Shown: one piece after another, positions 1 through 7,431 of the stretch
Position numbering within the stretch: the stretch's first letter is position 1
Layout of the letters: each line of letters begins with the position of its first letter
Virus record (IMG/VR): IMGVR_UViG_2571042053_000009
Direction: 5' to 3' (one strand)
DNA: 7,431 nucleotides
DNA from: a virus
Taxonomy: Duplodnaviria > Heunggongvirae > Uroviricota > Caudoviricetes
The notes under the pieces: model-generated
Database searches by the model: none
What the model saw: the letters and a program-made list of their open reading frames with translations, nothing else
Told to the model about the DNA's origin: nothing
Program-made: the position numbers and the translations under genes

Positions 1-36
1 CTCCTGGATTGAAGGAGGTAAATCTTTAAATTCCAT
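1..36 (-). CDS. 5'-partial hypothetical protein (MEFKDLPPSIQE..., continues past left edge)
   Basis: Minus-strand ATG at 36..34 with GAGG about 9 nt upstream; frame stays open to the window edge. Only 12 codons are visible, so no product can be assigned. Confidence 0.3.
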   Translation of the reverse strand, partial: MEFKDLPPSIQE

Positions 37-47
37 CGTCAACCTCA

Positions 48-200
48 TCAGTCGGAGTTTCTTGCTAACCAGCGATGCGCGCCAGCTTCGGTTTTAAACG
101 ATTTGCTTTTGGTATACGTCATGGCGGTGAACGTTCCATCCTGGTTGGGGAACACGCCACACACTAGGGATTCGTTGTTGCCGAGGTCGATTTTTTGCAT
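48..200 (-). CDS. small early-left protein, 50 aa, YdaF-like
   Basis: Minus-strand ATG at 200..198, stop TGA at 50..48. Translation MQKIDLGNNESLVCGVFPNQDGTFTAMTYTKSKSFKTEAGAHRWLARNSD. Below the ORF-track length cutoff. Size and position upstream of the repressor match the YdaF slot of Rac-type prophages (recalled, not verified). It starts 10 nt after the preceding gene's stop. Confidence 0.5.
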   Translation of the reverse strand: MQKIDLGNNESLVCGVFPNQDGTFTAMTYTKSKSFKTEAGAHRWLARNSD

Positions 201-210
201 TTTGCGAATC

Positions 211-345
211 TCACATCTTGTTGCTGCATATAGCGGCTTCTGCCTGCCAGAGATCCCAGTCGTTGCTGCGTAGAGCCTGTACAGCTTGGCTGTAAGTGAT
301 ACCGCAACAATCCATCAAATACTGAACTACTTCGTAATGCACCAT
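211..345 (-). CDS. small early-left protein, 44 aa, YdaG-like
   Basis: Minus-strand ATG at 345..343 with GGGAGAG about 8 nt upstream, stop TGA at 213..211. Translation MVHYEVVQYLMDCCGITYSQAVQALRSNDWDLWQAEAAICSNKM, checked codon by codon. Length matches the 44-aa YdaG of Rac (recalled). Confidence 0.5.
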   Translation of the reverse strand: MVHYEVVQYLMDCCGITYSQAVQALRSNDWDLWQAEAAICSNKM

Positions 346-411
346 TTTATCTCTCCCTTTAACGCCGGGTGGCGGAACTAAAACCTACAGCGCCGTGCTG
401 CTTCTGTAATA

Positions 412-440
412 ATATTAGTTATGTTCATATTAATGATCAA
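412..440 (-). promoter_or_regulatory. candidate leftward early promoter (PL-like): -35 TTGATC, 17-bp spacer, -10 TAATAT
   Basis: On the minus strand, TTGATC (plus 440..435) and TAATAT (plus 417..412) are separated by exactly 17 bp, about 65 bp upstream of the YdaG-like start. The same two hexamers recur at the rightward promoter candidate at 1093..1121. Confidence 0.4.
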
Positions 441-532
441 CACAAATATGCATTTCGTTGATAAAAATGTACTATCCTAATGAAATTTTTAGTGTTTTTT
501 TGATAAAAAGTAAGGCGGGGGCGGGCGGAGGG

Positions 533-560
533 GACAAAAAAACCGCCAAAAATGGCGGTT
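533..560 (-). terminator. rho-independent terminator of the repressor gene
   Basis: Hairpin AACCGCCA (541..548), loop AAAA, TGGCGGTT (553..560), starting 21 bp after the repressor stop. On the minus-strand transcript it is followed by a U-run (complement of the A-run at 533..540). There is no T-run on the plus side, so it is unidirectional. Confidence 0.6.
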
Positions 561-580
561 TAGTTACGAGATGGTGGGAG

Positions 581-1045
581 CTATTTCTTCATGCGTTTTT
601 GAGCTGCCAGCATATTTTCAAATGCTTCTTTGTAGAGTTCATTCTGACCTTTAAGTCTTTCGATTAGTTTTGCTTTTTCTGATTCGGGAAGGATATCAAA
701 AAGATCTAGTAAATCAGCTTGTTGCTTGTTAACCATCCGCCAACCTTCGCCTTCGAAACTTTCGTCATAAGTTCCTGAGGAACGGACGTAATTCATCAGA
801 TCAGCTAAATCAGGCCTCAACTCTTCAGGCTTAACTCTTAGTAATACAGCGAATTTTAATGCCGCATCAGTATTAAGTGGAGCCTTTCCGTTGAGATAAT
901 GGCTAACCGCAGATTGCGCCTCAAAACCCATTAGCTCGGCAGCAAGCTCCTGAGTCAGTTTGAGCTCTCTTTTTTTTGCATCCCAGATTGCGCGCAGACG
1001 TTGCGTAGCTTCCGGCGATGCGATTTCTTCGCGTTTTCTTCTCAT
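581..1045 (-). CDS. prophage immunity repressor, DicA/RacR-like (XRE-family HTH plus C-terminal dimerisation region), 154 aa
   Basis: 154-aa ORF divergent from the Cro-like gene. HTH segment LTQELAAELMGFEAQSAVSHYLNG. The C-terminal segment DLLDLFDILPESEKAKL resembles the DicA C-terminus as I recall it. Too short for a peptidase S24 domain, so not LexA/CI-like self-cleaving. SD-like GGTGG lies just upstream of ATG 1045..1043. Confidence 0.85.
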   Translation of the reverse strand: MRRKREEIASPEATQRLRAIWDAKKRELKLTQELAAELMGFEAQSAVSHYLNGKAPLNTDAALKFAVLLRVKPEELRPDLADLMNYVRSSGTYDESFEGEGWRMVNKQQADLLDLFDILPESEKAKLIERLKGQNELYKEAFENMLAAQKRMKK

Positions 1046-1054
1046 ACCACCATC

Positions 1055-1073
1055 TTATGAATACAGTTCATAA
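1055..1073. promoter_or_regulatory. candidate operator: inverted repeat TTATGAA-N5-TTCATAA
   Basis: Perfect 7-bp arms at 1055..1061 and 1067..1073, in the divergent intergenic region between the repressor start (1045) and the rightward promoter. A degenerate TTATG/TTCATA version recurs near the leftward promoter (about 420..430). Confidence 0.4.
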
Positions 1074-1092
1074 TCTCAAACTGATATAGGTA

Positions 1093-1121
1093 TTGATCAT
1101 TTAAATTAGTATGGTTAATAT
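1093..1121 (+). promoter_or_regulatory. candidate rightward early promoter (PR-like): -35 TTGATC, 17-bp spacer, -10 TAATAT
   Basis: TTGATC at 1093..1098 and TAATAT at 1116..1121 with a 17-bp spacer, about 30 bp upstream of the Cro-like start at 1150. Both -35 elements sit in a TGATCA-centred motif. Confidence 0.4.
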
Positions 1122-1149
1122 TTTTGTGAGCATTACTAAGGTGACCATT

Positions 1150-1425
1150 ATGACATTAGATGAATATTTGAAAAAAAATCGTGTACGACAGTCTTGTTTG
1201 GCCGCGCTGGCTGGTTGTTCGCAATCAATGATTAGCCTCGTTGCTACTGGACGTAGTCAGTTAAGCCCTGAAAAGGTATTGCGTATCGCAGAGGCTACGA
1301 ATTTCGAGGTTACACCTCATGAACTCCGGCCTGATATCTACCCTAATCCGACCGATGGTTTACCTGTTGGATGTAAGGCTAACACGCAAAATGCACAGGA
1401 GTTGATTCATGAAAATCAGGCATGA
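1150..1425 (+). CDS. Cro-like HTH protein, YdaS family, 91 aa
   Basis: Start moved from the ORF-track position 1111 to ATG 1150 because AAGGTG (1138..1143) sits 6 nt upstream. HTH with the ELRPDI motif that I recall as typical of YdaS-type Cro-like proteins. The stop overlaps the next gene's start. Confidence 0.8.
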   Translation: MTLDEYLKKNRVRQSCLAALAGCSQSMISLVATGRSQLSPEKVLRIAEATNFEVTPHELRPDIYPNPTDGLPVGCKANTQNAQELIHENQA

Positions 1426-1831
1426 GCACATCGAATCAGTGTTGTTAGCCCTGGCAGCCGAAAAAGGGCAGGCGTGGGTCGCTAACGCAATTACTGAAGA
1501 ATATCTGCGCCAGGGGGGCGGCGAATTGCCCCTGGTACCAGGCAAGGACTGGAACAATCAGCAGAATATCTATCACCGTTGGTTGAAAGGTGAAACGAAA
1601 GCGCAAAGGGAAAAAATTCAGAAACTGATCCCTGCGGTTCTGGCAATTCTTCCGCGCGAGCTGCGTCACCGACTCTGCATCTTCGATACCCTGGAACGCC
1701 GTGCATTACTGGCGGCGCAGGAAGCGTTGAGTACGGCAATTGATGCGCATGATGATGCAGTCCAGGCCGTTTACCGGAAAGCACATTTCAGCGGTGGTGG
1801 GTCGCCCGGCGATTCTGTCGTAGTGCATTGA
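1409..1831 (+). CDS. ydaT: YdaT-like protein (CII-like regulator, toxic when derepressed), 140 aa
   Basis: 140 aa, the same length as Rac YdaT, and the sequence (MKIRHEHIESVLLALAAEKGQAWVANAITEEYLRQGGGELPLVPGKDW...) matches my memory of YdaT closely. AGGAG lies 6 nt upstream of the ATG; the start overlaps the stop of the Cro-like gene. Confidence 0.85.
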   Translation: MKIRHEHIESVLLALAAEKGQAWVANAITEEYLRQGGGELPLVPGKDWNNQQNIYHRWLKGETKAQREKIQKLIPAVLAILPRELRHRLCIFDTLERRALLAAQEALSTAIDAHDDAVQAVYRKAHFSGGGSPGDSVVVH

Positions 1832-1875
1832 TTGAAATTGATCGTGCCGGATTGTTTTGTTCGGTATCAGTTAAA

Positions 1876-1896
1876 TGTAACGCTGCGAGCGTTACA
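1876..1896. repeat. iteron-like palindrome TGTAACGC-N5-GCGTTACA (copy 1), just upstream of the O-like gene RBS
   Basis: Perfect 8-bp inverted arms in the 77-bp intergenic region between the YdaT-like and O-like genes. Confidence 0.6.
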
Positions 1897-1908
1897 AGGT
1901 GAAAACAA

Positions 1909-2697
1909 ATGGCTTCAAACTGGATAAAGCTCGAGGTTATTACGCCGGATAAGCCGGAAATATTCAGGCTTGCTGAGATTCTGAATATTGATCCAGATGC
2001 CGCATTAGGGAAGGTTATTCGCTTCTGGGCATGGGCGGATCAACAAATGATAGACGGTAATGCAGATTGTAACGCTCGCGGCGTTACAAAAAGTGCAATA
2101 GATCGCATCACTTTTATGGCTGGTTTTGCTGATGCGTTAATTCAGGTTGGATGGCTGGTCGAAAATGACGTTGGGCTTTCTCTACCTAACTTTGAACGTC
2201 ATAACGGAAAAAGCTCTAAAAAACGGGCGGTTACAAACGAGCGAGTTACAAAAATACGCGAACTGAAACGAAAAGGTAACGCTGCCAGCGTTACACAAAC
2301 GGATCAAAAAGCGTTACCAGAGGAAGAGGAAGAGGAAGATATAAATACTGATCTCCCCCTAAATCCCCCTCGCCAAAAACGAGCGTCTAAAAAATTCGAG
2401 CCGGAGGCTATTGAGCTGCCCGATTGGTTGCCGGAAACACTCTGGCATGAGTGGGTCCGGTTCAGACAGGCATTGCGAAAACCGATTCGAACGGAGCAGG
2501 GCGCTAACGGGGCGATACGGGAACTGGAAAAATTCCGTCAGCAGGGTTTTACACCTGAGCAGGTGATTCGACACAGCATCGCCAATGAATACCAGGGCCT
2601 GTTCGCGCCGAAAGGTGTTCGGCCTGAGACGTTGCTCCGACAGGTTAACACCGTCTCGTTGCCGGACAGTGCGATCCCGCCAGGCTTCAGGGGGTAA
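1909..2697 (+). CDS. replication initiation protein, lambda O-like / YdaU-like, with acidic linker, 262 aa
   Basis: AAGGTGA RBS before the ATG. Sits immediately upstream of the DnaC-like gene, as in lambdoid replication modules. Contains internal palindromic repeats and an EEEEEED linker encoded by (AGGAAG)x3 at 2321..2338, recalling the lambda O gene, which contains its own ori. Family assignment is from memory. Confidence 0.8.
   Translation: MASNWIKLEVITPDKPEIFRLAEILNIDPDAALGKVIRFWAWADQQMIDGNADCNARGVTKSAIDRITFMAGFADALIQVGWLVENDVGLSLPNFERHNGKSSKKRAVTNERVTKIRELKRKGNAASVTQTDQKALPEEEEEEDINTDLPLNPPRQKRASKKFEPEAIELPDWLPETLWHEWVRFRQALRKPIRTEQGANGAIRELEKFRQQGFTPEQVIRHSIANEYQGLFAPKGVRPETLLRQVNTVSLPDSAIPPGFRG
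2068..2088. repeat. iteron-like palindrome TGTAACGC-N5-GCGTTACA (copy 2), inside the O-like gene
   Basis: Same 8-bp arms as copy 1 with a different 5-bp spacer (TCGCG). Confidence 0.6.
2277..2295. repeat. iteron-like palindrome GTAACGC-N5-GCGTTAC (copy 3) with nearby half-sites
   Basis: 7-bp arms. Additional GTTACA-type half-sites at about 2227..2237, 2243..2254 and 2311..2317, followed by the (AGGAAG)x3 tract. Confidence 0.55.
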
Positions 2698-2703
2698 CGG
2701 ACC

Positions 2704-3450
2704 ATGAAAAATATTGCGACAGGCGGTGTTCTTGAACGTATCCGTAAGCTGGCTCCGCAGCATGTAACCGCGCCGTACCGGACAGTGGACGAGTGGCGAG
2801 AGTGGCAGCTTGCAGAAGGGCGAAAACGTAGCGAGGAGATCAACCGCCTGAATCGTCAGTTGCGGGTGGAAAAAATTCTGAATCGCTCAGGCATCCAGCC
2901 GTTGCATCGTAAATGCTCGTTTGCAAATTACCAGGTGCAGAACGACGGCCAGCGATACGCGTTGAGTCAGGCGAAATCCATCGCTGATGAAATGATGACC
3001 GGGGGTACAAATTTTGCGTTCAGCGGAAAACCTGGTACCGGGAAGAACCACTTAGCGGCAGCTATCGGAAATCGCCTGCTGAAAGATGGCCAGACAGTGA
3101 TTGTGGTTACTGTGGCTGATGTTATGAGTGCCCTGCATGCCAGCTATGACGACGGACAGTCAGGCGAAAAATTTTTGCGGGAACTGTGCGAAGTGGATCT
3201 GCTGGTTCTTGATGAGATTGGCATTCAGCGCGAGACGAAAAACGAGCAGGTGGTACTGCACCAGATTATTGATCGACGGACAGCGTCGATGCGTAGCGTG
3301 GGAATGCTGACAAATCTGAACTATGAGGCCATGAAAACATTGCTCGGTGAGCGGATTATGGATCGCATGACCATGAACGGCGGACGCTGGGTGAATTTTA
3401 ACTGGGAGAGCTGGCGTCCGAATGTCGTCCAGCCAGGAATTGCGAAGTAA
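2704..3450 (+). CDS. DnaC-like helicase loader (IstB/DnaC AAA+ ATPase), YdaV-like, 248 aa
   Basis: Walker [18 protein letters not shown] and Walker B LLVLDEIG. Length 248 aa and position after the O-like gene match YdaV of Rac-type prophages. Confidence 0.9.
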
Positions 3451-3472
3451 TTTTTACCGGGAGAAAAATTTA

Positions 3473-4234
3473 ATGGAGACTGTTTTTGACGCACTGAAAG
3501 CAATGGGAAAAGCCACATCCATAGAACTTGCTGCGCGACTTGATATCAGTCGTGAAGAGGTACTGAACGAGCTGTGGGAACTGAAAAAAGCTGGTTTTGT
3601 TGATAAAACCGCGTACACCTGGCGCGTGGCTGAAAACAACGTTCAGCAGGAACAGTCAGCGCAGGCAGAACTGCCGGAAGAAACCACCACAGCAACAGTA
3701 GCGAAAATCTCAGAGTGCGATTTAACCGCAACGATTGAACAACGCGGACCACAAACGGCTGATGAGCTGGCTACATTGTTTGATACCACATCACGCAAAG
3801 TGGCTTCAACGCTGGCAATGGCAATCAGCAAAGGTCGTCTGATTAGCGTAAATCAGGGCGGTAAATTTCGTTACTGCATACCGGGCGATAATTTACCAGC
3901 AGAGCCGAAAGCAGCATCGGTAGCGGAAACTGATGGTAAAGCCTTTCCTCAGCCTGCATGTGTTGCGTTACCAGTACAGGAAGCTGCAACACAGGAAGAT
4001 ATTAAAACAGAAACGATGGCGGACATTGTGCAGTCGCTGCCATCGTTTACTGCAACGCGATCTGATGATTTGATTTTGCCATCGCTGCATTTGGCAAACC
4101 GCGAACTGCGTCGGGCGAAAAATCATGTCCAGAAGTGGGAGCGTGTCTGCGCCGCGCTGCGGGAGCTGAATAAACACCGGGATATTTTCAGTTCGATTGC
4201 TGATATTCCGGTTCATTCACCGACAACAAAGTGA
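3473..4234 (+). CDS. hypothetical protein with two winged-helix-like segments, 253 aa
   Basis: Start chosen at ATG 3473 (GGGAGA upstream) rather than the in-frame ATG 3422, which has no SD and would overlap the DnaC-like gene. The N-terminus ([29 protein letters not shown]) and residues around 95-140 both look like wHTH folds. Confidence 0.65.
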
Positions 4235-4249
4235 TCTCCGGAGGTGCTT

Positions 4250-4672
4250 ATGACAAGAGCATTTACACCAGAAGAGCGGAAAAAAATTAAGGGGCTGATC
4301 GTGGAATTCGTACGCCTTAACGGACGAGGCACGATTCGGCAGTTATCGGATGAAATTGGTGTCAGTCATGCGTCTGTCGGTCGTTTATGCATGGAGCTGG
4401 CCGCCAGTGGTGATGTTTACAATTCCGGTTACGGAGTATTCCCGTCTGAGCAGGCGCGCAAGGACTGGCAAAACGCCCGCAAAAAACTCTCAAGGGCAAA
4501 GCTGAAGAAACCATCTGTGGTTGATCCGGACCTTATCTGGCTATTACCAGACGGCGAAATACGCCGCTACGACAGGCGCCTAAACATAATCTGTCGCGAG
4601 TGCCGGAAGAGTGAGGCTATGCAGCGTGTACTGGCTTTCTATCAGGGTAATTTTCAGGAGACGGTACTGTGA
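4250..4672 (+). CDS. hypothetical HTH-containing protein, 140 aa
   Basis: ATG 4250 with GGAGG at 4239..4243; the ORF track used the upstream GTG at 4244. HTH-like segment GTIRQLSDEIGVSHASVGRLCMELAASGDV and a basic C-terminal half. Confidence 0.7.
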   Translation: MTRAFTPEERKKIKGLIVEFVRLNGRGTIRQLSDEIGVSHASVGRLCMELAASGDVYNSGYGVFPSEQARKDWQNARKKLSRAKLKKPSVVDPDLIWLLPDGEIRRYDRRLNIICRECRKSEAMQRVLAFYQGNFQETVL

Positions 4673-4729
4673 GTGAAATTAGCTATCAGGCTTCAATTAC
4701 CGCTGGCATTCGCATCAAAGGAGAGGAGC

Positions 4730-5086
4730 ATGGAAATAAAACCAGAGGATGAGTTAAGCAATATCGTTTTATTTCCGGTAAAAGAGGATGACCCTCGTAA
4801 TCAGGTTAATTTTCTTTATGAGCCATCGGAAAGACCATATTGCCATCACGCCTCTGTTCGGGTTGACGAAAAAGAGCGTCAGGTCCGCTGTAAAATCTGC
4901 GGTGCAGTTGTGGAGCCGTTTGACTGGATGCTCTCTGTGGCGAAAAGAGAAACCAGACTGGCAGATGATGTAAGGCTATTGCGCCAGGAGGAACAGGAAA
5001 GGCGGAAAAATATAGAAAAGTTAATTCAGATTGAGCGTAACGCGAAAGCGCGGATACGCAGGGCGACAAAATCCAGAACTGAATAA
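4730..5086 (+). CDS. hypothetical protein with Cys/His cluster (C-H-H-x13-C-x2-C) and basic coiled-coil tail, 118 aa
   Basis: ATG 4730 preceded by a strong SD (AAGGAGAGGAG, 4718..4728); the ORF-track start at 4673 is a GTG without SD. Possible zinc-ribbon. Confidence 0.65.
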   Translation: MEIKPEDELSNIVLFPVKEDDPRNQVNFLYEPSERPYCHHASVRVDEKERQVRCKICGAVVEPFDWMLSVAKRETRLADDVRLLRQEEQERRKNIEKLIQIERNAKARIRRATKSRTE

Positions 5087-5136
5087 ATAAATTTAGAGCT
5101 GTAAATAAAATCTAATCCTGAACTGGAGGTATATTT

Positions 5137-5349
5137 ATGTTAAATACACAGAAAGCCATTAATGCGGAAAAATATAACGAGTGGGCAAGAAAATTCTCTG
5201 AGCAGATTTTTAAAATTACTGGCGATGAGAATGCGGCAAAAAATGAATTAGAACCGTGGACGCCTGAAGGAGCCGATTCAAATTATTGCTGGAGGGAGGT
5301 TGATCCAGTTGATGCTGCAAATGAAGCTATGAGTTATTACAACGATTAA
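5137..5349 (+). CDS. hypothetical protein, 70 aa
   Basis: GGAGG about 8 nt upstream. AT-rich flanks. Followed by a GNRA-loop hairpin at 5359..5376. Confidence 0.6.
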   Translation: MLNTQKAINAEKYNEWARKFSEQIFKITGDENAAKNELEPWTPEGADSNYCWREVDPVDAANEAMSYYND

Positions 5350-5358
5350 TGTCAGGAG

Positions 5359-5376
5359 GCCGCCCGAAAGGGCGGT
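5359..5376 (+). terminator. stem-loop (CCGCCC-GAAA-GGGCGG), possible terminator or RNA-stability element
   Basis: Perfect 6-bp GC stem with a GAAA tetraloop directly after the 70-aa gene. The downstream T-run is weak, so termination is uncertain. Confidence 0.3.
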
Positions 5377-5461
5377 AATGAATGGTCACATTATTTAGAA
5401 AAAATATCCGCGAAAGAGTAGAACAACAGAATTTCTGTTTCTCATTCTGTTTATCGTGTTG

Positions 5462-5599
5462 ATGATACCGATATCCCCGTTAATCCTAGTCTGGATAATC
5501 GGAAAAATAATTGAGCCAGTTATTGAATTGTATAACGACGTGGTATGGGCGTCATTCAACACACTGCACAATAAAATTAATCCGTATAAGGAAAACTGA
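5462..5599 (+). CDS. candidate small membrane protein, 45 aa
   Basis: Below the ORF-track cutoff. Translation MIPISPLILVWIIGKIIEPVIELYNDVVWASFNTLHNKINPYKEN with a hydrophobic N-terminal half. Its TGA stop (5597..5599) sits 1 nt before the next gene's ATG. No clear SD; the frame is open upstream to 5399 with only non-ATG starts. Confidence 0.3.
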   Translation: MIPISPLILVWIIGKIIEPVIELYNDVVWASFNTLHNKINPYKEN

Positions 5600-5600
5600 T

Positions 5601-5864
5601 ATGGCAACTTTGACAAAAAAAGAACGGGCATGGTTGAACGAATTACAGGAAGTTCTTGATCGCTGTCCATCACCGAAAAAAATTGGCTTTTACACCATTG
5701 GCGATAAAAGCATTTACCTGTATGACCTACGCCGCATGGATGAAATCATGGAGGCTCTTGATAATCGTTCGTCGATGGATTGGTGTGTTGCTGTTCATGA
5801 TATGAATGCAGGGTTTGATGAAAAGATTTTGTTCCCCTCATCAGTTGAAAGCACTGCGGGTTAA
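5601..5864 (+). CDS. hypothetical protein, 87 aa
   Basis: ATG 5601 with AAGGA upstream. The ORF-track version starting at 5511 is an unsupported upstream extension. Confidence 0.6.
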   Translation: MATLTKKERAWLNELQEVLDRCPSPKKIGFYTIGDKSIYLYDLRRMDEIMEALDNRSSMDWCVAVHDMNAGFDEKILFPSSVESTAG

Positions 5865-5874
5865 GGAGTAACAC

Positions 5875-6777
5875 ATGACCACTATTACCAAAGAACGTAT
5901 TGAATTGTTCATTAAAAATCCGCTTGAAAACGGGCTTACCCGTGGTGAACAAATGGAACTGGCACGGATTGCGCTGGCATCGCTGGAAGCAGATCCAGTT
6001 AAACGAGTTAACTCAGATCAGATGCGCCGAGTCTGCTTAGAAGCTAATCGCCATTTAGATAAATATGACGCGATGGCGAAAGAGGTAAATAAGTTGCTTG
6101 GACGCATCGCCCCGCCAGCGCCGGTAGTGCCGGAAGAAGCAACTCCGGAAAACGTAGAAATGCTCTCTGGCTATGTTTCCACGTACAAATTAACCGATAG
6201 CGAGCGCGATATTGCTGCCGAAATATGGAACGCCTGCCGCACCGCCATGCTTCAGTCCGGAAACTTTCGGGAAAGCAAGAATTCGTCAACCAATAATTTT
6301 CGGGAAATCCCGGAAGCGTCAACCAGCTCTCCGGTAACTCCGGCTCTTCTGCCTGGTGGTTTCACCATTGAGGAGGCGAAGGAATTACATGAAGACCTGG
6401 TACGCAGCCACATAAGCAAGGCCTTAAGTGGCGAAAAGATGAAAAAGAAAGATCGCGATGCTGATTTGCGCTGGATTCATGGCGTTATAGTTCAGGCAGC
6501 GTGGTTTGTAAAAGCATCACTGGAGCAGAATGCACTATCGGGCAACTATCCGGTAACTCCGGATAGTTGGATAAGCTGTAGTGAGCGAATGCCGGATACC
6601 AAAACAGCCGTTCTTGTTGCCAGGGAGTTTGACAGGAAAGGTGACTGGCGAATGAAATGGGCTACTTACATCCCGGGGCATCCTGACGCTAATGATGGGT
6701 GGATAATTCCTGGTGCGTCGTGGAAACCGTCACACTGGATGCCGCTACCAGAACCGCCGCAGGAGGTGCGCCAATGA
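5875..6777 (+). CDS. phage protein with DUF551-like C-terminal domain, 300 aa
   Basis: Strong RBS AAGGAG. The C-terminal segment (MPDTKTAVLVAREFDRKGDWR...WMPLPEPP) resembles the DUF551 domain common in enterobacterial prophage proteins (recalled, not verified). Confidence 0.75.
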   Translation: MTTITKERIELFIKNPLENGLTRGEQMELARIALASLEADPVKRVNSDQMRRVCLEANRHLDKYDAMAKEVNKLLGRIAPPAPVVPEEATPENVEMLSGYVSTYKLTDSERDIAAEIWNACRTAMLQSGNFRESKNSSTNNFREIPEASTSSPVTPALLPGGFTIEEAKELHEDLVRSHISKALSGEKMKKKDRDADLRWIHGVIVQAAWFVKASLEQNALSGNYPVTPDSWISCSERMPDTKTAVLVAREFDRKGDWRMKWATYIPGHPDANDGWIIPGASWKPSHWMPLPEPPQEVRQ

Positions 6778-6857
6778 TCTGGCCTGAAGCCTTTGCAATT
6801 ACAGGCGTTGCTATAGCTATTGATTTTTTAGTATATGTTATTTGTCGGTGGGGGTAA
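6774..6857 (+). CDS. candidate hydrophobic mini-protein, 27 aa (MIWPEAFAITGVAIAIDFLVYVICRWG)
   Basis: ATG overlaps the stop of the DUF551-like gene (ATGA) with AGGAGG 7 nt upstream. Single predicted transmembrane helix. Below the ORF-track cutoff. Confidence 0.35.
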   Translation: MIWPEAFAITGVAIAIDFLVYVICRWG

Positions 6858-6892
6858 AAACGTTCGCCGGGATTCACACCAAAGGAGGGAAT

Positions 6893-6997
6893 ATGTCGGA
6901 TGATATTTCACTGGCAATGGAAGGTGCTCTGGCTGTTATTGCTGTTGTGGGCGTTTACTGCCTGGTTGTGTTTTTGATGGATCGACTAGGGAACTGA
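6893..6997 (+). CDS. candidate hydrophobic mini-protein, 34 aa (MSDDISLAMEGALAVIAVVGVYCLVVFLMDRLGN)
   Basis: Strong SD AAAGGAGGGA 3-12 nt upstream of ATG 6893. Single predicted transmembrane helix. Below the ORF-track cutoff. Confidence 0.4.
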   Translation: MSDDISLAMEGALAVIAVVGVYCLVVFLMDRLGN

Positions 6998-7005
6998 ATT
7001 CATTA

Positions 7006-7027
7006 CGATATGGGAATTCCCATATCG
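7006..7027. repeat. perfect 22-bp palindrome CGATATGGGAATTCCCATATCG
   Basis: Exact reverse-complement symmetry, 9 bp after the 34-aa ORF stop and upstream of the hok leader. No flanking T-run on either strand, so more likely a protein-binding site than a terminator. Confidence 0.5.
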
Positions 7028-7085
7028 GGTAAAAACGGTTTGCGGTAAAGCGAGAGTTAAGTAGAATTGCTGCGGGTGCTTGAGG

Positions 7086-7121
7086 CTGTCTGCCTCGGGC
7101 ATGCCACCGTAAGGCAGACAG
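7086..7121 (+). promoter_or_regulatory. structured element in the hok leader: 10-bp inverted repeat enclosing the GGCATGCC palindrome
   Basis: CTGTCTGCCT (7086..7095) pairs with AGGCAGACAG (7112..7121). hok-family mRNAs are known to rely on extensive 5' secondary structure; assigning this to a named element is inference. Confidence 0.3.
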
Positions 7122-7242
7122 AGAAAAGCCCCAGTTAACATTACGCGTCCTGCAAGACGCCTAACATTAATCTGAGGCCAATTTCATGCTAGACACATGT
7201 AGGTTAGCCTCTTACGTGCCGAAAGGCAAGGAGAAGCAGGCT

Positions 7243-7398
7243 ATGAAGCAGCAAAAGGCGATGTTAATCGCCCTGATCGTCATCTGTTTAACCGTCATAG
7301 TGACGGCACTGGTAACGAGGAAAGACCTCTGCGAGGTACGAATCCGAACCGGCCAGACGGAGGTCGCTGTCTTCACAGCTTACGAACCTGAGGAGTAA
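7243..7398 (+). CDS. hokD: Hok/Gef-family type I toxin, 51 aa
   Basis: Translation MKQQKAMLIALIVICLTVIVTALVTRKDLCEVRIRTGQTEVAVFTAYEPEE matches my recollection of HokD (RelF): TM helix plus conserved RKxLCE motif. An in-frame upstream ATG at 7186 gives the 70-codon ORF in the track; this may be a mok-like leader frame. Confidence 0.85.
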   Translation: MKQQKAMLIALIVICLTVIVTALVTRKDLCEVRIRTGQTEVAVFTAYEPEE

Positions 7399-7405
7399 GA
7401 GACCA

Positions 7406-7427
7406 GGCGGGGGAGAAATCCCTCGCC
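7406..7427 (+). other. 3' stem-loop of the hok transcript (GGCGGGGGA-GAAA-TCCCTCGCC)
   Basis: 9-bp stem with one G-U pair, 8 nt after the hok stop. hok-family mRNAs carry 3' fold-back elements; the window ends at 7431, so any downstream U-run is not visible. Confidence 0.35.
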
Positions 7428-7431
7428 ACCT

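What the first reader, a model, noticed from the sequence alone, without database searches (positions are those of the whole stretch)
581..1831. Repressor / Cro-like / YdaT-like switch resembling the Rac racR-ydaS-ydaT module
In K-12 Rac the repressor is reported to be essential because derepressed ydaS/ydaT are toxic, a module first described as toxin-antitoxin-like and later reinterpreted as a Cro/CII-type switch. This window has the same architecture, but the repressor and Cro-like sequences look diverged from K-12, suggesting a distinct immunity specificity. The repressor and the Cro-like protein both carry an ELRPDx motif after the HTH, so they may share an HTH lineage.
Basis: partly seen in the sequence, partly recalled or inferred. 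Interest (0 to 1): 0.5.

Follow-up and report, generated by a model that had tools for sequence, protein, structure and literature searches.

The report
Rac-like prophage switch, different repressor
This is the lysis/lysogeny control region of a Rac-like E. coli prophage in which the YdaT regulator is almost identical to K-12's, but the repressor, its DNA sites and half of the Cro-like gene have been swapped for a different immunity cassette; this is an ordinary kind of phage mosaicism.

Summary
All three are under strong purifying selection.

Comparison with K-12 Rac gives three different answers:
- **YdaT:** 95% identical.
- **Cro-like protein:** 42% identical to YdaS over 50 residues.
- **Repressor:** unrelated to RacR (BLASTP E 4.5, hhalign probability 0.1%, no hit to the NCBIfam RacR model).

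The repressor combines a lambda-CI-type DNA-binding domain with a DicA-type C-terminal helical hairpin. It has no S24 self-cleavage domain. A clean mosaic cassette (window ~382-1402) replaces the K-12 racR-ydaS region and carries its own paired PL/PR promoters and 17-bp palindromic operators. No RacR operators are present. The footprinted K-12 YdaT-box is kept over the ydaT start codon (1402-1419).

The ELRPD motif is real in both proteins. It is a shared trait of lambda-repressor-like HTH domains, where it caps helix 5. K-12 YdaS has it too, and lambda CI has EEFSPS at the same position.

The closest described relative is phage Rac-SA53 (repressor 69.5% identical). The complete cassette occurs in 74 of 5426 complete E. 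coli genomes, against 1084 for the K-12 type.

Verdict: a heteroimmune CI/Cro/CII-type lambdoid switch, a new member of a known kind, of low to moderate interest.

The parts
382..1402 (.). Immunity cassette: the segment with no DNA homology to K-12 Rac, flanked by ydaG/ydaF-like sequence on the left and ydaT on the right
   Evidence: Pairwise DNA alignments with K-12 Rac lose identity at window ~381 (after GGCGGAACTAA) and regain it at ~1403 (TGATTCATGAAAATCA). The complete cassette is present in 74 of 5426 E. coli genomes.
412..440 (-). Candidate PL promoter (-35 TTGATC at 440..435, 17-nt spacer, -10 TAATAT at 417..412), reading leftward into the ydaG/ydaF-like genes
   Evidence: A 42-nt inverted repeat joins 408-449 and 1084-1125 at 71% complementarity. 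The alignment of reverse-complemented OL with OR shows identical -35 and -10 hexamers and the same spacing. Inferred from sequence, not shown experimentally.
413..429 (.). Candidate operator OL1, TATTAGTTATGTTCATA, overlapping the PL -10
   Evidence: Two mismatches to TATGAA-N5-TTCATA. Its position is equivalent to OR1 in the OL/OR alignment. The chance of two or more such sites in 346-580 is 2e-4.
447..463 (.). Candidate operator OL2, TATGCATTTCGTTGATA
   Evidence: Aligns with the OR2 candidate at 1072-1088.
540..561 (-). Intrinsic terminator after the repressor stop codon (AAACCGCCATTTTTGGCGGTTT followed by TTTTGT)
   Evidence: Terminator scan: 9-bp stem with 5 GC pairs and a T-run.
581..1045 (-). 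Prophage repressor (CI analogue), 154 aa. N-terminal lambda-CI-like HTH domain (aa ~12-90); C-terminal DicA-like helical hairpin (aa ~105-154); no S24 peptidase domain
   Evidence: Pfam HTH_3. PDB lambda CI N-terminal domain, E 5.5e-9. AF2 model mean pLDDT 80 with Foldseek top hits to the lambda CI N-terminal domain. DicA C-terminal domain, BLASTP E 9e-7. hhalign against DicA: probability 97.8%. No RacR similarity.
1052..1079 (-). Candidate PRM promoter (-35 TTGAGA at 1079..1074, 16-nt spacer, -10 TAAGAT at 1057..1052). It would give a leaderless repressor mRNA starting at or near the ATG at 1045
   Evidence: Promoter scan. A -10-like TAxxxT hexamer lies 6-7 nt upstream of the repressor ATG, with no Shine-Dalgarno, in all 15 family loci examined.
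1056..1072 (.). Candidate operator OR3, the perfect palindrome TATGAATACAGTTCATA, within the PRM spacer
   Evidence: In relatives L004 and L005 the half-sites are kept and the 5-nt centre varies.
1072..1088 (.). Candidate operator OR2, AATCTCAAACTGATATA (the weakest assignment)
   Evidence: Palindrome scan. Positionally equivalent to OL2 in the OL/OR alignment.
1093..1121 (+). Candidate PR promoter (-35 TTGATC at 1093-1098, 17-nt spacer, -10 TAATAT at 1116-1121) driving cro-ydaT and the replication genes
   Evidence: Same hexamers and spacing as PL. TTGA(T/C)(C/A) and TAATAT are conserved at this position in the family loci. K-12 PydaST also has a TAATAT -10 (PMC11879457).
1104..1120 (.). Candidate operator OR1, AATTAGTATGGTTAATA, overlapping the PR -10
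   Evidence: Palindrome scan. An equivalent palindrome is present at the same place in L003-L006, L011, L012, L014 and L016.
1150..1425 (+). Cro analogue of the YdaS family, 91 aa. The N-terminal HTH half belongs to the cassette; the C-terminal half (from ~1261) is shared with other YdaS-family genes
   Evidence: PF15943 40.6 bits. 42% identity to K-12 YdaS over 50 aa. PDB 8c7k 'Cro', E 4e-7. 66% identity to Rac-SA53 'dicC' with a near-identical C-terminal half. The 3' part alone matches in 258 genomes.
1402..1419 (.). YdaT-box TTGATTcATGaaAATCAg, straddling the ydaT start codon at 1409
   Evidence: One mismatch to TTGATT-N6-AATCAA. K-12 Rac YdaT footprints ATGATTCATGAAAATCAA at the same place (PMC11879457). 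The box is conserved at the cro/ydaT junction in L003, L004, L006, L012, L014, L017 and L018.
1409..1831 (+). ydaT, the CII-analogue transcription factor, 140 aa, overlapping the end of cro by 17 nt
   Evidence: 95% identity to K-12 YdaT, E 7e-103. PF06254. phrog_163 'CII-like transcriptional activator'. PDB 8bt1/3c4r. The DNA-binding residues H56, R57 and W58 are present in the sequence.

Best explanation
This is the immunity (lysis/lysogeny) region of a Rac-like lambdoid prophage of E. coli, working as a CI/Cro/CII-type switch with an immunity specificity different from K-12 Rac.

Inferred mechanism:
1. The 154-aa repressor is probably made from a leaderless PRM transcript. It binds 17-bp pseudo-palindromic operators (half-site about TAT[G/T]A[A/G]) at OR (1056-1120) and OL (413-463). 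This shuts off PR and PL, two near-identical divergently placed promoters.
2. When repression fails, PR expresses the YdaS-family Cro analogue, which is expected to bind the same operators and turn down PRM. PR also expresses YdaT and then the replication genes.
3. YdaT is 95% identical to the K-12 protein. It binds the conserved YdaT-box over its own start codon and, as shown for K-12 Rac and CP-933P, acts like CII to boost leftward repressor transcription.
4. The repressor has a DicA-type C-terminal hairpin instead of an S24 self-cleavage domain. Induction is therefore most likely through a small antirepressor (Rem/GfoA type) or by stochastic switching, not RecA-stimulated cleavage.

What is shown: homologies, mosaic junctions, conserved synteny, conserved site positions and purifying selection. 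What is inferred: promoter and operator function, the leaderless transcript, the Cro/YdaT regulatory logic in this cassette and the induction route.
For: Gene content and order. Prophage context in a near-identical locus, with int-xis-ralR-recT-recE-racC-ydaE-kilR to the left and replication and lysis genes to the right. YdaT 95% identical; Cro in the YdaS family. Repressor N-terminal domain homologous to lambda CI and 53% identical over aa 15-89 to the S24-type CI of Stx2 phages (P0034 and P0035). Repressor C-terminal domain homologous to DicA. No Pfam S24 domain. Mosaic junctions. Paired PL/PR with a 42-nt inverted repeat. Operator-like palindromes enriched in the two control regions, P = 2e-4 for the OL pair. 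Half-sites conserved and centres variable in relatives. A -10 hexamer 6-7 nt from the ATG in 15 of 15 loci. YdaT-box conserved: matching the footprinted K-12 box (PMC11879457). Repressor-cro-ydaT synteny across Salmonella, E. albertii, Serratia, Raoultella, Citrobacter, Yersinia and Rouxiella. dN/dS 0.04-0.10. Literature for the CI/Cro/CII reading: PMC5917428 and PMC8630535. Antirepressor control of DicA/Gifsy-type short repressors: and PMC3121763.
Against: No experimental data exist for this cassette; every promoter and operator assignment rests on sequence pattern and conservation. OR2 is weak and abuts OR3 (centres 16 bp apart). The generic promoter scanner did not call PR or PL, which score 8 of 12 consensus positions. 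In K-12 Rac, YdaS reportedly does not repress racR (PMC9638921), so Cro-like behaviour cannot be assumed. The K-12 PRE-equivalent promoter (PracR4) lies inside ydaS, which is replaced here, so YdaT-dependent repressor activation is unverified. The only leftward promoter-like site found in cro (1174..1147) is unvalidated. No antirepressor gene was found in the window. The near-identical prophage carries only a 26-aa Rem remnant.
Confidence: 0.85

Rival explanations
1. The module is a toxin-antitoxin-like or 'toxin-repressor' addiction cassette. YdaS-like and YdaT-like proteins are dedicated toxins, and the repressor exists mainly to keep them silent, making it essential to the host.
For: Pfam still names the families YdaS_toxin and YdaT_toxin. 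RacR depletion in K-12 is lethal with ydaS/ydaT up-regulated (PMC5700377 and PMC5700373). High-level Rac YdaT causes filamentation and death through host rcsA (PMC11879457), and the YdaT here is 95% identical.
Against: The position is that of cro and cII in a complete early region with replication genes downstream and the kilR/recET operon upstream. YdaT and YdaS homologues were shown to be DNA-binding regulators and not a TA pair (PMC8630535; PMC5917428). The repressor is transcribed divergently rather than co-transcribed with the 'toxins'. Paired OL/OR control regions show the repressor governs two operons. In the near-identical prophage, derepression would also express KilR, so lethality would not be specific to ydaS/ydaT.
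Confidence: 0.08
2. The repressor is a highly diverged orthologue of RacR, so the whole module is simply a fast-evolving version of racR-ydaS-ydaT.
For: Same position, orientation and size (154 versus 158 aa), with an N-terminal HTH in both. Lemire et al. group RacR and DicA with the short Gifsy-type repressors (PMC3121763).
Against: BLASTP E 4.5. Profile comparison gives probability 0.1%. The NCBIfam RacR equivalog model does not hit this protein but hits RacR at 244 bits. The family profile matches DicA at 97.8% instead, and the N-terminal domain matches lambda CI. The DNA alignment shows sharp junctions, not gradual divergence. The operators differ.
Confidence: 0.03
3. The region is a decaying remnant of a dead prophage; the genes are intact by chance and the switch no longer operates.
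For: Related prophage copies carry pseudogenes: recT is frameshifted and there are truncated DUF551 and rem fragments. K-12 Rac is itself cryptic.
Against: dN/dS is 0.04-0.10 for all three genes against a Salmonella homologue with dS of 0.8-1.3. The cassette is intact at 93-100% identity in 74 genomes. Regulatory sites are conserved across genera.
Confidence: 0.04

Closest known systems
E. coli K-12 Rac prophage racR-ydaS-ydaT immunity region
   Same: Same architecture and prophage backbone (ydaF/ydaG-like genes to the left, ydaV-like gene to the right). YdaT is 95% identical. The YdaT-box sits over the ydaT ATG. The Cro analogue is in the same Pfam family, 42% identical over 50 aa. The PR -10 is TAATAT in both.
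   Different: The repressor is non-homologous. Operators are TAT[G/T]A[A/G]-type 17-mers instead of TAGGC-N3-GCCTA. cro overlaps ydaT by 17 nt here, whereas K-12 has a 22-nt gap. The replication initiator is different. In the near-identical prophage of strain 155 (L001) the integration site is next to yebY/copD. This cassette is about 15-fold rarer: 74 versus 1084 of 5426 genomes.
Escherichia phage Rac-SA53 (KU052037; LT-II-encoding Rac-like prophage, Jobling 2016) 'dicA'-'dicC'-ydaT
   Same: The closest described relative. The repressor is of the same family (69.5% identity over 98% of its length). The Cro is 66% identical with an almost identical C-terminal half. YdaT is 94% identical. The YdaT-box is identical. 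The layout is the same, with kilR-ydaE-racC-recE to the left.
   Different: The recognition-helix region of both the repressor and Cro differs, and so do the operator half-sites (TATTTG/TATTGG and AATTAG/TATTAG versus TATGAA). This is probably yet another immunity specificity within the same family.
DicA-DicC of the Qin cryptic prophage (E. coli K-12)
   Same: The repressor C-terminal domain (aa 105-154) is homologous to DicA residues 85-134 (30% identity, E 9e-7; hhalign 97.8% over the full length). Both are short HTH repressors without a cleavage domain. Both are divergent from a Cro analogue.
   Different: The score is below the NCBIfam DicA cutoff (35.6 versus 101 bits, C-terminal domain only). 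The N-terminal domain is closer to lambda and Stx-phage CI. The Cro here is unrelated to DicC. Qin has no ydaT after dicC.
CP-933P (O157:H7) PaaR2-YdaS-YdaT immunity region
   Same: An experimentally shown bistable CI/Cro/CII-like switch with a leaderless repressor mRNA, YdaS binding the intergenic operators and YdaT activating a PRE-like promoter (PMC8630535). The YdaT-box consensus TTGATT-N6-AATCAA matches at 11 of 12 positions. The Cro-like protein matches PDB 8c7k/8co2 and YdaT matches 8bt1.
   Different: No paaA2-parE2 toxin-antitoxin genes follow the repressor; a terminator follows it instead. The phmmer match of this YdaT to the CP-933P-type structure 8bt1 is only E 1.7e-6. PaaR2 itself could not be compared because its sequence was not retrieved.
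Phage lambda cI-cro-cII with OL/OR
   Same: The repressor N-terminal domain is homologous to the lambda CI N-terminal domain, including the Q-S recognition-helix residues and the helix-5 cap. It also shares divergent PRM/PR, a leaderless repressor mRNA (inferred), a duplicated OL/PL control region, 17-bp operators with TAT-initiated half-sites, and cII-position and O/P-position genes.
   Different: The C-terminal domain is not an S24 peptidase, so RecA-mediated cleavage is not expected. Cro is an all-helical YdaS-type HTH. The CII analogue is a YdaT (POU-like) protein. Operator spacing also differs.
Gifsy-type short repressors with LexA-controlled antirepressors (GfoR/GftR; Rem for DicA)
   Same: A short, non-cleavable repressor class found in enterobacterial lambdoid prophages (PMC3121763). 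The DicA-type C-terminal domain is shared.
   Different: No antirepressor gene was identified in the window. Only a truncated Rem-like fragment lies after hokD in the near-identical prophage L001. No direct similarity to the Gifsy repressors was tested.

Membership tests
Rac-type racR-ydaS-ydaT module (K-12) | RacR-family repressor (NCBIfam NF049929 equivalog) | tested here: not met
   No hit to NF049929, while K-12 RacR scores 244.6 bits. BLASTP E 4.5. hhalign probability 0.1%.
Rac-type racR-ydaS-ydaT module (K-12) | YdaS-family Cro analogue divergent from the repressor | tested here: met
   PF15943 40.6 bits against a cutoff of 30. 42% identity over 50 aa to K-12 YdaS, E 6e-8.
Rac-type racR-ydaS-ydaT module (K-12) | YdaT-family protein immediately downstream in the same operon | tested here: met
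   PF06254 43.3 bits against a cutoff of 21. 95% identity over 140 aa. ydaT overlaps cro by 17 nt.
Rac-type racR-ydaS-ydaT module (K-12) | RacR operators (T/A)TAGGC-N3-GCCTA(T/A) in the intergenic region | tested here: not met
   No match with two or fewer mismatches anywhere in 1-6400; the only hit is at 6413. The consensus comes from PMC9638921.
Rac-type racR-ydaS-ydaT module (K-12) | YdaT-box inverted repeat over the ydaT start codon | tested here: met
   TTGATTCATGAAAATCAG at 1402-1419, against the footprinted ATGATTCATGAAAATCAA.
Rac-type racR-ydaS-ydaT module (K-12) | Repressor essential; derepressed ydaS/ydaT toxic | not testable with these tools
   Requires genetics in a strain carrying this prophage, for example 99E2750 or strain 155.
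Lambdoid CI/Cro/CII immunity region | Divergent repressor and cro genes separated by a short region with overlapping promoters and multiple shared operators | tested here: met
   A 104-bp intergenic region with PRM-like and PR-like hexamers and three 17-bp pseudo-palindromes. This is sequence-level evidence only.
Lambdoid CI/Cro/CII immunity region | Second operator/promoter set (OL/PL) on the other side of the repressor gene | tested here: met
   A 42-nt inverted repeat joins 408-449 and 1084-1125 with identical -35/-10 hexamers. Two operator-like sites lie there, P = 2e-4.
Lambdoid CI/Cro/CII immunity region | Repressor with a LexA/S24-type autocleavage C-terminal domain | tested here: not met
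   No PF00717 hit. The model shows an all-helical C-terminal hairpin. Relatives with the same N-terminal domain do carry PF00717 (P0034 and P0035).
Lambdoid CI/Cro/CII immunity region | CII-type activator and replication genes downstream of cro | tested here: met
   phrog_163 'CII-like transcriptional activator' and phrog_2509 replication initiator. phrog_50 DnaC-like helicase loader.
DicA / Gifsy-type short prophage repressors | About 135-155 aa, N-terminal HTH_3 plus a C-terminal helical domain with the LLxLFxxLPESE motif, and no Ala-Gly cleavage module | tested here: met
   hhalign against DicA: probability 97.8%, E 1.3e-12. BLASTP on the C-terminal domain: E 9e-7.
DicA / Gifsy-type short prophage repressors | Meets the NCBIfam DicA subfamily model (NF007257) cutoff | tested here: not met
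   35.6 bits against a cutoff of 101; only aa 105-154 match.
DicA / Gifsy-type short prophage repressors | Inactivated by a small antirepressor rather than by cleavage | not testable with these tools
   No Rem-like ORF in the window. A 26-aa Rem remnant lies at L001:18660-18737.
Type II toxin-antitoxin system | Co-transcribed toxin and antitoxin pair, with the antitoxin neutralising the toxin by protein binding | tested here: not met
   The repressor is divergently transcribed. YdaS and YdaT homologues are DNA-binding regulators. Protein-protein neutralisation itself was not testable.

The most novel reading that the evidence does not exclude
The repressor represents an undescribed hybrid family, unnamed in databases: a lambda/Stx-phage CI-type DNA-binding domain fused to a DicA-type C-terminal hairpin. 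It would be switched off only by small antirepressors. Because the prophage's own Rem-like gene appears degraded in the near-identical copy, induction of this Rac-like element (recET, kilR, and YdaT acting on host rcsA) would depend on antirepressors supplied in trans by co-resident prophages in polylysogenic STEC/ETEC strains. That would be a case of inter-prophage crosstalk.
Probability: 0.25. Interest if true: 0.45.

Novelty: new member of a known kind. Interest (0 to 1): 0.25.

Why it matters
The value is mainly in annotation. The 'toxin YdaS/YdaT' labels and any 'RacR-like' label would mislead here. The locus is a heteroimmune lambdoid switch whose repressor belongs to a different family from RacR.

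It also offers a natural experiment. The same YdaT and YdaT-box are coupled to a different repressor, Cro and operator set. That arrangement could be used to separate what in the K-12 RacR-depletion phenotype comes from YdaT (host rcsA activation) and what comes from the specific repressor/Cro pair. It could also test how YdaT activates repressor synthesis when the K-12 reverse promoter inside ydaS has been replaced.

The strains carrying the cassette include human isolates of serogroups O111 and O121 and pig ETEC isolates. The induction route of such prophages is therefore of some practical interest.

Tried and rejected
- **RacR homology** was tested three ways (BLASTP, profile-profile, NCBIfam) and rejected.
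- **DicC as the Cro relative:** no alignment.
- **RacR operator consensus:** absent from the region.
- **Foldseek of the full repressor model against the PDB:** returned only hits to the N-terminal HTH domain (lambda CI, HigA, C proteins) and nothing informative for the C-terminal hairpin. I did not fold the 50-aa hairpin alone, because helical hairpins match indiscriminately.
- **Sequence search of the PDB:** found no solved relative of the C-terminal domain.
- **A second YdaT-box-like site inside cro** (1211-1228, two mismatches). It lies on the conserved GCSQS coding stretch and recurs only in L005, not L004, so I treat it as probably coding-driven.
- **Rem antirepressor:** searched by tblastn and not found in the window. 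PHROG scans of the remaining window ORFs found no antirepressor family.
- **The generic promoter scanner** did not call PR or PL, which score 8 of 12 consensus positions. Their assignment rests on the OL/OR duplication and cross-genus conservation instead.
- **PaaR2** could not be compared because its sequence was not retrieved.
- **A PRE-equivalent leftward promoter** could not be assigned with confidence. The only candidate is 1174..1147.
Full report
**1. What is in the sequence**

ORF listing and family scans confirm three genes.
- A leftward 154-aa HTH protein at 581-1045.
- A rightward 91-aa YdaS-family protein at 1150-1425. An AAGGTG Shine-Dalgarno lies 7 nt upstream of this start, which is also the RefSeq start.
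- A 140-aa YdaT-family protein at 1409-1831, overlapping cro by 17 nt.

Downstream are a replication initiator (1909-2697, phrog_2509), a DnaC-like helicase loader (2704-3450), DUF1627, a Ren-like DUF977 protein and other early-region genes. Upstream are ydaG-like and ydaF-like genes. A 99.8%-identical locus in E. coli strain 155 shows the whole element is a Rac-like lambdoid prophage. It runs int-xis-ralR-recT-recE-racC-ydaE-kilR ... repressor-cro-ydaT-replication ... hokD ... lysis, and is inserted next to yebY/copD. The best whole-window match is strain 99E2750, at 99.7% over 100% of the window.

**2. Comparison with K-12 Rac**

I fetched the K-12 Rac region and compared each protein.
- YdaT is 95% identical over all 140 residues.
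- The Cro-like protein is 42% identical to YdaS over 50 residues, E 6e-8.
- The repressor shows no similarity to RacR (E 4.5).

A 22-sequence profile of the repressor family (alignment A3) also fails to match RacR (hhalign probability 0.1%). The NCBIfam RacR equivalog model does not hit it.

DNA alignments show abrupt junctions. Identity with K-12 runs through the ydaF/ydaG-like genes up to window ~381, is lost, and resumes at ~1403, exactly at the YdaT-box and ydaT start. It ends again at the ydaT stop. Window ~382-1402 is therefore a swapped immunity cassette.

The complete cassette occurs in 74 of 5426 complete E. coli genomes, among them human isolates of serogroups O111 and O121 and pig isolates of O139 and ETEC. 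The K-12 racR-ydaS cassette occurs in 1084. The 3' half of cro (window ~1261-1402) also occurs joined to other YdaS-family 5' halves in further genomes, 258 with any match. A second recombination joint therefore lies inside cro. Only the HTH-encoding half travels with the repressor and operators.

**3. What the repressor is**

Residues 12-82 match the lambda CI N-terminal domain (PDB 3kz3 and 1lmb, E 5.5e-9 to 6e-8). An AlphaFold2 model (mean pLDDT 80.3) gives the lambda CI N-terminal domain as the top Foldseek hits (TM-score 0.75-0.82 on the target). Residues 15-89 are 53% identical to the S24-type CI of Stx2 phages. Database relatives P0034 and P0035 carry the same N-terminal domain fused to Peptidase_S24.

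The protein in the window has no S24 domain. Residues 105-154 form a confident helical hairpin (H107-118 and H121-153) that is homologous to the C-terminal domain of DicA, the Qin prophage repressor. The evidence is BLASTP E 9e-7, the NCBIfam DicA model on this stretch only at 35.6 bits against a cutoff of 101, and profile comparison with DicA at 97.8% probability.

So the repressor is a lambda-CI-type DNA-binding domain on a DicA-type C-terminal domain. It is neither a RacR nor a DicA equivalog.

The closest described relative is the 'dicA' gene of phage Rac-SA53 (69.5% identity). The neighbouring 'dicC' and ydaT genes of Rac-SA53 correspond to the window's cro (66% identity) and ydaT (94%).

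**4. Control sites (inferred from sequence and conservation)**

A 42-nt inverted repeat links 408-449 with 1084-1125. Aligned, the two regions share -35 TTGATC, a 17-nt spacer and -10 TAATAT. These give PR (1093-1121, rightward) and PL (440..412, leftward).

A perfect 17-bp palindrome, TATGAATACAGTTCATA, lies at 1056-1072. The only other sites in the whole window within two mismatches of its half-sites are at 413-429 and 447-463, both in the PL region. The chance of two such sites in 346-580 is 2e-4.

Further pseudo-palindromes overlap the PR -10 (1104-1120) and lie at 1072-1088. These two are positionally equivalent to the two OL sites. In Salmonella and soil-MAG relatives with 92%-identical repressors, the half-sites are conserved while the 5-nt centre varies. 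More distant relatives have analogous palindromes at the same positions with different half-sites.

On the repressor strand, all 15 family loci examined have a -10-like TAxxxT hexamer ending 6-7 nt before the ATG, and no Shine-Dalgarno. Here the hexamers are TTGAGA-16-TAAGAT at 1079..1052. This predicts a leaderless repressor mRNA, as for lambda cI and paaR2 (PMC8630535). A strong intrinsic terminator follows the repressor gene (561..540). RacR operators are absent.

**5. The conserved YdaT part**

The sequence TTGATTCATGAAAATCAG at 1402-1419 straddles the ydaT ATG. In K-12 Rac, YdaT footprints ATGATTCATGAAAATCAA at the same place, and binding there activates a leftward promoter inside ydaS that raises racR expression 29-fold (PMC11879457). 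CP-933P YdaT recognises TTGATT-N6-AATCAA (PMC9986795 abstract).

The box is conserved at the cro/ydaT junction in seven other family loci. The DNA-binding residues H56, R57 and W58 are present in this YdaT. Because ydaS is replaced here, the K-12 reverse promoter is not. Which leftward promoter YdaT would serve in this cassette remains open; the one candidate is at 1174..1147.

**6. The ELRPD motif**

It is real in both proteins: repressor E75-L80 and Cro E58-I63. The two align at E 5e-6. In the model, the motif spans the end of the short helix 73-76 and the N-cap of helix 78-90, which corresponds to lambda CI helix 5. Lambda CI has EEFSPSI at the aligned position.

The motif is a general trait of both families:
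- It is near-invariant in the repressor family.
- It forms part of TPHELRPDIYPNPTDGLP in most partner Cro proteins.
- It is present in K-12 YdaS (EELRPDI), whose partner RacR lacks it.
- The repressor aligns with the non-cognate K-12 YdaS at E 3e-4.

It indicates a shared fold and deep ancestry. It does not indicate a special relationship within this pair.

**7. Mechanism and induction**

The best-supported reading is a lambda-like bistable switch with CI, Cro and CII analogues. This is as argued for Rac by Jobling (PMC5917428) and shown for CP-933P (PMC8630535).

DicA-type and Gifsy-type short repressors are not cleaved; they are inactivated by small antirepressors (PMC3121763; Rem for DicA). 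The repressor here shares the DicA C-terminal domain and lacks S24, so antirepression or stochastic switching is the most likely induction route.

No antirepressor was found in the window. The near-identical prophage has only a 26-aa Rem-like remnant after hokD. That leaves open control in trans by other prophages.

**8. Selection and distribution**

dN/dS against the Salmonella homologue is 0.04 (repressor), 0.10 (cro) and 0.10 (ydaT), with dS of 0.8-1.3. The repressor-cro-ydaT synteny holds in Salmonella, E. albertii, Serratia, Raoultella, Citrobacter, Yersinia and Rouxiella. In Pseudescherichia and Shimwellia the repressor homologue has other neighbours.

**9. Verdict**

It is wrong in treating the repressor as a diverged RacR, and it over-reads the ELRPD motif. 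This is modular exchange of an immunity cassette in a lambdoid prophage, a textbook phenomenon, with a close relative already deposited and annotated (Rac-SA53). I rate it a new member of a known kind, with interest about 0.25.

Noticed in passing
window 1877-1895, 2069-2087, 2276-2294: Three perfect 19-bp palindromes, GTAACGC-N5-GCGTTAC, spaced 192 and 207 bp apart. One lies just upstream of the replication-initiator start codon (1909) and two lie inside that gene. The expected number with up to 3 mismatches is 0.24, and none of 200 shuffles reached 3. They are probably initiator-binding or origin sites, by analogy with lambda ori inside gene O. Extra GTTACAA half-sites lie around 2226-2250.
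   Followed up: partly
window ~1261 (inside cro) and ~1403: There is a second mosaic joint inside cro. The 3' half (1261-1402, encoding SPEK...TPHELRPDIYPNPTDGLP) is shared with other YdaS-family genes in many genomes, while the HTH half is specific to the cassette. The right-hand junction with K-12 Rac coincides exactly with the YdaT-box, which suggests the conserved regulatory site acts as a recombination linker.
   Followed up: partly
window 7186-7398 (+); L001:18660-18737: A Hok/Mok-type type I toxin gene (phrog_251 'MokW-like host killing') lies at the right end of the window. In the near-identical prophage of strain 155, a 26-aa fragment 69% identical to the Qin antirepressor Rem follows hokD. 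This mirrors the hokD-rem order in Qin.
   Followed up: partly
window 387-401 (-): A terminator-like hairpin (GCAGCACGGCGCTGT followed by AGGTTTTAGT) lies immediately downstream of the predicted PL start site, at the left cassette junction. It could be an early attenuator or antitermination target, or a chance match.
   Followed up: no
L007, L008, L010, L013 (Pseudescherichia); L015 (Shimwellia): In these genomes the repressor homologue (about 50-52% identical) is not paired with a YdaS/YdaT pair. The divergent neighbour is a small 65-74-aa protein or a 224-245-aa replication-type protein instead. The repressor family is therefore not tied to the cro-ydaT module.
   Followed up: no
window 1211-1228: A second YdaT-box-like sequence, CTGGTTGTTCGCAATCAA (2 mismatches), lies inside cro, 191 bp from the main box. 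It recurs at the same position in L005 but not in L004. It lies on the conserved GCSQS codons, so it may be a coding by-product. YdaT is a tetramer able to bridge two sites.
   Followed up: partly
window 3422-4234 and 4244-4672: The DUF1627 ORF as listed overlaps the end of the DnaC-like gene by 29 nt. The PHROG match begins at residue 18, so the true start may be downstream. The DUF977 protein matches PHROG 'Ren-like exclusion protein'.
   Followed up: no

Follow-up and report, generated by a model that had tools for sequence, protein, structure and literature searches.

Three copies of a 21-bp palindrome, lying within and just upstream of the initiator gene of a Rac-like E. coli prophage, are probably the cognate sites of the protein encoded at 1909–2697 and, together with the adjacent homopurine and AT-rich segment, probably form the prophage replication origin. 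These sites are non-random, are conserved as DNA, covary in class with a part of the initiator and are inherited with its 5′ end as a module. An earlier note, made from the sequence letters of the same DNA, had proposed a lambda-style origin inside this 'O-like' gene, and the proposal is now supported by DNA-level selection, co-inheritance of the module, class-specific motifs, the tract beside the main cluster, a DnaT-like C-terminal domain and a DnaC-like loader. The whole stretch analysed, hereafter the window, comprises 7,431 nt with the gene order repressor, ydaS, ydaT, initiator and DnaC-like ydaV. Its relevant features are as follows.

1830–2335, plus strand: exchangeable 'origin-specificity module', delimited by alignment to the YdaU-type prophage L002.
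1876–1896, unstranded: upstream auxiliary palindrome TGTAACGC-TGCGA-GCGTTACA, an exact match in non-coding DNA.
1909–2697, plus strand: initiator ('O-like') gene, 262 aa, matching phrog_2509 'replication initiation protein' (2e-89); globular winged-helix-like domain (~aa 1–100) and basic helix (~aa 103–122) in the AF2 model; acidic, disordered linker (~aa 125–150) and DnaT-like C-terminal domain (aa 170–262).
2056–2088, unstranded: auxiliary cluster in N-domain codons, consisting of an extra left arm and a palindrome.
2215–2274, plus strand: codons of the basic helix (aa 103–122, SKKRAVTNERVTKIRELKRK), candidate DNA-specificity determinant.
2229–2318, unstranded: main site cluster of half-sites and a palindrome, candidate origin core.
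2319–2339, plus strand: homopurine tract AGAGGAAGAGGAAGAGGAAGA, 21 nt, encoding the poly-Glu linker.
2338–2353, unstranded: short AT-rich segment GATATAAATACTGATC, candidate unwinding start from duplex stability.
2704–3450, plus strand: ydaV, DnaC-like helicase loader (NCBIfam PRK12377, 1.8e-152; DnaC, 3.9e-91).

The initiator is unannotated and carries the RefSeq label 'hypothetical protein'. A Pfam search with the protein returned no family even at E ≤ 10, an NCBIfam search returned none for its N-terminal part, and a PDB sequence search with the N-domain profile gave nothing meaningful. The N-terminal part is modelled by AF2 as helices and a beta-hairpin with winged-helix domains as its compact structural neighbours, a model of limited quality because the homologues available were mostly fragments and the alignment was therefore of limited depth. 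The family that this part defines, for which Pfam has no model, numbers 6620 cluster representatives (E ≤ 1e-3), or more than 6000 clusters at the 50% identity level. The C-terminal domain, aa 170–262, is homologous to that of DnaT (2ru8_A, E = 9.3e-5; 9zbt_D, E = 3.1e-4), with the terminal NTVSxPDSxIPPGFRG motif included in the alignment; the tail also matches NCBIfam DnaT (0.0058), and relatives of the initiator match Pfam PF17948 DnaT. The ydaV product, which further matches Pfam IstB_IS21, Bac_DnaA and phrog_50, is the presumed partner of this domain. Two 'plasmid' records containing the initiator gene turn out to be complete circular genomes of phages, in which genes for integrase, capsid and tail are present, and so say little about autonomous origin function.

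The palindrome has the 21-bp consensus (T/G)GTAACGC-N5-GCGTTACA. Searching the window for TGTAACGCNNNNNGCGTTACA with at most two mismatches returned exactly three matches, at 1876–1896 and 2068–2088 (no mismatch) and at 2275–2295 (one mismatch, a G at the first base), compared with none in 200 dinucleotide-preserving shuffles; the three palindromes about 200 bp apart that the earlier note had described are therefore real, with centres at 1886, 2078 and 2285 and spacings of 192 and 207 bp. Against an expectation of 0.70, the window contains nine copies of the 7-mer GCGTTAC, seven of them within 1877–2317, and the 19.4 kb of matching prophage holds no such palindromes besides these three. As had been noted, one copy lies upstream of the ribosome-binding site: its last base, 1896, is the first base of the Shine-Dalgarno sequence AAGGTG (1896–1901), which ends 7 nt before the ATG at 1909, and as RNA this copy forms a 9-bp hairpin beside the ribosome-binding site. 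The N-domain palindrome reads TGTAACGC-TCGCG-GCGTTACA and is preceded by a degenerate extra left arm, GGTAATGC, at 2056–2063, which is GGTAACGC in other haplotypes; the site encodes a low-confidence loop of the AF2 model (aa 50–56). The main cluster occupies the codons for aa 107–137, between the globular and C-terminal domains, and consists of the palindrome GGTAACGC-TGCCA-GCGTTACA at 2275–2295, the half-sites GGTTACA (2229–2235) and AGTTACA (2244–2250), which bear out the GTTACA half-sites reported before, and a last half-site, GCGTTACC, at 2311–2318. Both in-gene palindromes fall in the same codon register (codons 54–60, CNARGVT; codons 123–129, GNAASVT).

No sigma-70-like promoter was found in 1832–1908, the nearest being at ~1050–1180 in the racR-like/ydaS control region, and no promoter-like site was found near any palindrome copy. 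The upstream palindrome lacks a following T-run, and no plus-strand terminator was found there. A search of the site region for DnaA boxes found none, and a further repeat cluster or candidate origin was found neither in the window nor across 19 kb of prophage.

Comparison of ~150 related loci, which are not phylogenetically independent, indicates that the sites are under selection at the level of DNA rather than peptide. Loci from E. coli to Xanthomonas have the motif at identical positions, where it is read in different frames and contains fixed rare codons. GTAACG/CGTTAC hexamers reach 11.1 per kb between −60 and +430 of 54 related loci, compared with 0.37 per kb in the flanks, and the motif uses two frames in each orientation (for example GTA ACG C in TL-2011b against GGT AAC GCT in the window). 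The upstream palindrome lies ~11–37 nt before the ATG (centres −23 to −35) in relatives from Mixta, Erwinia, Yersinia, Serratia, Pantoea and Winslowiella whose upstream sequences are otherwise unrelated; it is present when an intergenic gap precedes the gene and absent where the gene adjoins the upstream ORF. Among near-identical prophages all five of its spacer positions vary, compared with one of the 16 arm positions.

The in-gene sites show the same DNA-level constraint. The N-domain site GGTAACGC-N5-GCGTTA(C/G) is kept at codons 49–56 in ~50 loci from Enterobacterales, Pseudomonas, Xanthomonas and Ralstonia, in which GGT is the only codon for Gly and GTT almost the only one for Val, codons used at 17–24% elsewhere in the same genes. 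For the 31 high-GC loci GTT is found in 29, whereas usage elsewhere in the genes is 21% for GGT and 17% for GTT, and synonymous positions neighbouring the site vary freely. In 24 of 26 high-GC loci (92%) the last half-site uses TTA for its Leu, compared with 3% elsewhere; the genomes with this fixed TTA, and with the fixed AGA of the tract described below, are 55–65% GC. The earlier note had allowed that the repeats might be explained purely by repeated peptide motifs without conservation at synonymous positions; instead, the synonymous positions of the arms are fixed against codon bias. When 63 distinct near-identical modules were compared, 6 of 48 arm positions were variable, as were 9 of 15 spacer positions (Fisher p = 5e-4). 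This is the only significant contrast; all arms and half-sites together are as variable as the rest of the module (15.3% vs 16.5%). The two GTTACA half-sites are polymorphic and thus constitute weaker evidence. Most family members examined have a class-motif cluster directly 5′ of the homopurine tract; the N-domain cluster is missing in many, which shows that the design can do without the auxiliary sites. Helical phasing of the palindromes was considered and rejected, as their distances range from 198 to 264 bp and change in 12-bp steps, which excludes the strict phasing that a rigid loop would require.

The sites and the 5′ part of the initiator gene travel as one recombination module. Alignment of the window to L002, an E. 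coli YdaU-type prophage, gave 98.6% identity over 58–1829 and 87% over 2336–4687, with no homology over 1830–2335, the only such stretch; it begins at the ydaT stop codon, reaches to where the homopurine tract ends and contains all the palindromes and the first 142 initiator codons. Of 5426 complete E. coli genomes, 689 have this module, O157:H7 EDL933 among them. A repeat of its own, (A/G)ATGTTCAA, is found 7–8 times at analogous positions in the YdaU module. The 98.6% identity of the two prophages in their RacR-like, YdaS and YdaT genes means that the products of these genes are not the binder and, as the surrounding genes vary from phage to phage, the initiator alone accompanies the sites throughout.

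Five motif classes were found in the family: GTAACGC, TGTCAC/GTGACA, GTAGAC/GTCTAC, GTCCGCA/TGCGGAC and GTGGCG/CGCCAC. Loci with two clusters have the same motif in both, and across classes the last half-site keeps its place beside the homopurine tract. Phages of the single genus Ralstonia differ from one another in class (GTAAC in QkW1, GTAGAC in Raharianne and TCCGC in RPZH6). Covariation of the motif with the N-terminal domain of the initiator, which had been suggested as a check, does hold, but it maps to the basic helix at ~aa 100–122 and not to the globular domain. In one subfamily, the globular domains are 66% similar between the GTAAC and TCCGC classes and 68% within a class, whereas the 25 aa following the HNG motif track class, with 46% between and 68% within. 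RAxTxxRV pairs with GTAAC and RRxx[DE]AxRK with TCCGC; the window helix is KKRAVTNERVTK and its class-D counterpart KRRAQDADRKRN. Tight physical linkage could be a partial cause of this association, as no more than ~60 nt separates the helix codons from the sites.

The (AGGAAG)x3 tract described before was confirmed as part of the run at 2319–2339, the only homopurine run of at least 18 nt in the window. At this position most relatives, including phages of Salmonella, Pseudomonas, Xanthomonas and Ralstonia, carry AGAGAAGAGAAGAGAAGAGAAG, with a period of 5, in a survey that covered the loci other than the Vibrio-type L144–L150; the class of the Vibrio phages comes from other comparisons. Arg codons inside the tract of 49 high-GC loci are AGA in 105 of 105 cases and never AGG, which is the commoner codon elsewhere in those genes. 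A 22-nt tract is common to otherwise very divergent genes, and the GAGGAA copy number ranges from 2 to 8 across near-identical prophages. The AT-rich stretch of the earlier note was borne out in part: it contains the least stable 20-bp duplex window in 1832–2697 (top 1.7% of the whole window), but it is short and weak, with a GC content of ~0.42–0.45 at the 60-bp scale. It belongs to the part held in common with YdaU-type prophages, homology to L002 resuming at 2336. The conserved feature beside the sites is thus the homopurine tract rather than the AT-rich stretch and, with an AT-rich element so short and of only moderately low GC, the choice of unwinding site is a guess.

Several of these observations bear on other explanations of the repeats. 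It is unlikely that the palindromes are operators only, acting by roadblock or translational occlusion through the initiator or another repressor, with the origin elsewhere. Inverted repeats do serve as operators for the Rep proteins of iteron plasmids (pSC101/pPS10-type replicons), which provides a precedent, and the upstream copy adjoins the Shine-Dalgarno sequence, can fold as RNA beside it and occurs in relatives exactly when a gap precedes the gene. The absence of promoter-like sites near any copy speaks against this reading, as does the position of the most conserved cluster, ~350 bp inside the gene beside the family-wide homopurine tract, which would be odd for an operator; neither the window nor the 19 kb of prophage offers an alternative repeat cluster or origin candidate, and operator and origin roles are compatible. 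Quite unlikely, too, is the view that the tract and its flanking repeats are mainly a recombination junction for initiator modules or slippage-prone linker DNA. The mosaic boundary with the YdaU-type prophage does fall at the 3′ end of the tract (2335/2336), the same 22 nt recur in otherwise very divergent genes and the number of repeat units ranges from 2 to 8. A junction would leave the class-specific sites beside the tract unexplained, however, and the exclusive use of AGA and the constant spacing to the last half-site suggest a function beyond recombination homology; such a junction would in any case fit within the origin model and not contradict it.

That the sites bind some other protein, either a host factor or a YdaT/cII-like, YdaS or RacR-like repressor, is very unlikely, even though YdaT-family proteins are DNA-binding regulators that are cis-acting within Rac-like prophages (PMC11014345) and the first palindrome lies just 3′ of ydaT. 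The prophage with 98.6% identical racR-like, ydaS and ydaT genes has none of the palindromes, while the sites occur in phages without these genes (TL-2011b, CP2, VW-6S and QkW1); motif classes differ among phages of one host genus, Ralstonia, which argues against a host factor, and the region has no DnaA box. It is extremely unlikely that the repeats are a by-product of peptide motifs (xNAxxVT) or of mRNA hairpins instead of protein-binding DNA. One copy is non-coding and relatives use other frames, arm synonymous positions are fixed against codon bias while the spacers and neighbouring synonymous sites vary, and the arm sequence itself is kept beyond mere complementarity; moreover, hairpins cannot form from one arm repeated directly every 12 bp, from half-sites standing alone or from the class-D arrangement. 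In favour of this reading, the two in-gene palindromes share a codon register and encode similar heptapeptides, and each palindrome folds as a stable hairpin (z-scores −3.9 to −5.8, from single strands).

Under the preferred reading of the palindromes and tract as an origin, we infer the following course of initiation. Derepression would lead to rightward transcription from the racR/ydaS control region and thereby to expression of ydaS, ydaT, the initiator and ydaV. Initiator dimers would then occupy the 21-bp palindromes and the half-sites of the main cluster (2229–2318), with binding specificity coming largely from the basic helix (aa 103–122), and the auxiliary palindromes ~200 and ~400 bp upstream (2068–2088 and 1876–1896) may support cooperative binding by looping. 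The palindrome beside the ribosome-binding site may also damp initiator expression, which makes autoregulation through the upstream copy possible. The nucleoprotein complex would destabilise the homopurine tract and AT-rich segment (2319–2353), and the DnaT-like C-terminal domain would recruit a YdaV(DnaC-like)-DnaB complex for helicase loading.

More tentatively, three parts taken jointly may describe a very large phage initiator family with a previously undescribed origin design. The ~20-aa basic helix and the sites within ~100 bp of it might be a swapped 'specificity cassette' that moves as a unit between otherwise similar initiators. The near-invariant (AGAGA)n mirror repeat, with its rare codons, might be an unwinding or initiator-ssDNA element. 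The auxiliary sites in the N-domain codons and 5′ UTR, ~200 bp off, might loop to the core and couple initiation to the control of initiator synthesis. Our literature search found nothing on origin, binding or replication experiments for this initiator family.

Where a prophage starts to replicate bears on its induction, on the amplification of genes beside it and on annotation, and the initiator retains its 'hypothetical protein' label despite the presence of the module in so many complete E. coli genomes. A class motif followed by the homopurine tract provides a portable origin-finding signature, usable in related phages of Pseudomonas, Xanthomonas, Ralstonia, Vibrio and Salmonella. The series of motif classes combined with a short basic helix is a natural system for studying changes of initiator specificity, and the classes could yield orthogonal origin/initiator pairs.

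Judged from its sequence, the window origin is likely to be a new architectural variant of the lambda-style origin inside an initiator gene. In the lambda plan, binding repeats followed by an easily melted segment lie in the linker-coding middle of the initiator gene, and the 19-bp iteron is an imperfect inverted repeat (PMC7466680). The window resembles lambda ori-O-P and its Stx-phage variants in having sites of ~20 bp with dyad symmetry in the linker-coding region (PMC7466680), a linker joining a putative DNA-binding N-terminal part to a presumed loader-recruiting C-terminal part, and a loader gene immediately downstream. The initiator has no detectable homology to lambda O, belongs to a different PHROG and lacks a Pfam match at E ≤ 10; the 'O-like' phrog_678 match covers only aa 101–236, the linker and C-terminal part. 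Whereas lambda has four to six contiguous iterons, the window has sites at three places over ~440 bp, including the 5′ UTR and N-domain codons; a homopurine tract takes the place of the lambda AT-rich region, and the C-terminal domain is DnaT-like, its presumed partner being DnaC-like instead of lambda P. Lambdoid phages exchange their sites and initiator 5′ part together, and the same holds for the window.

The K-12 Rac prophage, reported to have an active origin, oriJ (PMC3945230), has the same gene order (racR, ydaS, ydaT, initiator, ydaV, ydaW), with ydaV common to both; no rep_origin feature is annotated in the K-12 record. Its YdaU shares with the window initiator only the C-terminal 124 aa (81% identity); the first 140 aa show no relationship (hhalign probability 0.1%), and DUF1376 matches the YdaU of L002 (2.7e-26) but not the window initiator. 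The Rac YdaU module has the (A/G)ATGTTCAA repeat and no GTAACGC palindromes. Compared with iteron-plasmid Rep proteins (pSC101 RepA, pPS10 RepA and F RepE), the initiator has no sequence homology, the palindromic form of its sites also occurs in the presumed origin core, and the sites lie within coding sequence; unlike the operators of those systems, the upstream copy has no promoter and adjoins a ribosome-binding site instead. The C-terminal 93 aa align to the C-terminal domain of E. coli DnaT. DnaT itself has no sequence-specific origin-binding N-terminal part and works with PriA/PriB at stalled forks, whereas the corresponding domain in the window is fused to a putative site-specific module and paired with a phage DnaC-like gene.

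E. coli strain 99E2750 carries a Rac-like prophage that matches the window at 99.7% identity, and the gene directly after that of the O-like initiator encodes a close DnaC relative.

Features of the window (coordinates; strand where assigned; feature)
581-1045; minus; RacR-like HTH repressor
1150-1425; ydaS/cro-like gene
1409-1831; ydaT/cII-like gene
1909-2697; O-like gene (initiator)
2704-3450; ydaV, DnaC-like
after ydaV; DUF1627 gene, DUF977 gene and several small ORFs
right end of window; hok/sok locus
7074-7248; sok, Rfam RF01794, 118 bits
7186-7398; mok-like ORF
7243-7398; hokD

The hok/sok-type type I toxin-antitoxin locus (7074-7398) is complete. Positions 5875-6777 form one unbroken 300-aa ORF with a DUF551-type C-terminus, which RefSeq presents in the 99.7%-identical record as three partial/pseudogene pieces and a short DUF551 gene.

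The O-like product is labelled 'hypothetical protein' in RefSeq, and relaxing the Pfam cutoff to E ≤ 10 gives it no family; over its full length it matches phrog_2509, 'replication initiation protein' (2e-89). The family comprises 6620 representatives at E ≤ 1e-3, with homologues of the N-terminal 134 aa in 59 phage records, 45 genome loci and hundreds of viral contigs. The module at 1830-2335, which holds the 5' part of the gene, is present in 689 of 5426 complete E. coli genomes and is always annotated there as 'hypothetical protein'. E. coli DnaT aligns through its C-terminal domain with residues 170-262, the PPGFRG motif at the very end being shared, and the C-terminal part of the initiator is 81% identical to that of YdaU. 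The AF2 model, of moderate confidence, consists of a helical domain with a β-hairpin, whose compact structural neighbours are winged-helix domains with weak scores, followed by a long basic helix (aa 103-122). The family also occurs in two records filed as plasmids, L194 (NC_015459.1, Pusillimonas sp. T7-7) and L195 (CP088505.1); the former, with capsid, tail and integrase genes, is an entire circular phage genome of 41 kb, and its replication genes are solely an initiator-family gene and a DnaC-like ATPase.

The three palindromes described in the earlier note are present at 1876-1896, 2068-2088 and 2275-2295, the third with G in place of T as its first base, as are the half-sites (2229-2235, 2244-2250 and 2311-2318) and the purine tract, a 21-nt homopurine run at 2319-2339 that is the only one of at least 18 nt in the window. 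The palindrome pattern had no match in 200 shuffles of the window and no copy beyond the three in 19.4 kb of prophage, while the 7-mer GCGTTAC occurs nine times against 0.7 expected, with seven copies within 1877-2317. The AT-rich stretch proposed to follow (2338-2353) coincides with the least stable 20-bp window of the gene, but it is short and AT-richness at larger scale is not strong. The GTTACA half-sites are polymorphic among near-identical E. coli modules; at 2244-2250, 16 of 63 haplotypes carry AGTAACA for AGTTACA, a single change that converts the GTTAC core to GTAAC and flips the half-site orientation. The region from the last half-site through the tract to the AT-rich segment is bracketed by Dam sites (GATC) at 2302-2305 and 2350-2353. 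An extra GATC at the start of the AT-rich segment (GATCTAAA) is found in many haplotypes and in the YdaU-type module, and the placement of these sites hints at Dam/SeqA involvement. A second stable RNA hairpin lies at 1836-1872, after the ydaT stop codon and upstream of the first palindrome, with GCCGGAUUGUUUUGUUCGGU within a longer stem; the entire 94-nt leader folds with z = -2.7. On the minus strand (2294-2266), the third palindrome followed by CTTTTCGTTT scores like an intrinsic terminator and could block antisense transcription into the origin or may be a chance occurrence, two such sites being found against 1.9 expected.

The earlier note had named an explanation of the repeats purely by repeated peptide motifs as a ground for refuting the origin reading. 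In E. coli, Enterobacter, Klebsiella, Xanthomonas, Pseudomonas and Ralstonia phages, GGTAACGC-N5-GCGTTA(C/G) occurs at codons 49-56 and a second cluster of the GTAACGC-type motif at +340..+420. Across 54 loci, which are phylogenetically non-independent, the density of motif hexamers is 11.1 per kb in -60..+430, and the flanks have 0.37 per kb. At the codon 49-56 site, GGT is the invariable Gly codon and GTT encodes Val in 29 of 31 high-GC loci, with free variation at adjoining synonymous positions; the rest of these genes use the two codons at 21% and 17%, respectively. For Leu in the last half-site, 24 of 26 high-GC loci use TTA, a codon at 3% elsewhere. In a set of 63 distinct, near-identical modules from E. 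coli, 6 of 48 palindrome-arm positions vary compared with 9 of 15 spacer positions (p = 5e-4), and of six haplotypes of the upstream palindrome, five differ in the spacer only and one also in the innermost left-arm base. The second-cluster reading frame of the motif in TL-2011b-type genes differs from that in the window. The peptide-repeat explanation is excluded because codons are fixed, reading frames differ between relatives and variation spares the arms relative to the spacers.

The homopurine tract is nearly invariant between motif classes (AGAGAAGAGAAGAGAAGAGAAG), with a period of 5, not 3, and its Arg codons are AGA only, even in genomes of 55-65% GC. In the clade of the window the repeat unit is GAGGAA, present two to eight times in E. 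coli prophage modules that are otherwise near-identical; at 2319-2339 the tract is a slippage-prone microsatellite that alters the length of the poly-Glu linker of the initiator.

Motif classes in the initiator family
GTAACGC; window and most other members
TGTCAC/GTGACA; Vibrio phage 1.211.A and relatives
GTAGAC/GTCTAC; Ralstonia phage Raharianne and relatives
GTCCGCA/TGCGGAC; epsilon15, phiPSA1, RPZH6, BUCT711
GTGGCG/CGCCAC; metagenomic viral contigs

When a locus has an auxiliary cluster as well as a main one, a single class motif serves both. The last half-site keeps a fixed position beside the tract (one class has GCGTTACC-AGAG, another GCGGACC-AGAG). The auxiliary cluster changes place: most classes have it at codons ~49-56, the epsilon15 class at codons ~18-35 and some loci ahead of the gene, and others lack it. 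In the clade of the window, a palindrome adjoins the ribosome-binding site in several genera despite unrelated upstream sequence, and is absent where the gene abuts the upstream ORF; this palindrome may have an additional role in autoregulation. Strict helical phasing between the sites was looked for and not found.

A comparison E. coli prophage with a YdaU-type initiator (L002) bears on which protein binds the sites. It is 98.6% identical to the window over 58-1829 and 87% from 2336 onward, but has nothing in common with it at 1830-2335, a stretch bounded by the ydaT stop codon and the far end of the tract. Since this gap holds every palindrome, the sites travel with the 5' part of the initiator gene and not with RacR-like, YdaS or YdaT, whose genes L002 retains without the sites. 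A host factor is likewise disfavoured, as motifs differ among phages of one host genus. Neighbouring genes vary across phages (methyltransferase, KilA-type antirepressor, zinc-ribbon ORF, DnaB-like helicase, RuvC), and the initiator alone is the constant partner of the sites. At positions analogous to the window sites, the YdaU module carries 7-8 copies of (A/G)ATGTTCAA (L002 2417-2744, NZ_CP032811.1; same module in K-12 Rac, L193), one at +147 and the others at +350..+460, one inverted, inside a purine-rich linker. These repeats may be the iterons of oriJ, the Rac origin, for which NC_000913.3 has no annotation. After the AT-rich segment comes CCCCCTAAATCCCCC (2355-2369, peptide PLNPP), with which the shared C-terminal module begins, just past the mosaic junction at 2336; this sequence recurs, slightly altered, in YdaU-type prophages, Mixta/Erwinia loci, Ralstonia phage Raharianne and Klebsiella phages.

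The covariation of palindromes and initiator that the earlier note had put forward for checking holds, but it maps to a short basic helix beyond the globular N-terminal domain. In a subfamily with a shared N-terminus (MAGEWIKMRTNLWDDPRV) and members from the GTAAC and TCCGC classes, similarity of the globular domain (aa 1-97) is 66% between and 68% within classes, whereas the figures for the 25 residues that follow HNG, a conserved motif, are 46% and 68%, respectively. RAQTAKRVxxH pairs with the GTAAC class and RRxx[DE]A[KQ]RK with the TCCGC class, and both helix signatures reappear on other globular backgrounds. We infer that the basic helix (aa 103-122) would be the main specificity determinant, although linkage contributes to the association, the codons of the helix lying at most ~60 nt from the sites.

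The palindromes and the adjoining segment are probably the cognate origin of the prophage. The weak points of this reading are the modest AT-rich element, the lack of strict helical phasing, the half-site polymorphism, the moderate model confidence and the shared ancestry behind the comparative counts, and the remaining weight falls on the sites being operators only, targets of another binder, a by-product or a recombination junction.

A lambdoid initiator gene is expected by specialists to hold its origin; less expected are the conserved two-cluster design, the class-switching cassette and the invariant homopurine tract. A literature search found no description of an origin in this initiator family. 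In lambda, the middle of the initiator gene holds inverted repeats bound by its product and, after them, a readily melting segment; the loader gene lies downstream (PMC7466680). The arrangement proposed for the window matches this anatomy but differs in protein family and loader type, in its dispersed sites with auxiliary copies in N-domain codons and the 5' UTR, and in its homopurine element. The oriJ of K-12 Rac, which is reported to be active (PMC3945230), belongs to the YdaU-type module.

Follow-up and report, generated by a model that had tools for sequence, protein, structure and literature searches.

Four catalogued genes behind the replication module of a Rac-like Escherichia coli prophage, among them a remote homologue of lambda Ren

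The window analysed here is a 7,431-nucleotide stretch of viral DNA (Caudoviricetes; IMG/VR record IMGVR_UViG_2571042053_000009) from a lambdoid prophage of the Rac-like kind. A first-pass annotation, made from the sequence alone, had described four genes there, downstream of a DnaC-like gene; this location is correct and lies in the early-right operon. We refer to the four genes as G1 to G4. The features of the locus are the following:

1909-2697, + strand: YdaU-like initiator gene, phrog_2509, replication module 5' of G1
2704-3450, + strand: ydaV, DnaC-like helicase loader gene, NCBIfam PRK12377 (506 bits)
3473-4234, + strand: G1, 253 aa, Pfam DUF1627 / YdaW family, phrog_630
4250-4672, + strand: G2, 140 aa, Pfam DUF977 'LygF', phrog_142, Ren-like
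4730-5086, + strand: G3, 118 aa, phrog_1621, zinc ribbon and long helix
5137-5349, + strand: G4, 70 aa, phrog_4659, small acidic protein
5604-5864: 86-aa ORF, phrog_1714, between the block and the DUF551 gene

The coordinates and sizes of the four same-strand ORFs were confirmed exactly. Each is preceded at 5-9 nt by a ribosome binding site of the GGAG type, and RefSeq NZ_CP157170 (Rac-like prophage, E. coli 99E2750) annotates the same four CDS at 100% identity. Pairwise dN/dS values against homologues are low (G1 0.18-0.32; G2 0.15-0.29; G3 0.00-0.11; G4 0.34-0.44), and every one of the genes has a strong profile match in Pfam or PHROG. Judged by these sequence comparisons, G1 to G4 are thus real genes under purifying selection and not chance ORFs. 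The gaps between loader and G1, G1 and G2, G2 and G3, and G3 and G4 are 22, 15, 57 and 50 nt, so that the earlier description as tightly spaced suits G1-G2 and applies less well to G2-G3-G4. The block is free of predicted + strand promoters, a promoter and terminator scan of the block gave nothing above chance, and Rfam detected no RNA family in it, only sok further downstream. The short gaps and the lack of a predicted + strand promoter suggest an operon structure. The block had also been placed directly before the DUF551 gene, which is incorrect, since a frameshifted DUF4014 remnant and the 86-aa ORF intervene.

The four proteins had been considered impossible to place in any family. Contrary to this view, they belong to DUF1627/YdaW, DUF977/LygF/PHROG 142, PHROG 1621 and PHROG 4659, respectively. 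As genes of Rac-like E. coli prophages they are commonplace and already listed in RefSeq, Pfam and PHROGs, and they do not make up a new four-gene system. The expectation of DNA-binding folds and a Cys/His cluster was borne out by winged helices in G1 and G2 and a zinc ribbon in G3. None of the four matched NinB, NinG or other Nin families in Pfam, PHROG or NCBIfam; NCBIfam yielded sub-threshold HTH matches only, and PDB sequence searches returned no significant relatives.

G1 matches Pfam DUF1627 (PF07789) over profile positions 1-153 of 155 (E 5.8e-92; 306 bits, gathering cutoff 28.1 bits) and phrog_630 (E 3e-124). The protein is laid out as an HTH (residues 1-48), a disordered linker, a winged helix (80-137), a second disordered linker and a C-terminal module (205-242) composed of a conserved 'IPxFT' motif and a helix, and this architecture is retained in relatives down to 21% identity. 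Two helix-turn-helix regions, in agreement with the proposed double winged-helix protein, were found by Pfam (HTH_20, residues 4-44; FeoC-like, 84-130). In the AlphaFold model the winged helix at 80-137 reaches a pLDDT of ~85 within a whole-protein model of low confidence (pLDDT 61, pTM 0.28). Foldseek searches of this model against PDB and BFVD returned generic winged-helix proteins only. Matches to ScpB and a 'replisome organizer' were discarded (rmsd 16-30 Å), as was a beta-clamp-binding motif, 'QSLPSF', whose Gln varies within the family.

Residues 1-151 of G1 are 95% identical to YdaW (b1361) of the K-12 Rac prophage, and both genes lie 22 nt 3' of ydaV. Past residue 151 K-12 YdaW departs from G1; it stops at 186 aa and lacks the IPxFT-helix module. 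Moreover, ydaW is followed by rzpR/trkG in K-12, without a DUF977 gene, whereas G1 is followed by G2. From this comparison we regard G1 as the full-length form of Rac YdaW and the K-12 protein as a deletion remnant; the reported K-12 ydaW phenotypes therefore apply to a truncated protein. One of them is that K-12 ydaW was scored as a 'blocker' of RcaT, the toxin of retron-Sen2, when overexpressed (bioRxiv 10.1101/2020.06.22.160242; PMC11951105). This is a hit from a high-throughput overexpression screen, obtained with the truncated K-12 protein.

G2 is basic (pI 9.8) and matches Pfam DUF977 (PF06163) over its full length (residues 1-136 on profile positions 1-134 of 134; E 1.5e-27; 96.8 bits, gathering cutoff 22.1 bits). 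Its N-terminal winged helix varies between alleles in helices 2-3; a conserved middle follows, and the C-terminus carries the motif NIICRECRKSEAMQRVLAFY, which is shared with lambda Ren; in both proteins the motif reads ECRxSxAMxRVLAxY. The N-terminal winged helix is shared as well, and both proteins match PHROG 142, 'Ren-like exclusion protein', over their full length (E 1.1e-42 for G2, 1.6e-41 for lambda Ren). G2 also occupies the genome place of lambda ren, where the replication module ends and variable nin-type genes have yet to begin. The differences are nevertheless considerable. A BLASTP alignment of the two covers 20 C-terminal residues only (60% identity, E 4e-7), lambda Ren falls below Pfam DUF977 scoring whereas G2 matches, and the 140 aa of G2, against 96 aa in lambda Ren, include a conserved insert of ~45 residues (SGYGLFPSEQARKDWQNARKKLSRAK...DPDLIW.LPDGEIRRYD) that lambda Ren lacks. 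In lambda ren overlaps P, whereas here G1 is interposed between loader and G2, and the loader is of the DnaC type instead of the P type. G2 is homologous to lambda Ren, but remotely so outside the last 20 residues. The first-pass annotation had held that clear matches to conserved lambdoid housekeeping genes of the nin region would speak against its accessory-cargo reading, and the tie of G1 and G2 to the replication module, described below, comes close to this case. Since the window lacks rexAB genes, a role confined to Rex would be an incomplete explanation.

Among its nearer relatives, G2 is 70-89% identical to LygF-annotated genes of Rac-SA53, mEp460, 75/02 Stx and others. The name LygF is used in Salmonella Enteritidis and in Rac-like phages; a literature search on it found no functional paper, so that the name implies no established function, and a search on 'Ren' was likewise uninformative. 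Differences among G2 alleles are almost confined to HTH helices 2-3, and the allele in the window ('type A') is a rarer one. A link of the G2 allele to the initiator allele or to palindromes was unsupported in the few loci compared: one of them (L009) combines a type A G2 with another initiator N-terminus and lacks the palindromes. We also rejected a marginal phmmer match to the PKZ Z-alpha domain (E 0.006). In the Z-alpha domains of ADAR1 and PKZ, Z-DNA is contacted by two conserved residues of the recognition helix, an Asn and a Tyr. These contact residues are not kept in G2, where the alignment (KSTVNRHLYNL / HASVGRLCMEL) has Gly at the Asn and Met at the Tyr position; in type B, the more frequent allele, they are Ser and Arg. 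A scan of genome contigs with G2 found copies only in Escherichia and Shigella, apart from a few matches in Collinsella, Bacillota and Veillonella MAGs (71-74% identical to G2), which we take as misbinned enterobacterial prophage DNA.

G3 matches phrog_1621 (E 1.5e-56); a zinc ribbon of the CxH...CxxC pattern leads into a single long helix that is conserved. In an alignment of 49 Enterobacterales sequences (45-97% identity) the ligands C38, H40, C54 and C57 are invariant, which vindicates the description as a Cys/His-cluster protein, and the basic helix is highly conserved (LRxEExQRRxNIEKLIQIERNAKARIRRA). The AlphaFold model (pLDDT 74) has beta-hairpins at 43-54 and a single helix at 63-117. 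Among PDB structures Foldseek places it closest to 1pft, the N-terminal zinc ribbon of TFIIB (probability 0.93, E 0.22, 27 columns), and the score against the TFIIB zinc-ribbon Pfam PF08271 is 21.5 bits, below the 29-bit cutoff. As in TFIIB and ribosomal S27e ribbons, the four zinc ligands sit in two beta-hairpin knuckles, whereas the extra conserved 55-residue helix is absent from ribbons of this type. The likeness is a structurally local fold resemblance only. G4, with a pI of 4.4, matches phrog_4659 (E 3e-48) and occurs in deposited phage genomes only directly 3' of G3 (8/8 records). G3 itself is also found after Ead/Ea22-like genes in ArgO145 and Tyrion, and between NinG and Q in a Klebsiella phage. 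Fusions of G3 to Ead/Ea22, DUF977, DUF1627 or DUF1133 were rejected as 'Rosetta stone' evidence, since each is a one-off chimera formed at a mosaic junction.

We then asked how far the four genes travel together. At 80% coverage or more, all four occur jointly in 291 of 5426 complete E. coli genomes, G1 with G2 in 1037 and G3 with G4 in 475; any match to G1-G2 is found in 4419 genomes (81%), often in several copies, and any match to G3-G4 in 1818. In 80 related IMG/VR loci, the 5' neighbour of G2 was G1 (43 loci), a single-gene replicator (24) or a DnaC-like loader (9), and the remaining 4 lay at contig edges, so that G2 stands behind a replication module or G1 in 76/76 assessable cases. The position is the same in the annotated prophages and phages EC29, SRY206, ST131, mEp460 and 75/02 Stx despite their different replicators. 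G1 behaves in a similar manner: its 5' neighbour in the 78 viral loci that have an upstream ORF was DnaC-like in 40, lambda-P-like in 21 (matching Pfam Phage_lambda_P at 5e-16) and an O-like initiator in 14, together 75/78. On the 3' side of G2, by contrast, the same 80 loci carry G3 (26), G4 (6), Ead-like genes (5), DUF4406 (2) or other genes (37), the last including an ORF that reads as a methyltransferase-like gene. Each of the two genes can be missing, as in the order ydaU-ydaV-G2 of Shigella and E. coli loci (L007-L010) or in PPompW phages with G1 and without G2. G1 and G2 are consequently each dispensable to the arrangement, and what had been called a four-gene block is a mosaic of independently assorting genes and not a unit. 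G1 and G2 nonetheless keep a fixed position where the replication module ends, and are not free cargo. The proposed variable accessory slot accordingly holds for G3 and G4, with the varied gene after G2, and fails for G1 and G2.

These distributions bear directly on the suggestion that G1 to G4 form one cassette for lysogen-protecting defence or multi-component anti-defence in a nin-like slot. The same strand, the close spacing and a region of lambdoid phages known for accessory genes would fit, but the whole block is present in 291 of the genomes against 4419 with part of G1-G2, arrangements without G1, without G2 or without G4 are all common, and DUF4406 and Ead-like genes separate G2 from G3 in many strains. 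The defence hint of the first-pass annotation found no backing either. A search of all nine window proteins against PADLOC-DB v2 gave nothing meaningful for G1 to G4: the best matches, of generic winged-helix parts to Csa3/CARF CRISPR-associated regulators, are weak and sub-significant (E 2.5e-4 or higher, no more than 19 bits), and G4 had none. Expression from a repressed prophage is unexpected, because no + strand promoter is predicted in the block. We consider such a cassette extremely improbable.

The reading we prefer, which we hold to be about evenly balanced between right and wrong, is that G1 and G2 form a Ren-type tail of the replication module and that G3 and G4 are swappable cargo. 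G1 and G2 would then be an optional accessory tail of the initiator/helicase-loader module, transcribed with it from the cro-side promoter, and would therefore act in lytic development and not in the lysogen. As a small winged-helix protein of the Ren type, G2 may act on or near the phage replication-initiation complex, such that the phage could replicate without triggering, or despite, abortive-infection sensors of the Rex type, and partner or DNA specificity would reside in the allelic recognition helix of G2. In lambda, ren mutants are reported to be sensitive to Rex, their suppressors mapping to O and P, and two-hybrid assays showed binding of RexA and RexB to both Ren and O (bioRxiv 10.1101/2021.04.19.439022 supplement). 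The ren gene is also reported to accompany initiator/helicase-loader modules. G1 might be a second adaptor of the same kind, binding DNA, the replisome or a toxin partner. The RcaT blocker hit of K-12 ydaW also fits this reading. G3 and G4 would represent interchangeable nin/ea-type cargo that happens to follow G2 in this prophage, with a likely role in host takeover or counter-defence through protein or nucleic-acid binding. The conserved position could, however, stem from recombination-module boundaries instead of function.

Two further explanations concern G1 and G2 only. If they were sequence-specific transcription regulators of later phage genes or of host genes, for example in biofilm formation, and unlinked to replication, this would agree with the MarR/ArsR-type winged-helix domains in both, with variation among G2 alleles almost only in helices 2-3, as in immunity-type regulators, with the lowered early biofilm formation of a K-12 ydaW deletion (PMC3105296) and with the listing of YdaW among uncharacterised E. 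coli transcription factors (PMC9308461). A strict place after three unrelated kinds of replication genes is unexpected if the targets are distant, though, and lambda Ren genetics, as cited above, indicates O and P. In addition, no repeated candidate operator was found within or beside the block, and the only strong palindromes of the window, three copies of GTAACGC-N5-GCGTTAC at 1877-2294, lie inside and just upstream of the initiator gene. We judge this explanation unlikely. A comparably low probability attaches to pure protein-binding counter-defence, in which G1 and G2 would directly neutralise toxin effectors or sensors, RcaT and RexA/B being examples, and their position would reflect timing only. 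The RcaT blocker hit and the interaction of Ren with RexA and RexB point in this direction; the long disordered linkers and conserved C-terminal helix in the G1 model resemble a partner-binding element, and the allelic diversity of G2 is compatible with an arms race. Against it stand dN/dS values far under 1 along both genes, ren suppressors that map to O and P and not to rex, and most G2-bearing prophages not being known to encounter Rex. The blocker screen also yielded chaperones and proteases, i.e., unspecific rescuers.

A broader version of the replication-linked reading, which we regard as distinctly doubtful, would make DUF1627 and DUF977 proteins a general class of winged-helix 'replication-complex cloaks', which temperate phages of enterobacteria add to replication modules of any type, DnaC-type, lambda-P-type or single-protein. 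Replication intermediates would be hidden or modified so that abortive-infection sensors (Rex, retron toxins and others) stay untriggered, the recognition helix of G2 would follow the sensor or the origin, and G3-G4 would be one among alternative counter-defence cargos at the same junction.

G1 and G2 rank among the commonest E. coli prophage genes, and the practical weight of the locus is small. G2 is to be read as a Ren homologue and not as an orphan. Since G1 and G2 follow replication modules of any type, the 45-year-old question of what Ren does becomes approachable in a second family that is far more widespread. Variable cargo starts just past the 3' end of G2, and this boundary is the place where genuine defence or anti-defence genes of Rac-like prophages should be sought.

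The window corresponds to part of a Rac-like lambdoid E. coli prophage, namely its immunity, replication and early-right region. NZ_CP157170 (strain 99E2750) matches positions 3400-5400 with 100% identity; there, the counterpart is flanked by intR/xisR/recET/kil on one side and by lysis and packaging genes on the other. We call the four genes behind the DnaC-like loader G1 to G4; each has a GGAG-type ribosome-binding site.

Gene order in the window
First in order, plus strand: cro/YdaS-like gene
Between the cro/YdaS-like gene and the initiator, plus strand: YdaT (CII-like)
1909-2697, plus strand: YdaU-like initiator
2704-3450, plus strand: YdaV, DnaC-like loader
3473-4234, plus strand: G1 (YdaW, DUF1627)
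4250-4672, plus strand: G2 (DUF977)
4730-5086, plus strand: G3 (phrog_1621)
5137-5349, plus strand: G4 (phrog_4659)
Next after G4, plus strand: frameshifted DUF4014 remnant
Between the DUF4014 remnant and the DUF551 gene, plus strand: 86-aa ORF
5875-6777 (14476-15375 in comparison locus L001), plus strand: DUF551 gene, 300-aa ORF
7074-7398, last in plus-strand order: complete type I toxin-antitoxin locus hok/sok

Rfam matched sok at 7074-7248 (118 bits), and the Hok ORF at 7243-7398, named hokD in RefSeq, matched Pfam HOK_GEF (E 1e-23). The window and NZ_CP157170 have the same uninterrupted 300-aa DUF551 ORF, although RefSeq splits this part of NZ_CP157170 into several partial or pseudogene fragments and a 112-aa DUF551 CDS. 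A 19-nt palindrome, GTAACGC-N5-GCGTTAC, occurs three times around the initiator (1877-1895, 2069-2087 and 2276-2294; spacing 192 and 207 bp; chance expectation 0.01 copies), once 14 nt upstream of the YdaU-like start and twice within the gene. Among the fetched loci it was found only in those with the same initiator N-terminal allele (L001, L007, L008). The palindromes may act as origin sites, as binding sites for the initiator or as an operator.

The first-pass annotation had placed the four ORFs correctly, in exact agreement with ours, and all coincide with RefSeq CDS. G1-G4 evolve as proteins; dN/dS against homologues was 0.18-0.32 for G1, 0.15-0.29 for G2, 0.00-0.11 for G3 and 0.34-0.44 for G4. 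A consensus scan predicted no plus-strand promoter inside the block and just one plus-strand terminator-like hairpin, inside G2; its total did not exceed that in shuffled sequences. G1-G4 therefore look like the continuation of the operon that begins at the cro-like gene. Ten nt past the G4 stop codon lies a GC-rich stem-loop (CCGCCC-GAAA-GGGCGG, 5359-5376) that lacks a T-run and was not called by the terminator scan. Since it coincides with a GC drop to about 39% and the start of the DUF4014 remnant, it may mark the border between modules or help stabilise the RNA. Only one stop codon, TGA at 4670-4672, lies between the in-frame G2 and G3, and the ORF from GTG 4673 continues into G3, an arrangement roughly estimated at 1 in 8 by chance. 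Fusions of G3 with DUF977, DUF1627, Ead/Ea22 or DUF1133 sequence are rare among database proteins, and all are singleton chimeras.

For each of G1 and G2, 80 diverse viral loci were fetched and the adjoining genes classified. Immediately upstream of G1 we found a DnaC-like loader in 40/78 loci, a lambda-P-like loader in 21/78 and an O-like initiator in 14/78. All 76 assessable loci had G1 (43), a single-protein replicator (24) or a DnaC-like loader (9) upstream of G2. Downstream of G2 the neighbours were G3 (26), G4 (6), an Ead-like gene (5), DUF4406 (2) and others (37). From these counts both genes behave like lambda ren, which is encoded directly after O and P: they are optional, yet stay tied to the replication module's 3' end, irrespective of module type. 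Past G2 the variable cargo starts. The more distant DUF1627 loci carry directly downstream, instead of DUF977, a conserved 78-aa Cys-rich protein (CPTC...CPYNHH; L045 3715-3951 and 42 other viral loci). This protein, which has no match in Pfam or PHROG, is a putative small zinc-binding protein that may replace Ren-like or G3-like genes there.

The block is assembled as a mosaic. We searched 5426 complete E. coli genomes, separating matches that cover at least 80% from any match. All four genes (3400-5400) were covered in 291 genomes (any match, 4446), G1+G2 in 1037 (any match, 4419; median 2 and up to 8 places per genome) and G3+G4 in 475 (any match, 1818). The arrangements include ydaV-G1-G2 (window, Rac-SA53, 75/02 Stx), ydaV-G2-G3 without G1 (L007-L010), a truncated loader followed by G1 without G2 (PPompW phages) and a single-gene replicator followed by G2 (EC29, SRY206, ST131, mEp460). 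Stx2a phage ArgO145 carries G3-G4 in its early-left operon, and a Klebsiella phage has G3 flanked by NinG and Q. Many EHEC and ST131 prophages (e.g., L003 4770-5524, L021 3170-3998) have DUF4406 and Ead-like genes between G2 and G3; the former is nucleoside 2-deoxyribosyltransferase-like (phrog_355), and the latter (Ead/Ea22-like) is labelled 'RseB domain-containing' in RefSeq. Against one O26-type prophage, identity jumps from gene to gene (ydaV 93%, G1 92%, G2 70%, G3 99%, G4 97%). We assign with high confidence G1/G2 to the replication tail and G3/G4 to swappable modules.

G1 matches Pfam DUF1627 over its full length (306 bits) and belongs to phrog_630. Over 151 residues it shares 95% identity with K-12 Rac prophage YdaW, which differs in being a deletion remnant without the C-terminal third. 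The family is small (176 clusters at 50% identity among 1.84 billion representatives), and relatives with as little as 21% identity retain the whole architecture, with both winged helices, an 'IPxFT' motif and a C-terminal 'EIRRTK...LE..R' helix conserved. An AlphaFold model from a shallow alignment (mean pLDDT 61) predicts a helical HTH (1-48), a winged helix (80-137, well predicted at pLDDT about 85), two long disordered linkers and a C-terminal helix (205-242). Fold searches returned nothing beyond generic ArsR/MarR/FeoC-type winged helices.

G2 matches Pfam DUF977 over its full length (96.8 bits), and many phage records label such proteins 'LygF'. It falls into phrog_142, 'Ren-like exclusion protein', which lambda Ren matches over its whole length (1.6e-41). 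Both share a C-terminal motif (NIICRECRKSEAMQRVLAFY / NLVFKECRQSAAMKRVLAVY, 60% identity, E 4e-7), but Ren, unlike G2, scores too low for a DUF977 match and lacks a conserved insert of about 45 residues. G2 and Ren are therefore only distantly related, G2 being the longer. Variation in DUF977 lies almost entirely within residues 27-50 (HTH helices two and three; window 4328-4399), outside of which conservation exceeds 90%. At least three alleles occur: type A (IRQLSDEIGVSHASVGRLCMEL, G2 of the window), type B (LRQLEAKTGATRYLMSVLAREL, most copies) and type C (FRQLATETGVSKTAVRRLSREL, phage 75/02 Stx). In the few loci compared, the allele did not track G1 presence or initiator allele. A Z-alpha assignment of G2 was rejected; the PKZ match is marginal (E 0.006) and lacks the Z-DNA-contacting Asn and Tyr.

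G3 homologues occur in temperate phages and prophages of Escherichia, Klebsiella, Kluyvera, Salmonella, Serratia, Erwinia, Yersinia, Enterobacter, Hafnia, Providencia and Morganella. C38, H40, C54 and C57 are invariant and the C-terminal helix 'LRxEExQRRxNIEKLIQIERNAKARIRRA' nearly so. The model (pLDDT 74) predicts a zinc ribbon of two hairpins after a disordered N-terminus, then a single 55-residue helix; its sole structural match, a local one, is the TFIIB N-terminal ribbon. G4 is acidic (70 aa, pI 4.4), is confined to E. coli lambdoid and Stx phages, and always stands directly behind G3 in deposited phage genomes; G3 without G4 is frequent. Both are swappable early genes, and the zinc ribbon with basic coiled helix of G3 and the small acidic G4 suggest putative nucleic-acid or host-protein binding.

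The first-pass annotation had described a four-gene block in a nin-like slot where host-benefit, anti-defence or defence cargo tends to sit. A single four-gene defence or anti-defence cassette is contradicted by the independent assortment of the genes, the absence of meaningful PADLOC matches and the lack of an own promoter in the consensus scan. Both winged-helix proteins, G1 and G2, are encoded next to the replication genes and are probably expressed together with them; G2 is a Ren homologue. According to a preprint supplement (Thomason et al., bioRxiv 10.1101/2021.04.19.439022), every initiator/helicase-loader module is accompanied by ren (citing Weigel and Seitz 2006), and two-hybrid assays show interaction of RexA and RexB with Ren and O. 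The same supplement, citing Toothman and Herskowitz (1980), describes poor growth of lambda ren mutants on Rex+ lysogens and places the suppressors in O and P. In our reading, G1 and G2 would act at or next to the phage replication-initiation complex in the lytic phase. If G2 works as Ren does, it would prevent Rex-type sensors from aborting phage replication, and G1 could be a second adaptor, with two winged helices on DNA and the C-terminal helix on a partner. We hold this Ren-like mechanism with modest confidence.

Conventional transcription factors are a possible alternative for G1/G2, in line with G2's allelic recognition helix and with reduced early biofilm formation upon ydaW deletion (PMC3105296); this leaves unexplained why both are strictly linked to three unrelated types of replication gene. 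A genome-wide screen also listed overexpressed ydaW as one of several prophage 'blockers' of RcaT, the retron-Sen2 toxin, as reported in a preprint (bioRxiv 10.1101/2020.06.22.160242) and restated in PMC11951105. This is weak evidence, consistent with a counter-abortive-infection theme, and both ydaW phenotypes are indirect with respect to function. A role of G1/G2 as pure protein-binding counter-defence factors overlaps with the Ren-like mechanism and is computationally inseparable from it.

The proteins themselves are already known. The first-pass annotation could place none of them in a characterised family, yet Pfam DUF1627 and DUF977 and PHROGs 630, 142, 1621 and 4659 cover G1-G4, whose sequences are identical to RefSeq proteins, and ren-like genes behind replication modules were noted previously in the literature. 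The sole additions made here are modest: a positional rule for DUF1627, now backed by counts, and the allelic nature of the DUF977 HTH.

Follow-up and report, generated by a model that had tools for sequence, protein, structure and literature searches.

Two short hydrophobic reading frames stand in tandem directly upstream of a hok toxin gene in this prophage, which raises the question whether they are genuine genes and whether they belong to the toxin-antitoxin locus that follows them. The window, meaning the whole stretch of 7,431 nucleotides analyzed, contains ahead of them a DUF551-domain gene (5875..6777, plus strand; Pfam PF04448, E=1.3e-20, and RefSeq annotation of the identical prophage region), the final long gene of the early (replication/nin-like) operon. 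Its stop codon TGA (6775-6777) is overlapped by the start of ORF1 in the form ATGA. ORF1 (6774..6857, plus strand; ATG at 6774, TAA at 6855-6857) encodes the 27-aa peptide MIWPEAFAITGVAIAIDFLVYVICRWG. Its Shine-Dalgarno sequence AGGAGGT (6761..6767, plus strand) lies within the last DUF551 codons, with the AGGAGG core at 6761-6766, 7 nt ahead of the ATG. ORF2 (6893..6997, plus strand; ATG at 6893, TGA at 6995-6997) encodes the 34-aa peptide MSDDISLAMEGALAVIAVVGVYCLVVFLMDRLGN and is preceded, 3-4 nt ahead of its ATG, by the Shine-Dalgarno sequence AAGGAGGG (6882..6889, plus strand). Between ORF2 and the hok promoter a perfect 22-nt palindrome was found (CGATATGGGAA/TTCCCATATCG, 7006..7027), a predicted RNA hairpin without a U tract, which was also seen upstream of hok promoters lacking ORF2. 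The hok promoter (7040..7068, plus strand) was recognized in the sequence by its -35 element TTGCGG, a 17-nt spacer and the -10 element TAGAAT; an equivalent promoter, TTGGCG-17-TAGAAT, was detected in L282. The hok/sok/mok type I toxin-antitoxin locus (7074..7398, plus strand; Rfam RF01794, Pfam HOK_GEF, RefSeq hokD) comprises the leader and Sok target at 7074-7248 (Rfam sok, RF01794, 118 bits), mok at 7186-7398 and hok at 7243-7398 (Pfam HOK_GEF, E=3e-23; RefSeq name hokD). Two copies of the direct repeat GGGTAAAAACG (6852..6862 and 7027-7037) bracket ORF2; flanked in this way, ORF2 has the look of a small module that was inserted downstream of ORF1, ahead of the hok promoter.

The preliminary description had assigned to each of two ORFs of 27 and 34 aa upstream of hok a strong Shine-Dalgarno sequence and one hydrophobic helix, and the sequence agrees on all these points. 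ORF1 had a GRAVY of 1.42 and a best 17-residue Kyte-Doolittle window of 2.32, ORF2 a GRAVY of 1.33 and a best window of 2.95, and the AlphaFold2 model of ORF2 consisted of a single helix over residues 3-33 (pLDDT 90.6). When all six frames of the window were scanned for ORFs of 20-60 aa with an ATG or GTG start, an SD-like motif and a hydrophobic window scoring 2.0 or more, three ORFs passed, namely ORF1, ORF2 and hok, and no others. First-order Markov random sequences, built from the window's own nucleotide-transition frequencies, gave a chance expectation of 0.02 +/- 0.14 such ORFs per window. Each peptide would probably form one inserted helix in the N-out/C-in orientation, because the N-terminus is acidic or neutral and an Arg follows the helix. 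Scans of both peptides against Pfam, NCBIfam, PHROGs and PADLOC and a sequence search of the PDB gave nothing significant, and no Rfam RNA family was found over 6774-6997. Searches for homologues of extended ORFs returned close E. coli relatives alone; a phmmer search of 1.84 billion representative proteins with a fused 74-aa allele yielded 12 matches, all of them close relatives. Using hhalign, no relation was found among ORF1, ORF2 and Hok (probability versus Hok 0.7% for ORF2 and 0.2% for ORF1). As far as sequence comparison reaches, the two peptides are unlike each other, unlike Hok and unlike every described family. Full-text literature searches with the ORF2 peptide sequence gave nothing relevant, and the ORF1 peptide sequence was not found in such searches. 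One peculiarity of the window's ORF1 allele is an Asp in mid-helix where relatives carry Ala, a point against the reading preferred below.

ORF1 represents a widespread 27-aa family of lambdoid prophages (MxWPEAF...ICRWG), the commonest allele of which was found in 1,348 of 5,426 complete E. coli genomes. Among the matches listed in the pattern scans, which here as in the counts below are not random draws, the 27-aa frame occurred in 52 distinct DNA versions, at least 14 of which encode an identical peptide. For codons 8-27 a pN/pS of 0.41 was obtained in frame versus 0.73 and 1.96 off frame, where, as for ORF2 below, pairwise values from closely related, non-independent sequences overstate the number of evolutionary events. 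Length variants (25-aa forms, 6-nt deletions) stayed in frame. At loci not selected on ORF1, 34 of 37 copies were intact; one nonsense allele was seen. The ORF1 DNA pattern run against genome contigs served as negative control: of the 120 matches listed none was family-like, all being chance matches. The overlap of the ORF1 start with the preceding stop codon, pointed out for DUF551 in the preliminary description, was kept together with an SD core 4-18 nt upstream in 124/124 family copies examined. Judged by this layout, ORF1 is the terminal cistron of the early operon in the arrangement expected for translational coupling. The preceding genes are of at least four unrelated kinds (DUF551, a zinc-ribbon protein and others), and because the upstream gene is not fixed, ORF1 does not qualify as the subunit-like partner of a particular gene. 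Its downstream neighbors differ as well and include hok, ParDE, IS elements and other genes. At 933W-type loci TAAAAACGGTTTGCGG and the hok promoter come directly after ORF1.

Both frames had been described as unannotated, which holds for ORF1, for which RefSeq contains no entry, but not for ORF2, which is already known as a translated small gene. ORF2 corresponds to the RefSeq hypothetical protein WP_001278450.1, to ECs_5710 of strain Sakai (prophage Sp6) and to XECs145, the 34 C-terminal residues of which are identical to ORF2. XECs145 was found well translated in LB in a 2017 ribosome-profiling study of E. coli O157:H7 Sakai and was predicted to contain one inner-membrane helix (PMC5597208). 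The authors chose a far-upstream ATA as start (54 aa); the SD-preceded ATG gives 34 aa. An RNA RPKM of 79, a footprint RPKM of 346, an RCV of 4.35 and a coverage of 0.99 were reported (PMC5597208, S2 Table), values which also cover 60 nt upstream of the ORF2 ATG and belong to a region that is multi-copy in many genomes. For annotated short genes the RCV averaged 1.55 (PMC5597208). Ribosome occupancy, proposed earlier as a check, is in this way documented for ORF2 by published footprints from uninduced Sakai; the same study took ORFs of at least 30 aa, a cut-off above the 27 aa of ORF1. The ORF2 family consists of two subtypes, 2a (the window's copy) and 2b, with 69% DNA identity. The length is 105 nt in all 11 distinct 2a DNAs and 90 nt in 18 of the 19 distinct 2b DNAs. 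In frame, pN/pS was 0.19-0.20 for 2a; with the codons fixed by the search pattern dropped, it was 0.19 (2a) and 0.24 (2b) versus 0.89-3.56 off frame, and variable sites were distributed over the three codon positions as 4/1/9 (2a) and 5/2/9 (2b). The Shine-Dalgarno sequence was kept in all ORF2a copies examined, and ORF2b keeps AGGAGG with a GTG start. Subtype 2b, usually without ORF1 upstream, was also found in isolated lambdoid phages. With pN/pS lowest in the proposed frame for ORF1 and ORF2 alike, the protein-coding nature claimed earlier is borne out: by frames, lengths and pN/pS both behave as real genes for predicted single-helix membrane peptides.

We consider it fairly probable that ORF1 and ORF2 are real genes, separate from each other, for predicted single-pass inner-membrane proteins, which lambdoid prophages carry among their accessory genes and which are not parts of hok/sok. 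Their host prophages would be of the lambdoid Rac/Qin/Stx type in E. coli and close relatives, and both frames are kept under purifying selection. Most characterized bacterial small membrane proteins bind and modulate a larger membrane protein or the membrane, and by analogy each peptide may do likewise. The enterobacterial single-pass proteins AcrZ, MgtS, MgrB and PmrR (reviewed in PMC12648545) are also shorter than 50 aa, with one hydrophobic helix, their own Shine-Dalgarno sequence and no enzymatic domain. No sequence relation to these proteins was found (NCBIfam, Pfam), and ORF1 and ORF2 are prophage-borne rather than core-genome genes. With termination-reinitiation coupled cistrons (ATGA) ORF1 shares the start/stop overlap and the Shine-Dalgarno sequence inside the preceding gene, but its upstream partner is variable and it is not tied to one gene. 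The adjacency to hok would reflect a shared accessory-gene slot at the operon end and, for ORF2, additionally inheritance as a linked block.

The position of ORF2 relative to hok also invites the explanation that ORF2, and with smaller likelihood ORF1, belongs to hok/sok as an accessory component, either as a membrane peptide damping or enhancing pore formation by Hok or as an upstream cistron whose transcription into the hok promoter changes the production of hok mRNA. Overall we regard this as unlikely. Among the ORF2-family copies with enough flank, 102 of 108 (~94%) were located at a fixed short distance upstream of the hok leader, with 10-45 nt between ORF2 and the hok promoter in ~94% of copies, and this position is retained in 2a and 2b in spite of their divergence. 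The 2b stop codon lies ~10 nt from the hok -35 without an intervening terminator. Coincidental neighborhood explains this proximity less comfortably than a functional link would. Against an accessory role, the other six copies, all 2b, have no hok downstream, and only ~27 of 77 sampled hok loci carry an intact ORF2, with 8 of the ~50 others retaining just its 3' remnant. Either small gene was present in about a third of the sampled hok loci. Plasmid and K-12 hok loci function without ORF2, and neither ORF is related in sequence to Hok. Moreover, only two lineages are involved, so linkage by descent suffices for the adjacency. ORF1, in turn, often occurs without hok. On these counts the anti-hok or immunity function suggested in the preliminary description fails as an obligate role, but ORF2 and hok may be linked in function in a facultative manner, because the positional linkage is strong. 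In its most far-reaching version the ORF2 family (2a, 2b) would supply the hok/sok loci of prophages with a dedicated third component, either a small membrane peptide or a cistron upstream that is read through into the hok promoter, tuning Hok killing or hok mRNA output, which we hold to be quite improbable; if true, these loci would be mechanistically unlike the plasmid R1 paradigm. Membership of the peptides in the Hok/Gef family itself (PF01848) finds no Pfam match, compared to E=3e-23 for hok. Small, hydrophobic, adjacent and on the same strand like Hok/Gef, both differ from it in having no periplasmic C-terminal domain of the kind that carries the conserved Cys; nor were mok-type coupling, an antisense Sok or a folded leader recognized for them. 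The K-12 hokD and CPS-53 (yfdP-torI region) loci examined showed no comparable arrangement, and neither the preprint on hok diversity nor the paper on hokW-sokW mentions small ORFs upstream. The idea that small membrane genes precede hok as a general rule was also considered and rejected, as a third type of hydrophobic ORF upstream of hok (MEKVDV..., in 1,569 genomes) carries no evidence of selection.

This third ORF type, which demonstrates that chance hydrophobic ORFs occur here, lends some weight to the reading that ORF1 and ORF2 are non-functional as proteins and conserved through DNA or RNA functions (recombination boundaries, promoter or leader elements) or by recent descent, as do the low diversity, above all of ORF2, and the ORF1 nonsense allele. 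We judge it very unlikely, given that in each of three separate data sets only the proposed frame had the synonymous excess, that Shine-Dalgarno motifs, start codons and stop positions were kept, that all indels were in frame and that ribosome footprints cover ORF2. The footprints bear equally on the suggestion that one or both peptides are independent type I small membrane toxins, normally silent, which size and hydrophobicity like those of Ibs, Ldr and TisB, the neighboring toxin-antitoxin slot (hok here, ParDE at another locus) and two weak minus-strand promoter-like matches (6917-6890 and 6858-6830) might support. In growing Sakai cells ORF2 ranks with the better-translated small ORFs, unlike Hok/Gef type I toxins, and its efficient translation in exponential LB culture speaks against the potent small toxin considered in the preliminary description. 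The promoter-like matches are altered in natural alleles and are at chance level (2 versus 0.8 +/- 1.0 expected), and on the latter ground the antisense-promoter reading of ORF2 was rejected. Considering also that no Rfam RNA family covers the region and that ORF1 is, by its layout, apparently coupled to an ordinary operon gene, we hold such toxins to be highly unlikely. ORF1 and ORF2 might furthermore constitute one 74-aa two-helix gene, split by a frameshift in the terminal G5 run of ORF1 (6850..6854, plus strand) or joined by programmed -1 slippage on U-GGG-GGU-AA. In the IMG/VR sample every ORF2a-type spacer from ORF1 to hok was 235 nt long. Rare fused 74-aa alleles with six G residues exist (P0008, P0009), the P0005 allele has compensating shifts, the linker contains no stop codon in the ORF2 frame, and slippage of tRNA-Gly on G5 next to the stop codon would be mechanistically possible. 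The fused forms were, however, found on 1-2 contigs each versus thousands for the 34-aa form, the ORF1 stop codon is unchanged in loci without ORF2, ORF2 has its own strong Shine-Dalgarno sequence and ATG, 2b usually lacks an upstream ORF1, and the G run is interrupted in some alleles (GAG; GGGGA in 933W-type loci). The split-gene and programmed-frameshift reading was rejected as scarcely credible. The idea of holin-like modulators is likewise not supported. Holins and antiholins stand beside the endolysin in the lysis cassette and are typically 60-150 aa long with a charged C-terminal tail. In the identical prophage a class II holin and a lysozyme are annotated in RefSeq ~6.5 kb downstream, after Q, and the two peptides, with 27 and 34 aa and tails of 3-6 residues, are far smaller than holins.

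Reading ORF1 and ORF2 as two separate prophage genes extends the catalogue of small membrane proteins encoded by prophages by two well-supported entries. The more useful entry is ORF1, a family unannotated in RefSeq whose commonest allele is present in roughly one in four complete E. coli genomes; it also marks the operon end, behind which the inserted cargo varies (hok/sok, ParDE, IS elements). Short of a phenotype, current understanding is unchanged by either peptide. Why ORF2 keeps a near-constant position relative to the hok promoter is a question that can be tested cheaply in work on the type I toxin-antitoxin systems of Stx and other lambdoid prophages.

The window belongs to a Rac/Qin-like lambdoid prophage, of which it spans the early region. 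Ahead of ORF1, ORF2 and hok/sok lie genes for a repressor, cro-like and YdaT-like proteins, O-like and DnaC-like replication proteins, DUF1627, DUF977, a zinc-ribbon protein and DUF551; beyond hok/sok, an identical RefSeq prophage continues with DUF968, RusA and Q. The preliminary description had proposed ORF1 and ORF2 as two hydrophobic mini-proteins, each with a Shine-Dalgarno (SD) sequence and the first starting in an ATGA overlap, and these features were all confirmed on the sequence at the positions claimed. ORF1 (6774-6857, plus strand; 27 aa, MIWPEAFAITGVAIAIDFLVYVICRWG) overlaps with its ATG the TGA of the DUF551 gene (5875-6777, plus strand; Pfam PF04448, E=1.3e-20) and carries the SD sequence AGGAGG 7 nt 5' of the ATG. 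ORF2 (6893-6997, plus strand; 34 aa, MSDDISLAMEGALAVIAVVGVYCLVVFLMDRLGN) is preceded by AAGGAGGG. Downstream on the same strand lie the hok promoter TTGCGG-17-TAGAAT (7040-7068), the start of the hok locus at 7074 (Rfam sok RF01794, 118 bits), mok (7186-7398) and hok (7243-7398). Best 17-residue Kyte-Doolittle windows of 2.32 for ORF1 and 2.95 for ORF2 mark both peptides as strongly hydrophobic, and an AlphaFold2 model of ORF2 comprised one helix at residues 3-33 (pLDDT 90.6). When the six frames of the window were screened for ORFs of 20-60 codons that start with ATG or GTG, have an SD-like motif and contain a hydrophobic segment, only ORF1, ORF2 and hok were found. As random sequences with the window's own nucleotide-transition frequencies contained 0.02 such ORFs per window, the observation is real and not a chance feature. 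Counted at ≥90% identity, the region 6760-7010 had 1,466 occurrences, spread over 673 of 5,426 complete E. coli genomes. At codon 17 of ORF1 (6822-6824) the window's allele encodes an Asp in mid-helix (AIDFL), the closest relatives an Ala (AIAFL); with 9 occurrences in IMG/VR, the Asp allele is not a private error.

Both peptides were without match in Pfam, NCBIfam, PADLOC and PDB and gave only insignificant matches in PHROGs, while 5.8 billion clustered proteins plus 1.84 billion representatives yielded close enterobacterial relatives only. Using a degenerate DNA pattern for the first seven codons, ORF1 relatives were fetched from at least 120 IMG/VR contigs, and nearly all contigs listed carried a 27-aa ORF ending ...ICRWG. 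The same pattern served as negative control on 596 Gb of bacterial genomes, where the matches listed were chance matches, none of them family-like. Among the IMG/VR matches listed, the 27-codon frame occurred in 52 distinct DNA versions, at least 14 of which encode an identical peptide. All 124 family copies examined showed the ATGA overlap with the previous stop and an SD core inside the previous gene. For codons 8-27, the part left free by the pattern, pN/pS was 0.41 in frame versus 0.73 and 1.96 in the other frames. The N-terminal WPEAF invariance is partly imposed by the pattern, as unselected loci include MSRPDAF and MTWSEAF. Length variants stay in frame (25-aa alleles, including MSRPDAF...). 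In loci fetched without reference to ORF1, 34 of 37 copies were intact, the remaining three sharing a single nonsense allele. The commonest allele occurs in 1,348 of 5,426 complete E. coli genomes without RefSeq annotation; a few GenBank submissions list it as hypothetical protein. From these sequence comparisons, ORF1 is a well-supported, widespread and undescribed small-gene family.

The surroundings of ORF1 vary on both sides. As preceding gene, DUF551 may be replaced by a zinc-ribbon/coiled-coil protein (933W, vB_EcoM-606R7), by a protein with the C-terminus ...GLISVEDVLR or by others. On the 3' side, the hok promoter may come after 60 nt, or hok may stand behind ORF2 or behind a terminator; elsewhere an IS element, unrelated genes or a convergent ParDE pair was found. 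Hence, ORF1 does not need hok. The ParD/ParE type II toxin-antitoxin pair takes the place of hok/sok in E. coli UTAK-23 (locus L406, 701-1471), and the slot behind ORF1 seems to accumulate cargo of the addiction or defence type. By eye, without alignment, the zinc-ribbon/coiled-coil ORF at 4673-5086 of the window resembles the gene directly 5' of ORF1 in 933W and vB_EcoM-606R7 (loci L003, 1534-2004, and L004, 2109-2504), the same modules being shuffled around ORF1. The "hypothetical proteins" that deposited records place on the minus strand across ORF1 or ORF2b (phage HannyBb, L407 2408-2697; phage POCJ13, L002 2519-2786) are probably mis-calls from overlooked small plus-strand genes.

For ORF2 two subtypes were distinguished, 2a as in the window and the shorter 2b (29 aa, MLVLKCALAIAAVMAIYCLAVVLMDRLSD), whose GTG start codon follows AGGAGG at a distance of 5 nt. 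Over the 24 C-terminal codons common to both, their DNA is 69% identical, and their stop codons align. Among the matches listed, the length was 105 nt in all 11 distinct 2a DNAs and 90 nt in 18 of the 19 distinct 2b DNAs. After dropping pattern-constrained codons, pN/pS was 0.19 (2a) and 0.24 (2b) in frame and 0.89-3.56 off frame, with variable sites distributed 4/1/9 and 5/2/9 over the three codon positions. We are aware of the fact that the samples were the first matches of pattern scans and that, as the prophages are closely related and recombining, pairwise pN/pS counts shared changes repeatedly; the off-frame values were the main control. Thus, both frames are conserved, with pN/pS lowest in the proposed frame. 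In 1,770 complete E. coli genomes, ATCC 25922 among them, Qin-like prophages carry subtype 2b on the 5' side of hokD; it is unannotated there and, as it diverges from its neighbour, must have a promoter of its own. Subtype 2b was also found in the isolated lambdoid phages Tritos, Evi, mEp460_ev081 and HannyBb. Subtype 2a was detected in no sequenced phage and on only 3 of 72,556 plasmids; an ORF1-family gene preceded every 2a copy examined.

Both frames had been described as unannotated, which does not hold for ORF2: it is WP_001278450.1 in RefSeq, ECs_5710 in prophage Sp6 of O157:H7 Sakai, and corresponds to the last 34 residues of XECs145 (Hücker et al., 2017; PMC5597208). ORF2 is therefore already known as a translated hypothetical gene. 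In that RIBOseq study, where the XECs145 ORF takes in 60 nt 5' of the ORF2 ATG and the region can be multi-copy, RNA RPKM, footprint RPKM, RCV and coverage were 79.1, 346.1, 4.35 and 0.99 in LB, 121.3, 150.1, 1.14 and 0.84 in BHI, and 73.3, 1.1, 0.01 and 0.37 under cold plus osmotic stress. Annotated short genes had a mean RCV of 1.55 in LB, and the study's cut-off was 0.25. As only ORFs of at least 30 aa were considered, ORF1 could not appear there. Full-text literature searches turned up no discussion of the sequences beyond this 2017 supplement, and recent work on hok diversity and hokW-sokW made no mention of them.

The ORF2a module is flanked by GGGTAAAAACG repeats (6852-6862 and 7027-7037). 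Since 933W-type loci have one copy only, by which ORF1 is connected directly with the hok promoter, the sequences are consistent with an insertion of the module between the two. Between ORF2 and the hok promoter lies a perfect 22-nt palindrome (CGATATGGGAA/TTCCCATATCG, 7006-7027), which as RNA folds into a strong hairpin without U tract (91-nt fold, -26.1 kcal/mol, z = -3.3). It also occurs directly 5' of hok promoters without ORF2 (loci L044, L104, L227) and may bind a protein, stabilise an RNA end or mark a recombination boundary.

The position next to hok had raised the idea of immunity or anti-hok factors. Indeed, in 102 of 108 ORF2-family copies with enough downstream sequence a hok leader followed at a short, constant distance; the other 6, all 2b, had unrelated sequence downstream. 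Conversely, loci were fetched on the hok promoter motif alone and the first 80 classified, 77 being evaluable. Upstream of the promoter we found ORF1 plus ORF2a in 11 loci, ORF1 plus ORF2b in 3, ORF2b alone in 12, only a 3' remnant of ORF2b in 8, ORF1 alone in 9, a third hydrophobic ORF in 18 and none of these in 16 (including 2 ORF1 variants and 1 ORF2b variant). Hence, hok needs neither ORF1 nor ORF2. Profile comparison revealed no relation among ORF1, ORF2 and Hok. ORF2 is positionally tied to hok, as two lineages only, and linkage by descent can explain this; a hok-accessory role of ORF2 is rather unlikely. The third ORF (MEKVDV...; 32 codons, MEKVDVLILIFGYINALFLGVFMAVMCIEYWR; L224 is one of the 18 loci) lies some 60-160 nt 5' of the hok promoter and is present in 1,569 of 5,426 complete E. 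coli genomes. It was rejected as a gene, its few variable sites being all nonsynonymous and its SD weak. In L226, L228, L230, L231 and others only the last seven ORF2b codons (ATGGATCACCTTTCTGATTGA) are left, fused to the end of an unrelated gene directly 5' of the hok promoter; this looks like a recombination scar and would show the promoter boundary to be a mosaic joint.

Frame conservation and the ORF2 footprints support real small membrane-protein genes, and we regard non-functional ORFs as very unlikely. To independent toxins, also suggested initially, we give very little credence. Both their position and their size speak against the peptides being holin-like. One two-helix gene, split or frameshifted, could be read from the G5 run at 6850-6854 that ends ORF1, where one extra G (G6) fuses the frames into a 74-aa two-helix protein (alleles P0008, P0009); in P0005 the shifts compensate, a second one in the T run at about 6824-6829 restoring the frame. 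However, fused forms were found on one or two contigs each versus thousands for the 34-aa form, ORF2a-type spacers in the IMG/VR sample all have the same length, the ORF1 stop codon is unchanged in loci without ORF2, and ORF2 has its own SD. We take the fused alleles to be either rare mutations or sequencing errors in the homopolymer, and consider programmed slippage unlikely and a single split gene extremely improbable.

ORF1 and ORF2 are thus two conserved coding frames, ORF1 with a start of the coupling type and ORF2 with ribosome footprints in uninduced cells. Production of ORF1 would keep pace with that of the upstream operon, and ORF2 would be produced independently, also in the lysogen. 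Each peptide would insert into the inner membrane as a single helix, with a likely N-out orientation, as the N-termini are acidic or neutral and an Arg directly follows the helix, and may, by analogy with characterised small membrane proteins, modulate a larger membrane protein or a membrane property.

What the first reader, a model, noticed from the sequence alone, without database searches (positions are those of the whole stretch)
7030..7431. Hok-family type I toxin locus with an apparently intact structured leader inside the prophage
The toxin ORF is accompanied by more than 200 bp of upstream leader with nested inverted repeats, a 70-codon in-frame upstream start at 7186, and a 3' stem-loop. 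If the HokD identification is right, this copy differs in context from the K-12 one, which I recall sits behind relBE with truncated upstream regulation. A candidate minus-strand Sok-type promoter (TTAACA around 7267..7262 and TAGCCT around 7243..7238) would give an antisense RNA across the 7186 start region; this is a weak call.
Basis: partly seen in the sequence, partly recalled or inferred. Interest (0 to 1): 0.6.

Follow-up and report, generated by a model that had tools for sequence, protein, structure and literature searches.

The report
Ordinary prophage hokD/sok toxin–antitoxin cassette
This is a regular copy of the well-known hok/sok "host-killing" toxin–antisense RNA cassette carried by lambda-like prophages of E. 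coli. It is found in about three quarters of sequenced E. coli genomes, and a 93%-identical relative has already been tested in the laboratory.

Summary
Window 7243-7398 encodes a 51-aa Hok/Gef toxin whose DNA is identical to K-12 hokD. It is preceded by a complete hok-type leader: promoter, tac, ucb, mok SD and start, Sok target hairpin, dcb. It is followed by the 3' stem-loop that protects the processed mRNA. Rfam's hok-leader model (named 'sok') matches end to end (118 bits, E 3e-27).

But K-12 is the exception. The full leader occurs in 4133 of 5426 complete E. coli genomes, up to 9 copies each; the relE-hokD junction occurs in 1165.

Mapping the published sokW primers puts -35 at 7229-7224, -10 (TAACCT) at 7206-7201 and the start near 7194. 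That gives an RNA of about 75 nt ending near 7118.

The window ends before the fbi element and terminator, so "intact" cannot be fully shown.

Verdict: already known, low interest. One side observation is that the Sok recognition loop is hypervariable.

The parts
7040..7067 (+). hok mRNA promoter: -35 TTGCGG 7040-7045, 16-nt spacer, -10 TAGAAT 7062-7067
   Evidence: Positional homology. The -10 lies 6 nt before the +1 G, as does the experimentally validated TATGAT of R1 and TATAAT of K-12 hokC. It is identical in Sp5 hokW. It falls below the 9/12 threshold of the promoter scan. Inferred, not tested.
7074..7085 (+). hok mRNA 5' end (+1 about 7074) and tac element GGGUGCUUGAGG
   Evidence: Start of the full-length Rfam match. 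Invariant in 67 unique relatives. Pairs with ucb when fbi is absent. Pairs with fbi CCUCAACGCACCC when the tail from a relative is appended. The tac/fbi helix is 100% paired in 66 relatives.
7086..7121 (+). hairpin 1, enclosed by the tac stem
   Evidence: Folds; inverted repeat I1; two pair positions with compensatory changes (helix 2).
7128..7134 (+). ucb (anti-SD box) GCCCCAG
   Evidence: Pairs with mok SD 7172-7178 in the full-length fold and with tac in the truncated fold. Invariant.
7134..7171 (+). hairpin 2; its complement is the Sok terminator hairpin
   Evidence: Helix 3 is 99.6% paired, with 3 compensatory pair positions.
7174..7177 (+). mok Shine-Dalgarno GAGG
   Evidence: Aligned to the R1 mok SD GAGG, where mutations abolish toxicity. 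Invariant.
7186..7398 (+). mok reading frame (70 codons, in frame with hok); ATG 7186-7188
   Evidence: The ATG is invariant in 67 unique relatives. It is in frame in 59; in 8 the ORF is 19 codons and ends in an AUGA overlap with the hok start. K-12 mokC is annotated in frame in the same way.
7180..7205 (+). Sok target hairpin (loop CUAGACA 7189-7195), closed by SD/dcb pairing 7174-7178 with 7207-7211
   Evidence: Fold. 16 of the 17 alleles in this set fold into an SD/dcb-closed hairpin of -11.5 to -15.5 kcal/mol (the remaining one -9.6), with compensatory stem changes. This is the hypervariable block.
7118..7194 (-). predicted Sok antisense RNA (about 75 nt; 5' end about 7194, 3' end about 7118)
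   Evidence: The 5' end lies 8 nt past the mok A, as for annotated K-12 sokC; the R1 Sok 5' end implied by the T7 primer lies 9-10 nt past it. The sokW Northern probe maps to 7165-7194. Folds as a 9-nt free 5' tail, a long hairpin and a U-rich tail, z -6.68. Not demonstrated for this sequence.
7201..7229 (-). Sok promoter: -35 TTGCCT 7229-7224, 17-nt spacer, -10 TAACCT 7206-7201
   Evidence: The published promoter-less sokW mutation (primers YO-421/422) replaces the bases equivalent to 7200-7206. The functional sokW clone begins at 7246. The T, A and final T of the -10 and all six -35 bases are invariant or nearly so in 67 relatives.
7228..7233 (+). hok Shine-Dalgarno AAGGAG
   Evidence: 9 nt before the ATG at 7243. 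This is the only upstream element that K-12 hokD retains.
7243..7398 (+). hokD toxin gene (51 aa)
7406..7427 (+). 3' stem-loop (9 bp, loop GAAA) expected to protect the 3'-processed, active mRNA
   Evidence: Fold. Helix 8 is 99.3% paired in relatives. In R1 the equivalent last stem-loop of truncated hok mRNA is needed for stability. It is not the terminator.

Best explanation
[quoted passage not shown] It sits in the early-right (nin) region of a Rac/Qin-like lambdoid prophage and is cut by the window end just before its fbi element and terminator.

Proposed mechanism, taken from the R1 paradigm and the Sp5 homologue:
1. A stable hok mRNA starts near 7074.
2. In the full-length form, its 5' tac pairs with the 3' fbi, and ucb hides the mok ribosome-binding site. 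The mRNA is therefore neither translated nor bound by Sok.
3. Slow 3' trimming removes fbi. Tac then pairs with ucb, the mok SD moves into the SD/dcb stem, and the target hairpin is presented.
4. An unstable antisense Sok RNA of about 75 nt (7194 to about 7118, minus strand) binds through its free 5' tail. It blocks mok translation and marks the duplex for RNase III.
5. hok translation is coupled to mok, so Hok is made only when Sok decays and is not renewed. Hok then depolarises the inner membrane.

Shown here: toxin identity, homology of every leader element, and the two alternative folds. Shown for a 92.6%-identical relative: toxin activity, antitoxin activity, and the Sok -10. Inferred for this copy: transcription, processing, and the biological role. 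The candidate roles are helping lysis and release after prophage induction (as for hokW), prophage retention, or phage exclusion.
For: - Toxin identity: Pfam HOK_GEF 1.2e-23; PHROG 251; CDS identical to K-12 hokD; RefSeq names the gene hokD in the listed hits, and 4720 genomes match the region.
- Leader: full-length Rfam match, 118 bits.
- Folds: the window alone gives tac/ucb plus SD/dcb, the active form. The window plus 62 nt from a 99%-identical relative gives tac/fbi plus ucb/SD, the inactive form.
- Conservation: helices are conserved, with compensatory changes in hairpins 1 and 2; covariation exceeds all 500 shuffles and all slid controls.
- Experimental relative: Sp5 hokW-sokW is 92.6% identical and is a working type I TA whose sokW -10 maps to 7200-7206.
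- Sok: the predicted RNA folds as tail, terminator hairpin and U run, z -6.7.
- The mechanistic elements are defined.
Against: - The fbi element and terminator are outside the window, so completeness is only inferred from relatives.
- There are no expression data for this sequence.
- Native chromosomal hok loci that were tested (hokA, hokB, hokC) did not give post-segregational killing or rifampicin activation (summarised). An intact-looking cassette may therefore still be weak or inactive.
- The promoters are weak consensus matches (7-8 of 12) and were not picked up by the scan.
Confidence: 0.9

Rival explanations
1. The cassette is an intact-looking but functionally silent relic. This would match the K-12 chromosomal hok loci, which do not mediate killing from their native context.
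For: Native hokA, hokB and hokC loci failed to mediate post-segregational killing or rifampicin activation. K-12 hok loci are widely regarded as inactivated. Both promoters are weak consensus matches.
Against: Every functional element inside the window is identical or conservatively changed relative to the experimentally active hokW-sokW. The mok ATG, SD, tac, ucb and Sok -10/-35 are invariant across 67 unique relatives, while neighbouring loop bases vary freely. That pattern points to purifying selection. The window's own allele occurs in 1763 genomes.
Confidence: 0.15
2. Sok is transcribed from the reader's promoter (-35 TTAACA 7267-7262, -10 TAGCCT 7243-7238). The antisense RNA would then start near 7231 and also cover the hok SD.
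For: The hexamers exist with an 18-nt spacer. TTAACA matches the -35 consensus at 5 of 6 positions.
Against: In the Sp5 homologue, a clone beginning at the 7246 equivalent lacks this -35 yet supplies functional sokW. Mutating the 7200-7206 equivalent abolishes protection. The K-12 sokC annotation and the R1 Sok 5' end put the start 8-10 nt downstream of the mok A. TAGCCT matches the -10 consensus at only 3 of 6 positions. Both hexamers are fixed by the hok start codon or coding sequence, and the -35 becomes TTAGCA in a minority of the relatives (visible in the alignment).
Confidence: 0.05
3. The 70-aa in-frame product (Mok-Hok fusion) is itself the functional protein, rather than mok acting only as a translated leader.
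For: mok is in frame in 59 of 67 unique relatives. Sakai ECs_1245 and K-12 mokC are annotated as the long form.
Against: Codons 2-4 are the most variable part of the transcript. In 8 of 67 relatives mok is a 19-codon ORF ending in an AUGA overlap with the hok start. In R1, mok is out of frame and only translation up to the hok start is needed. HokW and HokD expressed from their own ATG are toxic.
Confidence: 0.1

Closest known systems
hokW-sokW of E. coli O157:H7 Sakai prophage Sp5 (Takada et al. 2021, PMC8621323)
   Same: 92.6% nucleotide identity over promoter, leader, CDS and 3' stem-loop. The hok -10, tac, ucb, mok SD/ATG, dcb and Sok -35/-10 are identical. The toxin is 51 aa and 46/51 identical. 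The host element is a lambdoid prophage. mok is 70 codons and in frame.
   Different: Five C-terminal residues differ (…FTAYEPEE here, …FVDYESEK in HokW). The Sok-target loop allele differs (CUAGAC here, CUGAAC in Sp5). Sp5 carries the cassette at the far right end of the prophage on the opposite strand to the late genes. Here it lies between a DUF551 gene and, in relatives, the DUF968/RusA/Q genes.
hokD (relF) of E. coli K-12, Qin prophage
   Same: Identical coding DNA. The 3' UTR is near-identical (one mismatch in the 33 nt within the window). Same prophage neighbourhood downstream (ydfU/DUF968, Q).
   Different: K-12 keeps only about 14 nt upstream of the ATG. relBE replaces the promoter, tac, ucb, mok, the Sok target and the Sok gene. 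The K-12-type junction is in 1165 genomes; the full leader is in 4133.
hokC/mokC/sokC (gef) of E. coli K-12
   Same: Same architecture, including the in-frame mok. The annotated Sok 5' end lies 8 nt past the mok A. The tac (GGGUGCUUGAGG) is identical.
   Different: Hairpin 2, and hence Sok, is about 18 nt shorter (sokC is 59 nt). The Sok-target and dcb sequences diverge. It is a chromosomal locus with IS186 downstream.
hok/sok (parB) of plasmid R1
   Same: All named elements align: -10, tac, ucb, mok SD, mok ATG, Sok -35/-10 around dcb, and the hok SD. Both use a two-conformation mRNA switch.
   Different: The toxin is about 44% identical. In the R1 reference, mok is out of frame (58 nt between the starts). 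Hairpin 1 is longer and hairpin 2 shorter. R1 is a plasmid whose cassette has a demonstrated plasmid-stabilising role.

Membership tests
[quoted passage not shown] | Small (about 50 aa) hydrophobic Hok/Gef toxin | tested here: met
   Pfam PF01848 E 1.2e-23, covering profile positions 1-42 of 42. PHROG 251. DNA identical to K-12 hokD.
[quoted passage not shown] | Upstream overlapping mok frame with its own SD, whose translation reaches the hok start | tested here: met
   GAGG at 7174-7177. ATG at 7186, 57 nt before the hok ATG, with no intervening stop. The ATG is invariant in 67 relatives.
[quoted passage not shown] | Structured leader with tac, ucb and dcb elements able to form tac/ucb and SD/dcb stems | tested here: met
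   Rfam covariance model: full-length match, 118 bits. The MFE and centroid folds reproduce that structure, z -3.65.
[quoted passage not shown] | 3' fbi element complementary to tac, followed by a terminator | not testable with these tools
   The window ends at 7431, before it. In 66 relatives, CCUCAACGCACCC follows 24 nt further on and pairs with tac in 100% of cells. The source contig beyond 7431 is not available.
[quoted passage not shown] | cis-encoded antisense Sok RNA with its own promoter, covering the mok SD and start | tested here: inconclusive
   The promoter and RNA are placed by homology to the experimentally mutated sokW -10 and the probe, to annotated sokC and to the R1 Sok 5' end. 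The fold is as expected. No transcript data exist for this sequence.
[quoted passage not shown] | Toxicity neutralised by Sok; 3' processing activates the mRNA | not testable with these tools
   Needs experiments. Toxicity and neutralisation were shown for Sp5 hokW-sokW, where smaller hokW RNAs were also seen but not proven to be the processed form. Processing was shown for R1.
HokD (as against other Hok paralogues) | Sequence identity to K-12 HokD/RelF | tested here: met
   The CDS is identical to b1562 at the DNA level. PGAP names it hokD in the listed RefSeq hits. The NCBIfam Hok-subfamily and HokA models score below their cut-offs, so the name rests on identity, not on an HMM.

The most novel reading that the evidence does not exclude
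The block covering mok codons 2-4, which is also the Sok-target loop and the 5' tail of Sok (about 7181-7199), is by far the most variable part of an otherwise highly conserved transcript. There are 23 alleles in 128 loci that encode nearly the same toxin, and the hairpin is kept by compensatory changes. These alleles could be specificity classes under diversifying selection. Each co-resident prophage would then keep a private Sok/hok pair, and losing that prophage could not be rescued by the Sok of another copy. This would be analogous to incompatibility groups of plasmid antisense RNAs. The evidence here does not exclude this reading. The only test I could run (copies per genome of single alleles) gave what random assortment would give.
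Probability: 0.25. Interest if true: 0.4.

Novelty: already known. Interest (0 to 1): 0.12.

Why it matters
It matters little as a discovery. The hok/sok family has been the textbook type I toxin-antitoxin system since the 1980s, prophage enrichment of hok is documented, and a 93%-identical prophage cassette has been characterised.

The practical points are these:
- K-12 hokD is a derived, truncated form of a cassette that is normally complete.
- RefSeq annotates only the toxin CDS at these loci, leaving mok, the leader and Sok unannotated.
- Rfam's 'sok' model actually matches the hok-sense leader.
- Anyone cloning or deleting this prophage region should expect a working killer locus.

Tried and rejected
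- The promoter/terminator scan found neither promoter nor the Sok terminator. Both promoters match only 7-8 of 12, and the Sok hairpin is longer and more bulged than the scan allows. The elements were therefore placed by homology.
- I looked for hokW in the unannotated gap of Sp5 near the nin region (L086 9100-9600). Nothing was there. It lies at the right end of Sp5 as ECs_1245.
- R1 accession KY749247 was not in the collection. I used an IncFII plasmid with an identical Hok instead. That plasmid has an in-frame mok variant, unlike the R1 reference.
- A literature search for 'sokD' returned nothing relevant.
- tac/fbi covariation cannot be tested within the hokD subfamily, because both elements are invariant.
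- The sokT helix taken from the window's fold is only 68% paired on the alignment, because indels in the hypervariable loop put it out of register. Folding each allele separately resolved this.
- A genome contigs pattern scan gave only 8 hits: Escherichia/Shigella plus probable contaminants. It was no use for within-genome comparison.
- Test for exclusion of the same allele within a genome: places per genome were 1.17, 1.08 and 1.16 for alleles A, B and D, against 2.03 for all leaders. My rough binomial expectation under random assortment is 1.1-1.3, so the test is inconclusive. The same-genome IMG/VR pairs were too few to judge: of four with both alleles called, one pair shared an allele and three differed.
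- NCBIfam has no HokD-specific model that passes its cut-off.

Full report
**What is in the sequence**

The region 7030-7431 contains a 51-codon ORF on the + strand (7243-7398). An in-frame ATG 57 nt upstream (7186) gives a 70-codon ORF. The 51-aa product matches Pfam HOK_GEF over the whole profile (E 1.2e-23) and PHROG 251 'MokW-like host killing' (E 2.8e-33). Its DNA is identical, base for base, to hokD (b1562) of E. coli K-12. RefSeq annotates the same gene as hokD in the listed hits, and 4720 genomes match the region. Rfam's covariance model RF01794 matches 7074-7248 on the + strand over all 157 model positions. The score is 118 bits against a gathering score of 59, E 3e-27. That family is called 'sok', but the match runs from the hok mRNA 5' end to the hok AUG on the toxin strand. 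What it recognises is the hok leader. None of this is a chance resemblance.

**Anatomy of the leader**

Alignment with Sp5 hokW, K-12 hokC/sokC and an R1-type plasmid hok/sok, together with the element definitions in the R1 literature, places every canonical element.

- hok promoter: -35 TTGCGG 7040-7045 and -10 TAGAAT 7062-7067. The -10 lies 6 nt before the +1 G at 7074, the same spacing as the validated TATGAT of R1.
- tac: GGGUGCUUGAGG, 7074-7085.
- Hairpin 1: 7086-7121.
- ucb: GCCCCAG, 7128-7134.
- Hairpin 2: 7134-7171.
- mok SD: GAGG, 7174-7177.
- mok ATG: 7186.
- Sok-target hairpin: 7180-7205, with loop CUAGACA.
- dcb: GCCUC, 7207-7211.
- hok SD: AAGGAG, 7228-7233.
- 3' stem-loop: 9 bp, 7406-7427.

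Folded alone, the leader adopts exactly the Rfam/'truncated, active' conformation: a tac/ucb stem enclosing hairpin 1, and an SD/dcb stem enclosing the target hairpin. Its energy is -63.1 kcal/mol, z -3.65, and no shuffle of 200 did as well.

The window ends at 7431, so it happens to contain roughly the 3'-processed form. I appended the next 62 nt from a 99%-identical relative. The minimum-energy fold then switches to the 'full-length, inactive' form: tac pairs with CCUCAACGCACCC (fbi), and ucb pairs with the mok SD. The sequence therefore encodes the two-state switch that defines hok mRNAs. It corresponds to the last stem-loop of the processed mRNA, which in R1 protects against 3' exonucleases.

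**Comparison with K-12 and how common the locus is**

In K-12 the similarity to the window stops about 14 nt upstream of the hokD ATG, where relE abuts. K-12 therefore lacks the promoter, tac, ucb, mok, the Sok target and Sok. But K-12 is the minority state.

- The promoter-plus-leader segment (7040-7242) is present at 80% coverage or more in 4133 of 5426 complete E. coli genomes, with up to 9 copies.
- The K-12-type relE-hokD junction is present in 1165 genomes.
- Among 82 IMG/VR prophage or phage loci encoding the identical toxin, 79 have the full leader and 3 the K-12 form.

**Prophage context**

The setting is a Rac/Qin-like lambdoid prophage. Upstream lie a repressor/cro-type pair, YdaT, ydaV, and DUF1627, DUF977 and DUF551 genes. 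In relatives the downstream genes are DUF968, RusA and Q.

The window's closest whole-length relative is 99.7% identical overall, yet 19 of its 28 differences fall within 7088-7423. The cassette allele has therefore been exchanged by recombination.

**Experimental precedent and the Sok gene**

The hokW-sokW locus of Sakai prophage Sp5 has been characterised experimentally (Takada et al. 2021).

- HokW is toxic.
- sokW transcribed from its own promoter neutralises it.
- A promoter-less mutant loses protection.
- sokW disappears and HokW appears after mitomycin C treatment, in a RecA-dependent manner.
- Deleting the locus halves phage release.

I located the locus as ECs_1245. It is 92.6% identical to window 7040-7431, with 46 of 51 toxin residues identical.

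The paper's primer table can be mapped onto the window.

- The promoter-less mutation replaces the 7 nt equivalent to 7200-7206. That is TAGGTTA on the + strand, or TAACCTA on the Sok strand.
- The sokW Northern probe corresponds to 7165-7194.
- The functional sokW clone begins at the equivalent of 7246.

These bases are identical in the window. The Sok promoter is therefore -35 TTGCCT (7229-7224), a 17-nt spacer, and -10 TAACCT (7206-7201). The start is near 7194, 8 nt past the A of the mok ATG. The annotated 5' end of K-12 sokC lies at the same 8-nt offset. The R1 Sok 5' end implied by the T7 primer of Faridani et al. lies 9-10 nt past the A.

The 3' end, by homology with sokC, is about 7118, giving an RNA of about 75 nt. 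That RNA folds as a 9-nt free 5' tail, a long hairpin and a U-rich tail (z -6.68).

However, they lie about 37 nt too far into hok. Their -35 is absent from the functional sokW clone. Both lie in bases fixed by the hok start codon or coding sequence. The predicted RNA 'over 7170-7235' should instead be 7118-7194.

**Conservation and structure support**

The analysis used 67 unique relatives.

- The following are invariant or nearly so: tac, ucb, the mok SD, the mok ATG, dcb, the Sok -35, the T, A and final T of the Sok -10, and the hok SD.
- For the full-length structure, 92.4% of cells are paired, against 36-47% when partners are slid. Nine pairs show double-sided changes, more than in any of 500 shuffles.
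- tac/fbi is 100% paired but invariant, so it gives no covariation within this subfamily.

mok is in frame with hok in 59 of the 67. In the other 8 it is a 19-codon ORF whose stop overlaps the hok start as AUGA. Taken with the R1 data, what matters is translation up to the hok start, not the Mok protein. The in-frame start is therefore ordinary for this subfamily; K-12 mokC and Sakai ECs_1245 are annotated the same way.

**Side observation**

Within the transcript, the most variable stretch by far is 7181-7199. This covers mok codons 2-4, which is also the target-hairpin loop and the 5' tail of Sok. Mean entropy is 0.92 bits per column there, against 0.46 or less elsewhere. I found 23 alleles in 128 loci. 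In the 67-sequence set there are 17 alleles; 16 of them fold into an SD/dcb-closed hairpin of -11.5 to -15.5 kcal/mol (one gives -9.6), with compensatory stem changes.

One reading is relaxed constraint. Another is diversification of Sok/hok recognition among co-resident prophages. My only available test was inconclusive. Single alleles occur 1.08-1.17 times per genome that has them, against 2.03 for all leaders. That is about what random assortment predicts.

**Verdict**

The identification as a HokD-type type I toxin locus with a full leader is right. The Sok promoter call is wrong by about 37 nt. 'Intact' is unproven at the 3' end, because fbi and the terminator lie outside the window. The element is a common, already described and experimentally studied kind of prophage cassette, so the finding is ordinary. 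The biological role of this copy remains inferred; the candidates are a lysis or release aid on induction, prophage retention, or phage exclusion.

Noticed in passing
window 7181-7199 (and the same columns in L006-L167): The Sok-target loop, which is also mok codons 2-4 and the Sok 5' tail, is hypervariable: 23 alleles in 128 loci encoding nearly the same toxin. The hairpin is maintained by compensatory changes, while the flanking leader is almost invariant. The window's allele is in 1763 E. coli genomes.
   Followed up: partly
window 7006-7027: Perfect 22-bp palindrome CGATATGGGAATTCCCATATCG immediately outside the left edge of the hok cassette. No T run follows on either strand. Many cassettes lose homology to the window at 7020-7030. 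Function unknown.
   Followed up: no
window 6774-6857 and 6893-6997: Two very small hydrophobic ORFs (27 and 34 aa) lie between the DUF551 gene and the hok cassette. The 34-aa ORF is annotated in RefSeq as hypothetical protein WP_001278450.1. Neither has a Pfam, NCBIfam or PHROG match.
   Followed up: partly
window 7074-7248 (+): Rfam RF01794, named 'sok antitoxin', matches the toxin-sense strand from the hok mRNA +1 to the hok AUG. The model describes the hok leader rather than Sok. RefSeq shows no annotated feature under the leader in the top hits.
   Followed up: partly
window 7088-7423 compared with L004 10088-10420: The closest whole-window relative (99.7% identical) has 19 of its 28 differences inside the hok cassette. 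The cassette allele has been swapped by recombination within an otherwise near-identical prophage.
   Followed up: yes
L004 10455-10520 (also L044): In this relative the fbi element is followed directly by unrelated AT-rich DNA and another gene. The usual terminator hairpin is absent.
   Followed up: no
window 7381-7383: Tyr47 codon UAC lies in a UUACGAA context. [quoted passage not shown]
   Followed up: no
L169, L170, L171, L174: Exact matches to the E. coli hokD leader pattern occur on short contigs labelled Xanthomonas pisi, a 'Scatousia' MAG, a Haemophilus MAG and a soil Proteobacteria MAG. These are probably contamination or mis-binning.
   Followed up: no
plasmid hits H40-H43: E. coli plasmids of about 93-98 kb carry a hokD-type cassette at about 88% identity, so the cassette is also found on plasmid replicons.
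   Followed up: no
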